In this document: piece by piece, positions 1-64,000 of the stretch
Layout: every line of letters begins with the position of its first letter
How positions within the stretch are numbered: the stretch's first letter is position 1
Assembly: GCA_963797095.1 (NCBI GenBank)
Contig: CAWCNY010000002.1
Span: 1,280,001 to 1,344,000, forward strand
Source of the DNA: an uncultured Chloroflexia bacterium
Lineage (GTDB): Bacteria; Chloroflexota; Chloroflexia; QHBQ01; JADMIH01
Length of the DNA: 64,000 nucleotides
Direction of reading: 5' to 3'
Notes under the pieces: generated by a model
What the model saw: the letters and a program-made list of their open reading frames with translations, nothing else
Told to the model about the DNA's origin: nothing
The model's database searches: none
Translations under genes and position numbers: made by a program

Positions 1-111
1 ACTCGAACCCTCGACCCGGCCGTTAGTAGCGGTAACCATCAGCCACCGGCCCCCGTGGGGCAAATACCGGTAATGGCTTTAAACCTGCTCTGCCATCTGA
101 GCTACGTCCCC
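1..111 (-). tRNA. tRNA-like gene (anticodon ACT after removing a 51-nt insert at 33-83), 3' end cut off by the window edge
   Basis: Minus strand: GGGGACG-TA-GCTC AGATGGCA GAGC-A-GG|51 nt|CCG CTACTAA CGGCC-GGGTC-GAGGG TTCGAGT. Removing the insert restores a perfect GGCCG/CGGCC anticodon stem. Confidence 0.75.
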
Positions 112-182
112 TGGGTTTGGACGAAAGACGAAGGACGTAGGACGATGGTTGTCGTCCAGGGTCTTGTCTAGCGTCCGGTTGT

Positions 183-428
183 CAGGAAGGAAATAGTCAA
201 TATTTGCTTTCAGGAATTGCCCGGCAGTGCCGGACCATTGCATTAATGGGTAACCTGAATGCGCCGTCCCAGATCCTTCACCGATGTTCGATGGTGGCCC
301 TCTATCGCGCCGAGCGCCGTAGGCACGTCCGGGCCTACGGACGGGAATTGAACCCGCGTGTTACCTGCGTACTCAACTACGACCTGCCGCCATGAGATAG
401 CCGGTGCCGACCGGCCGACCATCTTCTG
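183..428 (-). ncRNA. Structured RNA with a circularly permuted tRNA domain (YrlA/Y RNA-like candidate)
   Basis: Minus-strand order: T arm GCGGG TTCAATT CCCGT (357-341), closed acceptor-like hairpin CCGTAGGC-8 nt-GCCTACGG (340-317), D-like arm GCTC..GAGG (315-299). The ends can pair (GATGGTCGG with TTGACTATT). Boundaries approximate. Confidence 0.55.
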
Positions 429-434
429 ATAATT

Positions 435-534
435 GGAGGAAAGCAAGCAGTCAAAGCACGCGTTGGGCCTGCGGACGCGTTACCCGCAGTTATGGTTGCG
501 AATGATACCCCATTGGCAACGTACCGCTTTCTCC
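435..534 (-). ncRNA. Putative ~100-nt structured RNA, or the 5' domain of the 183-428 RNA
   Basis: Terminal pairing GGAG-AAAGC/GCTTT-C-CTCC; internal hairpins GTTGC..GCAAC and CTGCGG..CCGCAG; TTGACT near the 3' end; no credible ORF. Confidence 0.4.
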
Positions 535-543
535 TGTATGTAT

Positions 544-678
544 TGGGGATGGCAGGATTCGAACCTGCAAGAGCTTGTGCTCACTCGTTTTCAAGACGAT
601 AACCCTCAGCCTTCGGCCCCCATGGGGCAAGGTATGGTGACGGTGTATTAGCGCGTTTGCCATTTCCGCCACATCCCC
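544..678 (-). tRNA. tRNA with TGA (Ser) anticodon and Leu-like body, interrupted by a 51-nt insert (600-650)
   Basis: GGGGATG-TG-GCGG AAATGGCAAA CGC-G-C|51 nt|TCGT CTTGAAA ACGAG-long variable arm-GCAGG TTCGAAT CCTGC-CATCCCC-A. Confidence 0.8.
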
Positions 679-691
679 ACGATTATTGTGT

Positions 692-809
692 TGGAGCGCC
701 CGATAAGAATCGAACTTACGGTAACCATCAATCCGGCGGCCCTGGAGGTTCTTGAGGTCCTGGAGGGCAAAGATTGGAGACGGGTGCTCTCCAATCGAGC
801 GTCGGGCGC
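692..809 (-). ncRNA. Anticodon-less tRNA-like RNA with encoded CCA; anticodon arm replaced by a Y-RNA-like hairpin
   Basis: GCGCCCG/CGGGCGC-T-CCA acceptor, GCTC..GAGC D arm, GTAAG TTCGATT CTTAT T arm. Between D and T arms: CCGT..CAATCT TTGCCCT-loop-AGGGCCG CC GGATTG ATGG TTA. Confidence 0.75.
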
Positions 810-810
810 A

Positions 811-887
811 TGGTGCTTGGGGTGGGGGTTGAACCCACGACCTCCTGCTTTTCAGACAAGCGCTGCTACCAACTGAGCTACCCAAGC
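811..887 (-). tRNA. tRNA-Phe(GAA)
   Basis: Cloverleaf, loop CTGAAAA, encoded CCA. Confidence 0.93.
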
Positions 888-992
888 GGGCAAACATGAA
901 ACGTGAGGACGAAGGATTAGATTACGAGTGACGAATGACGAATGACGAGTGATTACGCAATACGCAGTACGCAATAGGTCCTGTCTCACGAT

Positions 993-1067
993 TGGTCTGG
1001 ATGGAGAGGATCGAACTCCCGATCTCTAGCGCCCAAGGCTAGCGTGTTCCCGCTACACTACACCCAG
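993..1067 (-). tRNA. tRNA-Pro(TGG)
   Basis: Cloverleaf, loop CTTGGGC, C1:G72, A73, CCA. Confidence 0.92.
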
Positions 1068-1107
1068 ATATGGTTATATCTCGTCCATCGTTCTTCACCG
1101 TTCGTTG

Positions 1108-1183
1108 TGGCGGCCCGTAGGGGAGTTGAACCCCTCCTTTCGACATTGACAGTGTCGCGTCTCGTCCACTCGACCAACGGGCC
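1108..1183 (-). tRNA. tRNA-Asp(GTC)
   Basis: Cloverleaf, loop CTGTCAA, G73, CCA. Confidence 0.92.
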
Positions 1184-1256
1184 AGTTCGATTTTGGATTT
1201 TAGATTGGGGATTTTGGATTGAAGTCGTAGCAATTCCGAAATCTGAAATCCGAAAT

Positions 1257-1332
1257 TGGTACAGGGGGGCAGATTCGAACTGCCGGCCACTCGCGTCCGA
1301 GGCGAGTACGCTTACCACTGCGCTACCCCTGT
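1257..1332 (-). tRNA. tRNA-Pro(CGG), atypical A1:U72
   Basis: ACAGGGG/CCCCTGT-A-CCA acceptor, loop CTCGGAC. Confidence 0.88.
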
Positions 1333-1351
1333 ATGCATGATTTATTTCTTG

Positions 1352-1422
1352 TTCCGGGGCAAGGATTCGAACCTCGCTCTGCCGGTTCAAAGCCGGCGAT
1401 CTTACCGCTGGACGACCCCGGA
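1352..1422 (-). tRNA. tRNA-Gln(TTG)
   Basis: TCCGGGG/CCCCGGA acceptor, loop CTTTGAA; CCA not encoded. Confidence 0.9.
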
Positions 1423-1485
1423 AGGATGATGATGACGGGGACGATGCAAGAACGTAAGCGTTGCCGACTATCGGCTACTTCCTTT

Positions 1486-1563
1486 TGGTGAGCGTTGGAG
1501 GACTTGAACCTCCGGCCTCCAGGTTCGCGGCCTGGTGCTCTGATTCCACTGAGCTAAACGCTC
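1486..1563 (-). tRNA. tRNA-Arg(GCG), C33
   Basis: CCAGG CCGCGAA CCTGG anticodon arm, full cloverleaf, CCA. Confidence 0.88.
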
Positions 1564-1597
1564 GTGTTGTCTGTGCTCTTGTCCATGGCCCACCGGG

Positions 1598-1668
1598 CAG
1601 TGAGGGAGGGAGTCGAACCCCCATGGACCGATTAACAGTCGGTTATCTTACCTTTAGATGACCTCACT
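1598..1668 (-). tRNA. tRNA-Asn(GTT)
   Basis: AGTGAGG/CCTCACT-G acceptor, loop CTGTTAA; CCA not encoded. Confidence 0.88.
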
Positions 1669-1686
1669 ATTGTCTTGTTATGCGGG

Positions 1687-1772
1687 CGGGTCGGGTGGGA
1701 TTTGAACCCACTTGCGTCCAAGACGCACTTGTTTTACAGACAGGCCCGGCTACCCGTATCCGGCTCCGACCC
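1687..1772 (-). tRNA. tRNA-Tyr(GTA), G73
   Basis: Loop CTGTAAA, long variable arm TGCGTC-TTG-GACGCA, T arm GTGGG TTCAAAT CCCAC. Confidence 0.87.
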
Positions 1773-1858
1773 AAGTTGTTGCGGTTGAAAGATGATTATT
1801 GGCGAGTGACGAGTGACGAATGACGAGTTCTGGAAATCGGCAATCTAAAGTCCGCGAT

Positions 1859-1934
1859 TGGTGGACAGCCAGGGATTTGAACCCCGAACATTCTCGGTGT
1901 AGGCGAGACGCTCCATCCGTTGAGCTAGCCGTCC
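1859..1934 (-). tRNA. tRNA-Val(TAC), C33
   Basis: TCTCG CCTACAC CGAGA, cloverleaf, CCA. Confidence 0.88.
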
Positions 1935-1947
1935 ATTGGAAGGGCGC

Positions 1948-2023
1948 TGGTAGGGTGTGCGGGGATCGAACCCGCGATCTACTCTTTGAAAGAGAGTTAT
2001 CCTGACCACTAGACGAACACCCC
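1948..2023 (-). tRNA. tRNA-Glu(TTC)
   Basis: Loop CTTTCAA, cloverleaf, CCA. Confidence 0.92.
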
Positions 2024-2034
2024 ACAGGGTTGAT

Positions 2035-2112
2035 TGGTAGCGCATGAGAGATTCGAACTCCCGGTCTCCAGGCTGAGAACCTGGCGTCCTGGGCCAGCTA
2101 GACGAATGCGCC
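2035..2112 (-). tRNA. tRNA-Glu(CTC)
   Basis: Loop TTCTCAG, cloverleaf, CCA. Confidence 0.92.
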
Positions 2113-2192
2113 GTGTTGTTACGGACGAAGGATGGCGGTTTGCCACCTGCTGTTCTTTCGTCGTCCGTCTTTAGTATTTTGTCCGCAGAAAG

Positions 2193-2264
2193 AGGTGCCG
2201 AGGGGAATTGAACCCCTGGTTAGCCGGGTTGCAGCCGGCCGCCTTACCACTTGGCTACGGCACC
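2193..2264 (-). tRNA. tRNA-Cys(GCA)
   Basis: Loop CTGCAAC, U73. Confidence 0.92.
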
Positions 2265-2271
2265 GCTTGGG

Positions 2272-2347
2272 TGGTGGAGCAGGGGAGATTCGAACTCCCA
2301 TCTTCCTCGTTGCAGGCGAGACACTCTGCCATTTGAGCTACTGTCCC
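2272..2347 (-). tRNA. tRNA-Ala(TGC), C33
   Basis: G3:U70, A73, loop CCTGCAA, CCA. Confidence 0.9.
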
Positions 2348-2418
2348 GTTTTGGTAGTCGGTAGTCGGTAGGCGGTAGTCAGATGGTATTTTACTGATAA
2401 CTGGCTGCCGAGCTTTTG

Positions 2419-2492
2419 TTTCGCGGAGCGGATTCGAACCGCTGGTCCCCTGGGTCACAGTCAGGTGCTTTTGCCGCTAAGCTACCGCGAAC
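2419..2492 (-). tRNA. tRNA-His(GTG), G-1 with A73
   Basis: Loop CTGTGAC; G-TTCGCGG/CCGCGAA-A. Confidence 0.86.
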
Positions 2493-2573
2493 ATGTGGTT
2501 AGACGATAGACGATGGACGAAAGTAAAGGTGAGCTTTCGTCGTCCGTTGTTCGTTTTTAGTCTGATGCACCGG

Positions 2574-2644
2574 TTCCGTGTCAAGGATTCGAACCTCGTT
2601 CTGCTGGTTCAGAGCCAACTGTCCTACCGTTGGACGAACACGGA
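2574..2644 (-). tRNA. tRNA-Gln(CTG)
   Basis: TCCGTGT/ACACGGA acceptor, loop CTCTGAA. Confidence 0.9.
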
Positions 2645-2747
2645 ATATGATGGATCCTTGGATACTGCGTAGTGCTTATTTCGTATTGCATGTCGGTGCG
2701 AGATTATTCCGCACTCTATACTCCGCATTCCGCATTTGAGTGTGGGG

Positions 2748-2821
2748 CGCACCCAGAGAGATTCGAACTCCCGGCCCGCTGGTTCGAAGCCAGCTGCTCT
2801 GTTCCACTGAGCTATGGGTGC
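2748..2821 (-). tRNA. tRNA-Arg(TCG)
   Basis: Loop CTTCGAA, cloverleaf. Confidence 0.92.
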
Positions 2822-2872
2822 AGGATAGTGCGTATTGCGTACTGCTTATCGCTTACTTCGCATATACAGATT

Positions 2873-2948
2873 TGGTTGCGGAGGAGGGACTTGAACCCTC
2901 GATCTGGTCATTATGAGCGACCCGCTCTTGCCGCTGAGCTACTCCGCA
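2873..2948 (-). tRNA. tRNA-Met(CAT) (Met/fMet/Ile2 not resolved)
   Basis: Loop CTCATAA, TGCGGAG/CTCCGCA-A-CCA. Confidence 0.9.
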
Positions 2949-3013
2949 ATGGTGGGTGAGAGACGCAGGATGAAGGATGAAGGATGAAGGATGAAGGATT
3001 AAGGATGATAGCG

Positions 3014-3090
3014 TGGTACCGGAGGAGAGATTCGAACTCCCAACGTCTGCGGTCTGAGCGCAGTGTGTCTACCAGTTGCACCACTCCGGC
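3014..3090 (-). tRNA. tRNA-Leu(CAG) with short variable loop
   Basis: CTGCG CTCAGAC CGCAG, then only ACGTT before the T arm; A73, CCA. Confidence 0.87.
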
Positions 3091-3189
3091 ATATCTTAGT
3101 GACAAATGACGAGTGACGAGTGACAAGTGACTGGATAAGCAGTAAGCACTAAGCAATAGGTCACGTATCACGTATCACGTTTCACGGGT

Positions 3190-3264
3190 TGGAGCGGTAG
3201 TAGGGATTCGAACCCTCATCTCCTCCATGGCGCGGAGGTGCTCTGCCGGTTGAGCGACTACCAC
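3190..3264 (-). tRNA. tRNA-Gly(GCC), G32/C33
   Basis: CCTCC GCGCCAT GGAGG; U73, CCA. Confidence 0.86.
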
Positions 3265-3305
3265 ATTTTTGCGGATTGGCGTTTTGGGGGTTTCTTCCGC
3301 AAGGG

Positions 3306-3377
3306 CACAAGCGGTAGGATTTGAACCCACATCCCACAGTTTTGGAGACTGGTGCTCTCCCATTGAGCTACGCTTGT
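3306..3377 (-). tRNA. tRNA-Trp(CCA)
   Basis: Loop CTCCAAA, G73. Confidence 0.9.
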
Positions 3378-3614
3378 ATGCAGCGAGCAGACCAGGCATG
3401 CCTTCACGCTTGGGCTTTACGATATGTGCGGCCCGCGCTGGACTCCAGGCACACCTGGCGTGTCTGCTCACTCTTTTTATTCGCGATCCATCTTCTACTG
3501 TTAAGGTGCACGGTCTGCCGTGGACTGCCGGCGCTTTCTTTGTTTTATTGTCCTATTCGGGTTATTTACTTCTATGTCGCCCGTCACGGCTTTCCGTCTG
3601 CATCGACAGATGCA

Positions 3615-3690
3615 TGGTGCCCCCGGCAGGGTTCGAACCTGCGCCTCACCGATTAAGAGTCGGTTACTCTTCCTGCTGAGTTACAGAGGC
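3615..3690 (-). tRNA. tRNA-Lys(CTT), first tRNA of the array
   Basis: Loop CTCTTAA, cloverleaf, CCA. Confidence 0.92.
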
Positions 3691-3775
3691 TTGCATATTG
3701 CGCTGTTAATTGAGAGAGCCGCCTGGCTCTTTCGCCGGGCGGCCCTGGTGAACATATATGTACATGCACCTTGAG

Positions 3776-4057
3776 CTATCCGGCGATTACCTCCCAACCA
3801 AACGTGCGATTAAGGGCCTGGGTCAGATCCAGGGCCAATGCTGCTGCTGGGCATAGGGAGGCGGCTATACAATTGTCATAGACAGGTTGTGATAATTCGG
3901 CTTCACACATACACGTCGCTTCACTGATTCTTGGCGTCTTCCTTGAGCGTAAACGCTTCCAGGTGTGATCGGCGTGTGTAGAGAGAGGCCAGCGCGCGTC
4001 GTGTGACGGCTCACGCAACTCATCTCTGTATGTTTGGCCGATCCAGATCGATTTCAT
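3776..4057 (-). CDS. Short hypothetical or leader ORF upstream of the tRNA array
   Basis: 93-aa ORF with ATG after AAGGCAAAGCC, followed by a GC hairpin at ~3714-3744; no recognisable domain. Confidence 0.35.
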   Translation of the reverse strand: MKSIWIGQTYRDELREPSHDARWPLSTHADHTWKRLRSRKTPRISEATCMCEAELSQPVYDNCIAASLCPAAALALDLTQALNRTFGWEVIAG

Positions 4058-4078
4058 GGCTTTGCCTTGCTAACTAAA

Positions 4079-4104
4079 GAGCGGCTCCTGTTCGGGGCCG
4101 CTCC
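4079..4104 (-). terminator. Putative terminator/attenuator hairpin
   Basis: Minus strand GAGCGGCCCC GAACA GGAGCCGCTC followed by TTTAG. Confidence 0.5.
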
Positions 4105-4140
4105 AGCTTTTGTGGCTTGCATTTTGTGAGGCAAATTACC

Positions 4141-4386
4141 TCACATTACGTTTTGCTTACCTCTGGAGCGGTCGCCCACCCTCATCCACGTATCTCGCGG
4201 GAGTTGGGGTCTGGCGATACCTTCGATATTCAGATAAAGATTCCATTCGTGCTGTGAATAGCTCCTGGCGATTGATGGCGATATGCTCGCAAAACAATTC
4301 GTCTGGACAGACAACCACAACCCATTCTCATAAGAAGGGGCTTGTGTGCTATTACATTGTCTGGCGCTCATGGTCACGGGGAGCAA
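4141..4386 (-). CDS. Short hypothetical or leader ORF
   Basis: 81-aa ORF; AAAGGAG lies near possible GTG/ATG starts; no recognisable domain. Confidence 0.3.
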   Translation of the reverse strand: MLPVTMSARQCNSTQAPSYENGLWLSVQTNCFASISPSIARSYSQHEWNLYLNIEGIARPQLPRDTWMRVGDRSRGKQNVM

Positions 4387-4489
4387 ACTCCTTTTGATGT
4401 TGTTACCATATTAGTTGTATCGCATCCTGGTGCTGCTCACAACCATCTCGCGGATTAGAATGTCTAGGTCTGAGGGAGTAGAATCGGCG

Positions 4490-6421
4490 CTACCTCTTTG
4501 CCTGGCCGGGCTTTGGTTGGCGGATGGGCCAGCGCCACCGAAGCCTGAGGCCGCCGGGCCTGTTGTATACCCACCACTCGGCAGCCAGCACCAGGAGTCC
4601 TGCTATGAGCACCCAGGGCCATATTTCGACGGGCGCTTCCTGCTGCGATGATTGGGGGCCTGTGGGCTGAGCGGGTTGTCCAGGCAATATTAGCTCAGGG
4701 TGTGGGGTGATATCCGATTCGTCCAGGCTGAAGAGGTTGACCGCAAACTGCTCAGGGTCGCCCAATGACTCTCCTTTGGCTTTTTGCTGGACGGTGTATA
4801 TACCAAGTTGCGTGGTGCCTGCAAACGATACCTGTCCTTGCGGTTGTAGGGTGGTGCTCTGAGCACCTTCGCCTGGAGGAGTGACCACGATCTCGTCCGC
4901 TTCGGGGAGGGCGCGGATGCTGACCGGGTCGCCAGCGCCGAGGATTGGGGGCAGGTCGAGTGTGGCCTGGGGCTGTAGCCATGATATGAGGTTAGACATG
5001 AGGATTGGGAAGGCAACCTGTAGGGGCAGGTCGGTCTGGTGGAGATCGAAGGCGAAGATGACTATGCGCTTGCCCTCTATTTCTCCGGCCAGCATCAGGG
5101 GGTCGCCTGCGGTGGAGCGCACCAGGACGCGCGCCCATGACGGAGTGTCGATCTTCTGTGCAATCCCTATGTGGGTGTTCGTCAGGTCAACGAAGCGAAG
5201 GAGAGGATCGTTTACTGCTACCTGCCCTATGGTGGGGTATTGGATGGTGCCCGATACGGGAGCGAGGGCGGAATTGGGCGGCGCGAAAAGGAGCAGGTTG
5301 CCGCCGGGGAGATCCTGCGGGACATAGGCATCGAGCACCGTCAGGGCGAAATCGTCGGATGGGGTGTACTCGGCTGGGGCGGTCTTGAAGAGCTTCACAC
5401 CAGGTATGAGGTTGAGCGCCTTTTCGATAAAGCCGTTGCTTTGGGTCACGAGGAGGACGTTTTGGGCAGGGGGTTGGGGCCTCAAGGCCCAGGCTGTGTT
5501 ATCGGCCTGGAGCAGATCGGCCTGGGGATCGCCTGTGGTCAGGCGGGCCTCGGCCTGCTTCATATCGAGGGGGAGGCCCTCGATAGTGAGGGTTTGTTCT
5601 TTCCCGGCATCTAGGCTCACGCGCCGCGAATCACGCAGTTGGCCATCTACCGATATGGAGACGAGGGCGCTTACCTGCTGTGGGCCGTTATTGTAGAGGC
5701 TTGCGAATAGCTGCGGCCCACCGGGGGCCTCCCTCAGCGACAGGGAGGTGATCGCGATGTTATTGGGCGACTTTCCTACGTTGATGTACTGCGTTTTGGC
5801 CTCTATTTGTGGCAAGGAATCTGCTCCCGCCAGCGCCCCGTCCGAGATCAGCACTACTGTGCCGTCGCCCAGTTGGCGGGCCGATGCGCCCGCGAGGGTC
5901 AGAGCCGCGCTCATGTCGGCCCGCCCGTTGCCTGCCGCGAGGCTGTGGATGGCGCTGTGTAGAACTGCCTTGTCGCCCGATGCCTGGGCAGCGGTTTGGG
6001 CTCGTGGTCCCGCCCAGATGATGGTTGCCTTGTTGTCCTCACCCAACCCGTCGATCAACCTATCGGCCTCTTTGGTGGCCTGCTCGAACCGGGGTGTGCC
6101 ACCTTCTTCATCGGCGCTTTGCATGGAGGCCGACGCGTCAAGCACGAGCACGAGGTTGCCTGCCACGGCGGAGCGCGAAAGGACGAAGGGCCGGGCTAAT
6201 CCCAGCACGAGGAGGATGAGTAAGAGCAATTGCAGGAGGAGGAGGAGATTGCGGCGGAGGCGTTGCCAGGGAGCGTTGGCCGTGCGGTCCATGAGGGCGC
6301 GACGCCAGAGCATGGAGGATGATACGCTCAGTTCTTCGCGGCGCAAGCGGAGCATGTAGAAGATGATTATGGGGATAGCGAGGGCCAGGAGCGCAAGCGC
6401 AACAGGTAGCAAAATGCCCAT
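4490..6421 (-). CDS. BatA N-terminal + VWA domain membrane protein
   Basis: BatA-like N-terminus (PIIIFYMLR..VSSSMLW..LARP), MIDAS motif DASASM, C-terminal TM 'LAAEWW'. Confidence 0.85.
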   Translation of the reverse strand: MGILLPVALALLALAIPIIIFYMLRLRREELSVSSSMLWRRALMDRTANAPWQRLRRNLLLLLQLLLLILLVLGLARPFVLSRSAVAGNLVLVLDASASMQSADEEGGTPRFEQATKEADRLIDGLGEDNKATIIWAGPRAQTAAQASGDKAVLHSAIHSLAAGNGRADMSAALTLAGASARQLGDGTVVLISDGALAGADSLPQIEAKTQYINVGKSPNNIAITSLSLREAPGGPQLFASLYNNGPQQVSALVSISVDGQLRDSRRVSLDAGKEQTLTIEGLPLDMKQAEARLTTGDPQADLLQADNTAWALRPQPPAQNVLLVTQSNGFIEKALNLIPGVKLFKTAPAEYTPSDDFALTVLDAYVPQDLPGGNLLLFAPPNSALAPVSGTIQYPTIGQVAVNDPLLRFVDLTNTHIGIAQKIDTPSWARVLVRSTAGDPLMLAGEIEGKRIVIFAFDLHQTDLPLQVAFPILMSNLISWLQPQATLDLPPILGAGDPVSIRALPEADEIVVTPPGEGAQSTTLQPQGQVSFAGTTQLGIYTVQQKAKGESLGDPEQFAVNLFSLDESDITPHPELILPGQPAQPTGPQSSQQEAPVEIWPWVLIAGLLVLAAEWWVYNRPGGLRLRWRWPIRQPKPGQAKR

Positions 6422-6442
6422 AGTTTATTGTACCATGTGGGC

Positions 6443-7828
6443 ATGAAAGCTCAGATGCTTGACATTCTGTTGTGCCCGGCAAGTGATTGCATGTCTGCCG
6501 ACCTGATCCTTGAGGCGCACGAGGTCGAAACTATTCAGTACAATGATGGCCCGGTCGAGGAGGTCAAAGAGGGGACTATCCTGTGTGCGTCATGCGGCAG
6601 AAAGTATCCCGTGGCCGAGTATGTGCCTGACTTTAGCCAACTCTTCCCCGGTGCCTTGAAGAGCGAAGCCGATTTCTGGAACGGCTGGTACGGCTTTATG
6701 TGGGACAAGAAGCACCTGGGGTTCTTCGACCATCGAGAAACGGTCGCACCGTTTCTTACGTCGGGGGTTGGCGTTCTGGATCCCGCCAGGCTGCAACACC
6801 AGGACATGCCCGGCATCCATACGATGATCGAGGCCCACCCACTTATGCGTTCCGCGAAGCGACTGCTAGAGATCGGGTGCGGGACGGGCTGGAACACCCT
6901 CTATTTCGCGAGGCAGGGGCACAATGTGGTGGCCTTCGACCCGGCATCGCGCAACGTGCAGCTTGCCAAGCGTTATGCGGTCTCTCAGGGGGAGTATGTG
7001 GAGTACATGTGCGCGGCGCAAGGGTATGTTGCCTTCAAGCCTGAGGTGTTCGATGGCGTGATCGCGTTTCATTCGCTGCACCATATCCCTCATCTGCGCC
7101 ACGAACTAAACGTGGTGCGATCGTGGCTTGGAGACGGGGGTGTGATCGGCGTGGACGAGCATATTCGTAATGAGCCGATATTGGAGGGTATACGGGACGC
7201 GATGCTGGCGTGGGCCGAAGCCGAGGTTTTCCCGAAGTATCGTGATGCGGATAGCGAGGGCGATCTATCTGGGCTACCAACAGCATCCCATTCCGAGTTG
7301 GAGGGAGCAGGCAGCGAGGATGTGCTGGAGGCAGTGCTGGACAATTTCGAGCTTGCCGGCTTTTCGAGCAGATTCTATGGCCTGGATGCTTATGCTTTTC
7401 TGCAATACCTGGCTTACGAGCAAGACGAGGCGGTCTATTACAACACGGCCTATGCTGTGGATCGTCTATATAAGTTGTATAGCTCAGCGTTTCCTGAGAA
7501 GGTGGAGCTGGTGACTTTGATCGCTCGTAAGGTGGATGCTATGGGTGCCGGTGATGCTCGGACGAGCGACGAAGTGAGCGATCCTGTGATGGAGGCTCGC
7601 GCCGCGTCCGGCAAAGATAGGCCCAACTCCATAGAAAGCCTGAAGAAATACGTTGTGGAGTTGCAGGGGATTGTGGCTCAGAAGAACAAGCAGATTGAGG
7701 AACTTGAAGAGTGGGCCAGGAGCATGGAACGCGGTATCGCGGAGCAGATGCGGCTTATCAAGCGGATCGAGAGCGGGCGTGTCATGCGCCTGCTGAATAT
7801 GCTGCCGGGCAACCGTAAGAGGCCTTAG
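6443..7828 (+). CDS. Trm112-like domain + class I SAM methyltransferase + C-terminal coiled coil
   Basis: LLCP..CASCGRKYPV Zn-knuckle/Trm112-like N-terminus; LEIGCGTG motif I; SLHH; heptad-rich tail. Confidence 0.8.
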   Translation: MKAQMLDILLCPASDCMSADLILEAHEVETIQYNDGPVEEVKEGTILCASCGRKYPVAEYVPDFSQLFPGALKSEADFWNGWYGFMWDKKHLGFFDHRETVAPFLTSGVGVLDPARLQHQDMPGIHTMIEAHPLMRSAKRLLEIGCGTGWNTLYFARQGHNVVAFDPASRNVQLAKRYAVSQGEYVEYMCAAQGYVAFKPEVFDGVIAFHSLHHIPHLRHELNVVRSWLGDGGVIGVDEHIRNEPILEGIRDAMLAWAEAEVFPKYRDADSEGDLSGLPTASHSELEGAGSEDVLEAVLDNFELAGFSSRFYGLDAYAFLQYLAYEQDEAVYYNTAYAVDRLYKLYSSAFPEKVELVTLIARKVDAMGAGDARTSDEVSDPVMEARAASGKDRPNSIESLKKYVVELQGIVAQKNKQIEELEEWARSMERGIAEQMRLIKRIESGRVMRLLNMLPGNRKRP

Positions 7829-9558
7829 GCGACGCGAATGTCTTTCACCTTTAGTTGAAGGTGTACATCACCCTTCCAGTCGCGCCGCTCGATCCCGAAG
7901 AGGAGATCTACGCGCCGCTTTTGGCGGATGGTCTCGAAGAGATGCCCGGCTCGCCACACCACCGCCTCCACAGGCGCTTTGGAGATGTTGGTCTGGTCGG
8001 CCAACATGAGCTTGAGGTGGCTGCCATCGCCCAGGGGTATGGCGTCTATCACGCGTAGATTGCGGGCCATGAAGACGGGCGACGGATTGGCCGATCCGAA
8101 GGGTGCCAGGCGGTTGAGGCTGTCGAAGGTGTGATTATTCACGTCAGCCATTGTGATTTCGGCGTCGGCCCATACGGTCGGCTGCATGTCACCGTCGTCC
8201 ATTAGCTTGCTCGCAAGCTTGTTGAGCCGCTCCCCTAATTCCGCGATCCTGCTTGTCTTGACAGTAAAACCTGCGGCGGCCTCGTGCCCCCCGTACTTGA
8301 CCAGCATATCTTTTAGCTCGGCCAGAGCGCTGACCATGTTGAAGTTGCGCCCGCTTCGTGCAGACCCACGACTCTCCTCAGGTCCCTCTTCCAGGATCAA
8401 TGTGGGCCGCCCGAACTCCTCGGCAAGCCTGCCTGCCACCAGTCCCACCACACCGGCGGGCCAGCCTGCATCGGACATCACTATTACTTTCGTGTCCTCG
8501 TCGAGCCTGCGGGCGCGCTCGCGCGCTTGTTCGACTACTGAGTTCATGATCGCCTGCCTTCGGCAATTCTGGGCCTCCAGCTTTTGCGCGAGCACCTGCG
8601 CCTCAGCTTCATTGGTGGTCATCAGGAGCCGATAAGCCGTGCTGGCGTCGTCCACTCGCCCGGCTGCGTTGAGGCGCGGCCCGACCACGAACCCGATCCG
8701 CTCGGCGTCGACGCTCTGCATATCAACGTGGGCGAACTTGAGGAGGGTTTTCAGGCCGGGCATGCTGTGCTGCGAGATGGCAGCGATCCCCTGTGTCACG
8801 AGCGAGCGATTGGCCCCCTTGAGAGGCACTACATCGGCCACGGTGCCGATGGCTACCAGGCCAAGCAAATCGAGGTTTCTGAGCGCCGGAGGCTTACCGA
8901 GCCGCTTCACCAGGGCGCGCACTAGCTGGTAGGCGACGCCCACCCCGGCCAGGTCGTGGTAGCATTCGCAGCCGGGTGCTGCCTGCTTGGGATTGATGCA
9001 CGCTGCTGCTTCGGGGAGTTCGTCGGGTAGATGGTGGTGGTCGGTCACGACAACGTCCAGTCCTGCGCGGTGAGCCTCGGCCACCTCGTCTCTGCCTGAG
9101 ATGCCGCAATCGACGGTAATAAGGAGTTTCGCTCCACGACGGGCGATTTCGGCGACAGCGAGGGCGTTCAGCCCGTAACCTTCGGTTGTTCGGTTGGGTA
9201 TATAAGGTTCGGCTTGCGCGCCGAAATGGCGCAGGGCAAGTGTCAGAAGAGAGGTAGATGTAACACCGTCGGCATCGAAGTCGCCGTAGACCACGATCCG
9301 CTCGTTATCGCTTATGGCACGAGCAATACGCTCGACAGCCGCGCTCATGCCTGTCAATTGCAAGGGGTCAGGATAGCTGGCGAGGTCGGGGGGCTTGACG
9401 AAAGCCTCCACATCCTGTGGTTCGGTGATGCCGCGATTAGCCATCACGCGCACCATGAGTGGAGTAAGCTCCAGGTGCTGTAGGCTTGATTGTATGCGCC
9501 GTAGCTGTAAGGGATCAGGCTCCGGGTATACTTCCCAGAGCGAGGGTCGGGCTTCCAA
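7825..9558 (-). CDS. recJ: Single-stranded DNA exonuclease RecJ
   Basis: GDFDADG, TVDCG, TDHH, GTVADVVPL, PRLNAAGR, GSARS, GGH motifs. Confidence 0.96.
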   Translation of the reverse strand: MEARPSLWEVYPEPDPLQLRRIQSSLQHLELTPLMVRVMANRGITEPQDVEAFVKPPDLASYPDPLQLTGMSAAVERIARAISDNERIVVYGDFDADGVTSTSLLTLALRHFGAQAEPYIPNRTTEGYGLNALAVAEIARRGAKLLITVDCGISGRDEVAEAHRAGLDVVVTDHHHLPDELPEAAACINPKQAAPGCECYHDLAGVGVAYQLVRALVKRLGKPPALRNLDLLGLVAIGTVADVVPLKGANRSLVTQGIAAISQHSMPGLKTLLKFAHVDMQSVDAERIGFVVGPRLNAAGRVDDASTAYRLLMTTNEAEAQVLAQKLEAQNCRRQAIMNSVVEQARERARRLDEDTKVIVMSDAGWPAGVVGLVAGRLAEEFGRPTLILEEGPEESRGSARSGRNFNMVSALAELKDMLVKYGGHEAAAGFTVKTSRIAELGERLNKLASKLMDDGDMQPTVWADAEITMADVNNHTFDSLNRLAPFGSANPSPVFMARNLRVIDAIPLGDGSHLKLMLADQTNISKAPVEAVVWRAGHLFETIRQKRRVDLLFGIERRDWKGDVHLQLKVKDIRVA

Positions 9559-9791
9559 ATTGTCGCTCTCTATAAGCTCTTTTCCACAATGCTCTCACGA
9601 ATTACACATTCGTCTCTGCTGAGATCATAGCACACCGGATCGTGTGACCGCAACAGGGGAGAGCACTGGTTAGGACCATCTTCGGGGTCGGAACGAGACT
9701 TATCTCACTTGTGCGTAACCTTTGTGCGTCGTATGATTAGCAGAGGGGTTTCGTATTACCTTCGTCATTCGTCATTCGTCTTGTGTGCAAC

Positions 9792-12700
9792 ATGGTTGGA
9801 ATGGTGCATCAAACCGAGCAAGTCCAGCACGGGTGGGCGACCTTTGCTCCCGAAGAGTTCGTCGGGCAAAGGCCAGGCCGGTCTGCGCGTCCTATCCTCT
9901 CTGCGATAACCGAAATCAACGATTTGCTCCTTTCGCCTGAGAGCCAGCACGATCTTTTTGTGTCTATCGCTCAGGTTTGTGCTCGCGCCCTTGACTATCC
10001 TTTTGTGTCGGTGCTCCTTTTTGATGACGATCTGCAGCACATTCAAGTAGCCGGTATCAACGACCCTGATATTAATCTATTGATGGTCAGGCGTGGGTCG
10101 GATGTCGTGTACAGGCCGGTGTTCCCGCTTTCAGTGTTACGCGATCTCCCGTGGATGAAGGCTGTGCGCGATGGTATGATCGTTGTTACGACCAGGCCCC
10201 AGGAGCTTATAACGCCCTTTGCTACGGCAGTAAGCGCTCGCACCCTGGTTCGCAGGTTGGGGATCGTGCAAGGTATTGTGATCCCGCTCATTGTACGGGG
10301 CAAGATGGTAGGCGCGCTCAAGGTTGGTTCGAGACGGGCTGAGTACGAGCCTGGAGAGCGTAACGATCTCCTCTCGTTGGCCCACCATACAGCGCTAGCG
10401 CAAGAGCTGTGGCGACTGTATGATCGTGCGGAGGGTCGTACCGCCATTCTTAAGAGGCTGCATACTCTCTCGCAGACGATTACCGGCATACTCGACCTTG
10501 ATATGCTGTACCAGGAAATCGTGAAGGCAGCGGGCAGGCTTGCACCCATAGATTTCTGCACTGTCAATATTCTCACGCCTGACCGCAAGGGCTACAGGAA
10601 TCATGCCGCCTGGGGCGAGGGGCTGCGCTCCGAAGTGCTGGGCGGTATTCGCAGTATAGATATCTTCCCGCGCGAGATGATACGCCGCGCACTGGCAGGC
10701 AAGCCGATGCTGGTGGCCGATCTCAGTAAGTACCCGGCGGCCAGGAAGCGACTCAGCCACCGGAATGCCGGCGCAGTGGCTGTCTTTACCTTCAGGTCCG
10801 AGGGCAGACCGATTGGCTTCATAACGGTGGGCCGCGATGAACCGGGTGAATGGGAAAGCGAAACGGTTGAGATGCTGAATGAGTTGGCGGAATATGTGGC
10901 GGTGGCTTTCACTAATGCGCGCCGCTATGCTGAGGCAACACGCCAGGCCGCCGTCCAGACAGCCCTCGCGGAGAGTGCTCGCATGATCGCTCGTGCCGAG
11001 ACACGCAGCGTTATCCAGGCAATTGTGGAGGCTGGGAGCCGCCTCTTCATGGACTCGCGCTTCGCGTTGCTTCTACCCGATGCTGCCGGTGACCTCATTT
11101 GCGTGGCCGCACATGGCCCCGGCACCGAGGACGTGCTGGGCTTCTGGGTGCATAAGGGCGAGGGCTTGGCAGGCATCGTTTTCGAGAGTGGCAAGCCTGC
11201 GATGACGGAGGATATACAGGCCGAGGCAAGCTCGGCGCGCAAGGATATAGATGAGCGCGCCCACTTCCACTCGTATATGGCCGTACCAATGACGGATGAG
11301 ATCGGTACGATAGGGGTGCTGGTGGCGGGGCACCACGAGCGTGGCCTCTATACAGAGAGCGACCTTACGTTGTTGAACACCCTTGCCGACCATGCCACCA
11401 TCGCGATGCAGAACGAGCGCTTGCTGACCGAGGCGCGGCGCACGGCGACCGAACAGGAGACGCTAGCTGAGAGCGCGCGCCTGATCGCCAGGGCCGAAAC
11501 AGAAACTGTGCTGCAAACTATTGTGCAGGCAGGCAACGCGCTTGTTCTGGGTTCGCAGTTCGCCGCGCTTCTGCCGGACAACGACGGCAACCTGGTATGT
11601 GTAGCTGCCTTTGGTCCCCAAACCGACAGGATCATAGGGTATAAGATCAAGAAAGGCCAGGGCCTGTTGGGTCGCGTGTTCATGCATGGCGAGCCGATGC
11701 TGGTTGAGGATATCCAGACGGCACCAGGTTCGGCCTACGGACAGGCTGAGGTGAAGGCGGGATTCCGCTCGTGGATGGCTGTGCCGATGATGTCCGAGCA
11801 GGGGTCAATCGGAGTGCTGGCGGCCACTCACGCTCAGCCAGGTCTTTATACCGCGGCGCACCTGAATCTCGTCAGCACGCTGGCCGATCACGCCACTATA
11901 GCTCTCGAAAATCAGCGGCTTCTGCAAGATGCCAATCGGCAGGCCACCGAGCAAGCAGCGTTGGCCGAAAGCGCCAATGCGATTGCCCGCCTGGACGTGG
12001 AGACGGTGCTGAACACAATCGTCTCAAGGGCCAGTGAGATAGTGCAGTTGTCGCGCTGTAGCGTCTTTCTCTATGAAGAGGAAACCGGCGTGCTTAAATG
12101 GGCGGCCGGGGTTGATTCACCACCTGAGCTGCAGGCCGAGGCCTTCCCGGCTACCGATGGCCTCATGGGAGAAGCATTTTCCACGGGCAAGCCTGTGCTG
12201 GTGGACGACATAACCGTGGACCGGAGAGCCACTGCGCGCCACATGCTGGAACCTACCGGTACAAGATCTTTTCTGTGCGTGCCTTTGCGGTGGGGGTCAA
12301 ACACAACCGGCGTGTTGCTGACGACCCACCGCGAGGTAGGTATTTTTACTCCTCATGATAGCGATCTGCTTTGCACCTTCGCGGACTACGCAGCTATAGC
12401 CCTTTCCAACGCACGATTCTATGCCAGCCTTCAGCAGCGCGAGGAGGAACGCGCATACCTCCTGCGCAAACTTATGAGCGGGCAGGAAGCCGAGCGGCGA
12501 CGCGTGGCCGTGGACATCCATGATGGCCCCTTGCAGTCTATAGGTGTCAATATCCTGGCTATAGATCGTATTCGTAAGCTGATGGACATTGGCCGTAGCT
12601 CTGATGCTCTTGCTGAACTGGTGCAGGTGCGCGAAGGGATGTCGGCGGTAGTGCAGGAATTACGCGATGTGATCAACGACCTGCGGCCGGTAGTGCTGGA

Positions 12701-13100
12701 GAACCTGGGTCTGGTGGCGGCCACCGGGGCCTACCTCAAGCACTTCCGGGAGCACTCCGATATCCACGTACACCTGGAAGACAAGCTCGACGGCCAACGA
12801 TTGCCTGCCTCGAAAGAAGTAGTGTTCTTCAGGCTTCTGCAAGAGGCGCTCACCAATGTGCGAAAGCACGCGAGCGCCGGCTCGGTGTGGGTGACTTTCG
12901 ATGTGGCGGGCGGAGTGTTCAGGATGAGTGTTACAGATAACGGGCTTGGCTTCGACCCGAAATCGATGGCGCGCTCGCGCGATAGTGGGCATATTGGACT
13001 CCACAGTATGCAGGAACGGATCGAGGCCATTGGTGGTGGCATGGAGATCGAGAGCACCGAAGGACAGGGAACCCGCCTGACGTTCCGGGCAAACTTGTAA
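9792..13100 (+). CDS. Multi-GAF sensor histidine kinase (HisKA_3/NarX-like)
   Basis: Five GAF-like repeats; ERRRVAVDIHDG H-box; QEALTNVRKHA, DNGLGF, GLHSMQER, GQGT boxes. Start approximate. Confidence 0.9.
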   Translation: MVGMVHQTEQVQHGWATFAPEEFVGQRPGRSARPILSAITEINDLLLSPESQHDLFVSIAQVCARALDYPFVSVLLFDDDLQHIQVAGINDPDINLLMVRRGSDVVYRPVFPLSVLRDLPWMKAVRDGMIVVTTRPQELITPFATAVSARTLVRRLGIVQGIVIPLIVRGKMVGALKVGSRRAEYEPGERNDLLSLAHHTALAQELWRLYDRAEGRTAILKRLHTLSQTITGILDLDMLYQEIVKAAGRLAPIDFCTVNILTPDRKGYRNHAAWGEGLRSEVLGGIRSIDIFPREMIRRALAGKPMLVADLSKYPAARKRLSHRNAGAVAVFTFRSEGRPIGFITVGRDEPGEWESETVEMLNELAEYVAVAFTNARRYAEATRQAAVQTALAESARMIARAETRSVIQAIVEAGSRLFMDSRFALLLPDAAGDLICVAAHGPGTEDVLGFWVHKGEGLAGIVFESGKPAMTEDIQAEASSARKDIDERAHFHSYMAVPMTDEIGTIGVLVAGHHERGLYTESDLTLLNTLADHATIAMQNERLLTEARRTATEQETLAESARLIARAETETVLQTIVQAGNALVLGSQFAALLPDNDGNLVCVAAFGPQTDRIIGYKIKKGQGLLGRVFMHGEPMLVEDIQTAPGSAYGQAEVKAGFRSWMAVPMMSEQGSIGVLAATHAQPGLYTAAHLNLVSTLADHATIALENQRLLQDANRQATEQAALAESANAIARLDVETVLNTIVSRASEIVQLSRCSVFLYEEETGVLKWAAGVDSPPELQAEAFPATDGLMGEAFSTGKPVLVDDITVDRRATARHMLEPTGTRSFLCVPLRWGSNTTGVLLTTHREVGIFTPHDSDLLCTFADYAAIALSNARFYASLQQREEERAYLLRKLMSGQEAERRRVAVDIHDGPLQSIGVNILAIDRIRKLMDIGRSSDALAELVQVREGMSAVVQELRDVINDLRPVVLENLGLVAATGAYLKHFREHSDIHVHLEDKLDGQRLPASKEVVFFRLLQEALTNVRKHASAGSVWVTFDVAGGVFRMSVTDNGLGFDPKSMARSRDSGHIGLHSMQERIEAIGGGMEIESTEGQGTRLTFRANL

Positions 13101-13216
13101 GTGCGGAGTATGGAGTGCGGAATGCGGAGTTTGAGGTTTGTTGAGCGGGACTTTGGCGCTATAATTACTGCTGTTGGCGCATTCCGCAGCCCATATTCCG
13201 AACCCCGCATTTAGTT

Positions 13217-14056
13217 ATGCCGCGCATTTACACCTGGCAACACACCGTCCGCAACTATGAAGGCGATGCCTGGGGGCAGTTGCAGCCCTCGGGTATTTTG
13301 CGCTTGCTGGAGCGCTCGGCGATCATCGCTGCGGCGGAGGGGGGCTACGGGCGCGAGTTCCATGACGAGCATAATACGGCGTGGGTGGTGCGTAGGATGA
13401 AGCTGCTGATGCCCTCGGTGGCTCATGCTAACGACGATCTGGAGATCACGACGTGGGCTTCGCACTTTGTGCGAGTGCGCGGCGGACGCGAGTACCGCGT
13501 TCAGAACCTTGATACCGACCAGCAGATCGCTCATGCTATCGCCGAATGGGTGTACATAGACAGGGCTACGGGTGCTCCCAGGGCTATCCCGGCGTCGGTG
13601 GGGGTCGATTTTGACGTGCCCGGTGCACCGCTTGGCAACTACGAGCCGCCCGCCGTTGCATCGCTGGATAGTCCACGGGAGTTCGTGGACACGAGACGTG
13701 CTGAGTGGTATGAAGCCGATACTATGGGCCATGTGAACAACGCAGTGTATGCCGATTGGCTGGATGCGGCGACGAGGCTGGCTATGGAGGAGATGGGGTG
13801 GCCTATTGTGAGGCTGAAGGCTGATGGGTTCCAACTACGGGCTGAATATCTCTACCTCGATTATAAGAGCCCGGTGCTTCCCGGTGAGCGGCTGGTGGTG
13901 ACTACCCGGCTGGTGGGCATGGAAGGTAGATTGTGCGCTACCAGCCACTCGATAGCGCGGGCCGAGGATGGGACGGAAGCGGCATTAGCGGAGTATGTGT
14001 ATGGGTGGGCAGATGAGGCGGGTGAGCCTTTGGAGCCGCCTGTTGGCTGGGGTTGA
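13217..14056 (+). CDS. Acyl-ACP/acyl-CoA thioesterase (double hotdog)
   Basis: DTMGHVNNAVY motif, two hotdog halves. Confidence 0.85.
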   Translation: MPRIYTWQHTVRNYEGDAWGQLQPSGILRLLERSAIIAAAEGGYGREFHDEHNTAWVVRRMKLLMPSVAHANDDLEITTWASHFVRVRGGREYRVQNLDTDQQIAHAIAEWVYIDRATGAPRAIPASVGVDFDVPGAPLGNYEPPAVASLDSPREFVDTRRAEWYEADTMGHVNNAVYADWLDAATRLAMEEMGWPIVRLKADGFQLRAEYLYLDYKSPVLPGERLVVTTRLVGMEGRLCATSHSIARAEDGTEAALAEYVYGWADEAGEPLEPPVGWG

Positions 14057-14068
14057 TATAATTGGCTC

Positions 14069-14773
14069 ATGTTTGATAAGTCGGCTCGCTTCTATGATGC
14101 TGTTTATGCGTGGAAGGACTATGCGGGCGAGAGTGTGCGGCTGCATACTTTGATAGAGGAGAAGGCGCAGAGGCTAGCGGGTACGTTGCTTGATGTGGCT
14201 TGCGGCACCGGGGCGCATCTGGCTTACCTTCGGGAGCACTATGAGGTGGAGGGGCTTGACCTGAATGCTGAGTTGCTTGATGTAGCTCACGAGCGTTTGC
14301 CAGGGGTGCCTCTGCACCTGGGGAATATGCTCGATTTTGATCTGGGACGCACGTTCGATGTGGTGACCTGCCTCTTCTCGGCTATCGCTTATGTCGGGAC
14401 TATCGATAATCTGCATATGGCGGTGGGCAATTTGGCCCGGCACGTCGCGAAGGGCGGGGTTTTGATTGTTGAGCCCTGGGCCGCGCCTGATGGATTTGTG
14501 ATTGATGGCAAGCCCCATGCGCACTTCACCGATTGGCCTGATGTGAAGGTTGCGCGGATGAGTATGAGCGCAAAGCGGGATAACATATCGGTGCTGCACT
14601 TTCATTATCTGGTTGGGACTCCTGAGGGCATTGACTACTTCACTGAAACACATGAATTAGGGCTGTTCACGCATGCCGAGTATTTGGACGCGTTCAAGAG
14701 CGCGGGATTTGAGGTGAGCTACGACCCTGAGGGGTTGATGGGGCGCGGACTGTATATCGGCGTTAGTTCTTAG
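14069..14773 (+). CDS. Class I SAM methyltransferase (TylM1/DesVI-like)
   Basis: YD..Y..KDY, LDVACGTG, VTCLFSAI, EPW, GRGLYIG. Confidence 0.85.
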   Translation: MFDKSARFYDAVYAWKDYAGESVRLHTLIEEKAQRLAGTLLDVACGTGAHLAYLREHYEVEGLDLNAELLDVAHERLPGVPLHLGNMLDFDLGRTFDVVTCLFSAIAYVGTIDNLHMAVGNLARHVAKGGVLIVEPWAAPDGFVIDGKPHAHFTDWPDVKVARMSMSAKRDNISVLHFHYLVGTPEGIDYFTETHELGLFTHAEYLDAFKSAGFEVSYDPEGLMGRGLYIGVSS

Positions 14774-15832
14774 CTTCGTTCTCCATTCGCTTGTGCAGGA
14801 GGATCAGCACCGCCGCTTCGTCGGGGGGTAGCCCATCCAGTTCTCTGGCTATGGATTTCTTTGGCGGGGTTTGCAGGTCGTCGAGAAGAGTGCCCTCGAG
14901 GTAGGATCGATTATGGCGGGGTGGACGTAGCATTTACGGCAGATGGCGGGGGTATTGCCGAGGCGGGCGGCTACCTGGTCTACGGCGACTACTACGTTGT
15001 GCCTGGACTCGGTTTTGGTGTTGGCGGGTTCCATCTCCTGAAGGGCGGCGGCTGCGAGCACGGTGCCTGCCCAGGTTCTGAAGTCCTTGGCGGTGAAGTC
15101 GTGGCCGCTGATCTCTTTGAGGTAATCGTTTACGTCGCCTGAGTCTATATTGTGGCGCTGGCCGTCGTCATCAACGTAGCCGAATAGCTCCTGGCCGGGG
15201 AGGTCCTGGCAACGCCTGACGACGCGGGCAAGACGCCTGTCTTTGACGCTTATGCTGTGGGTCTTGCCGCTTTTGCCTCTGAACTTGAAGCGGAGTTGAG
15301 CGCCGTCTACTTTGACGTGCCTGTTGCGCAGGGTGGTGAGGCCGAAGGATTTGTTGGCGCGGGCGTATTCCTCGTTTCCTACACGGATGAGGGTGGTTTC
15401 GAGGAGGCAGACCACGGTGGCAAGCACCTTCATGTGGGGAAGGCCGGAGAGGGCCATATCGTGTTCGACACGCTCGCGGATGGCGGGGAGGGCTTTGCCG
15501 AAATCGATCATCCGCTCGTACTTGGCCTGGTCGCGTACTTCGCGCCACCTGGGATGGTAGCGGTACTGCTTGCGGCCTTTGTCGTCGAGGCCGGTGGCCT
15601 GGATGTGACCGTTGGGGATTGGAGAGATCCAGACCTCGCGCCATGCGGGAGGGATCACGAGAGCTTTAATGCGGGCGAGGGTCTATTTGTTGGTGACAGG
15701 CTCACCGTCGGGGTTGGTGTAGTGCCAGCCTCTGGCGGCGCGCCTGCGCTTGATGCCGGGCCTTTTGTCGGTAACATAGCGCAGGTGGGCTTCTTTGGCC
15801 GCTTCTCTGGCTTCTTCCTGTATGCTTACCAC
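14763..15832 (-). pseudogene. DNA topoisomerase IB, disrupted (in-frame TAG at 15683-15685; 1-bp deletion near 14905)
   Basis: IPPAW, GRKQYRYH, IRVGNEEY, FRGKSG, KDFRTW, LGNTPAICRKCYVHP. The N-terminus LRYVTD..PGI is in frame before the TAG; the C-terminus YLEGTLL..EAAVL is in a shifted frame. Confidence 0.85.
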
Positions 15833-15951
15833 TGGTTGATCCTTTCTATGCCGGTGGAGTTGAGGGATGCGTGTACCTTTGGGTAGTTATTTCGTGTTTT
15901 TGCCGGGTTTGGGTGGCTCTTGTTGTGAGATGGTTGAATTTTCCCCCGTTA

Positions 15952-16000
15952 ACTAAATGGCCATGGTTGAGTAAAACGGGACAGGTTTTGGGGTGTACTT
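15952..16000. repeat. Dispersed intergenic repeat, copy 1 (copy 2 at 61929-61977)
   Basis: ACTAAATGGC..GGACAGGTTTTGGGGTGTACTT present at both sites. Confidence 0.7.
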
Positions 16001-16128
16001 TCGGGTGGTTTTTACAGTTTGAAGTTTGAGGTTGACGTGTGGAGCATGTTGTTTGGGTTCTTGGGTAAATGGTCTAGGGTTTGTGCTGGCTCAGATGGGA
16101 ATCCGCGCTGTATACGACCTCCCTGAGA

Positions 16129-16150
16129 GCGAGGCATGCCTCGCCCCTAC
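16129..16150. repeat. GTAG-type REP palindrome remnant
   Basis: GCGAGGCATGCCTCGC palindrome followed by CCCTAC. Confidence 0.55.
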
Positions 16151-16249
16151 AGGTCTTTGCTTTGTTGAGCGGTTACTGGCAAGTGGCGTGCCAGAATGAG
16201 GTGGGGTATAATCCGGTTGCTGCCGGTGGTGTATTATGCAGGGCTGTGT

Positions 16250-16867
16250 ATGGATGATCTTCAGACTATTATTGGCCGGGTGGCGGCTGTACAGAACGGG
16301 TTCGTGCCCATCAGGGCAGAGGCCGAGCGCTTGGTGGCGGGGCACAGTACCACCGATAGCTTGAGTATGGCGCGGACGCTGCTTGAGGAGCAGGCGTACC
16401 AGGCTCGCGCACTGGGCACTTTTGTGCTGGGGAAGATCGCACATGAAGCGCCTGAGGCGTTTGCTTTATTGCTGGAAAGTGTGAGTCACGATCCCGATTG
16501 GAGGGTGCAGGAGATACTGGCGATGGCGTTCGATAGCTATTGCGCCAATATCGGGTATGAGGCCGCGCTGCCTGTTATCGAGCAGTGGATGGCGCATTCA
16601 AATCCGAACGTGCGGCGGGCGGCGTCGGAGGGGTTGAGGATCTGGACGGCCCGCCCATATTTTCGAGAGCACGCACAGGTGGCGATTGCGCTGTTGAGCA
16701 GGTTGAAGGCGGACAAGAGTGAGTATGTGAGGAAGTCGGCGGGGAACGCTCTGCGAGATATCAGCCGCAAGTATGGGCCACTTGTGAAGGATGAGGTTGG
16801 CATATGGGACCTTTCGGACAAGCGAGTGGCCCATACTTATAAGCTGGCGGCGCGGTTTCTTGATTAG
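16250..16867 (+). CDS. HEAT-repeat DNA alkylation repair family protein (AlkD-like)
   Basis: DWRVQEILA, NVRRAASEGLRIWT, SEYVRKSAGNALRDISR. Confidence 0.8.
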   Translation: MDDLQTIIGRVAAVQNGFVPIRAEAERLVAGHSTTDSLSMARTLLEEQAYQARALGTFVLGKIAHEAPEAFALLLESVSHDPDWRVQEILAMAFDSYCANIGYEAALPVIEQWMAHSNPNVRRAASEGLRIWTARPYFREHAQVAIALLSRLKADKSEYVRKSAGNALRDISRKYGPLVKDEVGIWDLSDKRVAHTYKLAARFLD

Positions 16868-16894
16868 TTTGGGACGCTAATTTACACTGCATCC

Positions 16895-17641
16895 ATGTTC
16901 CCATATACATTTGACAAGCGGCCCGATCTGAGAGAGGAGATGGGCGCGATCCCACAGCGGGTGTGGCCTGCGTTCATGATGGAGGACGTGATCTCGGACC
17001 GCTACTGGCACTCACTTTACACCGTGTTCCCCGAGTACCAGAGCGCGCTTGTGGACGAGGAGGGGAAGGTGATCGCCACGGCACATACGATCCCCCTCAG
17101 GTGGGATGGCAAGCCGTGGACGCTGCCTCCGGGGTGGGACGAGGTGATAGCCTGGGGTTTCGCGGACCACGCGGCGGGACGGGAGCCTAACACGCTGTCG
17201 GCTCTCTCGGCTGAGATCGTGCCTGAGTACCAGGGGAAGGGTTTGAGCGCGGAGCCTCTGAAGCAGATGCGCAGGATCGCGGAAGCGCATGGGTTTGGCT
17301 CCCTGATTGCACCCGTGAGGCCGACGTTGAAGGCGCGCTACCCGCTGGTGCCCTTCGAGCAGTACGTGTACTGGACGCGCGAGGATGGGTTGCCTTTTGA
17401 CCCATGGATGCGGGTGCATGCGCGATTGGGGGCCGAGATCGTGAAGACCGCGCCACGGTCTATGTACGTGCCGGGTAGGGTGGTCGATTGGGAGAAGTGG
17501 ACCGGGATGAAGTTCCCGGAGTTGGGGCAGTACGTGGTGGAAGGCGCGCTTCAACCAGTGTCAATTGACCGGGAGCGGGACCTGGGGGAGTATTATGATC
17601 CTAATGTTTGGATGAGGCACAGGGTGACGAGTGACAAGTGA
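16895..17641 (+). CDS. GNAT-like N-acetyltransferase
   Basis: YQGKGLS acetyl-CoA motif; APVRPT..YP, DPWMRVHARLG. Confidence 0.8.
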   Translation: MFPYTFDKRPDLREEMGAIPQRVWPAFMMEDVISDRYWHSLYTVFPEYQSALVDEEGKVIATAHTIPLRWDGKPWTLPPGWDEVIAWGFADHAAGREPNTLSALSAEIVPEYQGKGLSAEPLKQMRRIAEAHGFGSLIAPVRPTLKARYPLVPFEQYVYWTREDGLPFDPWMRVHARLGAEIVKTAPRSMYVPGRVVDWEKWTGMKFPELGQYVVEGALQPVSIDRERDLGEYYDPNVWMRHRVTSDK

Positions 17642-17773
17642 CGAGTGAGGAGTGGGAAGACGTATTGCGTACTTCGTACTGCGTATTGCTTAGGATCTCG
17701 TGGCATTGGTTTATGATCTATGGACCGGGCGGGACAAGCCTGTCGATAGCTCGTTTGGCTGGAGAGCCTGAGT

Positions 17774-18388
17774 GTGTCGCTGGAGAGAGTGCGAACGGAG
17801 GTGGTGAACGTGCTGAATGATTTTAGTGAGTTTGCGATGGGGCCATCGGGGGAGGGTTCGTCCGGTGGGTCTGTGAGTGGGCTTCCGGTGGCGATGCTGA
17901 AGACGTCGTTCGACTATTTGATATGGGCGCGTGACCAGTTGCTGCCCTCGATACAGGGGTTGGAGGCGGGGCAATTGAAGGAAGTGCCTGCGGAGTTGCA
18001 GAAGGGAGTGTATGGGTCGCTGCACGACACGCTGGCACACATGGCGCAGTCGGAGTGGCTGTGGATAGAGCGGTGCCGGGGGGAGTTGCCGTTGCGGCTG
18101 CCGAAGGGGGAGGATTTCAAAGACCTGACCGCTATCATTGATTGGTGGAACACGGTGCATGCGGAGGCCGTGCAGTATTTGAACGTGATCGGGGAAGACG
18201 ATCTTGAGAGCGAGATCACGTATTTAGCGCCCGATGGGAAGCGGCGCACGCGCAAAGTGTGGCATATGCTGTTGCAGGTGTCGAACCACCAGACCGAGCA
18301 CCGGGCGCAGGTGGCTACTATGCTTGGGAGCCTGGGGTTGGAGGTGCCGCCGACCGATCTCGTGGTCTATTTGAGCCAGCAGGGATGA
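17774..18388 (+). CDS. DinB family protein
   Basis: SLHDTLAHM..E..W and NHQTEHRAQ metal-binding histidines. Confidence 0.85.
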   Translation: MSLERVRTEVVNVLNDFSEFAMGPSGEGSSGGSVSGLPVAMLKTSFDYLIWARDQLLPSIQGLEAGQLKEVPAELQKGVYGSLHDTLAHMAQSEWLWIERCRGELPLRLPKGEDFKDLTAIIDWWNTVHAEAVQYLNVIGEDDLESEITYLAPDGKRRTRKVWHMLLQVSNHQTEHRAQVATMLGSLGLEVPPTDLVVYLSQQG

Positions 18389-18768
18389 GCCAGAGGGGAC
18401 AGGAGCGGGGTTTGCTGTGGGCGCTGCTCGCGCTTTCGGTGGTGGGTGCGTTCGCGGCGTTCTTACTTATGGATGGTGCGGGCTACATCAGGGGATCGGT
18501 GGAGGGTTTGCCTGCCGGGTACTGGTTGTATCTGGGGCTTGAGGCGGTTTCGATGGGGGTGTTTTTCTACGTGCTGTCGCGCATATTTCACCAGAGGTCG
18601 AAGTGGAACCGGGTGCTGCTGACGGCGCTGCTTGGTGGGTTCAACGTCGTTTTGACGTTGGTGCAGATCTCCAGGGAGGGGTGGCTGGGAAGGGATGTGC
18701 TTGCGCTGGGGGCAGGGGCCGGGATGCTGGTGGTGGCTGCTGTGTTTGTTCTTGAGCCTGCTGTTTAG
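18385..18768 (+). CDS. Hypothetical membrane protein (about 4 TM)
   Basis: ATGA overlap with the DinB-family stop; hydrophobic segments. Confidence 0.6.
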   Translation: MSQRGQERGLLWALLALSVVGAFAAFLLMDGAGYIRGSVEGLPAGYWLYLGLEAVSMGVFFYVLSRIFHQRSKWNRVLLTALLGGFNVVLTLVQISREGWLGRDVLALGAGAGMLVVAAVFVLEPAV

Positions 18769-18847
18769 CTTGCTTGTGCTACAATGTATTGCTTGTGGCG
18801 GGATTTGTCTTGCTCTGGACGCTTGCTCTGGAATAGGATTGGTGCTG

Positions 18848-19489
18848 ATGATTAAAGGCTCTGTAGTTCGTTCTCGATGGCGCGGTAATGGTGGTGGCGC
18901 TCTCTCCGTGGGTCTCCTTCTGGTGGCGCTGGTGTGTCTGGCGGCTTGCGATTTGTCGGGCGCGCCTACGCCGGTGCCGACAGTGGACCCTCTCGCGCAG
19001 GCGCTCTCGGAGATCCCGGCGGCCCCGGCGATCAATATCCGCGATGATTGGGCTGGGCTATCGAAGTCCTCTCCACAGTTGGCCCACTATTTGCTCGACC
19101 GCACGGTTGATGGGCTTACGGGGACGGCTGAGTTCTCGGCGGGGACTGAACCTGTGACGACCACAGCCGAGATAACGATCCCTGAGAGCGTTGTGCAGGA
19201 CTTCCTAGGGAAGCTGGCCGCCGTGCCGCTCAAAGAGGGCATTTACACCCCTAAGATCGACCATACTGACGATTCTCCCAATATCTCGATTACGATACAG
19301 GTCGATTCCGGGATAGTGTCGTTCTACAGCCAGTCGCAGGGTGACGACCACCTTCCGTGGGGAGCCAGTATCGCCAACAAGATTTACGTGATCGATACGC
19401 CCGATGTGGCCCAGGCCCTGGCTTTGCTCGAGCCTTATCTCAAGAAGGATGTGCTTCAACAGGTTATTGATGAGGCGGCGAACCGGTAG
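18848..19489 (+). CDS. Hypothetical lipoprotein
   Basis: Signal peptide with LAAC lipobox followed by a PTP linker. Confidence 0.7.
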   Translation: MIKGSVVRSRWRGNGGGALSVGLLLVALVCLAACDLSGAPTPVPTVDPLAQALSEIPAAPAINIRDDWAGLSKSSPQLAHYLLDRTVDGLTGTAEFSAGTEPVTTTAEITIPESVVQDFLGKLAAVPLKEGIYTPKIDHTDDSPNISITIQVDSGIVSFYSQSQGDDHLPWGASIANKIYVIDTPDVAQALALLEPYLKKDVLQQVIDEAANR

Positions 19490-19531
19490 TGGTTGCGCTC
19501 CAGTGACAACATATAGGCCAGTGAGGCGACT

Positions 19532-20746
19532 ATGAGCCCAAAGAACAGTGTAGACGACGAAATAGAGCAAGACGCGTTGGAGGCAGCGAGGCTTGGTCCC
19601 TCGCCTTTCGCGGGAATGCGCACGCCCCGTTGGATGTGGGGCTGGCTGCTGGGCGCGGTGTTTCTGCTGTTCCTCTATTTAGTCAGGGGGGTACTGGGTC
19701 CGTTTATTATCGCGGGGGTGCTGGCCTACATATTTAGCATGGTGGTGGACCAGGTGCAGGAGCGCTTTCGGTGGCCCCGCTGGCTGACCGTGGCGCTGCT
19801 GTATGTGGTGGTGCTTGGGGCCATAGGGGTGGGGCTGTACTTCGGGGCGGAAGCTATATTCGAGCAGACGCGGGACTTTATCAACCAGGGGCCTAACCTG
19901 GTTGAGCAGAGCCTTCGGCAGATCATAGGCGACCAGTCGTACACCTTCGCGGGCATGACCCTGGATGCCAAGAGTCTGGCCGACAGGATCAATGCCGGCC
20001 TGAGCGACTACCTGGGGAACGGAGGCACAGGCGACATACTCACGTTCGCGCGCGGTGTGGGGGTGCGGCTGCTCGATACTCTGCTTGCGCTTATCGTGAC
20101 TTTCTACTTGTTATTGAACGGCGGCGCGTTTGGGGCTTACCTGCTCAGGTTCGTGCCTGAGGGATCTAGGGCGCGCACGGGTTACGTGGCGGGACGCATA
20201 CATACCGTGCTTGGGGCGTATTTGCGCGGGCAGCTCTTGCTGATACTGCTGATGTCGGTGGTGTCGTTCATCGTGTTGCAGTTCGTATTCAATGTGCCAT
20301 TCGCGATACCACTGGCTGTTCTGACCGGGTTCCTTGAGATTTTGCCGCTGGTTGGGCCTGCTATCGCTACGGTGCTGGCCGGAGGCGTGGCGCTGGGAGC
20401 GCATGGCTTTGGGGCGGCGATTGGGGTTGTGATCGCGTACTTTATTCTGCGCGAGCTTGAGGATAACCTGGTCATGCCTATGGTAGTGGGGAGAGCGGTG
20501 GAACTTCAGCCGGTGATCACGATCTTCGCGGTGCTGGCCGGGGGGCAGGTGGCGGGGATACTGGGGATGCTGCTGGCCGTTCCCGCTGCGGCGGCTATTA
20601 AGGTGATACTGGATTTCCTGTACCCCGCTGATGGAGGTGCGGCTGTATCGCAGGCACAAAAGGGGTTAGAGGTGGCCCGCCAGGAAGCCGAAGCGCGAGG
20701 AGAGGTGCCGGAAGAAGAGCCGTCATTGCAGAGAGGCCGCAGTTGA
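19532..20746 (+). CDS. AI-2E family transporter
   Basis: AYLRGQL, EILPLVGP, LEDNLVMP, GGQVAGILGMLLAVP. Confidence 0.9.
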   Translation: MSPKNSVDDEIEQDALEAARLGPSPFAGMRTPRWMWGWLLGAVFLLFLYLVRGVLGPFIIAGVLAYIFSMVVDQVQERFRWPRWLTVALLYVVVLGAIGVGLYFGAEAIFEQTRDFINQGPNLVEQSLRQIIGDQSYTFAGMTLDAKSLADRINAGLSDYLGNGGTGDILTFARGVGVRLLDTLLALIVTFYLLLNGGAFGAYLLRFVPEGSRARTGYVAGRIHTVLGAYLRGQLLLILLMSVVSFIVLQFVFNVPFAIPLAVLTGFLEILPLVGPAIATVLAGGVALGAHGFGAAIGVVIAYFILRELEDNLVMPMVVGRAVELQPVITIFAVLAGGQVAGILGMLLAVPAAAAIKVILDFLYPADGGAAVSQAQKGLEVARQEAEARGEVPEEEPSLQRGRS

Positions 20747-20904
20747 TAGATAATGAGGGTGACTCTTTTGTAAAAGGACTCTCTACGAAGAATCTGATCT
20801 CCTGTGTTTCTGCGGTCGGTTGCGGGTGGTTCTGAGTAGAGTAGGATAGATTGTGCGTTCAGTAGGGCATATGATAATGTGTGGGTCCCGGAACTTACGT
20901 CGAT

Positions 20905-20936
20905 TTGTCATTCTGAGCGGTAGCGAAGAATGACAA
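20905..20936. repeat. GTCATTCTGAGC..GAAGAATGAC palindromic repeat, left of the GIY-YIG gene
   Basis: TTGTCATTCTGAGCGGTAGCGAAGAATGACAA. Confidence 0.75.
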
Positions 20937-21027
20937 AAGCAAGCTGGGGAGGCTTATTTAGCGGTGGCGCGTGTCGACAGAGTGTCAACTCATTGTAGGA
21001 AACAGTCGATGGCTGGCTAAAGAAGGC

Positions 21028-21318
21028 ATGAAGCAGTATTACCTACATATACTGACCAACGCTACGCGCACCCTTTATGTTGGCGTGACCAACGGCTTTG
21101 AGCGTCGGGTGTACGAGCATAAGAATAAGCTGATTGAGGGCTTCACATCGCGATACAACATTACTTGGTTGGTGTATTACGCTGAGAGTAATGATATTCG
21201 TGAGGTGATTGCTCGCGAAAAGCAAATCAAGGGTTGGACTCGTGAGAAGAAGGTTAGCCTAATAACCGAGTTCAACCCATAATGGCGCGATCTCGCCGCC
21301 GACTGGTACAATGATTGA
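21028..21318 (+). pseudogene. Small GIY-YIG nuclease with premature TAA at 21280-21282
   Basis: YYLHILTN..TLYVGVTN..RRVYEHK..FTSRY..LVYY.E..AREKQIKGW.REKK..NP*WRDL. Confidence 0.8.
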
Positions 21319-21445
21319 TGGCGGTTAGTAGAATACTAGGTTTCTGCTTCTGTGTAAGGCTCATGTTTGTGTTCTGCAATTCCATTTCGTTTGATGGTCC
21401 TACTTGGCCGAGCTTATGCGACTGTGCCCACAAACTAACGTTGAT

Positions 21446-21533
21446 TTGTCATTCTGAGCTTGTGAAGAATTTAAAATGCAGACATGCCACTCAACCATCA
21501 TCCAAGATTCTGAGCGATAGCGAAGAATGACAA
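21446..21533. repeat. GTCATTCTGAGC-family repeat pair, right of the GIY-YIG gene
   Basis: TTGTCATTCTGAGCTTGTGAAGAAT ... GATTCTGAGCGATAGCGAAGAATGACAA. Confidence 0.75.
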
Positions 21534-21645
21534 AGGGATGCAGGAGAGGCGCTTTTGAACATTTGCTTGCAACCTGCCCCGCTCAAAATGATTGAAACTA
21601 CAACATTACTAGACCCAAGTTCTATCTTGTAAGGAGAATCGAAAC

Positions 21646-24513
21646 ATGGCAACCTCAACCACTAATCCACAATCCGCAACATCCAACCCGCAATCGCATA
21701 AGTGGGTGTATTTGTTCCATGAGGGGACCGCCAAGCAGCGCGACTTGCTGGGGGGCAAAGGGGCGGGCCTGGCCGAGATGACCAACGCCGGGCTGCCTGT
21801 GCCTCCTGGGTTTACTATTACTACGGAGGCGTGCCGCGCCTTCTACGCGAACGGCGAGAAGTTCCCGGATGGCATGTGGGATCAGGCTATGGAAGCGCTA
21901 CGCGTTGTGGAGGGCGAAACTGGTAAGAAACTGGGCGACCCTCAGAACCCATTGCTGGTGTCGGTGCGCTCAGGGGCCAAGTTCTCGATGCCGGGTATGA
22001 TGGACACCGTGCTCAACCTGGGGCTGAACCCGGAGACATTGCAGGGATTGGTCAAGCTGACCGGCAACGAGCGATTTGGTTATGATGCCTATCGCCGTTT
22101 CATCCAGTTGTTCGGGCGTATCGTGATGGGTGTGGAAGCGCCTGTGTTCGATGATTTGCTCGACAAGATGAAGGAGGAGCGAGGCGTGTCGCTCGATACC
22201 GAGTTGATAGCCGGCGACCTGCGCACGCTGGTGGACCAGTTCAAGGCAGCGGTCAAGCGCGAAACGGGCAAAGATTTCCCCGACGATCCATACGAGCAAT
22301 TGAGGATGGCTATCCAGGCTGTGTTCAACTCGTGGAACTCGCCTCGCGCTTTCGCCTATAGGAAGGCGCAAGATATACCGGACGACCTGGGCACGGCGGT
22401 CAATGTGGTGATGATGGTGTTCGGGAATATGGGCAACGACTCGGGCACGGGCGTGGCCTTCACGCGCAATCCCTCCACGGGTGACGAAAAATTGTACGGC
22501 GAGTTCCTGGTGAACGCTCAGGGAGAGGACGTGGTGGCGGGTATTCGCACACCCCAGAAGATCGCTCAGTTGGAAGAGGAGATGCCCGAAGTTTACAGGC
22601 AGTTCGATGAGATCGGGCGCAGGTTGGAGCAGCATTACAGGGATATGCAGGACCTGGAGTTCACGGTCGAGCGCGGCAAGCTGTATATGTTGCAGACGCG
22701 CTCAGGCAAAAGGACTGCGGCGGCGGCGGTCAAGATCGCGGTCGATATGGTGAACGAGGGGCTGATCAGCAAGGAGGAGGCGGTGCAGCGTGTAGAGCCT
22801 GCGCACGTGGTGCAACTGCTGCTGCCCCGGTTTGACGATAAGGACAAGGAGCGCGCCAGCAACGAAGGTAAATTGCTGGCGGTGGGGTTGAACGCCGCAC
22901 CTGGAGCCGCGGTTGGCAAGGCCATTTTCTCGGCGGACAAAGCTGAGGAGGTGGGACATTCGGGGCAGGCCGTGGTGCTGGTGCGCGAGGAGACTAACCC
23001 AGAGGACGTGCACGGCATGATCGCGTCGAAGGGCGTGCTGACCCAGCGCGGCGGGGCGACTTCGCACGCTGCTGTGGTGGCCCGGCAGTTCGGCAAGGTG
23101 TGCGTGGCGGGAGCCGAGAAGGGCGGCCTGCTGATCAACGACGAAGAAGGGTATCTGACCGCACATGGGGTGACCGTGCGCGAAGGCGAAACGATCTCGA
23201 TAGACGGGACTACGGGCGAGGTGTTCGCGGGGGCGATTGCTCTTATCGAGCCTAATTACGAGGAAGAGATCGACCTGATTACGCTGCTTGAGTGGGCTGA
23301 TAGCGCACGCAAGCTGGGTGTGTGGGCCAACGCCGACTACCCACGCGATGCGGTGAAAGCGGTGGCGTTCGGGGCCGAGGGGATCGGGCTTTGCCGAACG
23401 GAGCATATGTTCTTCGAGGAGGAGCGGCTGCCTGTCGTGCGCCAAATGATCCTGTCGGCTTCGGAGGCGACCCGCCTGGACAACGCGCTGGCGAGCGCGC
23501 AGACCGCGCTGGCGAAGCTTTCTGCGGAATCGGAGAAGCGTGGAGAGGCCGAAGCGGAGGTGAAGAAGGCGCAGGCCGATATCGATGCGTCCGAAGCGCA
23601 CCGCGATTACCACGACGCGCTTGCCCAGTTGGAGAAGATACAGCAAGGCGACTTCTACGGCATCTTGAAGGCAATGGGCGGTCGCCCCACGGTGATCCGC
23701 TTGCTCGATCCGCCTTTGCATGAATTCCTGCCTTCGTATGATGAACTGCTGGTGGAGACTACCGAGTTGAGGATGTCGGGCAAAGAGAACGCGCCTGAGT
23801 ACAAGGAGGCTATGCACCTGCTTGGCATTGTGGGGCAGATGCGCGAGCAGAACCCTATGCTAGGTCTGCGCGGCTGCCGCCTTGGGATCATGTTCCCGGC
23901 TATCAACGATATGCAGGTGAGGGCTATCTTGAAGGCGTCCAACCAACTGCTGAACGAGGGGCTGGAGTCGCACCCTGAGATAATGATCCCGCTGGTGGGT
24001 CATGTGAACGAGTTGAAGCGGGTGCGCGAGCAACTTGTGGGGATCGCGAAGGATGTGGAGAAGGAAGCGGGCCGAGATCTGCCTTATAAGTTCGGGACGA
24101 TGATCGAGATCCCTCGGGCTGCACTTACGGCGGGTGAGATCGCGGAGTACGCGGAGTTCTTCTCGTTCGGAACGAACGACCTGACGCAGACCACGTTCGG
24201 CTATTCGAGAGATGATGCCGAGGGCAAGTTCCTGTTGCAGTATGTGGAAATGGGTATCCTGCCGGAGAACCCGTTCCAAACGCTGGATAGGGGTGGTGTG
24301 GGCGCGCTGGTGAGGATGGCGACCGAGCAGGGCCGCAAGACCCGACCTGAATTGAAGGTGGGGATCTGCGGAGAACACGGCGGCGACCCATCGTCGATCC
24401 ACTTCTGCCACGAGGTCGGGCTGAACTATGTGTCGTGCTCGCCCTATCGTGTGCCGGTGGCTCGGTTGGCGGCTGCGCAGGCTGCTTTGGAGGCCGGAGA
24501 GAAGGACAAGTAA
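21646..24513 (+). CDS. ppdK: Pyruvate, phosphate dikinase
   Basis: LLGGKGAGLAEMT, SVRSGA, TSHAAVVAR phospho-His, GLCRTEHMF, FSFGTNDLTQ, GICGEHGG. Confidence 0.97.
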   Translation: MATSTTNPQSATSNPQSHKWVYLFHEGTAKQRDLLGGKGAGLAEMTNAGLPVPPGFTITTEACRAFYANGEKFPDGMWDQAMEALRVVEGETGKKLGDPQNPLLVSVRSGAKFSMPGMMDTVLNLGLNPETLQGLVKLTGNERFGYDAYRRFIQLFGRIVMGVEAPVFDDLLDKMKEERGVSLDTELIAGDLRTLVDQFKAAVKRETGKDFPDDPYEQLRMAIQAVFNSWNSPRAFAYRKAQDIPDDLGTAVNVVMMVFGNMGNDSGTGVAFTRNPSTGDEKLYGEFLVNAQGEDVVAGIRTPQKIAQLEEEMPEVYRQFDEIGRRLEQHYRDMQDLEFTVERGKLYMLQTRSGKRTAAAAVKIAVDMVNEGLISKEEAVQRVEPAHVVQLLLPRFDDKDKERASNEGKLLAVGLNAAPGAAVGKAIFSADKAEEVGHSGQAVVLVREETNPEDVHGMIASKGVLTQRGGATSHAAVVARQFGKVCVAGAEKGGLLINDEEGYLTAHGVTVREGETISIDGTTGEVFAGAIALIEPNYEEEIDLITLLEWADSARKLGVWANADYPRDAVKAVAFGAEGIGLCRTEHMFFEEERLPVVRQMILSASEATRLDNALASAQTALAKLSAESEKRGEAEAEVKKAQADIDASEAHRDYHDALAQLEKIQQGDFYGILKAMGGRPTVIRLLDPPLHEFLPSYDELLVETTELRMSGKENAPEYKEAMHLLGIVGQMREQNPMLGLRGCRLGIMFPAINDMQVRAILKASNQLLNEGLESHPEIMIPLVGHVNELKRVREQLVGIAKDVEKEAGRDLPYKFGTMIEIPRAALTAGEIAEYAEFFSFGTNDLTQTTFGYSRDDAEGKFLLQYVEMGILPENPFQTLDRGGVGALVRMATEQGRKTRPELKVGICGEHGGDPSSIHFCHEVGLNYVSCSPYRVPVARLAAAQAALEAGEKDK

Positions 24514-24519
24514 ACTCTT

Positions 24520-24561
24520 TTGTACACGAAGATACGAAGCATAACGAAGGGCACGAAGGAA
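24520..24561. repeat. Left 42-bp inverted repeat flanking the GxxExxY gene
   Basis: TTGTACACGAAGATACGAAGCATAACGAAGGGCACGAAGGAA; one mismatch to the reverse complement of 25016-25057. Confidence 0.9.
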
Positions 24562-24577
24562 TAAAGGGTTTAGGGCT

Positions 24578-25006
24578 ATGGCGATAAAAGGGAGTAACCT
24601 GGCGGGGATGCATAATAGTGCTCTGGACGAAGAGCTTGATGTGCTTTCTTATGCTGTAATCGGTGCGGCTATCGAAGTTCATCGTTTGCTTGGCCCAGGT
24701 TTCCCGGAATCGGTTTACGAGGAAGCTCTCTGTTTTGAATTGGAATTGCGTGGTATCCACTGCGCCAGGCAGGTACCTATCCACATCACTTATAAAAGTC
24801 GTGACGTGGGCGAAGGCAGGATCGATATACTCGTAGATAATAGTCTGGTTGTGGAGTTGAAAGCTGTTGAGGCATTTTCGCCAATGCACGTTGCACAAGT
24901 GCTCTCGTATCTCAAGGCGACCAAGAATAGAGTAGGGTTATTGCTCAATTTCAATGTGTTACGGCTAAAAGAAGGCGGCATCAAACGCTACATATACGAC
25001 CCTTAA
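24578..25006 (+). CDS. GxxExxY family protein (PD-(D/E)xK nuclease fold)
   Basis: IGAAIEVHRLLGPGFPESVYEEAL, RIDILV, VELKAV, QVLSYLK, GLLLNF. Confidence 0.92.
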   Translation: MAIKGSNLAGMHNSALDEELDVLSYAVIGAAIEVHRLLGPGFPESVYEEALCFELELRGIHCARQVPIHITYKSRDVGEGRIDILVDNSLVVELKAVEAFSPMHVAQVLSYLKATKNRVGLLLNFNVLRLKEGGIKRYIYDP

Positions 25007-25015
25007 TACCCTAAG

Positions 25016-25057
25016 TTCCTTCGTGCCCTTCGTTATTCTTCGTATCTTCGTGTACAA
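25016..25057. repeat. Right 42-bp inverted repeat flanking the GxxExxY gene
   Basis: TTCCTTCGTGCCCTTCGTTATTCTTCGTATCTTCGTGTACAA. Confidence 0.9.
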
Positions 25058-25069
25058 GAAACTGAATCT

Positions 25070-26152
25070 ATGACCAATATGAAAAGCTATACAGTGCGCG
25101 ATCGGTTGGAAGGGGAGGAGTATGAGCGACTCTCTCCTTTGTCGGCCAAGGCGGCGGAGGCTACCCGGCCTGTGCCTGAGGAGGAGTCGCCTGTGCGGAC
25201 GGCCTTCCAGCGCGACCGCGACCGGATCATCCACTCTAAGGCGTTCCGGCGACTGAAGCATAAGACGCAGGTCTTTATCGGGCCGATCAACGACCACTAC
25301 CGGACGCGTCTCACCCACACACTTGAGATGTCGCAGATCGCACGCACTCTGGCGCGGGCGCTTCGGCTGAACGAGGATTTGACCGAGGTGGTCGCGCTGG
25401 CCCATGATCTGGGGCACACTCCGTTCGGGCACGCCGGTGAGGACGCGCTCCGGCATATCTACGACCCGGAGTTCAAGCATAACCGCCAGTCGCTCCGCAT
25501 CGTGGACTACCTGGCGAACAGCGGCGAAGGTCTCAATCTCACTAACGACGTGCGCAATGCCCTCGTCGCTTCAACGCCGGTCGAGGAGAGCCTCGCTGCC
25601 GAGGGGAAGGGGTACGACTCCATCGAGTCGAAGATCGTCAAACTTGCCGATACCATCGCCTATATCAACCATGATACAGACGATGCTCTTCGCGCCCGAA
25701 TAATTACCCAGTCGGATATACCGCCAATCGTGAACGAGGTGCTTGGGTTGACCAATGCGCGGCGCATCAACACACTCGTAGTTGACATAATAGAGCAAAA
25801 CTGGCACCTGGCCTACCCAGGGTCGGACCTGGCTTCGCGAGATCGGTGCTCGGTTGAGCTAACTATCAGTCCTCACATCCAGGAAGCCGCCGATATCCTG
25901 AAGCAGTTTCTTTATCATAGGGTGTACACCGGGTCGGAGGCGAAGGCAGAGGTGCACAAAGTGGACCACCTCATTCAAACTCTTTTCGATTACTTCTGCG
26001 CCCATATAGGCGAGCTACCACCGGAGATGCGCGACAACCCGCGCGGCGAGCCTAGGGAGCGGCTGGTGGTGGACTACATTTCAGGGATGACCGACCGCTT
26101 CGCGATTGCTACTTTCGAGCGGCTTTTTGTGCCACGATCCTGGGATAGTTAG
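25070..26152 (+). CDS. dgt: dGTP triphosphohydrolase-like HD protein
   Basis: FQRDRDRIIHSKAFRRLKHKTQVF, RTRLTH, HDLGHTPFGHAGE, DYISGMTD. Confidence 0.92.
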   Translation: MTNMKSYTVRDRLEGEEYERLSPLSAKAAEATRPVPEEESPVRTAFQRDRDRIIHSKAFRRLKHKTQVFIGPINDHYRTRLTHTLEMSQIARTLARALRLNEDLTEVVALAHDLGHTPFGHAGEDALRHIYDPEFKHNRQSLRIVDYLANSGEGLNLTNDVRNALVASTPVEESLAAEGKGYDSIESKIVKLADTIAYINHDTDDALRARIITQSDIPPIVNEVLGLTNARRINTLVVDIIEQNWHLAYPGSDLASRDRCSVELTISPHIQEAADILKQFLYHRVYTGSEAKAEVHKVDHLIQTLFDYFCAHIGELPPEMRDNPRGEPRERLVVDYISGMTDRFAIATFERLFVPRSWDS

Positions 26153-26192
26153 CCGGTAGTCGGTCACGCGTCCTCCGACTACCGGCTACAGT

Positions 26193-27649
26193 TTAGGCCA
26201 TTTCTTCTGCCGGGCCGCTTGTCAGGCCCGTTTTCTTTTGCCTGCGCTTCTTGATCTGCTCGGAGAGCCAGGGGAAGGAGAGGCCCAGGCTCGCCAGGGT
26301 GTTTAGCGGCGCGAAGATATCTATGTTGCCCAGATTGAAGCCGCCGCTCTCCTGGGCCTGACCATCTACGGTCACCTGAACCAGTCCGGACCAGATCTGT
26401 CCTTCTATGGATTGGTCGCTCCATGTGGGCTTGCCTTGAGCGACCAGGCTGACCAGCAGAGTCTGTGGGCCTTGCGTCTTAGGGCTTGCTATCCAGGTCC
26501 ATTCCAGGCGTTGCTCACTCATCCACTGAGATTGCTGTGGTTCAGCGGGCGAGATGTTGAACTCAGGGCCGTCCACGCTGGCGCTCAGGGTAGTGACACC
26601 GTAGTCAGCCAGGGCCTCTTTTATGGAGGTGGCCTGGGTGTCGGCAGGCTCAACCAAAACGGTGATCGGAAGCGAGACATTGGCGTTCATATTGGTGGGG
26701 GCTTGTGTGCTCACCCTTACTTTGGGCGGGCTTGCCTGTAGTAGTTGCTCTACTTTGACGACGCTTGCGAATCCAGGTGGCGAGAAGATGGCTGTGCCAC
26801 CCCTTTCGGCGCGTCCTGGAGGTGTTTGTGCTGCCTCAGGAGTTGAGGTTGGATGGGGGTATGTATATGGTGGGGTGGGCAGGATGTATCCCCCAGGTTT
26901 GACAGTAGTAGTGCTTGTTGAAGTGGTAGTTGGCGTGTCCGTGGGGGTTGGGGTGAAGGATGATGCAGGCGTGCCGGTTGGTGAATGGGTGGGGGCGCTG
27001 GTCGCGACGGTTGGAGTGAGCGTCATTGTATAGGTAGCTGTGGGCGGGTTAATGCGGGTAGGAGTGGGCGTGTGGGTGTTGGTGGCTGTGGGGATTGTCT
27101 CAACGGTGACAGCCGCAAGGGGTGTCAGGGTGGCTGTTGGAGGCGCTATAGTAGGTGTCAAGGTTGGCGTGCCGGTTGGCGGTGGAGGAGGTACGGTTGG
27201 CGTGGGGGGAGTTACGACCGCTGTATCAGTTGGTGGGATCGCCTCTGTCTCTGTAGCCGTGGGACCGGTGGGTACCAGGGCGGTGTCTGTAGGTTGTAGG
27301 GACGTTGGCTGCTCAGGTGCGCTTGTTGGCGTTGCCAGCGGCTGGGTGGATGGCTCAGCCGTAGGGACGGCAGTGCTTGTGATTGCCTCAAGGGTCAATG
27401 CGGCGGTCGCAGATGGGATTGGCGTGGTGGTTAGGCCTGGGTGGTGGGCGTGGGCTGCTGGAAGGCAAGTGGCACCAGGGGGACAGGCTCTGATACGAGC
27501 ATTGTGCGACTCTGGCAAACGCACGCGCCGTTTTGCGTTTGAGTCGTAGGTCGAAGCGCGGCCTCGCCAACGCCGAGCACGATCAAGAACAGGCCAACAA
27601 GGGCCAACAGGCGGTTTGGTATTGCCCCGAGTCCCCTCCTTGTGCTCAA
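26193..27649 (-). pseudogene. Secreted Thr/Pro-rich membrane-anchored protein, frameshifted near 27438
   Basis: The signal-peptide ORF 27431-27649 ends QQPTPTTQA*; the PT-rich body and C-terminal TM continue in another frame; one missing C in ACC(C)CA would join them. Confidence 0.65.
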
Positions 27650-27890
27650 CTGAGTGCAAAATCGAGCGACTGGCGTAAGCTAGACCTCTAACTCGCGGAA
27701 ACCGGCTTATATCCGCTCATAACCAACCGAGCCTGTAAGAAAGGCTATTGCGCAAAGGTAATATTACCACGGTACAGGGGGCTTGCCTACCGGCAATTTA
27801 CGGCATAGCTGGTTTTACGGATTTTGGTTCTTGAATTGGCGAAAAGTAGCCAATCTTTCCTATTGATTTTCAGTATAGAAGATGCTAACA

Positions 27891-27918
27891 TACATATGTA
27901 CTTATAAATACATATGTA
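27891..27918. promoter_or_regulatory. Tandem palindromic operator candidate (2 x TACATATGTA)
   Basis: Identical 10-bp palindromes at 27891-27900 and 27909-27918, just upstream of the RBS. Confidence 0.6.
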
Positions 27919-27935
27919 TTGTAATGGAGAAGACA

Positions 27936-28619
27936 ATGGCTCACCCCGCGACCTTTCAAATGCCCACTACCGATGCCCTTACCGGCCTGCTGACATCGCC
28001 ATATTACCGGCACCTTTTGCGCGATGAATTGCTGCCGCAGGCAGAGCAATCAGGAGATCCGCTTACTCTTGTGCTGGTGGATGTGGACGGGTTTGAAGCT
28101 GTGAACAAGGCGCATGGGCGCAAGTGCGGCGATGACGTGCTTGTCACGGTGGCTCGTCTGTTGCAGGAGACTTTGCCGGAAAGCGCTCTTATCAGCAGGT
28201 ACAGCGGCGATGAATTCGCGGCTGCTCTGCCGGACACGCCACTGGATGATTGCTTTACGCTGCTTGAGGAGTTCCGGCGGAGAGTGGCTGCCTACCAGTG
28301 GGCAGATTGGCCTGGCTTGTCTGTCACTTGCTCGGTTGGGCTAGCAGCATACCCGGCGCACGGCCACGACGAGTCGGAGCTTGCCCGGCAGGGCGACGAT
28401 GCGCTGTACAATGCCAAGCTGACGGGGCGCAATAAGGTGTCGCTGCCGCTGGCAGACAGCCGTATGGTCACCAAGACCAGCCATTATACCGACGCCCAGT
28501 TGAAGCGCCTATCGCAACTGGCAAAGACTCTCAACCGCAAGGACGCGTCTTTGTTGCGTGAGGCGTTGGACGATCTACTCAAGAAGTACAACGACCGGTT
28601 GAATAGCCTGGCCGGATAG
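27936..28619 (+). CDS. GGDEF (SGDEF) domain protein with C-terminal ribbon-helix-helix domain
   Basis: DALTGL, DVDGF..VN..G..GD, RYSGDEF, ALYNAK..GRN; tail TKTSHYT..QL.RL..LAK..ASLLREALDDLLKKY. Confidence 0.85.
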   Translation: MAHPATFQMPTTDALTGLLTSPYYRHLLRDELLPQAEQSGDPLTLVLVDVDGFEAVNKAHGRKCGDDVLVTVARLLQETLPESALISRYSGDEFAAALPDTPLDDCFTLLEEFRRRVAAYQWADWPGLSVTCSVGLAAYPAHGHDESELARQGDDALYNAKLTGRNKVSLPLADSRMVTKTSHYTDAQLKRLSQLAKTLNRKDASLLREALDDLLKKYNDRLNSLAG

Positions 28620-28703
28620 TAGATAGAAACGGATAAGAGTGCTGTGGGGCGGCTGCGGGACCTGCTTGACGTACCTTATCTTGCACGAATTGTCCCTTCC
28701 AGT

Positions 28704-28797
28704 TCATCCACACGGTGGATAACATCCCCGATTTCTGAGCAAAAACCTCTTGCAATTGGGTTATATTAAGGCATTATCCAACGTGGAATTATCCACA
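28704..28797. promoter_or_regulatory. DnaA-box cluster upstream of dnaG
   Basis: TTATCCACA (28789-28797), TCATCCACA (28704-28712), inverted TTATCCACC (28714-28722), TTATCCAAC (28774-28782). Confidence 0.6.
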
Positions 28798-28886
28798 ATC
28801 ACGCGCATATACTCGCGCTCCCGGCCTACATTTTAGCTTAGCCTCCGCGATTCCCGCACTTCTGTAGCGACTACTCGCAACCCGCA

Positions 28887-30824
28887 ATGCAAGACGACGT
28901 TATCTTCGAGATCAAACAACGCCTCGATGTGGAGACGGTGGTGGGCGAGACCGTTCGCCTGAGCCGTACCGGGCGCAACCTCAAAGGGCTTTGTCCTTTC
29001 CACAGCGAGAAGACCCCTTCGTTCGTCGTGTATCCGAAGGATGGCTCTTACCATTGCTTCGGTTGCGGCCAGGGCGGTGATATCTTCACATTCATGATGA
29101 AGACGCAAGGGCTGGATTTCAGGGGAGCGCTGGAGAAGTTGGCTGGGCGGGCGGGCGTCGAGCTAAAACCTCGCAACGAAAGTGCGGCGGCCGAGGATCG
29201 CGCACGCGAGCGCTTGAAAGAACTCTGCGCTGCTGCCGCCACGTTTTACGCTAACCTCTTGCGCACCAACCCTGGAGCCGCTGCTGCCCGTGCCTACGCC
29301 GAAAAGCGCGGCATTACGCCTGCCACTATCGAGACCTTCGAGATAGGCTATGCGCCGGACTCTTTCGACATACTGGGCAATTATCTACTTGGCCGTGGCT
29401 ATTCCTCGCAGGAGTTGATCGATGCGGGCGTGGTGGCCGAGCGCGAATCTGGTGGACACTATGACCGCTTCCGCAACCGTTTGCTTTTCCCGATCCGGGA
29501 TGCTAAGGGAGCGGTGGTCGGCTTCGGTGGGCGGTCGCTTGGCGACTCTACCCCCAAGTACCTCAACTCGCCGCAGTCGGCGGTGTTCGACAAGAGCAGC
29601 ATCCTGTACGGGTTCGACCTCGCTCGCCCACACATCCAGCGTTCGGGGCAGGTGGTGATCGTCGAAGGGTACATGGACGTGGTGATCGCCCACCAGGCGG
29701 GCCAGCACAACGTGATCGGCACAATCGGCACGGCACTTACGGATCGCCATGCGGACCTGCTCAAGCGCATCGCAAAGCGTGTGATCCTGTGTCTCGACCC
29801 GGATACCGCCGGGGACATGGCTGCCCTCAAGGGTTCAGAGGTGCTGCAGGAGCACGCCGAGCGGATCGCCATCCCGATTCGTGGTGAGCGCGGTCTCATG
29901 GGTGTGGAGCGCCGGTCCGATCTCGAAATCCGGATCATGCAGCTACCTCGCGGCGTCGATCCGGATGAGCTATTGTTATCCGAGGGCGGGCCTGCTCAAT
30001 GGGACAACCTGCGAGAGTCTGCGCTGCCATTGGTAGACCATGTGCTGGGAGTAGCTACCTCGCGCTACGACACCAATACGGCGCACGGCAAGTCGGATGC
30101 GGTGGGTGAGCTTGCCCTCTTTATTCGCGAGATAGGCGACCCTATCCAGCGCGCCCACTACATACAGCGCGTGGCCTCGGCCCTTCGAGTTCCGGAGGAC
30201 GCGGTGGAGGAAGCGGTAGGCAAGCGGCAGCGGCAGGCGGGCAGGAGGCCTGGGACGTATGATCGCAGACCGCCCACGCCAACCGGGCCTGATGCACAAC
30301 CCGAAAGCGAAGCGCAAGGAGTACGCTCAACTTCCAGGATCGACGCGACCCCTGAGGAACACCTTCTGAGCCTGGTGCTTCGCTACCCACAGACAACATG
30401 GATGGCGGGCGTGCCTGTGCCGGAGGATTTTACCCGCCTGGAAAACCGCCTTATCTACGAGGCTATGGTGAGCGTGGCGTCTTCTGTCGATAAAGTATCC
30501 CCCAACGCCGAAGTGATTCGTGCCTCGGCACTTGATCAACTCGACCCCGCTCTCCAGCCTCACTTCGAGCGCATACTTACCCGCGAGGAGCCGGAGCTAT
30601 ATCGCTTCGCGCTCCCCTATGAATTGGAGAACCGCCTGAAGCGCCTGCGGCGCTACAACGACCTGATGTGGAACCAGCAGTGCGGGTTGATGATCCGCGA
30701 AGCTGAAATGGCGGGCGATAACGAGACTATTGCCAAGCTGCTGCCCCTCTGGTCGCGCTCGCTCGCACGCTACCAGCACTATTACCCGAAGCAAAGCACC
30801 GTGTACCGCGACACCCGTGACTGA
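28887..30824 (+). CDS. dnaG: DNA primase
   Basis: CPFH..TPSF..CFGC Zn finger, DRFRNR, PKYLNSP, VEGYMD, DPD TOPRIM. Confidence 0.97.
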   Translation: MQDDVIFEIKQRLDVETVVGETVRLSRTGRNLKGLCPFHSEKTPSFVVYPKDGSYHCFGCGQGGDIFTFMMKTQGLDFRGALEKLAGRAGVELKPRNESAAAEDRARERLKELCAAAATFYANLLRTNPGAAAARAYAEKRGITPATIETFEIGYAPDSFDILGNYLLGRGYSSQELIDAGVVAERESGGHYDRFRNRLLFPIRDAKGAVVGFGGRSLGDSTPKYLNSPQSAVFDKSSILYGFDLARPHIQRSGQVVIVEGYMDVVIAHQAGQHNVIGTIGTALTDRHADLLKRIAKRVILCLDPDTAGDMAALKGSEVLQEHAERIAIPIRGERGLMGVERRSDLEIRIMQLPRGVDPDELLLSEGGPAQWDNLRESALPLVDHVLGVATSRYDTNTAHGKSDAVGELALFIREIGDPIQRAHYIQRVASALRVPEDAVEEAVGKRQRQAGRRPGTYDRRPPTPTGPDAQPESEAQGVRSTSRIDATPEEHLLSLVLRYPQTTWMAGVPVPEDFTRLENRLIYEAMVSVASSVDKVSPNAEVIRASALDQLDPALQPHFERILTREEPELYRFALPYELENRLKRLRRYNDLMWNQQCGLMIREAEMAGDNETIAKLLPLWSRSLARYQHYYPKQSTVYRDTRD

Positions 30825-30949
30825 CCTGGATGCGGGGGAGACGGTGCGGTGACGAATTATCCTCAAACTCGGCAAGCTCACCCTCGTGAGCCACAAGCAT
30901 TTAGTTAGAGACGGACTAGAGTTTTTAGTAGAGATAGAGAGGGAAAGAG

Positions 30950-32509
30950 ATGGCGACAGCGGAATCAATTCACGGTATGGATATGCCGGAACCCACAAAC
31001 TCCGGCGCGACCAGGCAACCCAGGCTTAATAATATCACCCTGTTCCCGGTTGATGACCTGCTTCGTATGGGGCGGGTCCATGATCATGACTCGCACGATG
31101 ATCGCGGGCTGGACGCTGATCCGCATGATCCTATGCTGCATTTCGGCCTCGGCCTGGACGATGCCATGGGTCTGGGTATGCCCGACCTTACAGATGATGG
31201 AGCTGGCCTCCGTGAAGAGGACGACGTTCATATTGACGCCGTGCTCGACATGGAGGGGGTGAGTATTGACGACCCTGTGAGGATGTATCTGCGGGAGATA
31301 GGGCGCGTTTCGCTCCTCACAGCCGACCACGAAGTCTCGCTCGCCAAGCGTATAGAGCGCGGGGAGGCCCTGGGCAATTTCCTGAGGGATCTTGAGGACC
31401 AGTACGGGTTCACGCCACCGCCTGAGATCATTTGCCTGGAAGTGTATGAATGGCTGGTTACCCACTGGCGTATGCTGGAGGAGGTATACAAGGTCCAGTA
31501 CTCCGATGCTACCCCCGGCTCGCGCCGCACTCTGCTCTTATCGCTTTCGCCTGCCGATACTATTGACCAGGGCCTGCTGCGCAAACTGGCCGTTATGGAG
31601 GGGTGTAGTCCTGAGCGAGCCGCCGAAGTGGTGCACGATACATTACTTACTTCGCTTATGCTCCCTGAGCCTTTGCAGCTTGCATTTGACGAGGGGAACT
31701 GGCCCGATAATGAAGGTCTTGCCGATATTCTTCTCAGTATTGAAGAGCAACTGCAAAATCATTGGCGAGAGATATTAGAGGATGGCTGCAAGGCTCGCAA
31801 GCACCTGGTGGAGGCCAACCTGCGGCTTGTGGTGTCGGTCGCCAAGAAGTACACAGGGCGTGGTATGAGCCTGCTCGACCTGATCCAGGAGGGGAACCTG
31901 GGGCTGATGAAGGCGGTGGAAAAATTCCGCTATAGTAAAGGTTATAAGTTTTCGACTTATGCAACATGGTGGATACGGCAGGCCATCACGCGAGCTATCG
32001 CCGACCAGGGCCGCACTATCCGCATCCCTGTACACATGCACGAAACGATCAACCGGGTGCTGAAGACCTCACGGCGTCTCATGCAAGAGATCAGCCGCGA
32101 TCCGACCGCTGAAGAGTTGGGGTTGGCGGTTGGCATGCCCCCGGATAGGGTACGCGAGATCCTCAAGATACACCAGGACCCTATCTCTCTTGAGACGCCC
32201 ATCGGTGAGGAAGAGGACAGCCACCTGGGCGACTTTATCGAGGATCAAAAGGCGGTTGCGCCATCAGATGCGGCATCTCAGCATTTACTGCGCGAGCAAC
32301 TGAACAGCGTGTTGAATACCCTCAGCAAGCGCGAGCGACGGGTGTTGCAATTGCGCTATGGCCTGGAAGATGGCAGGCCGCGCACCCTTGAAGAGGTGGG
32401 GCGCGAGTTCAATGTCACCCGCGAGCGCATACGCCAGATCGAGACCAAGGCCCTACGGAAACTTCGGCACCCCTCGCGGGCAAAGAAGTTGAAGGATTAT
32501 GTGGATTAG
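30950..32509 (+). CDS. rpoD: Primary sigma factor RpoD/SigA
   Basis: [52 protein letters not shown]; follows dnaG. Confidence 0.95.
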
Positions 32510-33075
32510 GGATTGTGTGCCTCCAACGGCACCATTTCGCCTGCCTCTACTGCGATTGCCAATTTATTCTGGGGTGGCGGATATGGGCAGTTGTACCTGG
32601 GGCTGAACGCGCACAGCGGGTTGTATGCTCTGTTGAAATCGAGGATATAATTATCGCCATCGTGCCTCTCTATATCGAGGTAACGGCCCGCACCGTAGGT
32701 TTCTTTACCGGTGGTGGCGTCCTTGAAGGGCACGAATAGCTCGTCGAAGCCGGGCGGCTCCGGGACCATCCTGTATGCCGTGAGCCTGCCCTCTTGCCCA
32801 TCTACCTCGAATATGAGGGTGCCATATACGTGGAAATCGCGCAGATCGCCGATAGAGGTTTGTAATTGGACGTGCGCCCCTGTGCCGGGCGCGTCTCTAT
32901 CGAGGCGGGCTGGGATGCGCCATTTCTCGTTGATCGGAAACCACCTGGGTCCCTCGAAGCCTTCATGTACGGCTAAGCCTCGCCAGTTGAACTGGTTGAG
33001 GAAATAGTCGGTGGCTTCCTCGCGGGATTCTTCAAGCTCGATTTGCCATGCCACTTGATTGAAGGGATCGTCCAT
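32506..33075 (-). CDS. DUF1684 family protein
   Basis: [39 protein letters not shown]. Confidence 0.88.
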
Positions 33076-33164
33076 GATTAGGGGTGTCCTTTTGGTGAAC
33101 CACAAAAGCACAAAGGATGCACGAAGACGTGTTTATGAGTTGTGTGCATTCTTTGATTTGAATA

Positions 33165-34001
33165 TCATGTAGTGAGTGAAGATGCGATTAATTGGAGGGC
33201 GGCACCAGCTGGGGCTTCTAGTTTCATTGAAGCCTCGGCGTCGGCGCGGGTCTGTCCCATGTTCAGGATGAAAAGAGGCTTGCCCTCCTGGCGGGCCGTG
33301 CGTGCAAGCCTGTAACCTGACCAGACGGTGAGCGACGATCCCACCACGAGCAGCGCATCGCTCTCTGCCACGGCCTGTATTGCTTTCTCTGTCTTCTCGG
33401 CGGGAACAGGTTCGCCAAAGAAAACTACGGCGGGCTTGAGCCAGCCGCCACAGTGGGGGCAGGTCGGCACGATCACGCCTTCGCCTTCTCCTACCTCGTC
33501 GGCGGGGAGGCGCAGGTGGCGGTTATCCCACTCGAGACGTTTTTGTGTTTCCGGGCGCGGCTCTCTGAAATCGCATGATATGCACTGGACGGTGCTGTTC
33601 TCTCCATGAAGCTCCACCACGCGCCGGCTGCCTGCCTTTGTGTGCAGGCGGTCTACATTTTGCGTAACGAGGTAATGGAGATGCCCTGTGTGCTCCATAG
33701 AGGCTAAGGCAAGATGACCCTTATTGGGCTGAGCGTCCCGGAAGCGCGAGTAGCCGTTAAGGCTGCGTGCCCAGTAGCGTCTCCGCACCGCCGCACTCCG
33801 TACATAATCGGCGAAGTAGATCGGTGTGTGTTTGGCCCACATGCCCTGCGGGCTGCGATAGTCGGGTATGCCGGACTCTGTGCTGATTCCTGCCCCTGTA
33901 AGGGCCACCAGGCGGCGAGTGCGCGCCAGGGCTTCGGCTAGCGGCGCGACCAGGTTTGCTAGCTCCTCATCACCGGCAAGTGTCGGGGCTTCCTCTATCA
34001 C
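33165..34001 (-). CDS. cobB: NAD-dependent deacylase (sirtuin)
   Basis: GAGISTESGIPDYR, TQNVD.LH, ELHG, CxxC..CxxC, KP.VVFFGE, GSSL.V. Confidence 0.9.
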   Translation of the reverse strand: MIEEAPTLAGDEELANLVAPLAEALARTRRLVALTGAGISTESGIPDYRSPQGMWAKHTPIYFADYVRSAAVRRRYWARSLNGYSRFRDAQPNKGHLALASMEHTGHLHYLVTQNVDRLHTKAGSRRVVELHGENSTVQCISCDFREPRPETQKRLEWDNRHLRLPADEVGEGEGVIVPTCPHCGGWLKPAVVFFGEPVPAEKTEKAIQAVAESDALLVVGSSLTVWSGYRLARTARQEGKPLFILNMGQTRADAEASMKLEAPAGAALQLIASSLTT

Positions 34002-34032
34002 ATCTACATTATACCAGAGGTGTCAGGCAGAT

Positions 34033-34070
34033 AAGAGAAGGGGACTTGCCAAGGCAAGTCCCCTTCTCTT
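34033..34070. terminator. Intrinsic terminator hairpin
   Basis: AAGAGAAGGGGACTTGCC AA GGCAAGTCCCCTTCTCTT, just downstream of the 34105 stop. Confidence 0.75.
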
Positions 34071-34104
34071 CCAAAACCCGCGCACGAGTTACAGGCTTTG
34101 GGGG

Positions 34105-36354
34105 TCAATCGTCAATGGTCATGTTCTTTCGCCTTACGACGGCTATGCCCATTCCGAACAGTACCGTTGCCAGGCCCAGGGTTGCTATTGCCATCAAGAA
34201 CTGGGCTACAGCTTCGCCTGTCAGTGGGAGGCCACCGCCACCCGTGCATGGCATGCCGACTGCTCCACCTGTTCCACCTGTTCCACCTGTTCCACCTGTC
34301 CCTCCTGTGCCTGTTCCTCCGGTCTGACCACCACAGCCGGTTTCCGGTGATGCTTCAGCTACGAGGGTATACGTAGGTGTTGGAAGCACCGGTGTGCTGG
34401 TTGGAACTTCGGTAGATGTAGGCGGCGGTGTAGTAGTTGGCGGTATTGGTGAAGGTGTGTCGGTCGGGATCACAGGTGTGCTCGTGCTGGTAGGTGTCTC
34501 GATCACTGGCGTAGGTGTATCGCTTGCTACTTCGGTAGGCGTGTCAGTAGGCGTGTCAGTAGGCGTATTAGTTGGAGTATTGGTGGGCGTCTCGATCACT
34601 GGCGTAGATGTGTCAGTAGGCGTGTCGGTAGGCGTATTAGTTGGAGTATTGGTAGGTGTCTCGACTATGGGAGTGCGTGTGTTAGTTGGAGTATCCGTTG
34701 GAGTGTTGGTAGGTGTGTCGGTAGGCGTATTGGTTGGTGTGTCGGTAGGCGTATTAGTCGGAGTGTCAGTTGGGGTATTGGTATGCGTGCTAGTTGGAGT
34801 ATCCGTTGGAGTACTGGTCGGAGTATCCGTTGGAGTACTGGTCGGAGTGTCAGTAGGTGTATCAGTTGGGGTATTGGTGGGTGTTTCCGTAGAAGTAGGC
34901 GTGTTTGTGCTGGTTGCTGTATTGGTCGGAGTGCTAGTTGGGGTGTCTGTAGGCGTATCTGTAGGCGTGGCCGTATTCGTCGGTGTCTTGGTTGCCTTGG
35001 TGGGTGTATTAGTTGGCGTCTTTGTAGAAACGTGAGGGGTGCTCGTTGGCGTCTTGGTCGCCTTGGTAGGCGTGTTGGTTGGAGTTTTCGTACTGGTGGC
35101 GGTGTTGGTTGGTGTATTAGTAGATGTGGCGGTATTGGTTGGCGTGTCGGTGCTGGTAGGCGTATTCGTAGCCGTCGCTGTGTTGGTCGGAGTATCCGTG
35201 GAGGTAGCTGTGCTAGTGGACGTGTCTGTAGGCGTCGATGTGTTGGTGCTTGTCCTGGTAGGAGTACTTGTCCTGGTAGGGGTGCTGGTCTTATGAGGCA
35301 TCGTCGCCGTTCTTGTAGGGGTCTTGGAAGGTATGGTCTTGGTGGGCGTCTTTGTCTTGGTGGATACGCGGGTAGGCGTATCGGTAGGCGTGTTCGTATT
35401 TACCAGAGGTGTGTTTGTAGTGGTGGGTGTATTCGTCGGGACGGTGGGAGTAGAAGTCGCGCAATAAGAACCACCATGACTGTCGTCCTTGAGCCGCGCA
35501 CCGTACCGCACGCCGCCGTGGAAGTCGTGGATGACTTCACCGCAGAACGCATCTGCCTGCCACCGGCATGAAGGCAACTCCGCCGACAATGTCACTGTCT
35601 CACCAGGAGCTATATTGTACTGCTGGAAATCGTGCAGTATTTGGTCTTCGATATCGCCTGTTATGTCTTCATAGCTTGCGATGCCGATCAAGAAGCTGCA
35701 TGTAGTAGAGTTGTTGTGGAACGTAGCCTGGATCGAGTTGCCGACGACATGCAGGCCCTGGGTCAGCACAACGTCGTGGATACAGTCGCAGGGGACTGCC
35801 GTGGCGGTCGAGGTAGGCGTGTTGGGTACGGGAGTTCTGGTCTCGGTGAAGGTAGGGGGTACACGCGTGTTTGTAGGATGGACCGGCGTGGCGGTAGGAT
35901 TGTGTGTATCAGGATCGCGCGGCTGCCCCTCAGGAGGTGTAACCGGTTGGGGGCCGGGGTTGCTATCCGGGGGCGTGCCCGGTTGCGTATCCGGCGGTGT
36001 GACAGGTTGAGTGTCCTGGGGTGGGGTGCCAGGTTGGGCACCCACGCCGGGCTGTCCATCCGATTGCCCGCTTGTCTGTCTTCCGCTTCCTGCACCAGAC
36101 TGCCGATCATTCTGCCCATCATTCTGCCCGCTTGTTTGTGTGTCGGTTTGCCCGCCGGTCCGGGGAACGTCCGCACTCCGTTCTCCTCGACCCTGCGCGT
36201 AGGTCGCAGGCTGCCCAGGTGTCAGCTGCACCTGCACACTGCCGATTATGCCTGTAACCGCCAGCAATGCTAGCAGGGTCACAAAGGCGATCAACCAGTT
36301 GCGGTACTTGCCTGTGAAGAGCCTGATTAGAATCTGCTTGATCTCGTGCTTCAT
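34105..36354 (-). CDS. Thr/Pro-rich surface protein with LPLTG sortase-type anchor
   Basis: N-terminal signal/TM, Cys-containing globular domain, TPT(D/N) repeats, LPLTG + TM + RRK. Confidence 0.85.
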
Positions 36355-36897
36355 GGTCTCGTGCTCCTAACCTGCTTGGACGCCCTATGCGTATTGAACG
36401 CACACGACGACCTGTGCGTGCACGCCTGTCTTCTGTAAGGCGTTGCACACCGTCTACTAACGTGCCCGATTATTCGATTGTTGGACTTTGCTGGGGCTAC
36501 CGTTACGCCGTGCGGGGTGGCGTAAACTGGCTCTCAGACCCGGTCTTCCATCGCGGAAGCGGCCTACGATGAGCGGGGTAGCATGTTTTGAGTATGCGGG
36601 AAATGTGATTGAGAGAAAAGTAAGAGCCGCTCGATGTAGCCGTATATTCAGTTGGATTTATGCCTTTGGTGGGTGTTACCGGTTGTAGGAAACCGATACA
36701 CCAATCCCATAGGCACGCTAGGCTAGCCCATTATAGCCCGATGGTACCACCAATACAATACCTCTAAGGGGTTATATCCGCCTACCACTGGCGTATGAGC
36801 GTGCGTGATGAATGATGGGTGATACACGGGTAGGGCTTACTGCTTACTGCTTACCTAGCTGTCCTAGAAAGTGCCTTGTCATTACGAGAGTCATTGA

Positions 36898-36923
36898 TTA
36901 GCACTCTTTGAAAAAAGTGCTAA
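36898..36923. promoter_or_regulatory. CIRCE-like element 1 (HrcA operator, 8-nt spacer)
   Basis: TTAGCACTC-TTTGAAAA-AAGTGCTAA. Confidence 0.75.
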
Positions 36924-36941
36924 AGTCGGCTTCAAAACCCC

Positions 36942-36996
36942 TTGCGAAACCTGCCGAAACCGTATATAATTAGCAGTCGGAGCCTGAGTTTGCTAA
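36942..36996 (+). promoter_or_regulatory. Sigma70-type promoter and CIRCE element 2 of groESL
   Basis: TTGCGA-17 nt-TATAAT (36942-36970), overlapping TTAGCAGTC-N9-GTTTGCTAA (36970-36996). Confidence 0.8.
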
Positions 36997-37097
36997 CTGC
37001 GTACAATACATGATATGCGACATAAACTACGCAGTACGCAATAGCGAGCAGGTATGTTCCGAAATGAACATCACACTATTTAGGAGGACTCACTAGT

Positions 37098-37415
37098 ATG
37101 GCTGAAACGGCAACTTTGCCTCAGACCAACATCCGCCCGCTCGGCGATCGTGTTGTGATCAAGGCCACGGGCCGCGATGAACAGACCAAGAGCGGTATTT
37201 ATCTCCCTGATACCGCCCAGGAAAAGCCCCAGGAAGGGATTGTGCTGGCAGTAGGTACCGGCAAACTGCTCGACAATGGCACCCGCCAGCCCGTCGATCT
37301 TAAGCCCGGTGACCGCGTGCTTTATTCCAAGTACGCCGGTACAGAGATCAAGCAAGGCGCTGAGGAATACCTTGTGCTCCGCGAGAGCGACATTCTCGCC
37401 GTTATTGAAGGATAG
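37098..37415 (+). CDS. groES: Co-chaperonin GroES
   Basis: [34 protein letters not shown]. Confidence 0.98.
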
Positions 37416-37507
37416 AACAGACGAAAGACGAAAGACGAAGGATGTAAGGATGTAATGTACATAGCTTCGTTGTCCGCCATTCGTCCTTCGTCAAGATCAA
37501 ATATTAG

Positions 37508-39166
<1,659 letters not shown>

Positions 39167-39187
39167 TCGACGGATCTTCCCCGAACA

Positions 39188-39222
39188 AGAAGGGCCGGCT
39201 TTCGAGCCGGCCCTTCCTGTTT
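39188..39222 (+). terminator. Intrinsic terminator after groEL
   Basis: GAAGGGCCGGCT TTCG AGCCGGCCCTTC followed by CTGTTT. Confidence 0.8.
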
Positions 39223-39263
39223 CTCATTCTGATCTTTTCAATTTTCTCTCCTGGGTTTCAGTG

Positions 39264-41237
39264 CTACTGCCTGAAATCTTTCGGTTTCCTCCGGCGTGTG
39301 TCGCGCGAGAATCGTCTCATCCAGGCGCCGATCATTACCATAAGTAATCCAAACGCAAACGCCCATAGCAGCAACGACGTTCTATCGTCGGGCACACCTG
39401 TGGTAGGCATTCCACCAACCACCGGAGGCCCTCCCGTCTCAGGCGCTACCTCAACGACTGGAGTATTGGTAGCCGCAGCCGGTGTATCGGTAGGTACAAG
39501 GGGAATTGCCGTAGGTTGCACTGCTATGACCGTGGCCGTTGGCGACGGGGGCGTTGGTGTATCTGTAGGTGTTTCTGTGGGAGTGTTGGTTGGAGTATTG
39601 GTCGCTGTGTCAGTTGGGGCGTTGGTTGGGGTGTCAGTAGGTGTTGCGGTATCCTCCGGAGGTGTTGTCGGCGGTCGGCTGGTAGGTATCTCTGTGGGCG
39701 TGTTGGTCGGGGTATTACTTGAAACACTGATTGGCGTGAAGGTGGGGGTGCCTGTAGCCGTGAAAGGAGGCGTGTTAGTGGGGGTATTGGTTGGGGTATT
39801 GGTGGGCGTATTGGTAGCCGTACTAATCGCCGTATTGGTTGGGGTATCTGTTGGCGTGTAAGTTGACGTTGGGGTATTGGTAGGCGTGTCGGTGGGGGTG
39901 CTGGTTGAGGTGTAAGTAGGTGTGTTGGTTGGCGTGTCTGTGGGAGTATCGGTGGGGGTGTTGGTTGGAGTATTGGTCGGCGTGTTAGTTGAAGTGCTGG
40001 TTGAGGTGTAAGTAGGTGTGTTTGTTGGGGTATCGGTTGGGGTATCGGTTGGTGTGTAAGTCGGAGTGTCAGTTGGAGTGTTGCTAGGTGTCACCGTTGG
40101 AGTATTGGTGAGTGTGTTAGTCGAAGTAGGTGTATTACTTGGGGTATTGGTCGCGGTTGGGGTGTTGGTAGACGTGCTGGTAGGTGTATTGGTAGGTGTG
40201 TCAGTTGCTGTTGGGGTATTGGTAGGCGTGTCCGTGGGGGTGCTTGTATGCGTGGCAGTTGATGTATTGGTCGGTGTACGAGTTGGTGTGAGGGTCCTTG
40301 TTGATGTGCGAGTGATAGTTGGCGTGCGCGTAGGTGTATTGGTGGTTGTGTTACTGGGTGTAGTGGTCCTGGTTGGCGTCTTGGTAGCCTTGGTTGGTGT
40401 GCGCGTGGGTGTCTTTGTTGCCACATGAGGCGTGCGAGTTGGCGTCTTGGTAGCCTTGGTTGGCGTGCGAGTTGGCGTCTTGGTAGCCTTGGTTGGCGTG
40501 CGAGTTGGCGTCTTGGTAGCCTTGGTTGGTGTGCGTGTGGGTGTCTTTGTTGCCACATGAGGCGTGTTGGTTGGAGTACTGGTAGCTGTTTTGCTGGGTG
40601 TAGCGGTCTTAGTTGGGGTAGTTGTGCGTGTTGCCGTGCGTGTTGCCGTGCGTGTTGCCGTGCGTGTTGCCGTGCGTGTAGGCGTGTGGGGGTGATCCGG
40701 CTCGGATGTGAATGTTGCCGAGCCTCCGCCTGGCAACCCGCTCGTGGGCCCGCCTGCGGGTATCTGTTCCGGTTGCACCGGAGTGCTTGTCGACTCGGCT
40801 ACCGGCGTTCTCACCGGCGCCGTTGATGTAGCCCTGGTCCTTCCCGTACCAGCTTGGTTGGGCGCGGATACAGGTGCTCCAACAAGTGCACTTTGCTCTT
40901 CGCGCTCATCATTGCTATTGGCCGGTTGCGTATTAGCAGCGCCGGTTTCCGCTGTCTCACTCCCCGTGTCAGTGGTAGCTTCTGTAGCATCTCCTTGGCT
41001 GGCTAGCGCCGCCGGTGGCCGCTCAGGGGAGGCCATTCCAGTCTCAATGGCACTAAGGTTGAAGACGCGGACGTTCGTGAACCCTCTTGTACCGCCTGTG
41101 AGAGCCAGCGTCAATATCATCGCCAGCACTACAAGCCTGTACAACGGCCCACGCCTGCGCCCGCGCGCGTCTCCACCCGGCTCGTGCTTGATAGTGAACC
41201 TCATCGCTTTTATGCTCCTCCGTGGTCTGACCTGCAT
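39264..41237 (-). CDS. Thr/Pro-rich surface protein with MPTTG sortase-type anchor
   Basis: Signal/TM, RTAT and [10 protein letters not shown] repeats, TPT(D/N) repeats, MPTTG + TM + basic tail. Confidence 0.82.
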
Positions 41238-42005
41238 CTCATCACATAGTTATCTCACGTGCGACGACCACTTTCGCACGCGCGCAATTCCTTCTCCAGG
41301 TTCCAATAATCTCGGGTGTTATTCCTCCAATCTAGCGCAGTTAGGGCCGGGTACGATGGATGGATGGCTCCCAGGCGCTCCGGGCCTATGTGCTCCATAT
41401 GGTAACCGCGGCTAACTTTGCCTATTTGCACGCATGCTAGGTTGATGCATTGCGTTTCTGAAATGCGGGGGGAGGCTTAAGAGAATAACGGCAATGCCCC
41501 ACCGAAATAACTCTCGCTACCGGCATCAATGATGATCGCACGATACGTGCCAGGTAGCTTACGCATTATAGCTACTTTTGGATGTCGCAGCGCTGGCGCT
41601 TTGCCCAGTTATGTCTATCATATCAGGTTTTGGCTTAAATACCACACCCATTAGTATTATTTTTCTGATGCTCCACTGAATAAGGTGCTCTATTATGTTC
41701 TAATGAGTAAGAAATAGGAACAGGGCCTTACAGAGCACAGAGCGCCAGGGCTCTTAAACCTCTCGGCACGAGACAATGTGTTCTACATCGGGAGGATGCT
41801 GCTGAATACGGCATCGACTTTCCCGTAATTCTCGCCTTCGCTACTGTCCCCACTATCCTCTTGATGCTCGTTGCTACTCTTCAACGTGTGCACCGGCATC
41901 CTTTGCGGTGCCTCTCTTTCAGGCAGGCCAGAGAGTTGTATGATATTCGGCCTATGAGGTGTTGGCTTTGTTTCTGGTGCGCTAAATGTAAAGAACTATG
42001 CGGAA

Positions 42006-42044
42006 CAAGCAAAACCGGCGGGCCTAGCCGCCGGTTTTGCTTGT
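42006..42044. terminator. Intrinsic terminator hairpin
   Basis: CAAGCAAAACCGGCGG GCCTAG CCGCCGGTTTTGCTTG, downstream of the 42068 stop. Confidence 0.75.
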
Positions 42045-42067
42045 TCTCAGGCGTGTTGGTGAATAAC

Positions 42068-45000
42068 TTACCGCCTGCGCTTACTGGTTGCTTTTACTGG
42101 GGCTTTGCGGGCCTGTCTGCGTAGCCAGACGCCTAGCAGCACCAGGGCGATGCCCAATCCGAAGACCCATGCGAGGGGCGAGATGCCATCTTTGGGTCTG
42201 CCCGTTTCCGGCATGCCGCCCACTTTCGCAGGTATCGGCGTGGCGTCGCCTATGTCGCCCGCTACCTGGGAGGAGCCTTCTCCGGTGGGCTGGCCTATTG
42301 CCGTCGTGGGCAGAGGCATGGTAGTTGAGGTGGGGGCCGCCACACCTGGTGTGGAATTTCTGGGCGTATCGGTTGCATTGATGGCAGGTGAATTGGTGGG
42401 TTGGGCGGTCACACCTGTTGGGGTATTGACGGGGGTAGGGGTATTTGTCGCCGGGTCCATCGGCATGCCTGTTGGCGTCTCTGTTGGGGGGTTTGGCGGG
42501 CCAACCGGGTCTCCTGGATCGGGTGTATTGGTGGGCGTGCTCCGGTGAATAATGGTTGGAGTAGGGGTCGGGGTGTTGGTAGTGGCATCCGTAGGCACTG
42601 CGGGTACGTTGGTTGGCGTATTTGCAGGCATGTTGGTAGGAGTGCTGGCAGGTGGTCCTATGGGCGTGTGCGTAGGTTGCACGGCTGCGTTGGTGGGTGT
42701 GCTGGTGATAGTCGGGCTGTTGATCGGTGTATTCGTTGGCGATGCCGTTGGTGCGGCGGTTCGAGTGCGTGTTGGGGTGTGAGATGGCGCTTGCGTAGGG
42801 TTGAGCGTGGGGGTGCGCGTACCGGTTGGCATTTGCGTTGGCGTGTTCGTAAGGACGCTTGCCAGGGTCGGTGTTGTCGTGGAGGTGCCGGTCGCCGGGC
42901 TGGCAGGTGTCTGAGTTATTGTCGGAGTGCCGGTCGAGGTGCTGGTAGCGGTGTTGGTTGGTCCATTAGTTGGTGTATTCGTGCTAACAGGGGTATTCGT
43001 GGGCGTATCCGTGCTGGTTGGCGTCTCCGTAGGTGTGTTTGTGGCAGTATCCGTTGCGGTTGGCGTGTCAGTAGGAGTATCGGTTGGAGTATCCGTAGGC
43101 GTGTTGCTCGGAGTATTGGTGGGGGTATCCGTTGGTGTATTGGTAGAAGTAGGCGTGTCAGTAGGTGTGGAGGTAGCAGTATCCGTTGCCGTTGGTGTGT
43201 CAGTAGGAGTATCGGTCGGTGTGTCAGTAGGAGTATCGGTCGGTGTATCGGTCGGCGTGTCAGTAGGCGTGCTTGTTGGGGTGTCAGTTGGCGTAGGAGT
43301 GTCTGTTGGCGTATTGGTAGGAGTGTCGGTTGGAGTGTTAGTCGGGGTATCAGTCGGGGTGTTTGTTGCTGTGGGCGTGTTAGTGGGGGTATTGGTTGGA
43401 GTATCGGTTGGGGTATTGGTTGGGGTATTGGTTGGGGTATTGGTGGGAGTGTCAGTTGGAGTGTTGCTAGGTGTCACCGTTGGAGTATTGGTGGGTGTGT
43501 TAGTCGAAGTAGGCGTATTAGAAGGCGTATTCGTGCTGGTGGGGGTATTGGTGGGTGTGTTAGTCGAAGTAGGTGTGTTACTTGGGGTATTGGTCGCGGT
43601 TGGGGTGTTGGAAGGTGTATTGGTAGGCGTGGGTGTGTTTGTAGACGTGTTGGTAGGCGTATTCGTCGAAGTGTTAGTTGGCGTGCTCGTATTGGTTGGG
43701 GCAGAGGTATTGGTGGGCGAATTGGTTGGAGTGTTGGTTGGAGTGTTGGTCGGTGTGTTCGTATTGGTGGGCGTCACAGTTGGTGTATTGGTTGCAGTTG
43801 GAGTGTTGCTGGGTGTGCTGGTCGGGGTGCGACTTGGCGTAGGTGATGGCGTGTTGCTTGGCGTATTCGTAGCCGTGCTTGTTGAGGTGATTGTGGCCGT
43901 AGCAGTAGATGTAATTGTAGGGGTGTTGGTTGCTACGCCGGTCGGGGTCGGTGTGTTGGTTGGTGTGTTCGTTGGCGTGTTCGTTGGCGTGTTGGTTGGT
44001 GTGTCAGTGGGCGTGTCGGTTGGAGTGTTGGTGGGCTGAAGCCCGCAAGTAGCCGAGGCGAACCCATCCAGGCCGTCGGGCCAGAGCGCATATACATCTA
44101 TCTGATAGTAATTTCCTGAATAGACGCGAGAATAGCCGACGAAAGTATCGATCAGGTCGGGAGTCCCGCACATGCCGTACAAGTAGATATCCACGGTGGG
44201 GGGACCCGATCCCGGATCGAGGGTCACCGTGAACGTGTGAGTACATCCGCCTGGTGTGTTGCAGGTTACGTGTATTGCAGGCGGTACGATGGTCGGGGTG
44301 AATGTGGGTGTAATGGTCGGCGTGCGGGTAACAGTCGGGCTATTGGTGGCGGTGGGCGTGTTGGTAGATGTGCGGGTGGGTGTGCGAGAAGGTGTGCTCG
44401 ACGGGGTGTTGGTGACAGTTCGGGTGGGGGTAACCGTTGGCGTGTTGGTGATGGTGGGTGTATCGGTCGGTAGCGGAGTATTAGTGATCGTTGGAGTCCT
44501 GGTGGGAGTGGAAGTAATAGTAGAGGTGGGAGTAACCGTGGGCGTGCTGGTGATGGTTGGCGTGTTTGAGGGCGTGGCCGTATTGGTGGCGGTTCTGGTG
44601 GGAGTGGATGTCCGCGTACTGGTCCTGGTGGGAGTAACCGTAGGCGTGTTGGTGATGGTCACGGTTGGGGTTACCGTTGGGGTGTTAGTCCGAGTAGGAG
44701 TTTGAGTAATCGTAGGCGTGTTGGTTATGGTAGGGGTCCTGGTGGGGGTGGGCGTATTGGTGGGCGTGTTGGTTATAGTAGGGGTCGGGGTAACGGTCGG
44801 GCTGTTAGTGGCGGTGGACGTATTGGTAATGGTAGCGGTACTGGTGCGTGTCGGGGTGTTTGAGGGCGTGCTGGTGATGGTGCGCGTAGGCGTGTTGGTG
44901 GCGGTGTTGGTCGAGGTGGGTGTAAAGGTGCGGGTCGCGGTAGCTGTGACGGTTGGCGTACCGGTAGGTCGCGAGCCGCAGGTAGCAGACCCGAAGCCTT

Positions 45001-45760
45001 CGATGTTGTCGGGCCAGGTTGCTACTGCATCTACTCTCCAGTAGTTGCCCGAATAGACGTGGGAATAAGCGACAAATGTATCGGTAGTGGTCGGGTCTCC
45101 GCACGAACCGTACAATGTAACGTTTACAGTAGGTGGACCGCCATGCCCGCCGTCGAGCGTAATGGTATAGGTATGGTCACACTGAGGCCCACCGTTACAC
45201 GAAATCAACACGCCTCCCGTTTCCTGGGGCGTCTCGGTGGCTGTAGCAGTATCAAGTGGTTGCGCTTGAGCCGCGTTTGTGGGGCGTACGGCGCTCTTTT
45301 CGGGTTTGGGTTGTGTGGTACTTGTAGCCTCTCTCTTGGGAGTGACGGTCGCCTGTGTGGCAGGCTTGTGTGTGGGCACCGTAGTTACGGATGGTACGGC
45401 TGTAGCTTTCGATGTAGGAATACCCGTTGGTCGAGCAGGTGCGGTCGCGGTGGACGTGGATGTGAAAGTGGGTGGGCGTTCGGTAGCCCTTGAAGTGGGC
45501 ATACCTGTTGGCCTGGCCGTGGCCTTGCGCTTTGGGGTCGGCGTGGGTGTTCCTTGCGGGCGGGTTGTATCGTTCCCGCCTGTTCTCACCGAGGTGGCTA
45601 CTGTTTCAAGGCTGTTACTTACGGGTACGGCAGCGAAACCGGTATGGTCCGGTACACCGATCGCCTCGTCGAGGATTACCTGTGTTATCAGCATGGCGGC
45701 AAGAGCAACAGCAGCCAGTGCGATAACAACAAATGTGGGTTTTTCTCTGGATGAACGCAA
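42068..45760 (-). CDS. Large Thr/Pro-rich surface protein with two Cys-rich domains and MPETG anchor
   Basis: AGGAGG RBS with TTG start; signal peptide; duplicated ~75-aa four-Cys domain; long TP repeats; MPETG + TM + basic tail. Confidence 0.85.
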   Translation of the reverse strand: MRSSREKPTFVVIALAAVALAAMLITQVILDEAIGVPDHTGFAAVPVSNSLETVATSVRTGGNDTTRPQGTPTPTPKRKATARPTGMPTSRATERPPTFTSTSTATAPARPTGIPTSKATAVPSVTTVPTHKPATQATVTPKREATSTTQPKPEKSAVRPTNAAQAQPLDTATATETPQETGGVLISCNGGPQCDHTYTITLDGGHGGPPTVNVTLYGSCGDPTTTDTFVAYSHVYSGNYWRVDAVATWPDNIEGFGSATCGSRPTGTPTVTATATRTFTPTSTNTATNTPTRTITSTPSNTPTRTSTATITNTSTATNSPTVTPTPTITNTPTNTPTPTRTPTITNTPTITQTPTRTNTPTVTPTVTITNTPTVTPTRTSTRTSTPTRTATNTATPSNTPTITSTPTVTPTSTITSTPTRTPTITNTPLPTDTPTITNTPTVTPTRTVTNTPSSTPSRTPTRTSTNTPTATNSPTVTRTPTITPTFTPTIVPPAIHVTCNTPGGCTHTFTVTLDPGSGPPTVDIYLYGMCGTPDLIDTFVGYSRVYSGNYYQIDVYALWPDGLDGFASATCGLQPTNTPTDTPTDTPTNTPTNTPTNTPTNTPTPTGVATNTPTITSTATATITSTSTATNTPSNTPSPTPSRTPTSTPSNTPTATNTPTVTPTNTNTPTNTPTNTPTNSPTNTSAPTNTSTPTNTSTNTPTNTSTNTPTPTNTPSNTPTATNTPSNTPTSTNTPTNTPTSTNTPSNTPTSTNTPTNTPTVTPSNTPTDTPTNTPTNTPTNTPTDTPTNTPTNTPTATNTPTDTPTNTPTDTPTNTPTDTPTPTDTPTSTPTDTPTDTPTDTPTDTPTDTPTDTPTATDTATSTPTDTPTSTNTPTDTPTNTPSNTPTDTPTDTPTDTPTATDTATNTPTETPTSTDTPTNTPVSTNTPTNGPTNTATSTSTGTPTITQTPASPATGTSTTTPTLASVLTNTPTQMPTGTRTPTLNPTQAPSHTPTRTRTAAPTASPTNTPINSPTITSTPTNAAVQPTHTPIGPPASTPTNMPANTPTNVPAVPTDATTNTPTPTPTIIHRSTPTNTPDPGDPVGPPNPPTETPTGMPMDPATNTPTPVNTPTGVTAQPTNSPAINATDTPRNSTPGVAAPTSTTMPLPTTAIGQPTGEGSSQVAGDIGDATPIPAKVGGMPETGRPKDGISPLAWVFGLGIALVLLGVWLRRQARKAPVKATSKRRR

Positions 45761-46128
45761 CTATAGAGCCCTCCTCTATACAGGATAGGCACGGCTGCCC
45801 AGCGAAATCGGCAACATGCGCCGATAACCAGCATCTGAGGCTGGGCCAGCACGAATGTTGTGTACCCCACAGCATGTATTAAAAGGGGCTTATAGAACGC
45901 CTGTATGAGCCGCTGATTTAGCAACAACTACAAGAGTACGAGCGCCTATGACCCTAATATCAACTGTATATGTGAGACACAACTCACTTTGGCTAGACAT
46001 AACTAGCTGATCGAAGTATGCGTCCATACTGACATACCTTCAATAGCCGGAAAGTACCCCCCGCAAGAGCTATTACTACTACTTCCTACAACCGGGTTGT
46101 ATACCCGACCTTGGGGATGGGATCCTCG

Positions 46129-46980
46129 CTACCCGTTCCTAGCCAGGAACTCCAACACCAACCGGTTGTGCTCGTCCGGGTTGTGGCTGTGGAGCACGTG
46201 TGCGGCATTCGGAATGAGCGCCTGCTCGGCGTGGGGTATGCAGCGTGCTAATTCGTCGTTAATGAGGTAGTACATATGGGGGCTGTTCGCGCCCCTTAGC
46301 AGGAGGGTGGGCGCTTCGATCTTTTTCGCATCCTCGCACGCGAAGTCGGGCATGAACACCGAGTAATCGGCCAGGGTGGCCGCGCTCATCTCCGGGGCGT
46401 TCTTCATCATGGCATCGCGTACCCTTTGGGGCATCTCATCAAATATACCCTGCCCTACCGCGCCATCCAGAAAGCGCCTTACACCTTCCTCAAGATTGCC
46501 CTCGCTGAACGCTGCCTCTGAGGCTACCCACGCTCGTGTTCGGACCTCGGCCAGTATGTCGGCCCCACCGGGCAAGCGGGCCAGCAAAGGCTGTACGGGT
46601 GGCTCAGCAAGCGCCATCGCCCGAACCAGCTCAGGGTATCGCACAGCAGTGTTCAGGCAGACGTAGCCGCCATATGAGTTTGCTGCCAGGTGCGCTTTCC
46701 CTAAATCGAGACCCAGAATCAGGCCCGCCAGGTCTTCCACGTGTTGCATCATCGAGGCGCGATAGTCGGAAGGCCAGGGGTTGGGGTAAAATGCTCGCCT
46801 GCTGTATGAGATCACATGATAACGTTCTGAGAAGGGTCCGACCTGCGGGTTCCAGGTCCTATAGTCACCCAGTCCCCCGTGCACAAATACCACTGCCCGG
46901 GAGTGCTCCTCTCCTGCTTCTATATAGTAGAGCATGGTGCCGTTTACTTCAATCTTCTTGAGATGTGGTCGCGTTTGCAT
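46129..46980 (-). CDS. Alpha/beta hydrolase
   Basis: FVHGG, ANSYGG nucleophile elbow, C-terminal AAH. Confidence 0.88.
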   Translation of the reverse strand: MQTRPHLKKIEVNGTMLYYIEAGEEHSRAVVFVHGGLGDYRTWNPQVGPFSERYHVISYSRRAFYPNPWPSDYRASMMQHVEDLAGLILGLDLGKAHLAANSYGGYVCLNTAVRYPELVRAMALAEPPVQPLLARLPGGADILAEVRTRAWVASEAAFSEGNLEEGVRRFLDGAVGQGIFDEMPQRVRDAMMKNAPEMSAATLADYSVFMPDFACEDAKKIEAPTLLLRGANSPHMYYLINDELARCIPHAEQALIPNAAHVLHSHNPDEHNRLVLEFLARNG

Positions 46981-47092
46981 GACCACTATTGTACACAAAG
47001 AAAAGATCTTTGATACAGGATTGGGTGTGAGATAAAGAAATTGCACTCCCCGGTCAGGTAAGACAATGCCTGTGAGAACGGGGCACGCCTCC

Positions 47093-47160
47093 TTGACAAC
47101 CCATATTGCATTTGCTAGAATAAACTACAGGAGATTATAATCCAATAGAGTAGAATTAAG
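47093..47160 (+). promoter_or_regulatory. Promoter of nrtR-nadBCA with possible NrtR sites
   Basis: TTGACA-17 nt-TAGAAT; repeated TAGAAT(A/T)AA at 47116 and 47151. Confidence 0.55.
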
Positions 47161-47931
47161 ATGATCCAGACACCCACCGCTCTTGAACCAAACGCTGTAG
47201 TCGCCGTAGACGTGGTGCTATTTACCGTCCGCGAAGCTGAGCGTGTGGAGGATATGTGGCAGGTGCTGTTGGTACAGACCGACGACCCGGCCTTCGGGCA
47301 CAAATGGGCTTTGCCGGGGGTACTATCCCGCGCCGACGAGACCTTCGATGATGCCGCCCGCCGTGCTTTACGCAATAAGGCTGGCCTCGATGCTCACGAT
47401 TGGTATCTGGACCAGTTAGGTACATTCGGCGACCCAGGTCGCGATACACGTGGTCGGGTGGTGTCGGTGGCGCACGTGGCCCTGGTGCGGAGCGACCACC
47501 TCAGCCTGGTGCCGGGCGGCAGCGTGCTTCGGGCCGAGTGGCGTCCGGTTCTCCGGGTGCTTCCTGAACAATTGGCCTTCGATCATGGCGCTATTCTGAG
47601 CACTGGGATGGAGCGCATCCGGAGCAAGCTTCGCTACTCCTGGGTGGCTTTCCAACTTCTCCCCGAAGAGTTCACCCTTCCTGAACTACGCGACATCTAT
47701 GCCGCCATATTGGATCCGACCATCCTACGGCTGCATACTAGCAACTTTAAGAAGGCCTTCTCCGCCCTCTTCGCCACAGGCGCGCTTGTGCCTACGGGCA
47801 AACGCTCCGAAGGTGGAGGGCGGGTGGGACGCCCAGGGGATTTATATCGTTTCAGTGGGCCGGTTGCAGGTACCTGGGCCAGGGAGCTTCCCTGGCATGG
47901 GGAAGTTGGACGAGTGACGAGTGACGAGTGA
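47161..47931 (+). CDS. nrtR: Nudix-related transcriptional regulator NrtR
   Basis: VAVDVVLFT, WALPG, QLGTFGDPGRD.RGRVVSVA, LAFDH, FTL.EL..Y, GRPG.LYRF; heads the nad operon. Confidence 0.88.
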   Translation: MIQTPTALEPNAVVAVDVVLFTVREAERVEDMWQVLLVQTDDPAFGHKWALPGVLSRADETFDDAARRALRNKAGLDAHDWYLDQLGTFGDPGRDTRGRVVSVAHVALVRSDHLSLVPGGSVLRAEWRPVLRVLPEQLAFDHGAILSTGMERIRSKLRYSWVAFQLLPEEFTLPELRDIYAAILDPTILRLHTSNFKKAFSALFATGALVPTGKRSEGGGRVGRPGDLYRFSGPVAGTWARELPWHGEVGRVTSDE

Positions 47932-47990
47932 CGATGGCTCACTGTCGTCGTCTGTCCTTCGTCTATCGTTCGTTTTGAAAGGACATAGCA

Positions 47991-49535
47991 ATGTTCTACG
48001 GTGAAGGTAGCCCGGCGGACAGTACAGAAGATCGCCTTGTGGTAATTGGCTCAGGGGTGGCGGGCTTAGCCGCTGCGCTGGCAGCCGCCGAGCGTCGAAT
48101 GCCTGTGCTTCTTGTGACTGCGGGCCAGCCGGTTGCGGGTTCAAGCTGGTGGGCGCAGGGCGGGATCGCCGCCGCCGTCGGTGACGACGATTCCCCGAAT
48201 ATCCATTACGACGACACGCTGAGCGTGGGGGTTGAGCTAAACGACTGCGAGGCGGTGCATCTCCTCACCGAGGAAGGCCGCCGCCTGGTGACGGGGTTGC
48301 TGGACACCGGAGTGCCGTTCGATGGGACGGACCTGCACCCCGACCTCGGATTGGAAGCGGGCCATAGCCGCCGGCGCATCCTGCATGCGGGTGGAGGGGC
48401 TACTGGCGCTGTGCTGTCTGATGCCTTGCTGGACCGCGCAGTCCAGCACCGGCGCGTATCGGTGCTTCCCAACACTCCTGTTGATCGTCTGCTGACCGAG
48501 AACGGTCGAGTGGTGGGCGTTGGCAGCGGCGCAGCCGAGTATCGAGGTAATGCCGTGGTCCTGTGTACAGGGGGATACGCGGGCCTGTGGGGGCGCTCCA
48601 CCAACCCACGCGGCAACCAGGGGATCGGCGTCGCCCTCGCATGGCGGGCTGGTGCTTCGCTGGCCGATCTCGAATTCGTGCAGTTTCACCCCACCGCGCT
48701 CTCGCTGCCCGGTGCGCCCGCTTTCCTGCTGACCGAGGCCTTGCGCGGCGATGGCGCGCTGCTGGTGGATGCTACGGGCCACAAAATGGTGGACCCTTTG
48801 CTCCCACGCGATGTAGTGGCGCGTGCCATCGCCCGCCACCTGAAAGAGAAGGGTCCGGTCTACCTCACCATGCGCCATCTCGACCCTTCTGTGAGCGACC
48901 ACTTCGCCTCGATCAAGAAGCAACTTAGCGAGTATGGCCTCCACCTGGCGCGCGACCTTATCCCGGTTGCTCCCGCTGCCCACTATTGCATGGGTGGCAT
49001 CCGCACCGACGTGGATGGACGCTCGACGCTGCCTGGCCTGTATGCTGCGGGCGAGGTCGCCTGCACAGGTGTGCAGGGAGCCAACCGGTTGGCCTCCAAC
49101 TCATTGCTGGAATGCCTGGTGTTTGGCCGCCGCGCGGCGCTTGCCTCCCTTACCGATGAGGCTGATGCTCATGCGTCGTGGCCTACCGTTGCGCTTCCCA
49201 CGGCCTTTGACCTGGATGCAATCAAACTGATCGACCTTCCTCAAGAAGTTCTTGATACACACCTGGGTGAGCGCCTGGACAGCGAGCTGGGGGTAGAGCG
49301 CAACGGCCCTCAGATGGAAGCCTTGATCGCCCGGTTGCCCGATCCTGCATCTACAACAGCGGCTCCGGGCCATATCGTGGCTTCCCTGGTGGCCCGCGCT
49401 GCCCTCTTACGCACCGAGAGCCGTGGCGGCCACTACCGCTCGGATTACCCCGAAACCAACCCTGAATGGCGCGGGCGCATCGTATGGAACCACGATACCA
49501 ATCCCCAATTCGAGGAGGTCCCACATTGCGACTAG
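47991..49535 (+). CDS. nadB: L-aspartate oxidase
   Basis: GSGVAG, AQGGIAA, EAGHSRRRILH, QFHPT, HYCMGG, GANRLASNSLLE, ESRGGH. Confidence 0.93.
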   Translation: MFYGEGSPADSTEDRLVVIGSGVAGLAAALAAAERRMPVLLVTAGQPVAGSSWWAQGGIAAAVGDDDSPNIHYDDTLSVGVELNDCEAVHLLTEEGRRLVTGLLDTGVPFDGTDLHPDLGLEAGHSRRRILHAGGGATGAVLSDALLDRAVQHRRVSVLPNTPVDRLLTENGRVVGVGSGAAEYRGNAVVLCTGGYAGLWGRSTNPRGNQGIGVALAWRAGASLADLEFVQFHPTALSLPGAPAFLLTEALRGDGALLVDATGHKMVDPLLPRDVVARAIARHLKEKGPVYLTMRHLDPSVSDHFASIKKQLSEYGLHLARDLIPVAPAAHYCMGGIRTDVDGRSTLPGLYAAGEVACTGVQGANRLASNSLLECLVFGRRAALASLTDEADAHASWPTVALPTAFDLDAIKLIDLPQEVLDTHLGERLDSELGVERNGPQMEALIARLPDPASTTAAPGHIVASLVARAALLRTESRGGHYRSDYPETNPEWRGRIVWNHDTNPQFEEVPHCD

Positions 49536-50389
49536 ATCAAATCGAGCCGTTCGCCGCCCTGGGGTATAACGACGCCGTGGAAGCTATCATCCTGCTGGCC
49601 CTGTCGGAGGACATAGGCAGGGGAGACATTACGACCGAGTCTACAGTGCCAGCCGAGAACGAGGCCCGCGCGGTTATCCTCCAGAAGACCACCGGTGTGC
49701 TGTGTGGATTGCCCGTAGTGCAGGCGGTTTTCGCGCTGCTCGACCCGCGTGTCATAGTCGAACCTCTTGCCGACGAAGGCTCCAGGGGCGACCGCCGAGA
49801 GGTAGCTCGCATCACCGGCCCCGCGAGGGCCATCCTGACGGGCGAGCGCACGGCCCTCAACTTTTTACAGCGTTTATCGGGCGTGGCTACCATGAGCCGC
49901 CGGGCAAGAGAAGCAGTGGAAGGCACGAAGGCCACGGTGTTGGACACGCGCAAGACGACCCCAGGCCATCGCGCCCTCGAAAAGTATGCCGTGCGCGTGG
50001 GTGGCTCTCGCAACCACCGGGCCGGGTTGGACGACGCGGTCCTTATCAAGGATAATCACATTCGCGCCGCTGGGGGAATACGCGCCGCCGTTGAAGGGGT
50101 GCGTAAGCGTGTTGGTCCTGCCCAGAAGATCGAGGTGGAGGTGACCAACCGCACGGAGCTTGATCAAGCCCTGGCCGCACGTGCCGAGATCATCATGCTG
50201 GACAACTACGAAATAGACGCTATGCGCGAACAGGTCCGGTATGTGGCGGGCCGCGCCAAGCTCGAAGCGAGCGGCGGAATCACCCTTGCTAACCTCACCG
50301 ATATCGCCCGCACAGGCGTCGATTACATATCACTTGGGGCGCTGACCCATTCGGCAGGCTCCCTCGATTTCTCATTGGAGATAGTTTGA
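49526..50389 (+). CDS. nadC: Quinolinate phosphoribosyltransferase
   Basis: ED.G.GDIT, ERTALN, DTRKT.PG, LIKDNH, IMLDN, EASGG, GALTHS; GAGGAGG RBS before TTG. Confidence 0.95.
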   Translation: MRLDQIEPFAALGYNDAVEAIILLALSEDIGRGDITTESTVPAENEARAVILQKTTGVLCGLPVVQAVFALLDPRVIVEPLADEGSRGDRREVARITGPARAILTGERTALNFLQRLSGVATMSRRAREAVEGTKATVLDTRKTTPGHRALEKYAVRVGGSRNHRAGLDDAVLIKDNHIRAAGGIRAAVEGVRKRVGPAQKIEVEVTNRTELDQALAARAEIIMLDNYEIDAMREQVRYVAGRAKLEASGGITLANLTDIARTGVDYISLGALTHSAGSLDFSLEIV

Positions 50390-51435
50390 TGGCAAATACA
50401 GAGACTTCAACAAAGACTGAAACACGCAAACCTATGCACCCCGCGCTGATGCGCTTCTTCCAGCAGGACCCTGAGGAAGTCACGCGGCTTCAAGAAGAAG
50501 TTCGCCAACTTGCCAGAGAGCGGCAGGCGGTCATCATGGCGCACAACTACCAGGTGCCCGAAGTGCAGGACGTGGCCGACTTCGTGGGCGACTCGCTGGG
50601 GCTGGCTATTGAGGCCTCCAAGACCACTTCACCTGTGATCGTGCTGTGCGGCGTGTACTTCATGGCCGAGACCGCCAAGCTCCTCAACCCCAATCGCACC
50701 GTGATCATCCCCGACGAGACGGCGGGCTGCTCGCTTGCCGACTCCATTACGGTCGCGCAATTGCGCGAGTGGAAAGCGCAGCACCCTGGGGCCGTGGTGG
50801 TCAGCTATGTCAATACTACCGCCGATATCAAGGCTGAGACGGATATCTGCGTGACGAGCGGCAATGCCCAGGCGATTATTCGCTCCGTGCCCGAAGAGAA
50901 GACGATCCTGTTCCTTCCCGATATGTACTTGGGGACCTGGCTCAGGAATTCGCTGAACCGCGAGAACATGATCATATGGGCGGGCGAGTGCCACGTGCAC
51001 GCGGGCATACGCACGAGCGAGATCTACGAGATGATGGCCCAGTACCCGGATGCCGACCTGCTGATCCATCCTGAGTGCGGCTGCACCAGCCGTTTTGTGC
51101 TGGCCCACGAGCAGGGCAAACTCCCTGAGAACACCTTCGTGCTCTCGACTGAGGGGATGATCAAGCACGCCCACAGCGCGCCCAACAAGACCCACCTTGT
51201 AGCCACCGAAACGGGCATCTTGCATCGCCTGGAGAAAGAGAACCCCGACCGCACCTTCGTGCCCGCCGACCGGGCTGCCGTCTGCCGCTACATGAAGCAA
51301 ATCACGATTGAGAAACTGCGCAATTCGTTGCGAGATATGCAGCCGCAAGTAGAGGTGCCAGCCGAGATCGCGGATAAGGCGAGGTTGTCAATCGAGCGAA
51401 TGCTGGCTGTGCCGGGAAATATCAAGAAGGATTGA
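50386..51435 (+). CDS. nadA: Quinolinate synthase A
   Basis: AHNYQ, GDSL, CGVYFMAETAK, AGCSLA, YVNT, CHVH, HPEC. Confidence 0.95.
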   Translation: MMANTETSTKTETRKPMHPALMRFFQQDPEEVTRLQEEVRQLARERQAVIMAHNYQVPEVQDVADFVGDSLGLAIEASKTTSPVIVLCGVYFMAETAKLLNPNRTVIIPDETAGCSLADSITVAQLREWKAQHPGAVVVSYVNTTADIKAETDICVTSGNAQAIIRSVPEEKTILFLPDMYLGTWLRNSLNRENMIIWAGECHVHAGIRTSEIYEMMAQYPDADLLIHPECGCTSRFVLAHEQGKLPENTFVLSTEGMIKHAHSAPNKTHLVATETGILHRLEKENPDRTFVPADRAAVCRYMKQITIEKLRNSLRDMQPQVEVPAEIADKARLSIERMLAVPGNIKKD

Positions 51436-51876
51436 AATAATCCATAGGCGATGTCACCCTTTTGTGCGACGCTTCTTGCAAGCGCTTTTGTAGTATCCTG
51501 TGGGCAAACGCAGTGAAGTACCCCATGAGTAAACTCGGGGGCTTCTACGCTTCGATTGCTCTAGGCGTTGGGCACTTCCTGCCAATTGGTTTGCACTATG
51601 AGAGACGCTCGATATGTTTTACTCAACACGAGAATTCGGTGCTGAAACCCTCTACATATCCTACTGTCGAAGTGCGGGCTACGACCCGAAGGCAGTAGCA
51701 ACGAGTAGCGATGGTTAGCTGACCCGTCATAGGTTATACCACTGTGGAGGGCTTTATGCTGAGGCTTTCAACCAACCTACTACGTAGAAGCGCTGTATCC
51801 CCGTGCCTATAGGCAGGGGTCTTAGCCGCTATGAAAGGTGATAAAGCATGGCCGCGGAAACAGGAGGGTGAAAAGC

Positions 51877-52416
51877 ATGTCGTTATGGACGCTTCTGATC
51901 GTGATTTGTCTGTCAGGTGCAATAGGTGGGCTGGTTAACGCTATCCTCGTTGAGGATGGGTTTCATCTTCCCGATATGTCCAATGGGATCCTAAGGCCGG
52001 GGTTCCTGGGCAACATCATCACGGGCGCGGCGGCTGCCGGTGCATCGTGGGGCCTATATGGTCCGTTCAGTTCGGCCTCTATACTTGGACCACAGCCGGC
52101 AGGAACTCTGGCTGACACCTTCAATATGTCGCTTGCGGCTCTGATCGGGGCTTTCTTCGTCGGAATGGGTGGGGCGCGCTGGCTGACGAGCGAAGTTGAC
52201 AGAAAGCTCGAAAAGGCCACCAATAACACGCTCACCACAGCCCTGGCTTCTAGCCCGCAGGTGCCTGTGGTATCAGCGAGTTTGGCCGATAGCATGCAAA
52301 GCGCATCTTCCGCAGGACGGTTGGAGATCGCAAAGAAGTTCGCGGCAGATATCGCAGACCCTGGAGTTTCCGGAGCGCATAGTGCGCCGCAACCCGCGCC
52401 GGGAGGCCATAGTTAA
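51877..52416 (+). CDS. Hypothetical membrane protein
   Basis: AGGAGG RBS; GAIGGLVN and GAAAA glycine-rich TM helices. Confidence 0.7.
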   Translation: MSLWTLLIVICLSGAIGGLVNAILVEDGFHLPDMSNGILRPGFLGNIITGAAAAGASWGLYGPFSSASILGPQPAGTLADTFNMSLAALIGAFFVGMGGARWLTSEVDRKLEKATNNTLTTALASSPQVPVVSASLADSMQSASSAGRLEIAKKFAADIADPGVSGAHSAPQPAPGGHS

Positions 52417-52502
52417 AAGTACCTGTTAGCCGTTTCTTTCAATCGCTGGCATCACTGTTGATTCCAAAATCGCGCCGGTAGTTGTGTTCCTGTGTGCCAT
52501 GC

Positions 52503-53324
52503 TTAGAGGCCCCTTGTTGCAAGCATCTCTTTAGCAGGGGTTCTATCACCTGTACATGAAATCATACGAGGTGCATCAAGGATCGTGATTTCAAACTCCA
52601 GCTCCCTGTAAAGGGTGAGAATTCGTTCTGTAGCCTGATTCGAAGCAACAAGCGGACTAGTTTGTTGCGCGAGCCAGCTTGCGAGCCGGACCTGGTCGTC
52701 CCAGGAAAAGCCGCCGGAACTGTACGTAGTAAATTCAACGTCATAGGGTGGATCAGCGTAAATGAAATCGGTTGGCTCGATCCTGATGTCGCTGAAATCG
52801 CCAAAATCCAGCTTCCAATGGGCTACTACTGCTTTGTATGCAGCGAAATCTCGTGTATAGGTAATCGTTTTGTATCTTCCAAACGGAACATTGAACTCTC
52901 CCCTATTGTTGAATCTGCATAGGCCATTGAACCCGGTTCTGTTCAAATAGTAAAAGAGGGAGGCAGCTTCTTGACTCTCCCCCTCTCCCTCGCGGATCAA
53001 CTGATTGAAACGGTTCCTCTGCCGGTAGTACACCTCCTGGTCGTTCTCCATTTCAATATCTGCGACCAGACCATGCTTAAGCCACCTGTAGAAATTAATC
53101 AGGTGCGGGTTTGTATCATTCAAGAGCGCATTTTCGGGACGCAGCCCCAGCGTGACTGCCATCCCGCCAACAAAAGGCTCCACAAGTCGCCGGTGTTCAT
53201 GTGTGTTCCAGGCAGCATGAAGATGGGGCACGAGCCATCTCTTGCCCCCGGCCCACTTCAGTGGTGGGGGTAGCGCTGCGCTTTGAGTTGCTACGGGCGA
53301 GGATTGTCGCGAAATGGCTTGCAT
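52503..53324 (-). CDS. dam: Dam-family (D12 class) N6-adenine DNA methyltransferase, solitary
   Basis: LKWAGGK, EPFVG, YLNRTGFNGL.R.N..G.FNVPFG, DPPY. Confidence 0.9.
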   Translation of the reverse strand: MQAISRQSSPVATQSAALPPPLKWAGGKRWLVPHLHAAWNTHEHRRLVEPFVGGMAVTLGLRPENALLNDTNPHLINFYRWLKHGLVADIEMENDQEVYYRQRNRFNQLIREGEGESQEAASLFYYLNRTGFNGLCRFNNRGEFNVPFGRYKTITYTRDFAAYKAVVAHWKLDFGDFSDIRIEPTDFIYADPPYDVEFTTYSSGGFSWDDQVRLASWLAQQTSPLVASNQATERILTLYRELEFEITILDAPRMISCTGDRTPAKEMLATRGL

Positions 53325-53474
53325 AACTTTCTCACTTCCTGTCTAATAGAGATTATATCATTCCTGCCCCTGCGGATTACGCCCTCATGAAAGGAACGCC
53401 GGCGGTCTATCTGGGGTATGCTTATTGCTGATCAGTTCCGCAACCCTCCCACCCCTACTACTATTGCGAGGTTT

Positions 53475-55235
53475 ATGATGCGCACGATTCGATTGCTCCT
53501 GACCGCTACTTTCCTGCTGCTCCTCGTTGCTTTTCCTACCGCTGCCGCTCCTGTCGCCCAAAGTGACGATGTGCCGGGTGGAGTCCCGCCTATGGAAGAC
53601 CTGCCCCCAGGCGTGTATGTGGAGACCGTTCTGGAAGGGATGCATGTTCCCATCGCGATGGTGTTCGACCCTTCGGGTAGGCTCTTCTATACCGAGAAGG
53701 ACGGCCAGGTGCGCCTTTTTGCCAACGGCAAGCTCCAGGACGCGCCCGTGATGCAATTCAAGGTCAACAGCGAGGGTGAGCGCGGACTGCTTGGCATTAC
53801 GCTCAACCCCGACTTCGCGAACAACCACTATGTGTACGTCTATTACACTTGCGACGTGGGTGACGGCTGCGAAACTCTCCAGAACCAGGTAGTGCGCTTT
53901 ACCGAGCACGACGGCATAGGCTCCGATCCCACTACGATCTTCGTTTCAAAGCAGAGTGCGCCCAACCATGTTGGAGGCAACATCCACTTCGGGCCGGATG
54001 GGATGCTTTACATATCCATCGGTGAGAATGCCGACCCTCCGAACTCGCAAAACCTGAAGGCAACCCAGGGCAAGATCCACAGGATCAACCCGGATGGCTC
54101 GACCCCGCCCGACAACCCCAACTTCGACGAGCCGGGGGCGCTCCCCTCGATTTATGCTTATGGGGTGCGCAATAGTTTCGATTTCACTTTCGATCCTCTG
54201 GTGAAAGGACGTATCTTCGCCAGCGAGAACGGCCCAGGCTGCGACGACGAAATGAACCGCATCGAAGCAGGCTATAACTACGGCTGGCGGGCAAATTACC
54301 CTTGCGATGACCCACACCCCGACTCGGATTACAACAATATCAATCCGTTGTGGTATGCAGGCGACGATTGCTGTGTAGCTCCCACCGGGATCGTAGTGTA
54401 CAACGGCGACAGTATCCCGCAGTGGAAGGGGCAGGTGTTCATGGCGGTTTACGTCGGCAATATGTATCACTTCACGCTCAACGGTGACCGCACACTTGTT
54501 ACCTCGGCAGGCACCCTGCGCGACATCACGGCCAATCTGGACGTAGAAAACGGTCCCGACGGTGCGCTCTGGTATATAGAAGGCGGGGGCTACAGCGATG
54601 GCACTCTAAAGCGGCTTGTGGGGCAGGGCCGGCCCAGTCCTACGGCAACACCCCAACCTGGCGGCCCGCTGACTATTCCGGGTAGCGGCAGCCGCACTTT
54701 CCCGGAAACCGGAAAGACGGTGACCGGTATCTTCCTCGACTACTGGGACCAGCATGGCGGCCTCGCGCAGCAAGGGTTCCCGATCTCTGACCTGCTGACC
54801 GAAGTATCCGACCTTGACGGCAAGCCCTATACCATGCAGTACTTCGAGCGAGCCGTCTTCGAATATCACCCTGAGAACGATCCGCCTAACAATGTGCTAT
54901 TGTCGCAATTAGGCACTTTCGCGTACAAGGCAAAGTACCCGGATGGCGCGCCCAGCCAGCAGCCAAACACAAGCGAAGGCTCGCAGCTATTCAGCGACAC
55001 GGGTAAGCGGGTTGGAGGGAAGTTCCTCGACTACTGGCAGCAACATGGCGGCCTGGCCCAGCAGGGGCTTCCGATCTCGGACGAATTTACCGAGAAATCG
55101 GACCTCAACGGTAAAACATATACAGTCCAGTATTTCGAGAGGGCCGTCTTCGAGCTACACCCGGAGAACCAACCTCCCTACGATGTGCTCCTGAGCCAGT
55201 TGGGCACGTTTCGGTACCGGGATAAGTACAAGTGA
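53475..55235 (+). CDS. Secreted PQQ-dependent glucose/sorbosone dehydrogenase with two C-terminal FPETG/QYFER repeats
   Basis: GERGLLGI, NHVGG.I.FGPDG.LY, RINPDGS.P.DNP, YGVRN, SENGP..DE; repeats GGLAQQG.P..QYFERAVFE.HPEN. Confidence 0.88.
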   Translation: MMRTIRLLLTATFLLLLVAFPTAAAPVAQSDDVPGGVPPMEDLPPGVYVETVLEGMHVPIAMVFDPSGRLFYTEKDGQVRLFANGKLQDAPVMQFKVNSEGERGLLGITLNPDFANNHYVYVYYTCDVGDGCETLQNQVVRFTEHDGIGSDPTTIFVSKQSAPNHVGGNIHFGPDGMLYISIGENADPPNSQNLKATQGKIHRINPDGSTPPDNPNFDEPGALPSIYAYGVRNSFDFTFDPLVKGRIFASENGPGCDDEMNRIEAGYNYGWRANYPCDDPHPDSDYNNINPLWYAGDDCCVAPTGIVVYNGDSIPQWKGQVFMAVYVGNMYHFTLNGDRTLVTSAGTLRDITANLDVENGPDGALWYIEGGGYSDGTLKRLVGQGRPSPTATPQPGGPLTIPGSGSRTFPETGKTVTGIFLDYWDQHGGLAQQGFPISDLLTEVSDLDGKPYTMQYFERAVFEYHPENDPPNNVLLSQLGTFAYKAKYPDGAPSQQPNTSEGSQLFSDTGKRVGGKFLDYWQQHGGLAQQGLPISDEFTEKSDLNGKTYTVQYFERAVFELHPENQPPYDVLLSQLGTFRYRDKYK

Positions 55236-55297
55236 CGAGTGACGAGTGACGAGTACTGCTTATTTACGCGTCACTCGTCACTCGTCACTCGTCACTC
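55231..55297. repeat. Heptamer-repeat hairpin between convergent genes
   Basis: (AGTGACG)3 ... (CGTCACT)4, inverted. Confidence 0.8.
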
Positions 55298-56551
55298 ATG
55301 AGCATTCTTCTCAATGAAGTCCAGGATTCGTTGGGTGAAGTCGGAGCCGTATTCGGTGAGGAAAAGGCCGGTGGCGTGGACTGTGCCAGGGTAGAGGTGC
55401 TGTTCTTTTGGCTCAGGCATCTTATCATAGAATGCCTGGATCTCGCTTGCACCCGGTTCATCCTGTGCTGAGAGGAATAGCTTGGGGATGTCAAGCGTTT
55501 GCAGTTGCTCGTCGGACGTGCCCATTCCCTCTATATTCTGGCCCGAAGCCAGGATCACCAGCGCTTCGGCCTTTGTTTTGGTGGCTTGAATGGCCGAGAT
55601 TGTGCCGCCGCAACTGCCGCCGACCAGTACCAGTTTGTCTGCTCCCCGGCTTTGCACGTATTGGACCGCCGCAGCTATATCAAGCTCCAGGTCGGTGACC
55701 GTGAATGTCCCCTCCGATAAGCCGAAGCCCCTGTAATAATAGGAGAGGACCGTGTATCCCTGGTTCTTCAGTTTGAGCGCAAGATCGATCCAATCGTCTT
55801 TGCCGTCTTTCGAGCAGATGGCTGATAGCACTACGGCTGTCTTGCCGCTGCCATATAGGGACCCCGACAGTTTCACACCATCCTCGGTCGTAAAATCGAC
55901 CGTTTCACCCGCTCGCTCCTGCTTGCGGAGGGTGCCTAGCTGGCTCAAAAGCACATCGTAGGGAGGTTGGTTCTCCGGGTGTAGCTCGAATACAGCCCTT
56001 TCAAAGTACTGTACCCTGTATTCTTTGCCGTCCAGGGCTGACTTCTCCATGAACTCGTCAGAGATAGGATAACCTTGTTGGGCCAGGCCGCCATGTTGCT
56101 GCCAGTAGTCGAGGAACTTCCCTCCAACCCGCTTACCCGTGTCGCTGAATAGCTGCGAGCCTTCGCTTGTGTTTGGCTGCTGGCTGGGCGCGCCATCCGG
56201 GTACTTTGCCTTGTACGCGAAAGTGCCGAGCAAGGATAGCAGGATATTGTCAGGTGGCTCGTTTTCGGAATGTAGCTCGAATACAGCCCTCTCGAAGTAC
56301 TGGACTGTGTATACTTTTCCATCCGTGGGGCTGATCTCCTGTATTTGAGTAGTGATCGGATAGCCCTGCTGGGCCAGGCCTCCGTGGGCGGTCCAATAGT
56401 CGAGGAAATCGAAGCACACTTTGATCCCGGTCGCCTCGAAAGTGGAGCAACCTGATTGTGCTGCCGCAGGGCGTGATGTTATGCTCGTCCAACCGAACGC
56501 CGTTAGCATCATCAGCGTCAACCCCCACCTGTATGCTCTCTTGCATGCCAT
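55292..56551 (-). CDS. Secreted alpha/beta hydrolase with two N-terminal QYFER repeats
   Basis: Signal peptide, GGLAQQG..QYFERAVFE repeats, GGSCGG elbow, C-terminal His. Confidence 0.85.
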   Translation of the reverse strand: MACKRAYRWGLTLMMLTAFGWTSITSRPAAAQSGCSTFEATGIKVCFDFLDYWTAHGGLAQQGYPITTQIQEISPTDGKVYTVQYFERAVFELHSENEPPDNILLSLLGTFAYKAKYPDGAPSQQPNTSEGSQLFSDTGKRVGGKFLDYWQQHGGLAQQGYPISDEFMEKSALDGKEYRVQYFERAVFELHPENQPPYDVLLSQLGTLRKQERAGETVDFTTEDGVKLSGSLYGSGKTAVVLSAICSKDGKDDWIDLALKLKNQGYTVLSYYYRGFGLSEGTFTVTDLELDIAAAVQYVQSRGADKLVLVGGSCGGTISAIQATKTKAEALVILASGQNIEGMGTSDEQLQTLDIPKLFLSAQDEPGASEIQAFYDKMPEPKEQHLYPGTVHATGLFLTEYGSDFTQRILDFIEKNAHE

Positions 56552-56695
56552 CCCTATCCTCCCTTTCCCTTGCTAACCCATCAATCTCGCTTCCCTTCTT
56601 GCATCTTGTACACCCATTGGCCCCCTTTAGTTCCCCCTCGGTGTATACTGTATGAGAGGCATTTGAGCGCCCTTTGCCGACCTTTCAGAAAGGAA

Positions 56696-57502
56696 ATGAT
56701 AATAGATACGCGCACTTTGATCTTCGACCCCCCGGAGGCGGCTCACCCTTTAATGCCCGGCGCAGAACCTTTCCTCTACACGGCGGGGGATGTTGCCTGC
56801 TTGCTTATCCATGGCTTCACCTCTTCCCCTTATGAGATGCGCGAGCCTGCCCGATACCTTGCCGAACGCGGCATCACGGCGGGGGCGTGCCTCCTCGCCG
56901 GGCACGGTACGGCCCCCGAAGACCTGCAAGGCAAGACCTGGCACCACTGGTATGCCTCGGTCAGCAGCGCGCTCGATCTGCTTCTGGCTAATTACAGGCG
57001 AGTCTACGTGGCGGGGTTGTCGCTTGGCGGCGCGCTTACCCTCTACGCCGCCTCGCAGTATAGCGATAGGCTGGCAGGCATTGTCGTCATGTCTGCGCCC
57101 GTCTATCTTCCGACGGGCGTGGCCTATATCTTGCGAGGTATCCAGGCGTCGTTCCCGTTCCTCACAAAGCCCTACCGCGACATCGAGGACCAAACGGCGC
57201 GTGACCACCATGTCGGCTATGTGCGCTCGCCCGTAGATGCTACCGCATCTCTGATAGATTTTCTGGAACATGTGCGCTCAGGTCTGCCGCGCATTCACGT
57301 ACCCGCCCTCATTATCTATTCCCGCCACGACCACGTCGTCCCCAGCGTCAGCTCGCACTACATCTACTCTCGCCTTGGCTCCCACGATAAGCGGATGCTC
57401 GCCCTCCACAGGGGCTATCACATCGTCACTGTAGACTATGATAAACAGAAAGTGTTCGAGGCGATTTACGATTTCATCTCACGAATTGAGAAGGTAGTTT
57501 GA
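56696..57502 (+). CDS. Carboxylesterase/monoacylglycerol lipase family hydrolase
   Basis: IHGFTSSP.E, GHGT, GLSLGG, DHVVP, YH; GAAAGGA RBS. Confidence 0.88.
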   Translation: MIIDTRTLIFDPPEAAHPLMPGAEPFLYTAGDVACLLIHGFTSSPYEMREPARYLAERGITAGACLLAGHGTAPEDLQGKTWHHWYASVSSALDLLLANYRRVYVAGLSLGGALTLYAASQYSDRLAGIVVMSAPVYLPTGVAYILRGIQASFPFLTKPYRDIEDQTARDHHVGYVRSPVDATASLIDFLEHVRSGLPRIHVPALIIYSRHDHVVPSVSSHYIYSRLGSHDKRMLALHRGYHIVTVDYDKQKVFEAIYDFISRIEKVV

Positions 57503-57540
57503 GGTTGGAAGTTCGAACCTCAAGCTTCCCGGAGGTATAA

Positions 57541-58287
57541 ATGCTCAAAGGCATCCTTTTCGATTTAGGCCATACACTCCAGGAGTTCAGAAGCGACGAT
57601 TGGCCCGGCATACGCAAAGTGATGAACACCGCCCTATATCGGCACATAGCCGCCAACGGCCACCAGCACAATTTGCCCCCGCTCGATGAGTTCCTTGAGA
57701 TCATGGAGAGGCGAAGCCAGGCGATATGGGACCAGGCGCGCACCACACAGAGAGGACACTCCCTGTTGTCGATCCTTCCCACAATATTCGAGGAATATGG
57801 CGTGCAAGGTCTCACTCCCGATCAATGCCTGCAACCCTGGTACGACCAGCGCGCCTCGAACTGGATCTATATCGAGCCTGATGTCAAGCCCACCCTCGAA
57901 AAGCTACGCGACCAGGGCCTGAAACTGGGCCTTGTGTCCAACACGGCCTGGCCCGCCGCCGCGCACGATCCCGACCTTGAGCACTTCGGCATTATCGACC
58001 TCCTTCCATGCCGTATCTACTCATGCGATTTCGGTTGGGAAAAACCCGACCCCCACATCTTCCACGCCGCCCTCGATTGCCTGGGGCTGAAGCCAGAAGA
58101 GACCGCTTTCGTGGGCGATTTCCTTCAGTTCGATATTGCCGGCGCGCATGGCGTTGGCATGAAAGCGGTCTGGAAGCGTATCGTGGGCCGCCCCGACGAG
58201 ATTGACGACCATACTATTGTGCCTGATGCTACAATTACCCGCATAGGTGAATTGCCTGCCGTGCTCGATCGGCTCTATAATGCTTAG
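57541..58287 (+). CDS. HAD family hydrolase
   Basis: FDLGHTL, VSN, EKPDP.IF, VGD...DI.GA. Confidence 0.88.
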   Translation: MLKGILFDLGHTLQEFRSDDWPGIRKVMNTALYRHIAANGHQHNLPPLDEFLEIMERRSQAIWDQARTTQRGHSLLSILPTIFEEYGVQGLTPDQCLQPWYDQRASNWIYIEPDVKPTLEKLRDQGLKLGLVSNTAWPAAAHDPDLEHFGIIDLLPCRIYSCDFGWEKPDPHIFHAALDCLGLKPEETAFVGDFLQFDIAGAHGVGMKAVWKRIVGRPDEIDDHTIVPDATITRIGELPAVLDRLYNA

Positions 58288-58293
58288 ACAAGC

Positions 58294-60360
58294 ATGCTAA
58301 TTCTGCCTCGCGAAACTTGCATAGACCTCAACCAGTCCATGAACAAGGAGTGGCTGGTCACCAACGGCATCGGCGGCTATGCCTCCGGCACGGTGTCGGG
58401 CGTCAATACACGCCGGTATCATGGCCTGCTGGTGGCCGCTCTCAGGCCGCCCGTAGAGCGCACCGTCCTCCTGAACAATATAGACGAGGATATTTACATA
58501 GATGACCGGGTTTACTATCTGGGCGTGAACGAGTACCCCAATGGCAAGATACACCCCGGCGGTTTCGTGCATATTGAAGAGTTTCGGGTCGAGGATGGCG
58601 TGCCTACCACCACTTTCCATTTGGGAGACGAACTTCTCTACAAAACGGTCTGGATGGAGTACGGCCACAACACCTCTTACATTCGCTATAGCTATGCCCA
58701 TGGCGCGTCCGACCTGCACCTGGTTCTCCATACCATGTGCAACTACCGGGACTACCACAGCACCACCCCTGGCGAATTCGACTGGAATTTTGAAGTCGAG
58801 CCGCTGGATGGAGGCTGCCGGATAGTGGCTCGCGAGGGTGCGCACCCTTTCTGGCTCACTACTGAACCAAAGGCTGAATTCACCGCCACGGGCGTGTGGT
58901 ACTGGAACTTCGTGTACCGCCGCGACGTGGAGCGCGGCTACGACGACCACGACGACCTCTATTTGCCGGGAGTAATTCGCATCACCCTCAAGCCAGGTGA
59001 GAGCTTGACCTTGGTGGCATCCACCGAGCCGCCTGAGGCTACCACGTCCCTGCTGGATGGCTCGCTTGCGCGCGAGCAAGCGCGGCAGCGCAAATTGCTG
59101 CGCACCGCCGGTATGCGTGGGGCCAACATCAACGCAGACCCCTCAGACCCCTCAGCGCCAATCGAGGCGTTCGCGGGCCAACTGGTGCAGGCAGCCGATG
59201 CCTTCATGGTTTCCCGGCAGGTCCGGCGCGACGGCACGACACAGCAGGTGCCGACCGTGATCGCCGGCTATCACTGGTTCACCGACTGGGGCCGCGATAC
59301 GATGATCTCGCTGCCCGGCCTTGCAATACCCACGGGACGGGTTCGCGAGGCCAATAAGACCCTGCGCACCTTCGCCCACTTCATCCGCGACGGCCTCTTG
59401 CCGAATAACTTCCCCGACGCAGGGGAGATGCCCCACTATAATACCGCCGACGCCACCCTCTGGATGTTCTCAGCGGTCGAACGCCTGGCGGATGCGACGG
59501 GCAGCCTCACCACAGCGCGCGGCCTTTTCCCCGTGCTTTCTGATGTGATTGCCTCGCATGTACGGGGTACGCGCTTCGGCATCGGCATGGATGCGGCGGA
59601 TGGCCTCTTGCATGCGGGCGAAGCGGGCGTACAACTCACATGGATGGACGCCAAAGTGGACGATTGGGTCGTGACCCCACGCCGGGGCAAGCCCGTCGAG
59701 ATCAATGCACTCTGGTACAACGCCCTCCGCGTGATGGAGAAGCTAAAGCTGGCGCTGGGCGGCACGGTGCGCAACGGCAGGCTTCCCGCACCCGATTTTG
59801 GAGGATTGGCCGACCATGCCCAGGAGTCCTTCCGGCAGCGATTCTGGCACAACGGAGGGGGTTACCTGTATGATGTGATCGACGGCCCCACCGGCGACGA
59901 TCCCTCGATTCGCCCCAATCAGGTATTCGCCATCTCTCTAGGGCGCGGCCTTCTGACGCTGGCCCAGGCGAGAAGCGTGCTGAACGTTGTGCGCGATCAC
60001 CTCCTCACACCATACGGCCTGCGCACTCTCTCGCCCTACGATCCAGCCTACATAGGGCGCTACCGTGGCAACCGACGGCAGCGCGACGGGGCCTACCACA
60101 TGGGGACCGTGTGGCCCTGGCTGCTCGGCCCTTACTTCGATGCCGTGGCCGCCGTCGAAGGCGTGCCGGTTGCCCGTGCGACGCTTTTATCGATCCTCCC
60201 AGCCCTGCAACGGCACCTGGCAGATGCCGGGCTTGGCACCATCAGCGAAATCTTTGATGCCAATATTCCCCACTTGCCCGCGGGCTGTATAGCCCAGGCC
60301 TGGAGCGTCGCGGAGATACTTCGAGTTGTCACTGCTTACGCTATGAATGATAAACCATGA
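58294..60360 (+). CDS. Amylo-alpha-1,6-glucosidase (glycogen debranching, archaeal-type GDE)
   Basis: EWLVTNGIGGYA, AGYHWFTDWGRDTMI, LTWMDAK, EINALWYNAL, QAWSVAE. Confidence 0.92.
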   Translation: MLILPRETCIDLNQSMNKEWLVTNGIGGYASGTVSGVNTRRYHGLLVAALRPPVERTVLLNNIDEDIYIDDRVYYLGVNEYPNGKIHPGGFVHIEEFRVEDGVPTTTFHLGDELLYKTVWMEYGHNTSYIRYSYAHGASDLHLVLHTMCNYRDYHSTTPGEFDWNFEVEPLDGGCRIVAREGAHPFWLTTEPKAEFTATGVWYWNFVYRRDVERGYDDHDDLYLPGVIRITLKPGESLTLVASTEPPEATTSLLDGSLAREQARQRKLLRTAGMRGANINADPSDPSAPIEAFAGQLVQAADAFMVSRQVRRDGTTQQVPTVIAGYHWFTDWGRDTMISLPGLAIPTGRVREANKTLRTFAHFIRDGLLPNNFPDAGEMPHYNTADATLWMFSAVERLADATGSLTTARGLFPVLSDVIASHVRGTRFGIGMDAADGLLHAGEAGVQLTWMDAKVDDWVVTPRRGKPVEINALWYNALRVMEKLKLALGGTVRNGRLPAPDFGGLADHAQESFRQRFWHNGGGYLYDVIDGPTGDDPSIRPNQVFAISLGRGLLTLAQARSVLNVVRDHLLTPYGLRTLSPYDPAYIGRYRGNRRQRDGAYHMGTVWPWLLGPYFDAVAAVEGVPVARATLLSILPALQRHLADAGLGTISEIFDANIPHLPAGCIAQAWSVAEILRVVTAYAMNDKP

Positions 60361-61232
60361 ACCAACCTGGCTGGACCCCACCCCCGACCCCCGAATCGGA
60401 TATCGGCAGGCTGAACTCGGCCCTGCGCGAAGCCCCGTCGTATATGCCGTCACCTGCACCCCCTTCCGCGGTACAGGACCACCCTGCCCGGTCGGCCACC
60501 GCCAACCGCTGGATGCGCATCCCCACCGAGCGACCCTTGCTGACCTACATCTTGCTGGGCATATTGGTTCTTATCTATATTCCGATGCTCATCTCGCCTC
60601 AGATCGACAGTCTGTTTCAAGAGTATGGAGCGCTGATTAAAGAACCGATCATAGAAGGCGAGTGGTGGCGGCTTATCACCGCGGCTTTTCTGCACGCTAA
60701 CCTCCTACATATCGGCCTCAATGGATACGCGCTCTACCTGATAGGGATGGAGGTGGAGGGGTTCTTTGGGAGGGTGCGCTTTGTCGCCATATATGCGATA
60801 TCGTTGCTGGCCGGCAGCGTTGCCAGTTTTATCTTCCTGCCCTACAATGCCCTGGGTGTGGGGGCATCGGGCGCGATCTTCGGCTTGATAGGCGCTCTTG
60901 GCGTTTACTTCGGACTCAATCGCACGCTGTTCGGCAGGCTTGGGCGCGCCCAGTTCTGGAACATCCTCCTCGTCATACTGCTTAACCTGGGCATTGGCTT
61001 TTCCGGTATCTTCCCGATTGACAACTCGGCCCACCTCGGTGGCTTGATCGCGGGATCGGTAGTGGGTTTCGTGCTGTGCCCGCGCTATCGCTTCGGCCCC
61101 TGGCGCAATCTATTCGTGCGCGATATTGAAGACAGCAACACCGGACCACTCCCCTGGATAGCCTCCGCTCTCATCACGATTATCATAGTGGTTATCTTCC
61201 TGCTCGCGTTCTTCTACTACAACAGGTATTAG
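60357..61232 (+). CDS. Rhomboid intramembrane serine protease
   Basis: WWR..TA.FLH, H...N, GASG, AHLGG. Confidence 0.92.
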   Translation: MNQPGWTPPPTPESDIGRLNSALREAPSYMPSPAPPSAVQDHPARSATANRWMRIPTERPLLTYILLGILVLIYIPMLISPQIDSLFQEYGALIKEPIIEGEWWRLITAAFLHANLLHIGLNGYALYLIGMEVEGFFGRVRFVAIYAISLLAGSVASFIFLPYNALGVGASGAIFGLIGALGVYFGLNRTLFGRLGRAQFWNILLVILLNLGIGFSGIFPIDNSAHLGGLIAGSVVGFVLCPRYRFGPWRNLFVRDIEDSNTGPLPWIASALITIIIVVIFLLAFFYYNRY

Positions 61233-61257
61233 AGTAAGAATAGCGAGTGATTGAGGC

Positions 61258-61854
61258 GTGAGTATGGAATATCTCTGGACCCCCTGGCGTATGCAATATA
61301 TAAGCGGGCCACACTCGCGCTCGGCCCACGTGGAATTGGGAGAGGATGCTCCGCCCTCGGCAGATGAGAGCGAGGAGGTGATCGCGGAAGACGGCCAGAT
61401 GGTGGAGCTTGAGAGTACGGGTTGCGTGTTCTGCGACCGCATCCGCTACCCGCAATCGCACGACAGGATCAGCCTGATACTCTTGCGTGCCGGGCATAAC
61501 TTTGTGATCCTCAACCTGTATCCGTACAACACAGGCCACGTGATGATCGTACCGTACAAACATACCTCCAACTTTGTGTCACTCCAACCCGATACTCTCA
61601 ATGAAATGATGTCGCTGTCGCAGCGCTTGATCGCAGCTATAGGTGAGGAATACCACCCGCATGGCTACAACACCGGGATGAACCTGGGAATGGTTGCGGG
61701 CGCGGGTGTGGCCGACCACCTGCATCTCCATATTGTGCCCCGGTGGGCGGGCGATACTAATTTCATGCCTGTAGTTGGGGCGACAAAGGTGCTTCCGGAA
61801 TTGCTGGAAGCTACCTATGATAGGCTGAGGGCGCGTTTGGTTCCTGATTCCTAG
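61258..61854 (+). CDS. HIT family hydrolase (Ap4A phosphorylase-like)
   Basis: LWTPWRM.YI, CVFC, NLYPYNTGH, HLHLHIVPRW.GD.NFM. Confidence 0.9.
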   Translation: MSMEYLWTPWRMQYISGPHSRSAHVELGEDAPPSADESEEVIAEDGQMVELESTGCVFCDRIRYPQSHDRISLILLRAGHNFVILNLYPYNTGHVMIVPYKHTSNFVSLQPDTLNEMMSLSQRLIAAIGEEYHPHGYNTGMNLGMVAGAGVADHLHLHIVPRWAGDTNFMPVVGATKVLPELLEATYDRLRARLVPDS

Positions 61855-61928
61855 TTCCTGGTTCCTGGTTCCTTGTTGTGCGTTTTGGATGGTGTTTGTG
61901 AAGCAGAGGCCTGGTCCTGCCATCATAT

Positions 61929-61977
61929 ACTAAATGGCATTTGTTGGGCAAAACTGGACAGGTTTTGGGGTGTACTT
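61929..61977. repeat. Dispersed intergenic repeat, copy 2
   Basis: Matches 15952-16000 with a 22-bp identical core. Confidence 0.7.
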
Positions 61978-62755
61978 AAGTCCATATTTTAAATTCTTTG
62001 ACCAGGCTATTGAAGTCGTCGGGCCTCTCCATTGGCAGCATATGTCCTGCATTTTGAAATAGAACCAGGCGTGAGCCTGAGATCCCTTGATGCAACTCCC
62101 TGCTCAGGTGGGGTGGGGTAATCCTGTCATGCCCACCTGCTGCTATCAGCGTTGGTAGCTTGATCTCGGCCAGGCGGTCTGTCACGTCGAAGGCTATGCA
62201 CGCTTCATAGTCGCCCAGCACCACTTTTTGTGGGGACCTTAGCATTTGCCTGTGCGTGCCGTTTCGCATTGCCTTTTGCCTGTATGTGAGAGGGCCTTCG
62301 TTGGCCTCGAAGCTTTCAGCTATGATAAGGTCAATTGCCGACTTGAAGTCAGTGTGTAGTAAGTGCATGAGGCGGGCCGGAACGGGATAGCGCGCCCCGG
62401 AACAGGTCAGCACCATACCGTGCAGCCAGGACGATTGCCGCAATGCCAATTCGAGGGCTACAGCCCCGCCCATCGAATGACCGATCAGCACTACATTATC
62501 CAGTTCCTTCTGCTCTACATATCCCGCCAGCCAATCGGCATATTTGACGATGGCCGATGGACGATGAGCAAAGGATCAACCGTCATCATATACAGATCCC
62601 GGATCATTTGCGCTTGGCCCCAGGCTTGTATGACCGGGTAAGTTGACATAATGCGCAGCAGGGAAAGCAGGTCGCTGTAAATGCCAGAAATCGGCGTTCG
62701 AGCCTGCGCCATGTATGAAGATCAGGGTATGTTCATTTTGATCTGTGTCGGTCAT
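61976..62755 (-). pseudogene. Alpha/beta hydrolase with in-frame TGA at codon 60 (62576-62578)
   Basis: ATG at 62755 reads LIFIHGAGS..W..Q..VNLPGH..DDG*SFAHRPSAIV..GHSMGG in one frame. Confidence 0.8.
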
Positions 62756-62895
62756 TTGCCACCTTGCGAAGCGCGATTCGTTCTAACGATTATAGAGATA
62801 TCGGTAAATGGTGCAAATCTACAGTGGGATCATGCGATTGCCCTGTCCTATCTATTTACCTTATAATACGTGTGATTAAAAGATGGAGGAACCTT

Positions 62896-63918
62896 TTGCG
62901 AGTTCTAGTTACGGGCATCACCGGCTTCGCGGGCAGTCATTTGATGGATTATTTACTGGCGGAGCAGCCTGATGTCCAGGTTTTTGGTATTTACCGGCGG
63001 AGGAGCCGCCTCGAGCATCTAGCTCATGCGCTCGATAAGTTGCACATGATCGAGCCTGGCGTTGCCAGCGTGGCAACCCTTGAAAGTTCGTTCAGGCAAG
63101 ATAAGGTGAATCTGGTTGAATGCGATCTGCTGGATGCGTTCAGCACGCACAAACTGATTGCGTCGGTCCGCCCCGACCGTATTTTCCATTTGGCGGCGCA
63201 GAGCCACGTGCCCGCTTCCTGGAACGCACCCGCCACGACCATCCAGGGCAATGTGATCGGGCAGGTCAATCTCTTTGAGGCTGTGCGCGAGGTTGGTATA
63301 GACCCTTTGATCCAGATAGCAGGTTCCTCGGAAGAATACGGGATGGTGTACCCTGACGAGGTGCCTATGCGAGAGAGCAATCCGTTGCGCCCATTATCTC
63401 CCTACGCGGTAAGTAAAGTGGCGCAGGAGATGCTTGCCTACCAATATTACCAGAGCTACCGGATCAAGAGCATCGTGTCGCGAGGTTTCAATCACAGCGG
63501 GCCGCGCCGGGGCGAGAACTTTGTGGACTCCTCGTTTGCGCGCCAGATCGCGCTGATCGAGAAGGGGATACAGGAGCCTGTGATCTACGTGGGCGACCTC
63601 AGTAGCAAGCGCGATTTTACGGACGTGCGCGACATGGTGCGCGCCTACTGGCTGCTGCTCGAAAAGGGCAAGCCGGGCGACGTGTACAACATCGGCTCGG
63701 GCAACACCCGCCCTATGCAGGATGTGCTCGATATGTTGCTGTCGATGTCGAAGGTGGACGTGGAGGTGCGAGTAGACCCGGCCCGCCTGCGCCCCTCGGA
63801 CGTGATGATCCTGTGGGCTGACGCCTCCAAGTTCATGGACGCCACGGGCTGGAAGCCCACGATCCCCTATGAACAGACGCTGCGCGACCTGCTCGACTAC
63901 TGGCGCGAGCGAGTGTAG
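62896..63918 (+). CDS. GDP-mannose 4,6-dehydratase / RMD-like NAD-dependent epimerase
   Basis: VLVTGITGFAGSHL, FHLAAQSHV, SSEEYG, YAVSK, RDFTDVRD; GGAGG RBS before TTG. Confidence 0.9.
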   Translation: MRVLVTGITGFAGSHLMDYLLAEQPDVQVFGIYRRRSRLEHLAHALDKLHMIEPGVASVATLESSFRQDKVNLVECDLLDAFSTHKLIASVRPDRIFHLAAQSHVPASWNAPATTIQGNVIGQVNLFEAVREVGIDPLIQIAGSSEEYGMVYPDEVPMRESNPLRPLSPYAVSKVAQEMLAYQYYQSYRIKSIVSRGFNHSGPRRGENFVDSSFARQIALIEKGIQEPVIYVGDLSSKRDFTDVRDMVRAYWLLLEKGKPGDVYNIGSGNTRPMQDVLDMLLSMSKVDVEVRVDPARLRPSDVMILWADASKFMDATGWKPTIPYEQTLRDLLDYWRERV

Positions 63919-64000
63919 ATGCCAAACAAGAACCTGCGCATTAGGCGCAGGTTCTTGCGTTTGCGGCCCAGCTATGGCGTGGGGGTGACCACGATGTGTG

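Follow-up and report, generated by a model that had tools for sequence, protein, structure and literature searches.

Published bacterial Y RNAs mimic tRNA, but they have neither a free CCA end nor an anticodon loop and are laid out like circularly permuted tRNAs. YrlA is known from Salmonella, Mycobacterium smegmatis and mycobacteriophages (Chen et al. 2014, PMC4201824; Wang et al. 2018, bioRxiv 10.1101/312249). As defined in the 2014 paper, it carries near its 5' end the motif GNCGAAN0-1G, which has been compared to the GGUCCGA at which Ro60 makes contact; its variable region opens with a conserved YUAY, tRNA-like T and D arms surround a closed acceptor-like stem-loop, and its gene shares the strand of rsr and lies at most 4 kb from it (Chen et al. 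2014, PMC4201824). Both ends of the RNA lie in the Ro-binding stem, its acceptor-like stem being closed by a loop, and in M. smegmatis YrlA an open acceptor arises only after RNase P cleavage, the RNA then being in two pieces (PMC4201824). For Deinococcus, a polycistronic tRNA-Y RNA precursor has been reported (Chen et al. 2014, PMC4201824), and Yrn1 of Deinococcus radiodurans, a Y RNA bound by Rsr, has D-like, anticodon-like and T arms in tRNA order, its Ro-binding stem, formed by the two ends of the RNA, standing in the place of the acceptor stem. Because the 2014 survey dropped candidates overlapping tandem tRNA genes (Chen et al. 2014, PMC4201824), Y RNAs laid out in tRNA topology may have been missed. 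In the literature covered, only the permuted form with a closed acceptor and the Deinococcus form are described; we found there no bacterial Y RNA that combines the ends of a tRNA with a Ro-binding hairpin in its interior, although a prior mention may exist.

The window analysed here is the whole stretch of 64,000 nt at G000:C2:1280001-1344000, the first 3.7 kb of which is occupied, on the minus strand, by a tRNA array. In the genome tRNA survey this array was accessory, its approximately 21 to 25 tRNAs duplicating a housekeeping set of 46 dispersed tRNAs that includes Ser(UGA). Downstream of the array, on the minus strand at the window start, ARAGORN and Rfam made few calls, although the sequence is still tRNA-like. 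Among sequencing runs, the stretch was traced to two soil DNA runs, with small shares, and to no RNA run. We found that the array leads straight into a cluster of about 11 predicted Y RNAs and then into rsr, all on a common strand; the two flanking features are as follows.

811..3690, minus strand: ordinary tRNA array of 21 genes, directly upstream of the Y RNAs and rsr (ARAGORN and Rfam tRNA model)
G000:C2:1276981-1278642, minus strand: rsr, encoding TROVE and Ro60 vWA domains (domain matches)

In a genome-wide search, rsr was the sole TROVE gene, and its product matched TROVE (1.6e-47), the Ro60 vWA domain (6e-64), Xenopus Ro60 (1yvp, 6e-140) and Deinococcus Rsr (2nvo, 1e-122). Past rsr, on the same strand, lie an HNH endonuclease gene, further tRNA genes and, approximately 6.7 kb downstream, a gene for an intein-containing RtcB ligase. 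With its duplicate tRNAs and an rtcB gene in the neighbourhood, the locus is similar to the L-arrays of Santamaria-Gomez et al. (2021, PMC8421152); unlike the L-arrays in the published text used here, it runs into Y RNAs and rsr, and the words Y RNA and TROVE are absent from the main text of that paper. The RNA family described below ties Rsr to RtcB and to accessory tRNA arrays, such arrays flanking rsr in 49 of the 81 loci examined.

Between the array and rsr, five tRNA-shaped RNAs each carry a 45-70-nt hairpin at the position of the anticodon stem. Owing to the linkage of this module to rsr, its co-occurrence with TROVE and its alignment with YrlA, we read these RNAs as Y RNAs in true tRNA topology. 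The interrupted tRNAs are thus very likely partners of Rsr, the Ro60 orthologue, and the interrupting block is most likely retained as a predicted Rsr-binding arm and is not an intron. The copies and their modules are listed below; the scores are those of a covariance model, R1, built from this genome's own five copies.

1..111, minus strand: Y-tRNA C, with a class I body, the module after position 28 and the loop CUACUAA (Rfam tRNA model, ARAGORN)
29..78, minus strand: predicted Rsr(Ro60)-binding module of C (R1 58.4 bits, E 1e-9 in the whole-genome search)
544..678, minus strand: Y-tRNA B, with a class II Ser-like body, the module after position 27 and the loop CUUGAAA (sequence; ARAGORN after deletion)
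596..645, minus strand: predicted Rsr-binding module of B (R1 59.7 bits, E 5e-10)
692..809, minus strand: Y-tRNA A, with D and T arms, a longer module and an acceptor stem followed by CCA, which is encoded (sequence; motif match)
718..785, minus strand: predicted Rsr-binding module of A, its inner hairpin being lengthened (R1 48.4 bits, E 2e-7)
G000:C2:1279782-1279898, minus strand: copy D, just beyond the window start (motif listing, R1)
G000:C2:1279205-1279324, minus strand: copy E, just beyond the window start (motif listing, R1)

The entire gene of C (G000:C2:1279988-1280111) extends 13 nt beyond the window start and scored 41.8 bits with the Rfam tRNA model, the gathering score of which is 29; ARAGORN, with introns allowed, reported i(32,51). 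Its tRNA body contains G3:U70 and A73, and its module consists of the outer helix P1, an inner UUGCCCC-ACG-GGGGCCG with a bulged C, and then GGUUAC. Copy E exceeded the gathering score as well (45.1 bits), whereas B, which has a long variable arm and fully paired T (5/5) and acceptor (7/7) stems, reached 25.4 bits, below that score, over its 3' part only. In A, to which the Rfam tRNA model gave no match, the module stands instead of the whole anticodon arm, and by eye the acceptor GCGCCCG/CGGGCGC is paired at 7/7 and the T stem GUAAG/CUUAU at 5/5. Copy D is devoid of a D arm, as are the relatives of the Ardenticatenaceae type.

An earlier note on this DNA had described two tRNA-like genes with 51-nt blocks ending in GGTTA. 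Both were confirmed, the blocks running from 83 to 33 and from 650 to 600 on the minus strand; the third copy at 692-809 and the two copies outside the window were absent from that note. Its placement of the inserts near positions 27-29 also held, the break falling after position 28 in C and after 27 in B, and computed excision restored 5-bp stems as it had claimed (GG+CCG/CGGCC with the loop CUACUAA; C+UCGU/ACGAG with the loop CUUGAAA). The common length of 51 nt is true of both genes but incidental, since the model matches in relatives span 47-69 nt. ARAGORN called nothing on intact B and C, and after deletion of the 51 nt it called a 74-nt tRNA(act) for C and an 86-nt tRNA-Ser(tga) for B. 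However, deletions shifted by -6 to +6 were still called (13/13 and 12/13), so that this test does not fix the boundaries of the block. The resemblance of the inserts is beyond chance: the window contains three occurrences of the motif TTGCCC..GGGCCG..TGAKGGTTA, and 100 shuffles yielded none. Single-sequence folds of the 51-mers were not significant (z -1.4 and -1.2), and it is the comparative data that carry the structure of the block.

When the five modules were aligned, an outer helix of 7 bp was seen to lead through an internal loop into an inner helix, UUGCCC/GGGcCG, in which one C is bulged and one pair is U.G and which carries the strand resembling GGUCCGA; a short loop closes it, and UUAY comes next, the bases after the Ro-type strand reading UUAC, UUAU or UUAA in the copies. 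In alignment A2, which comprises 64 matches and was fitted to R1, the inner helix is conserved in sequence, and five of the seven pairs of the outer helix have changed on both sides; conservation of the one and covariation of the other are as expected for a protein contact. Independently of this model-fitted alignment, we aligned 21 full-length RNAs, copy C being the first row and contributing to the covariation, with MAFFT (alignment A3). Since the members were chosen for perfect T and acceptor stems, these two helices are paired by selection (T stem, 100%); the D stem was paired at 98.8%. Overall, 93% of cells pair, against 54% at most in slid controls, and changes on both sides were found in 20 of 36 pairs, against 9.9 +/- 1.7 in shuffles. 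Covariation was also seen in each of the two pairs spanning the module (27:43 and 28:42).

In 18 of the 21 relatives, the 2 nt before and the 3 nt after the block form one side of a perfect 5-bp stem with a 7-nt loop, compared with one of 21 in the reversed-strand control, and the loop is anticodon-like (Y32, U33 and R37 in 18/18, A38 in 17/18). Positions 34-36 take all four bases, with 14 different triplets on 18 near-identical bodies. The acceptor stem is 7 bp long and open-ended in every RNA, CCA being encoded in some and CCA or CC often; a T arm is present in every tRNA-shaped RNA and a D arm is usual. The elements follow one another from the 5' strand of the acceptor through the D arm, the loop-closed module, UUAY, the anticodon arm (where retained) and the T arm to the 3' strand of the acceptor. 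The pair G3:U70 was considered as a conserved alanine identity mark and rejected, as 3:70 reads GC in 9, AU in 5, GU in 5 and CG in 2.

The units are interspersed with Y RNAs of ordinary topology, at least six in all and lying between the modules. One of these, and a less certain domain, fall within the window; five further ordinary Y RNAs lie downstream of the window start.

443..531, minus strand: Y1, a Y RNA of ordinary topology (motif listing; both ends pair in the MFE fold)
283..392, minus strand: candidate YrlA-like domain in the published (permuted) order, uncertain (fold only)

In the ordinary Y RNAs, 5' GGYGGUaCG pairs with 3' CUUGACYRCC, leaving a bulged A, and GGGUUAYC follows 7-8 nt after the 5' strand. 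In Y1, specifically, 5' GCGGUaCG pairs with 3' UUGACUGC, again with a bulged A, and GGGGUAUC comes next. The stretch 283..392 folds into a T-arm-like hairpin followed by a closed 8-bp hairpin; the fold is not significant (z -0.89), and no match to this stretch was obtained in Rfam.

For comparison with described Y RNAs, we used the Ro locus of mycobacteriophage ET08, which is named in Chen et al. (2014, PMC4201824). Its Ro gene is preceded by three Y RNAs, of which the second shows the complete YrlA layout. The 3' half of the module together with GGUUAYC aligns with the 5' parts of all three, as well as with the ordinary Y RNAs of the present locus, and GGTTA.C is invariant in the nine sequences of the alignment with the ET08 Y RNAs. 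For example, the 3' half of the C module aligns with the 5' part of the ET08 YrlA, and the B module has, by eye, about 20 of 25 positions in common with the third ET08 Y RNA. The D arm and the 5' half of the module, in turn, align with the D arm and 3' strand of the ET08 YrlA. In other words, the counterpart of the 3' half of the module (GGGCCG, 7-8 nt, GGUUAYC) in an ordinary Y RNA is the 5' strand, and that of the 5' half is the 3' strand: the hairpin is the terminal stem of such a Y RNA after connection of the two ends by a loop, and the whole RNA is therefore a circular permutation of the published YrlA. Judging from these segment-wise alignments, the RNAs of the window are homologous to YrlA, in unpermuted order.

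Other likenesses to YrlA are the position of the genes upstream of rsr on the same strand, the Ro-type strand (GNCGAA / GGNCCG) followed by YUAY, the D and T arms and the 7-bp acceptor-type stem. The exact GNCGAA was found only in B, the module of which contains GCCGAAG, a match to the YrlA motif GNCGAAN0-1G, and in the leader of rsr (GCCGAAAG); the other copies read GCCGNNGG, so that A, C, D and E have GCCG followed by bases other than those of the motif. Unlike YrlA, the present RNAs end at the acceptor stem, the predicted Ro-binding stem is the one closed by a loop, and most retain an anticodon-like stem-loop; unlike in Yrn1, this stem branches from the anticodon stem. Among the Rfam Y RNA models, Deinococcus_Y_RNA alone gave a match; this fell on the T arm and scored 22.7 bits, the gathering score being 80.

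With tmRNA and viral tRNA-like structures, the RNAs share an acceptor/T domain with a free 3' end joined to a non-tRNA module, but they have no mRNA-like part, and the tmRNA models matched no better than E 6. G3:U70, which copy C has together with A73, is the alanine identity pair that tmRNA also uses; among the relatives it is not conserved.

Loose regular expressions for two types of motif gave, over the whole genome, 8 versus 12 and 14 versus 6 matches relative to reversed controls and were replaced by the covariance model because they matched at about the control rate. Across the 6.0-Mb genome, R1 matched exactly five places, each of them on the rsr strand and 601-2076 nt upstream of that gene. 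Among 80 rsr loci of other genomes, the closest of which belong to Chloroflexia MAGs with 70-76% protein identity, R1 gave 30 further matches in 16 loci at E<0.01. With the own locus included, 32 of 35 matches are situated on the rsr strand, 119-2076 nt upstream of the gene; the other three, of which L051 has one and L016 two, lie downstream of it. We found the module within a tRNA scaffold in nearly all matches, a T stem and a 7-bp acceptor pairing being present around 33 of 35 according to a crude script, a few assignments of which are doubtful; copy A failed the script for a technical reason and passes by eye, and one shortened match of the 64 (L046:1-25) was left out of the stem test.

In a class sample of 151 genomes, the module was present in 16, TROVE in 26 and both in 15, so that only one of the 125 TROVE-negative genomes, itself 73% complete, carried the module. 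These counts take in the unpublished genomes G013, G031 and G097, without which TROVE was present in 12 of 13 module-bearing genomes. Within the genus, module and TROVE occurred in the same 9 of 24 genomes, and the two were on one contig in all 14 other genomes that had both.

The following course of events would fit the arrangement. The array, the Y RNAs and rsr would be transcribed as one long RNA, from which RNase P and tRNA 3'-end processing would release the tRNA-shaped units. Such release might also set the ends of the ordinary Y RNAs, which begin a few nucleotides beyond each unit. The hairpin would be kept in the mature RNA, and Rsr, encoded 0.6-2.1 kb downstream, would bind its inner helix, while the tRNA body may engage a tRNA-recognising partner, as has been proposed for YrlA. 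In the split-stem subtype, the canonical loop, Y32-U33-NNN-R37-A38, would be displayed beside the bound Rsr. It is conceivable, though unlikely, that the tRNA-shaped Y RNAs, with their free CCA end, L-shaped body and canonical anticodon loop of freely varying triplet, are working hybrids and not passive scaffolds, either a bait or sensor for anticodon-loop nucleases or a charged carrier of Rsr. As bait or sensor, they could keep Rsr at sites of damage, and via Rsr also an exonuclease or the RtcB repair ligase encoded nearby; in the charged form they could deliver Rsr to the translation machinery in the way that tmRNA delivers a cargo of its own. Bolder still would be excision of the hairpin on demand, yielding a tRNA and a free mini Y RNA.

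The earlier note had offered two readings of the inserts, a protein-spliced mini-intron that conditionally activates the tRNA and a permanently retained protein-binding arm. The latter fits the evidence, the module being linked to rsr and homologous to YrlA, whereas splicing, in which an endonuclease would cut both ends of the block and RtcB would seal the tRNA, to be released under stress, possibly along with a mini Y RNA hairpin, has become highly improbable. The stem and loop that excision yields in most relatives, tRNAs that ARAGORN can call, and the intein-carrying RtcB gene in the same orientation do speak for it, and we counted against the retained arm that a split stem kept by covariation and a canonical loop would also fit a removable insert. 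A short block near positions 27-29 and a nearby RtcB gene are likewise reminiscent of the non-canonical tRNA introns of archaea and eukaryotes. Archaeal and eukaryal introns of the bulge-helix-bulge type are processed by EndA plus RtcB, and in a bulge-helix-bulge the junctions are marked by two 3-nt bulges with a 4-bp helix between them. Here, both junctions lie at the foot of one 7-bp helix, in a three-way junction, and since they are at one end of a single helix there is no bulge-helix-bulge; unlike such introns, the block is a conserved predicted protein-binding RNA module, with the conservation typical of a functional RNA-protein site, and it replaces the anticodon arm in some copies. No tRNA_int_endo domain (PF01974) was found at E<=0.01 in the genome, which is 93% complete, while four archaeal controls were matched. 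The Rfam intron and ribozyme families, group I included, gave no match at E<=1 or E<=10, so a group I catalytic core was not found, and 51 nt would also be too short for such an intron. Moreover, copy A and at least three relatives (L006:9662, L011:1022 and L030:1072) have the block in place of the anticodon arm, and its excision there would leave no tRNA. Nor would the spliced products be coherent decoders, given 14 triplets on 18 near-identical bodies: body identity and anticodon are not matched in these 18 as a decoder needs, the triplets including ACU and AUU, and UGA being found where the body has no long variable arm. In addition, a housekeeping tRNA-Ser(UGA) is present elsewhere in the genome.

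A hairpin that is retained but serves a partner other than Rsr, or acts mainly as a processing or stability signal in the tRNA/Y RNA/rsr transcript, seems quite improbable to us. The 5' strand of an ordinary Y RNA starts 2-6 nt after each tRNA-shaped unit, so that tRNA processing enzymes could define the ends of the Y RNAs, and the polycistronic precursor described for Deinococcus by Chen et al. (2014, PMC4201824) points the same way. Against another partner, the module co-occurs with TROVE and adjoins it, its sequence is common to the Ro-binding strand of YrlA, and a minimal copy of the hairpin lies on the ribosome-binding site of rsr in 9 of 29 related loci and in the locus itself, which points to Rsr. 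That the RNAs are decayed tRNA pseudogenes with an acquired repeat or mobile insertion, as their position at the end of an accessory array duplicating the housekeeping set and a nearby gene for a Mutator-family transposase might suggest, is hardly credible: the block occurs nowhere else in the genome, and the reading is contradicted by covariation, compensatory changes being conserved with the block across Chloroflexota, Armatimonadota, other lineages and predicted viral contigs.

Read as Y RNAs with a retained Rsr-binding arm, the family would represent the unpermuted counterpart of the published forms, with tRNA ends, a predicted Ro60 site branching off the anticodon stem and, often, an anticodon loop, and it would be a tangible intermediate in the origin from tandem tRNAs that has been proposed for YrlA. 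With such RNAs, one can test directly whether a Y RNA is charged, receives CCA and is processed by RNase P. For annotation, tRNAs called as intron-containing, or left uncalled, beside TROVE genes may be Y RNAs.

On predicted viral contigs, 79 stretches matched an exact pattern, most of them probably by chance, and model matches were used instead. R1 gave six matches in five stretches at E<=0.01, and on a few of these contigs the module was located inside tRNA scaffolds, near Ro homologues and tRNA arrays.

The association of Ro60 genes with tRNA arrays looks general: at least five tRNA genes lie within about 10 kb in 49 of the 81 rsr loci (L004, the locus of this genome, and L005-L084, those of other genomes), with a maximum of 29 in one locus, and the tRNA-rich loci are found in Chloroflexota, Verrucomicrobiota and other lineages. 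The same tRNA-embedded module, with its predicted Rsr-binding hairpin, is present on predicted viral contigs that also bear tRNA arrays and homologues of Ro60 (46-55% identity), at loci L092, L102 and L105 (all on one 427-kb IMG/VR contig), L099, L117 and L155. Neither Y RNA nor TROVE is named in the main text of the paper on L-arrays (Santamaria-Gomez et al. 2021, PMC8421152). In our genome, 25 of the 71 tRNA genes are located at the rsr locus and 46 are dispersed; all anticodons of the locus are duplicated among the dispersed genes except Ile(UAU), and no Thr tRNA occurs among the 25. A rough check indicated that about 13 of the 21 array tRNAs in the window encode CCA. The features of the locus are as follows:

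Window 811-3690 and contig CAWCNY010000002.1 positions 1272500-1274600: tRNA genes
L004 3416-5935, minus strand, as rsr: intein-containing RtcB ligase gene (RtcB, 4.7e-91; Intein_splicing, 5e-22)
L004 7738-8307, between the RtcB gene and rsr: HNH endonuclease gene
L004 9739-10770, between the RtcB gene and rsr, strand opposite to rsr: Mutator-family transposase gene
L004 12655-12671 (contig 1278655-1278671), minus strand, close to the window but outside it: minimal copy of the predicted Ro-binding hairpin

The last of these, UUGCCCC-AAA-GGGGCCGAA, directly adjoins the Shine-Dalgarno sequence of rsr, and a hairpin at this position was likewise flagged in 9 of the 29 related rsr loci examined, suggesting that translation of rsr may be repressed by its own product, Rsr, through a Y RNA mimic in the leader.

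Copy C of the tRNA-shaped RNAs (window 1-111, minus strand) has A73 and G3:U70, the latter being what we take to be the alanine identity pair; position 3:70 in its relatives is G-C, A-U or G.U, and the pair is therefore not conserved. For copy B, the "Ser UGA anticodon" may represent not the relic of an anticodon but a Y RNA element that has been conserved, because the loop CUUGAAA(A) (window 586-600) recurs in the ordinary Y RNA Y4 (L004 13620-13640) and in the third Y RNA of mycobacteriophage ET08 (L085 2400-2420).

A candidate for a classical permuted YrlA domain was located at window 283-392 (minus strand), where a closed 8-bp hairpin comes after a T-arm-like one, as would be expected in such a domain; the fold of this segment was not significant and it matched no model. 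The spacers between the RNA genes (window 112-200, 900-960, 1190-1255, 2350-2390 and 2955-3000) consist of 7-nt tandem repeats, namely GACGAAG-like, GGATTTT, GTAGTCG and GGATGAA, and window 112-260 folds much better than its shuffles (z -4.05).

Follow-up and report, generated by a model that had tools for sequence, protein, structure and literature searches.

Which RNA, or which RNAs, are encoded on the minus strand between positions 183 and 428 of this window, by which we mean the whole 64,000-nucleotide stretch of DNA that was analysed? A reading of the sequence alone had proposed a single structured RNA of about 245 nt in which a permuted tRNA domain is combined with possible stacked pseudoknots, and had suggested either an expanded Y RNA or a large array-associated RNA. 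Y RNAs are small RNAs that partner the Ro60/Rsr protein. The stretch is probably, though by no means certainly, composed of two tandem diverged Y RNA paralogues and the relic of a tRNA, all on the minus strand and part of a tRNA/Y RNA array that runs into rsr and then into rtcB, with both units diverged and structurally maintained. Unit 1 folds in the manner of the clade's D-arm-less Y RNAs, and judged from its letters the conserved sequence of the Rsr module (TACG core, GGGTTAYC, CTTGAC) appears to be lost. Unit 2 is laid out like the small Y RNAs located by rsr: a 5' GGGNCG is followed by a nested upper helix, by YUAY and by a 3' UUGAC.

The array upstream of rsr

The stretch is located about 1.5 kb upstream of an open reading frame of the same orientation, whose product matches TROVE and vWA_Ro60 and is therefore Rsr, the bacterial Ro60. 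In the genome collection, the Rsr loci closest to this one belong to Chloroflexia assemblies (69–76% identity), and within the genus Rsr was found in 11 of 26 genomes (67–77% identity), a count that includes the unpublished genomes G021 and G022. ARAGORN detects 21 tRNA genes at 811–3690, all on the minus strand, 20 of which are recovered by an Rfam scan at gathering thresholds that returns nothing in 1–810. Beyond the window start, further tRNA-like and Y-RNA-like elements follow on the minus strand before rsr. The main elements of the locus are:

183–428 of the window, minus strand: stretch under study, 246 nt, inside the tRNA/Y RNA array upstream of rsr
445–529, minus strand: Y0, a neighbouring Y RNA outside the stretch, 29.2–29.3 bits with our covariance model R2 (see below)
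−1358 to −3019 in window coordinates, minus strand: rsr, Pfam TROVE 1.6e-47 and vWA_Ro60 6.2e-64
Beyond rsr: a Mutator-family transposase, an HNH gene, four more tRNAs and an RtcB ligase gene with an intein

A consensus scan of positions 1–4200 of the window found no promoter-like or terminator-like site on the minus strand. The units would be transcribed together with the tRNAs as one precursor, from which tRNA-processing and trimming enzymes may then release them.

Cataloguing of Y RNA 5' modules (G-G-N-N-C-G, 6–12 nt, GGTTAYC) in the home locus and in related loci yields many such modules upstream of rsr. The 5' strand of the catalogued Y RNAs is GGYGGTACG or GGGCCG and the 3' strand is CTTGACC, CTTGCCC or CTTGTCC. 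In the home locus, at least six other Y RNAs carry the canonical strand pair, a GG[TG][AC]CG core on the 5' side and TTGNCC on the 3' side. All three motifs (core, GGGTTAYC and 3' strand) are present in five of the other Y RNAs of the locus; Y0, with a canonical 5' strand GCGGTACG and a canonical 3' strand CTTTGACTGCT, carries GGGGTATC in place of the family's GGGTTAYC. The TTGACTA at the 3' end of the stretch, likened to a Y RNA 3' strand in the sequence-only reading, indeed agrees with TTGAC(T/C), the 3'-strand motif of the neighbouring Y RNAs. The proposed link to Y RNAs is thus borne out by the Y RNA cluster 1.5 kb upstream of rsr, by the layout and by the 3' motif; the part of the proposal that does not hold is the single expanded RNA.

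Two further observations concern the same surroundings. Both here and in many related loci, tRNA-shaped genes bear a closed Y RNA stem as an extra arm, and in the rsr leader the same hairpin covers the ribosome-binding site. The literature searched contains no description of the insert-bearing tRNAs or of the rsr leader hairpin; supplements and a review on Y RNAs may cover such cases.

Probable folding into two units

The strings on which the pseudoknot proposal was built are all present on the minus strand:

386–381, minus strand: CAGGTC
375–367, minus strand: TGAGTACGC
365–360, minus strand: GGTAAC
275–270, minus strand: GATCTG
264–256, minus strand: GCGCATTCA
254–249, minus strand: GTTACC
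200–195, minus strand: TTGACT

The first three had been paired with the next three in the same order, in a non-nested fashion. These pairings are at chance level, and each has an ensemble probability of at most 0.006. Among helices of at least 5 bp, the best same-order chain comprises 27 bp compared to a mean of 31.2 bp in shuffled sequences, and 70.6% of 500 dinucleotide-preserving shuffles contain a chain as long or longer. The number of helices of at least 5 bp, with G-U pairs allowed, is 123 compared to a mean of 137.6 for 500 dinucleotide shuffles. The same strings are used in nested pairings. GCGCATTCA nests with CCTGAAAGC at 214–206 in 8 of 9 pairs with a probability of 0.90–0.99, and CAGGTC and TGAGTACGC constitute the 5' strand of the unit 1 stem, with GCGAU and GCUCGGC at 315–304 as partners.

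A new large RNA of the GOLLD or ROOL kind, with stacked pseudoknots and associated with a tRNA array, would be in line with the three complementary segment pairs and with the tRNA setting, and with nothing further. Besides the chance level of the pairs, linkers of 1–2 nt between the helices would make the proposed knot sterically implausible, judging by the geometry of H-type pseudoknots, and the homology to Y RNAs explains both halves. The suggested kinship with GOLLD, ROOL and tmRNA also finds no counterpart in Rfam, which returns no match to these families at E up to 10 in positions 1–1000 of the window. We disfavour this reading and consider it very improbable.

Instead of one RNA of about 245 nt, we find two self-contained domains of about 100 nt each and a tRNA relic. 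The whole stretch of 266 nt is not unusually stable (z −0.72): its folding energy is matched or bettered by 42 of 200 shuffles. The elements are, in the order of transcription:

394–420, minus strand: tRNA relic, T arm and 3' acceptor strand of an insert-bearing tRNA, from the alignment with locus L007
292–392, minus strand: unit 1, Y RNA paralogue of the D-arm-less T-arm type, full-length match to R2
392–367 with 318–292, minus strand: closing stem of unit 1, which encloses the T arm and the closed hairpin
392–386 with 298–292, minus strand: lower stem of unit 1, TGGCGGC with GCCACCA, 6 of 7 pairs, from R2 alignment and fold
383–379 with 308–304, minus strand: closing stem of unit 1, GTCGT with the 3' strand part GCGAT, from the fold
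377–371 with 315–309, minus strand: closing stem of unit 1, GTTGAGT with the 3' strand part GCTCGGC, from the fold
357–341, minus strand: T arm of unit 1, GCGGG-TTCAATT-CCCGT, from R2 alignment and pair probability
340–317, minus strand: closed hairpin of unit 1, CCGTAGGC-CCGGACGT-GCCTACGG, 8 bp and an 8-nt loop, abutting the T arm
186–279, minus strand: unit 2, small-Y-like hairpin, from fold, upper helix and collinearity
279–274 with 191–186, minus strand: closing stem of unit 2, GAAGGA with TCCTTC, 6 bp, from the fold
270–264, minus strand: 5' module of unit 2, GGGACGG
262–254 with 214–206, minus strand: upper helix of unit 2, GCATTCAGG with CCTGAAAGC, 8 of 9 pairs
253–249, minus strand: TTACC of unit 2
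249–235 and 233–221, minus strand: apical hairpins of unit 2
200–195, minus strand: 3' strand of unit 2, TTGACT

Unit 1 folded alone has a minimum free energy of −43.3 kcal/mol and presents the T arm and the closed hairpin within a closing stem of 4+3+5+7 pairs. The z-score is modest (−1.56; 15 of 200 shuffles fold as well), and we count this against our main reading. Closing stem, T arm and closed hairpin are also present in the centroid fold, whether the whole stretch or unit 1 alone is folded. The T arm recognized in the sequence-only reading is real, with five pairs, a T-loop consensus and pair probabilities of 0.73–0.87, and so is the closed acceptor-type hairpin, with eight perfect pairs and probabilities of 0.63–0.83. 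This hairpin sits where a tRNA has its acceptor stem, the place called AS in Y RNAs. The proposed D arm at 314–300 does not stand up. It would consist of a stem CTC/GAG of merely 3 bp with a 9-nt loop GGCGCGATA and is unused in the fold, in which its bases pair with the 5' strand of unit 1 instead. The stem is paired with a probability of 0.0 when unit 1 is folded alone and of 0.037 when the whole stretch is folded, and forcing it costs 6.3 kcal/mol (−37.0 compared to −43.3). Our models R1 and R2 both cover this region, and neither aligns 314–300 as a D arm. The order of T arm followed by closed hairpin, as expected for the YrlA topology, is retained, but with the failure of the D arm a full permuted tRNA domain is absent.

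This arrangement raises the question of a permuted tRNA gene from which, after processing, a working tRNA is put together by joining of the halves, for example through the RtcB of the locus. The T arm is followed by the 3' and 5' acceptor strands in permuted order, and a gene for the RtcB ligase is indeed at hand. Yet there is neither a credible D arm nor an anticodon arm with a 7-nt loop, and tRNA models match at noise level: the single Rfam match in 183–428 is tRNA-Sec with 15.8 bits and an E-value of 5. The same layout is the normal layout of Y RNAs in 13 related loci. A functional tRNA made in this way is the least credible of the explanations considered here, and we attach next to no probability to it.

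Unit 2 is composed, from 5' to 3', of GGGACGG, GCAUUCAGG, UUACC, two hairpins, CCUGAAAGC, AAAUA and UUGACU, with GAAGGA and UCCUUC as closing stem. Its fold has an energy of −33.9 kcal/mol and again a modest z-score (−1.93; 7 of 200 shuffles fold as well), which likewise counts against our main reading.

Kinship with Y RNA families

For bacterial Y RNAs, the role given by Chen et al. (2014, PMC4201824), who cite earlier work, is to tether Rsr to PNPase. YrlA RNAs are defined there by a location near rsr, a 5' GNCGAAN0-1G, YUAY and V, T, AS and D stem-loops, to which the account of Wang et al. (2018, 10.1101/312249) adds a UA linker and conserved D and T stems. The stretch resembles YrlA in its location, since the 3' end of unit 2 at 186 and the start of rsr at −1358 are within 4 kb of each other on one strand. 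It also resembles YrlA in a T arm that directly abuts a closed stem-loop at the place of the acceptor stem, and in 5' and 3' ends that close the molecule. Unit 1 differs from YrlA in its linker, which is CG and not UA, in having no D arm and in the apparent loss of the conserved 5' motif and of YUAY: GUCGUAG occurs in a shifted register, and GAGUACGC is found where GGGUUAYC is expected. Unit 2 carries GACGGCG and UUAC at the corresponding places.

The Rfam model of YrlA (RF02553) gives no match at E up to 10 in positions 1–1000 of the window, where the sequence-only reading had looked to this family, and none at E up to 1 in L005 13500–17000. As a positive control, the canonical YrlAs of the Verrucomicrobia locus L085 reach 32.5–40.8 bits with this model, below its gathering score of 69. 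We built a model of our own (R1) from 35 canonical YrlAs, with 23 pairs of which 16 show double changes; the D stem GCUC/GAGC of canonical YrlA is present in 30–35 of the 35 aligned sequences. R1 aligns 390–183 with 14.3 bits and an E-value of 0.017 in 20 kb, the E-values of our own models being rough owing to short calibration, and in this alignment 89 nt are inserted within the D arm. An identification as canonical YrlA through R1 was rejected on account of the weak score and the unconvincing alignment.

That R1 spans 390–183 from end to end would also suit one expanded Y RNA of about 200 nt, whose ends form the Rsr-binding stem and in which T arm, closed hairpin and the remainder make up an effector module. 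Candidate pairings of the ends are AGUACG at 373–368 with UUGACU at 200–195, or GGCAGG at 388–383 with CCUUCC at 190–185. The first of these, AGU-A-CG/UUGACU, mirrors the bulged core GGU-A-CG/UUGACC of the neighbouring Y RNAs. The R1 score is, however, only tenth in the list, as chimeric alignments and a tRNA pair score higher, and the D-arm insertion of 89 nt is required to obtain it. The distal duplex has an energy of −17.3 kcal/mol, which 36 of 300 shuffles equal, in a test of low power in which the intact Y0 is equalled by 141 of 300. Moreover, the AGU/ACU core has no lower stem beneath it, the residues 374–367 are homologous not to the core but to GGGTTAYC, and each half has a closing stem of its own. 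One expanded Y RNA is therefore improbable in our judgement, if less so than the pseudoknotted RNA.

Two paralogues, the reading that we prefer, are supported for unit 1 by the D-arm-less Y RNAs. The described example is Yrn1 of D. radiodurans, for which Chen et al. (2014, PMC4201824) describe a T stem-loop and no evident full D arm. The layout of unit 1 is closer to this kind than to YrlA: with Yrn1 (RF01053) and with the Chloroflexia and Verrucomicrobia sequences of our R2 set it shares the order of closing stem, T arm, closed hairpin and 3' strand, and it differs from them in having no conserved Rsr-module sequence. In the Rfam scan, RF01053 has no match to the stretch. The covariance model R2 was derived from 14 Y RNAs of this D-arm-less T-arm type, which come from 13 loci, with the element studied here excluded. 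Unit 1 matches it over its full length (1–97) with 32.5 bits and an E-value, rough as stated, of 6.4e-7 in 3.4 kb, with standard base pairs in 20 of the 21 pairs of the model. Within the 64-kb window unit 1 is the best R2 match, with an E-value of 1.2e-5. The Y RNAs of the locus score 58.9, 49.0, 37.9, 32.5, 29.3 and 28.0 bits, with unit 1 in fourth place.

For unit 2, the comparison is with the small Y RNAs by rsr, which are likened to YrlB by position alone. It shares with them the 5' GGGNCG, an upper helix directly ahead of TTAYC and, spaced as usual, the 3' TTG strand. It stands apart from the family in a bulged A, where the family has C, in an interrupted lower stem and in two extra apical hairpins. 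The upper helix of the family pairs the 9-mer before TTAYC with a 9-mer located 3–7 nt before the 3' strand. At least 8 of 9 pairs are found in 21 of 28 small Y RNAs compared to 13.5% of cross-sequence controls, and unit 2 forms 8 of 9 pairs at offset 5, the usual offset of the family. The structure of the small Y RNAs, which was supplied by hand for this test, covaries: 88% of cells are paired compared to 72.3% in shuffles, and the covariation score is 0.514 compared to 0.226, a level reached by none of 500 shuffles. Sequences had been selected for the lower stem (7 of 7 pairs), so that pairing there is 100% by construction and only the upper helix is independent evidence. Applied to a MAFFT alignment of the small Y RNAs, RNAalifold recovers the lower stem only, because the 3' side is misaligned. 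R3, our own model of the 28 small Y RNAs of rsr loci, does not match unit 2 at E up to 1 in 3.4 kb and yields a local match alone (7.0 bits, model positions 13–61). This too counts against our main reading.

Chen et al. (2014, PMC4201824) report that YrlA of M. smegmatis is cleaved by RNase P and receives CCA. A closed Y RNA stem can thus act as an acceptor stem, which fits the insert-bearing tRNAs of this locus with their open acceptor stem.

Divergence, possible decay and meaning of the locus

The cassette to which both units belong can be traced in two related Chloroflexia assemblies. Positions 436–170 of the window align with 5690–5960 of locus L007 with a score of 88 (shuffles 49.2 ± 6.7) and with 4560–4830 of locus L009 with a score of 86 (shuffles 46.4 ± 6.7), and none of 200 shuffles reaches the score in either case. 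These shuffles, like those used for the relic alignment and for the duplex energies, preserve mononucleotide composition only. Weaker alignments are obtained with L006, L014 and L013, where 1, 2 and 27 of 200 shuffles, respectively, reach the score. The segments of L007 and L009 are located just upstream of rsr and consist of the 3' end of an insert-bearing tRNA, a Y RNA with T arm and closed hairpin and a small Y RNA.

The tRNA relic at 420–394 is part of both long collinear alignments. In a local alignment with L007, covering the 3' end of the tRNA and the start of the Y RNA, it attains a score of 32, which none of 300 shuffles reaches. The T loop is lost, with the GC hairpin GCCGGT-CGGC-ACCGGC at 415–400 in its place, and the CCA region is deleted. 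Directly adjacent, ATGGCGG at 393–387 is retained, the string with which canonical Y RNAs start in the relatives.

Searches for orthologues covered a wider range. A DNA search with the element in 41 genomes, namely 40 relatives (24 of the same genus) and the window's own, with the unpublished G021 and G022 included, returned two chance-level matches of 25–30 nt and nothing else. In 80 rsr loci and the two loci of these chance matches, nhmmer found no orthologue; its best match, with an E-value of 0.0013, is in L007 and led to the test of collinearity. An exact-pattern scan of the genome collection gave one match, the small Y RNA of L009 that had already been found. In metagenomes, one pattern had 0 matches. 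A second pattern matched at least 120 stretches, and among the matches listed none has a T loop upstream, so these are chance matches. Three soil DNA sequencing runs gave no cover of 183–428. As no orthologue of either unit was found in the genomes, loci and scans searched, there is no covariation for these very sequences.

The divergence of unit 1 shows in its Rsr module. In the 14-sequence alignment A4, unit 1 keeps 8 of 8 invariant positions of the T arm and only 8 of 15 invariant positions of the Rsr module, and the latter number counts against our main reading. The changes are TACG to CAGG, GGGTTATC to GAGTACGC and CTTGAC to AGAGGG, and the conserved sequence of the module (G-G-N-N-CG core, GGGTTAYC, CTTGNCC) is not found in unit 1. 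An R2 survey gave 66 matches in 38 sources, 64 of them distinct. Of the 66 match rows, 54 carry the complete set of three motifs; the flag for the core is a loose one that fires on the shifted GGTCG of unit 1. Among the other 63 distinct matches, 62 keep at least two of the three Rsr-module motifs. Unit 1 is the only one of the 64 that has neither GGGTTAYC (YUAY) nor the 3' TTG strand.

This outlier position would be in line with decay. The segment 420–186 would then be a dying copy of the cassette, with intact copies nearer to rsr, and its units would be pseudogenes without a role whose hairpins have not yet eroded. The tRNA part is plainly degraded, through the lost T loop and the deleted CCA region. 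Both Rsr-binding modules are damaged, that of unit 1 at the invariant positions and that of unit 2 to the extent that R3 finds no match at E up to 1. The locus moreover contains the six or more other Y RNAs with a canonical strand pair, and a Mutator transposase is nearby. Random loss is, however, expected to break helices as fast as motifs. Unit 1 retains its 20 of 21 model pairs despite a divergence of about 40% from its best relatives; its upper helix is changed and yet paired, and its perfect 8-bp hairpin is of unique sequence. Unit 2 likewise retains the upper helix, two hairpins and the 6-bp closing stem. Decay is in our view a serious but less probable explanation. As both units keep their helices, we read them as diverged but structurally maintained, not as debris.

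For two maintained paralogues, the following mode of action can be envisaged. In unit 2, the bulged stem may continue to serve as a docking site for Rsr. Unit 1 would offer its T arm, similar to a tRNA elbow, to a partner, but its binding of Rsr may be weak, altered or lost.

Taken alone, the element is a modest addition to the Y RNA world, with two odd members. As a natural experiment it offers more, given that unit 1 keeps the fold and the T arm and has lost the Rsr consensus beside copies with Rsr-binding strands. Comparison of unit 1 with its neighbours would test which parts of bacterial Y RNAs bind Rsr and which serve a tRNA-like function. The surroundings, with insert-bearing tRNAs and the hairpin in the rsr leader, matter more than the element itself. 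Speculatively, and with a rather low probability in our own estimate, unit 1 could be a Y RNA freed from Rsr that acts on its own as decoy or adaptor for a putative tRNA-elbow-binding partner of the Y RNAs. The segment and the insert-bearing tRNAs could then represent a living intermediate in the interconversion of YrlA-type Y RNAs and tRNAs by way of tandem copies and circular permutation.

tRNA-shaped genes with an inserted Y RNA arm

The two diverged Y RNA units and tRNA relic at 183-428 lie among tRNA-shaped genes that have D and T arms and an open acceptor stem. These genes also carry an extra, inserted arm, 45-55 nt long, which follows nucleotide 26 and precedes the anticodon stem.

tRNA-shaped genes bearing the inserted arm (L005, the rsr locus of the same genome, which continues past the window start; L007, L009 and L013, rsr loci of relatives, listed as examples)
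Window 693-810, minus strand
Window 544-680, minus strand
Window 1-115, continuing to -12, minus strand
L005 15207-15324
L005 about 15785-15900
L007 5485-5606
L009 4461-4581
L013 5730-5850

The extra arm is a Y RNA stem, circularly permuted and closed, of the form CTTGCCCC-loop-GGGGCCG-N8-10-GGTTAYC, and A-CCA often follows the acceptor stem. Default ARAGORN does not call these genes; once introns are allowed, it reports them as tRNAs that contain 'introns' of 31-51 nt, and two of them score 41.8 and 45.1 bits with the Rfam tRNA model. In an alignment of 24 members from 16 loci of several phyla, covariation is seen in the acceptor, T and insert helices; the alignment has 26 pairs, 18 of them with double changes. 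A loose script counted 44 such genes in 27 of 81 loci, some of its Verrucomicrobia rows being false; within this count, 22 have an anticodon-like loop of 7 nt, its triplet varying from gene to gene, and seven lack the anticodon arm.

Compared with this design, canonical YrlA is its circular permutation: where two insert-bearing tRNAs stand in tandem, a YrlA is contained between their two hairpin loops. We found no description of this tRNA design or of its relation to YrlA in the literature searched.

Neighbouring Y RNAs, spacers and genes

Directly upstream of the 183-428 element, a Y RNA lies at 445-529 (minus strand; 29.2-29.3 bits with R2, our covariance model of D-arm-less Y RNAs). Its 5' strand is GCGGTACG and its 3' strand CTTTGACTGCT; GGGTTAYC is replaced by GGGGTATC, and the T arm is missing. 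The interval from the window start to rsr holds five further Y RNAs, plus one small Y RNA. Short tandem repeats (units such as GACGAAT, or GGTACTC in L006, another rsr locus) occupy several spacers between tRNA and Y RNA genes, at window 900-960 and 1185-1260 and at L006 4690-4780 and 5555-5630.

Beyond rsr and outside the window, L005 encodes an intein-split RtcB RNA ligase (5416-7935, minus strand; Pfam RtcB 4.7e-91, Intein_splicing 5.1e-22). Between rtcB and rsr are a gene for an HNH endonuclease, a transposase of the Mutator family and four further tRNAs (Ser, Lys, two Ile).

In the Verrucomicrobia locus L085 (regions 3866-4000 and 4295-5517), plainly canonical YrlAs reach 32-41 bits on the Rfam YrlA model, whose gathering score is 69, and a D-arm-less Y RNA reaches 48.5 bits with the model of the Deinococcus Y RNA, against a gathering score of 80. 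Curated Rfam thresholds therefore miss most Y RNAs of these phyla.

The leader hairpin of rsr

The rsr leader contains the closed hairpin of the tRNA-shaped genes' insert arm, here TTGCCCC-N3-GGGGCCG, which continues directly into the AAGGAG ribosome-binding site and start codon.

Leader hairpins of rsr (among others)
Window about -1325 to -1357 (L005 about 14643-14675), minus strand
L006 5948-5975
L007 5958-5985
L009 4828-4850

A pattern scan found it in 8 of 69 loci, seven labelled Chloroflexia/Chloroflexota (L006-L009, L011-L013) and one Armatimonadaceae, and it is also present in the genome of the window. Verrucomicrobia rsr leaders share another conserved hairpin, different from this one. 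The TTGCCCC-N3-GGGGCCG hairpin looks like an Rsr-binding site on the mRNA of rsr itself, which suggests that autoregulation of rsr is possible.

Follow-up and report, generated by a model that had tools for sequence, protein, structure and literature searches.

A tRNA-shaped RNA with a predicted Ro-type helix in place of its anticodon arm: a probable Y RNA in native tRNA order

The likeness of bacterial Y RNAs to tRNA still awaits an explanation. The question is raised here by a 118-nucleotide, tRNA-shaped RNA, which we call RNA T, whose gene lies between an array of tRNA genes and rsr, the gene for a Ro60 orthologue. The window analysed is a stretch of 64,000 nucleotides of bacterial DNA (C2:1280001-1344000, where C2 is the contig), and the searches described below covered the whole genome of 6.0 Mb in 8 contigs. 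The original prediction, made from the letters of the sequence, saw a tRNA without an anticodon loop and offered several roles for it: a non-decoding aminoacyl carrier, a decoy for anticodon nucleases or for toxins that attack CCA ends, or a YrlA RNA that is not permuted. Our analysis favours the last of these. RNA T is probably a Y RNA of the YrlA class that retains native tRNA order, an open acceptor and a CCA end, a reading to which we assign a probability of roughly 60% on the basis of sequence.

RNA T is read from the minus strand, and its position p corresponds to window coordinate 810-p (Table 1). Its parts appear in the order acceptor, D arm, Ro arm, UUACC, T arm, acceptor, U73 and CCA, and the anatomy first claimed for it is borne out. 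The acceptor GCGCCCG/CGGGCGC is intact with seven of seven Watson-Crick pairs, as are U73 and CCA (nucleotides 115 and 116-118 of the RNA), both the D arm and the T arm are present (nucleotides 10-24 and 91-107), and an extended hairpin does contain a bulged C at nucleotide 72 and a 20-nucleotide segment (nucleotides 47-66) that had been described as its loop. This hairpin belongs to a single 59-nucleotide arm, located within nucleotides 26-85 between the D and T arms, which occupies the place of the anticodon arm. The long arm is composed of P1 (CCGUC/GAUGG, 5 bp), P2 (UCC/GGA, 3 bp) and then the Ro-type helix, whose pairs are U41.G73, G42-C71, C43-G70, C44-G69, C45-G68 and U46-A67, with C72 left bulged. 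The apical segment that caps this helix has 20 nucleotides in RNA T versus 2-4 nucleotides in its paralogues. At the position of the variable loop, UUACC (nucleotides 86-90) runs directly into the T stem. The claim that there is no anticodon loop stands with one nuance: the anticodon stem lacks its 3ʹ strand, but nucleotides 26-37 still comprise a 5ʹ stem strand and the heptamer CUCCAAU. This relic is reused in the long arm, where nucleotides 27-31 supply the 5ʹ strand of P1 and nucleotides 32-34 supply that of P2.

Table 1. Features of RNA T and its surroundings (window coordinates, or contig coordinates where C2 is given; nt, nucleotides of RNA T)
Feature	Position	Strand	Basis
RNA T, whole tRNA-shaped RNA, 118 nt	692..809	-	sequence read; structure scored; module match C2:1280720-1280770
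Acceptor 5ʹ strand GCGCCCG, nt 1-7	803..809	-	7/7 Watson-Crick with window 696-702
D arm GCUC/GAUUGGA/GAGC, GG doublet present, nt 10-24	786..800	-	sequence and scored structure
Relic of 5ʹ anticodon-stem strand and loop-like heptamer CUCCAAU, nt 26-37	773..784	-	alignment to tRNA-Trp(CCA); scored structure
Ro-type helix, 5ʹ strand UUGCCCU, nt 40-46	764..770	-	module pattern; scored structure
Apical segment, 20 nt, possible 3-bp AGG/CCU stem, nt 47-66	744..763	-	caps Ro-type helix
Ro-type helix, 3ʹ strand AGGGCCGC, nt 67-74; bulged C at nt 72 (window 738)	736..743	-	pattern and scored structure
3ʹ strands of P2 (GGA) and P1 (GAUGG), then UUACC ('YUAY' element), nt 76-90	720..734	-	pattern; alignment A1; scored structure
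T arm GUAAG/UUCGAUU/CUUAU, nt 91-107	703..719	-	sequence and scored structure; T stem 5/5
Acceptor 3ʹ strand CGGGCGC, nt 108-114	696..702	-	pairs at only 4/7 with the next unit's 5ʹ acceptor strand
U73 (nt 115) and encoded CCA (nt 116-118)	692..695	-	sequence
tRNA array directly upstream of RNA T, 21 genes	811..3690	-	ARAGORN 21 genes, Rfam 20
Unit E2, tRNA-Ser(UGA)-like scaffold, module between D arm and anticodon arm	541..678	-	R1 88.1 bits
Candidate Y RNA of canonical topology, terminal stem 5ʹ GCGGUACG ... UUGACUGC 3ʹ	444..531	-	7 terminal pairs; minimum-energy fold
Unit E5, tRNA-shaped, cut at window start (full: C2:1279985-1280111)	1..111	-	R1 110.1 bits
rsr, 553-aa protein	C2:1276984-1278642	-	TROVE E 1.6e-47; Ro60 vWA E 6.2e-64

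The 5ʹ end of RNA T, G1, lies one base past the CCA of the neighbouring tRNA-Phe (window 811-887). Its acceptor end does carry the Gly-like letters G1:C72, C2:G71, G3:C70 and U73 in tRNA positions; we take this set to be identity elements for GlyRS. Two contacts of the tRNA core are non-canonical, A8/G14 and A15/C48, whereas tRNAs and the paralogues of RNA T have U8/A14 and a standard 15:48 pair. ARAGORN makes no tRNA call at 692-809, and the Rfam tRNA model (RF00005) has no match there, either at its gathering cut-off or at E values up to 10.

The surroundings of RNA T are rich in tRNA-related genes. In the array directly upstream, 13 of the 21 tRNAs end in an encoded CCA. The rsr gene is located 2.05 kb downstream of RNA T (C2:1280692-1280809) on the same strand. 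Beyond it come a gene for an HNH protein, four further tRNA genes and an intein-interrupted gene for an RtcB ligase. A Mutator-family transposase is also present in the locus, and the tmRNA of this genome is found away from it (C6:160403-160749). The long arm contains a sequence module that we expressed as a regular expression, TTGCC-loop-GGGCCG-(3-12 nt)-TGANGR-TTAHC, and searched for on both strands of all 8 contigs. The pattern has five matches in the entire genome, all on the minus strand at C2:1279245-1280770 and within 1.6 kb of each other. These belong to RNA T and four more tRNA-shaped units, and the five reside 0.6-2.1 kb upstream of rsr. The array of 21 tRNA genes shares one stretch with rsr, rtcB and about a dozen genes of Y-RNA-like kind, which makes the locus a compact model in which to study how tRNAs are damaged, repaired or surveyed. 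A possible permuted unit at window 215-425 on the minus strand was rejected, as its fold (z = -0.59) gives no energy support for structure. Promoters and terminators were scanned for in window 1-4300 with a sigma-70-type consensus only, and the outcome, no minus-strand site, is hence not firm. Among public sequencing runs, none of RNA is listed with the locus; two DNA runs, both from one study, are listed with shares of 0.09 and 0.07 of the sampled words.

The module is not peculiar to this genome. We surveyed 41 genomes, comprising its own and 40 relatives, and found pattern matches in 14 of them; a reversed pattern used as a control gave 0 matches in the same 41 genomes. A script that looked around each match for a T loop and T stem together with a complementary 7-nucleotide acceptor placed the module inside a tRNA scaffold in 13 genomes. 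Matches on contig C84 of G008 and in G035 have no such scaffold around them and appear to be chance-like. The rsr gene was found in 19 of the 41 genomes, among them 12 of the 13 with a scaffolded module. The one exception, G036, is a genome estimated to be 73% complete, and is the single module-bearing member of the 22 genomes that lack rsr; seven genomes carry rsr with no pattern match. In 11 of the 12 module-bearing relatives, a unit is found on the contig and strand of rsr, at 0.2-4.3 kb upstream of it. Three genomes (G021, G022 and G032) are flagged as unpublished, and when these are left out the scaffolded module occurs in 10 of 38 genomes, rsr in 9 of those 10, and a unit adjoining rsr in 8 of 9 relatives.

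A broader scan of one genome per species shows in which phyla such units are present, not how frequent they are; among the 120 matches listed, most are chance matches with long gaps and about 20 are real tRNA-embedded units. Representatives among the matches listed come from Chloroflexia, Thermomicrobiales, Armatimonadota, Polyangiaceae and Deinococcaceae, and from the cyanobacteria Moorena, Cyanothece, Prochloraceae and Paraprochloron, the last with three units in tandem. The closest units among the matches listed are from Chloroflexia or Chloroflexota records, and the genome of the window therefore probably belongs to the same group.

Alignment A1 brings together 34 units from several phyla, namely 35 units with a 7/7 acceptor, minus the near-duplicates G022b and G009a, plus unit E7 of our own genome (6/7). 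With the structure written from a single reference row, 89.1% of the cells are paired versus 75.3% in shuffled alignments, and 0 of 500 shuffles reach the observed value. Nineteen pairs are altered on both sides, and sliding the partners by 1-3 columns reduces pairing to 37-55%. Where the search pattern itself dictates a column, its invariance proves nothing, and the invariance or near-invariance of T40, T41, G42, C43 and C44 is partly forced in this manner. The informative helices are the acceptor, with covariation in seven of seven pairs, the T stem, the 2-bp helix that follows the D arm and, in part, P1. The base after GCCG forms a U-A pair in 15 rows and a U-G pair in 8, and is unpaired in 11 (n = 34).

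Other models were of less use for defining the family. A covariance model, R1, was abandoned as a counting tool when it proved unable to separate the units from ordinary tRNAs; its score for RNA T, 48.6 bits, falls in the middle of the range for ordinary tRNAs, and RNA T itself is in the seed. When the units were scanned with Rfam, only the tRNA model gave matches, and only on paralogues, two of which score 45.1 and 41.8 bits; no self-cleaving or intron family was matched. Deinococcus_Y_RNA has no match on RNA T and one weak match on a neighbouring unit (22.7 bits versus a cut-off of 80), which was set aside together with other matches far under their cut-offs, to permuted tmRNA (14.1 bits) and RAGATH-5 (21 bits). 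Also rejected was a hammerhead-like reading of CUGAUG, since the A and GAAA elements required in such a core are missing and Rfam is silent on it.

Within this family, RNA T occupies a peculiar position. It has the 7-bp acceptor, D arm, module and T arm by which a tRNA-order Y-RNA unit is defined, and it carries the family module letters GGGCCG and UGA-G-UUA-C. Most units of A1 keep three further elements: a helix of 2 bp where the anticodon stem begins, then a linker and, after UUAYC, a 3-bp hairpin with a 7-nucleotide CU-NNN-AA loop. Judged by these sequences, the 2 + 3 bp would add up to the normal 5 bp of an anticodon stem, as though its 5ʹ strand had received the module as an insertion. 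The 'anticodon' triplet in the loop varies freely on near-identical bodies (AUU, ACU, GUU, UUU, GUG and UCU), which argues that these units do not decode. RNA T has no linker and no small hairpin, and its P1 begins right after the D arm. Among the units of A1, this short architecture is common to RNA T and L070 only, the latter being a unit from a Capsulimonadaceae record among the matches listed, with no encoded CCA. A pattern for the short form matches 3 of 401 genomes of the phylum, one of them by chance, and a short-form unit in G379, a genome from another Chloroflexota family, ends in an encoded CCA. Metagenomes contribute at least five short-form units of 109 nucleotides, each with a 7/7 acceptor and an encoded CCA, from a scan in which 5 of the 120 matches listed contain the module. 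None of L070, the G379 unit and the five metagenome units (from the matches listed) is an orthologue of RNA T, and a BLAST search of 25 genomes of the same genus revealed no orthologue; its sole match (E 0.002) is situated in coding-like sequence and is attributed to chance. RNA T is the least conserved member of its family, and its value lies more in the family than in the gene.

How well RNA T agrees with YrlA can be judged against published descriptions of that class. In Salmonella, Mycobacterium and many other bacteria, YrlA is described as lying, like RNA T, a few kb upstream of the gene for a Ro60 orthologue on the same strand (PMC4201824, 10.1101/312249). A criterion given for YrlA is a position within about 4 kb of this gene on the same strand (PMC4201824), and the distance of RNA T from rsr, both on the minus strand, lies inside that limit. 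As these sources portray YrlA, it has in common with RNA T a GNCG-type motif in the 5ʹ strand of the Ro element, a YUAY element, D and T arms and an acceptor-like stem, and in both the Ro-binding stem stands in the place of the anticodon stem. The YrlA motif GNCGAAN0-1G is noted to resemble GGUCCGA, a strand that Xenopus Ro60 contacts and that forms, together with 3ʹ residues, a bulged helix, and YUAY is reported to be conserved (PMC4201824). The 3ʹ strand AGGGCCGC of RNA T is similar to both GGUCCGA and the YrlA motif; in the module at large, the 3ʹ strand (GGGCCG, then UGAYGG, then UUAYC) agrees with the published account, and UUGCCC on the 5ʹ side provides its partner. RNA T contains UUAC at nucleotides 86-89 and a predicted bulged helix of the Ro60 type, GGGC[C]G with UUGCCC, in which C72 is the bulged base. 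Its motif, GCCGCCGG (GCCGCC), retains GNCG and has CC in place of AA, and so departs from GNCGAAN0-1G; paralogue E2 (GCCGAAGG) and the rsr leader (GCCGAAAG) both agree with the full motif. Both strands of the bulged helix are recognisable in RNA T, but only the 5ʹ strand is in the YrlA RNAs of Salmonella and M. smegmatis as depicted in PMC4201824. Relative to the YrlA seed published there, the D stem GCUC/GAGC is the same, whereas the T stem GUAAG/CUUAU differs from the near-invariant GCGGG/CCCGY. The processed halves of M. smegmatis YrlA, as described by Chen et al. (2014), form a 7-bp acceptor stem, as does RNA T.

The major difference is the order of the parts. YrlA is described as a circularly permuted tRNA that ends in the Ro stem, with its acceptor closed by a loop and no free CCA (10.1101/312249). 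RNA T reverses this arrangement, as its Ro stem is closed by a loop, its acceptor is open and its CCA is encoded. Only the un-permuted reading works for RNA T, because its acceptor strands form seven of seven pairs in cis and four of seven with the next unit; its upstream neighbour is an ordinary tRNA-Phe. The M. smegmatis YrlA is reported to be made from a permuted precursor and to end as two RNA pieces, whereas RNA T would be one chain with CCA in the gene. Among the paralogues, trans acceptor pairing in four adjacent unit pairs amounts to 7, 7, 7 and 6 of 7, and for such tandem units pairing judged from sequence cannot tell the permuted from the un-permuted reading. Cyanobacterial rows of the YrlA seed contain GGCCGAA..UGAGGGUUAUC, a T arm, a long 'acceptor' region, a D arm and ..UUGCC (PMC4201824), an order that can be read as the 3ʹ portion of a unit like those described here, followed across a spacer by the next unit's 5ʹ portion. 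Dimeric tRNA transcripts have been proposed as the origin of YrlA (10.1101/312249). No account of an un-permuted form whose acceptor is open emerged from the literature searched; two further papers, by Burroughs and Aravind (2016) and by Sim and Wolin (2018), may bear on its novelty. The suggestion of an un-permuted YrlA has thus gained support from the bulged-C Ro-type helix, the YUAY element, the position of rsr 2.05 kb downstream and the family of units with the same layout. Nothing was found in favour of a decoy for anticodon nucleases, because RNA T presents no free anticodon loop.

Other tRNA-like RNAs resemble RNA T in part. Yrn1 of Deinococcus radiodurans is described as Rsr-bound and co-transcribed with a tRNA, and has a tRNA-like T arm and both strands of the Ro helix (PMC4201824). 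Unlike RNA T, it is depicted with the Ro stem in the acceptor position and a short anticodon-like arm between its D and T elements (PMC4201824). The b7a-tRNA of Burroughs and Aravind (2016) is cited as a predicted tRNA-like RNA found next to RtcB and occasionally next to Rsr (10.1101/312249). No Band-7/SPFH gene is present by RNA T; the genome has three Band_7 matches, the nearest of which (C2:599300) is about 680 kb away. Like RNA T, tmRNA and other tRNA mimics with CCA ends combine an acceptor/T-arm module and a free CCA with a non-decoding lower half, but RNA T has no mRNA-like part and keeps a full D arm.

Folding calculations give a mixed picture. The minimum-energy fold of RNA T computed by RNAfold has -45.5 kcal/mol (z = -3.27), and 1 of 200 shuffled sequences folds as well. 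The acceptor and the Ro hairpin survive in this fold. However, GAUUGGAGA, from the D loop and stem, enters a perfect 9-bp GAUUGGAGA/UCUCCAAUC hairpin that destroys the D arm, and the T region is refolded. When the stems of the acceptor, D arm and T arm are imposed, the best fold reaches -40.0 kcal/mol, and the structure drawn by homology has -35.7 kcal/mol; nearest-neighbour energies leave out tertiary contacts and modifications, and the choice between these folds is undecided by energy alone. In such models the lower-energy alternative is a real point against a tRNA-like fold, or a hint that RNA T may adopt an alternative conformation.

Another challenge concerns the origin of RNA T. When parts of the RNA were aligned to all 71 tRNAs that ARAGORN identifies in the genome, nucleotides 10-36 proved to be identical to the tRNA-Trp(CCA) of the array at 24 of 27 positions, with a score of 39 versus 19 for the next tRNA. 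The matching stretch takes in the D arm, the anticodon stem's 5ʹ strand and, from the loop, CUCCAA. RNA T thus still holds the 5ʹ half of a conventional anticodon arm, with the Ro hairpin and a UGAUGG strand in place of the 3ʹ half; the UGAUGG strand pairs with the old anticodon-stem strand. The original prediction named homologues with a conventional anticodon arm that was simply disrupted as a result that would count against it. This applies in part, since the nearest tRNA relative, tRNA-Trp(CCA), shows that such an arm survives in RNA T in its 5ʹ half and has been replaced in its 3ʹ half. RNA T could be a recent chimera, with nucleotides 10-36 that look as if they were copied from tRNA-Trp.

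Taken further, this origin leads to the first rival explanation, in which RNA T is a non-functional, decaying chimera: a tRNA-Trp-like gene whose anticodon arm was deprived of its 3ʹ half when the gene recombined with a Y-RNA unit next to it, and which is transcribed only through its position in the array. In addition to the likeness to tRNA-Trp, this proposal would accommodate the non-canonical positions 8, 14 and 15:48, the lack of an orthologue in 25 genomes of the genus, and the silence of an Rfam tRNA model that nevertheless scores two paralogues. The transposase and the many paralogous units in the locus could also have provided the means to recombine. However, every helix of the family fold is intact in RNA T (acceptor 7/7, T stem 5/5, P1 of 5 bp, P2 of 3 bp and the bulged-C Ro helix), and the conserved letters of the module agree with the family consensus. 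The CCA and the one-base gap to tRNA-Phe have likewise been retained, and the same short architecture is conserved elsewhere, in L070, G379 and the metagenome units. We regard a decaying chimera as rather unlikely, though as the likeliest of the rival explanations.

A second alternative is that the free CCA end serves the main role of RNA T, either as a charged but non-decoding aminoacyl carrier or as bait for toxins that attack acceptor ends, with Rsr binding being secondary or absent. The acceptor letters listed above are in keeping with this proposal, and the tRNA-Gly of the array likewise ends in U73-CCA. These letters may suffice for GlyRS; against the proposal, anticodon determinants are missing from RNA T. 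Moreover, acceptor identity is not a family trait, because paralogues and relatives have other acceptors and other discriminators (mostly A73), often with no encoded CCA. In favour of the proposal, the M. smegmatis YrlA, once cut by RNase P, is reported to acquire a CCA end, and possible aminoacylation was brought up by the authors (PMC4201824). However, the neighbourhood of RNA T points to no use for a charged carrier, and a principal role for the CCA end seems improbable to us.

The least credible proposal, that the module is an intron-like insert whose excision allows the nearby RtcB to rejoin the halves into a working tRNA, draws on the presence of rtcB in the locus and on the 2-bp and 3-bp helices that in most family members add up to a 5-bp stem with a 7-nucleotide CU-NNN-AA loop, but it is very unlikely for RNA T because the missing 3ʹ anticodon-stem strand means that removal of the module restores no anticodon arm, while free variation of the 'anticodon' triplet among relatives argues against decoding and no Rfam self-cleaving or intron family matches the units.

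If RNA T is a native-order Y RNA, as we favour, it would be transcribed together with the tRNA array and released much like a tRNA. RNase P would cleave at G1, one base after the CCA of tRNA-Phe, and the 3ʹ end would be trimmed back to the encoded CCA. The RNA could then adopt a tRNA-like L, in which the elongated 'anticodon' arm would offer its bulged-C helix to Rsr, the Ro60 orthologue encoded 2 kb downstream. As in other Y RNAs, the tRNA body might then tether Rsr to a partner that binds tRNA or processes RNA, such as PNPase or RtcB, or it might act as a nuclease-resistant tRNA-like end. What the sequences show is the anatomy of RNA T, the restriction of its module to one locus, the linkage to rsr in relatives and covariation in the helices of the family; transcription, processing and Rsr binding are parts of the proposed mechanism. 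Several observations speak against the Y-RNA reading, namely the lack of an orthologue, the GCCGCC motif, the A8/G14 and A15/C48 contacts, the T-stem mismatch to the seed, the silence of Rfam, the alternative fold and the copy of tRNA-Trp.

The attraction of RNA T is that it represents a self-contained native-order unit in a tRNA array, with a 5ʹ end ready for processing and an encoded CCA. It allows a bench test of whether RNase P, the CCA enzyme, synthetases or EF-Tu act on Y RNAs of this kind, and it suggests a simpler origin for Y RNAs, from a tRNA whose anticodon arm gained a Ro site. A more ambitious generalization, which we consider doubtful, would hold that native-order Y RNAs with an open acceptor and often a CCA are widespread and probably ancestral, that they undergo maturation of the tRNA kind and are open to charging or to binding by tRNA-handling proteins, and that permuted YrlA is a derived reading of tandem units, the 'very long acceptor stems' of cyanobacteria being two adjacent un-permuted units. 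Such maturation and handling would couple Rsr, and perhaps RtcB, directly to tRNA and the translation machinery. A further observation in favour of the Y-RNA reading concerns rsr itself: in 7 of the 10 genomes examined, the hairpin of the module sits on its Shine-Dalgarno sequence.

In most tRNA-shaped units that carry the Ro module (alignment A1, 34 units; e.g. L014:1455-1579), the D arm is followed by a 2-bp helix, and the UUAYC segment by a 3-bp hairpin. Together, these elements equal an anticodon stem of 5 bp closed by a 7-nt loop, CU-NNN-AA, and the Ro module therefore looks like an insert in the 5' strand of that stem. The NNN triplet varies freely among close relatives. In T, the 118-nt tRNA-shaped RNA of the window, the segment GAUUGGAGA, made up of the D loop plus the 3' strand of the D stem, exhibits perfect 9-bp complementarity to the 5' strands of long-arm helices P1 and P2 (UCUCCAAUC), which creates an alternative fold of higher predicted stability. 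A weaker form of this complementarity (AUGGC/GCCAU) is present in the paralogous unit E5.

A nearby stretch, preceded by GGUCGUAG, carries its elements in the same permuted order as published YrlA RNAs, and folding provides no energy support for this stretch (z = -0.59). The cyanobacterial YrlA seed rows in Supplementary text 2 of PMC4201824, when compared with the three tandem units of record L122, could be interpreted as spanning the point where two un-permuted units in tandem meet. Such a junction would explain the 'very long acceptor stems' of the published cyanobacterial YrlAs.

Six candidate Y RNAs of canonical topology also were found. G(C/U)GGUACG opens each of them, and the closing strand, which contains UUGAC, pairs with this start to form 6-9 terminal pairs per candidate in the minimum-energy folds. 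Several carry a T-arm-like hairpin after GGGUUAYC, and the 5' end of some immediately follows the 3' terminus of one of the tRNA-shaped units.

The leader of rsr, the Ro60-orthologue gene, includes a Ro-module hairpin whose 3' side is directly followed by AAAGGAG and the start codon. This layout occurs in 7 of the 10 genomes examined, and in the other three (G030, G032 and G037) a variant hairpin, with GGGCCG at its end, is combined with a Shine-Dalgarno sequence (genomes G021, G022 and G032 are unpublished). The hairpin looks like a site through which Rsr controls its own translation.

Features located in the analysis (C2, contig CAWCNY010000002.1; L002, stretch of the same genome, L002:10642 = C2:1278642)
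Feature	Position	Strand	Basis or detail
Permuted-order stretch	window about 290-400	-	T arm GCGGG/UUCAAUU/CCCGU; closed 7-bp stem-loop CCGUAGG..CCUACGG; D-like arm
Complementary strands, alternative fold of T	window 786-800 and 772-780	-	sequence
Six candidate Y RNAs	C2:1278824-1280531; first, window 444-531	-	sequence and minimum-energy folds
rsr leader hairpin, UUGCCCC-loop-GGGGCCG	L002:10642-10675 = C2:1278642-1278675, beyond window	-	sequence
Mutator-family transposase, between rsr and rtcB	L002:7739-8770	+	
HNH protein, between rsr and rtcB	L002:5738-6307	-	
RtcB, split by intein	L002:1416-3935	-	RtcB, E 4.7e-91; Intein_splicing, E 5.1e-22
tRNA-like match to covariance model R1	C2:1273568-1273653, beyond window	-	weak, 28.5 bits; long variable arm; encoded CCA
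tRNA-Ile (UAU), downstream of tRNA array	C2:1273416-1273490		ARAGORN

ARAGORN called no tRNA at the R1 match. The tRNAs of the array (window 811-3690, minus strand) are unusual in their 3' ends: CCA is encoded in 13 of 21, and the rest end in CCC or other letters. Short tandem heptamer-like repeats make up the array spacers (e.g. window 905-960, 1195-1255 and 2350-2385).
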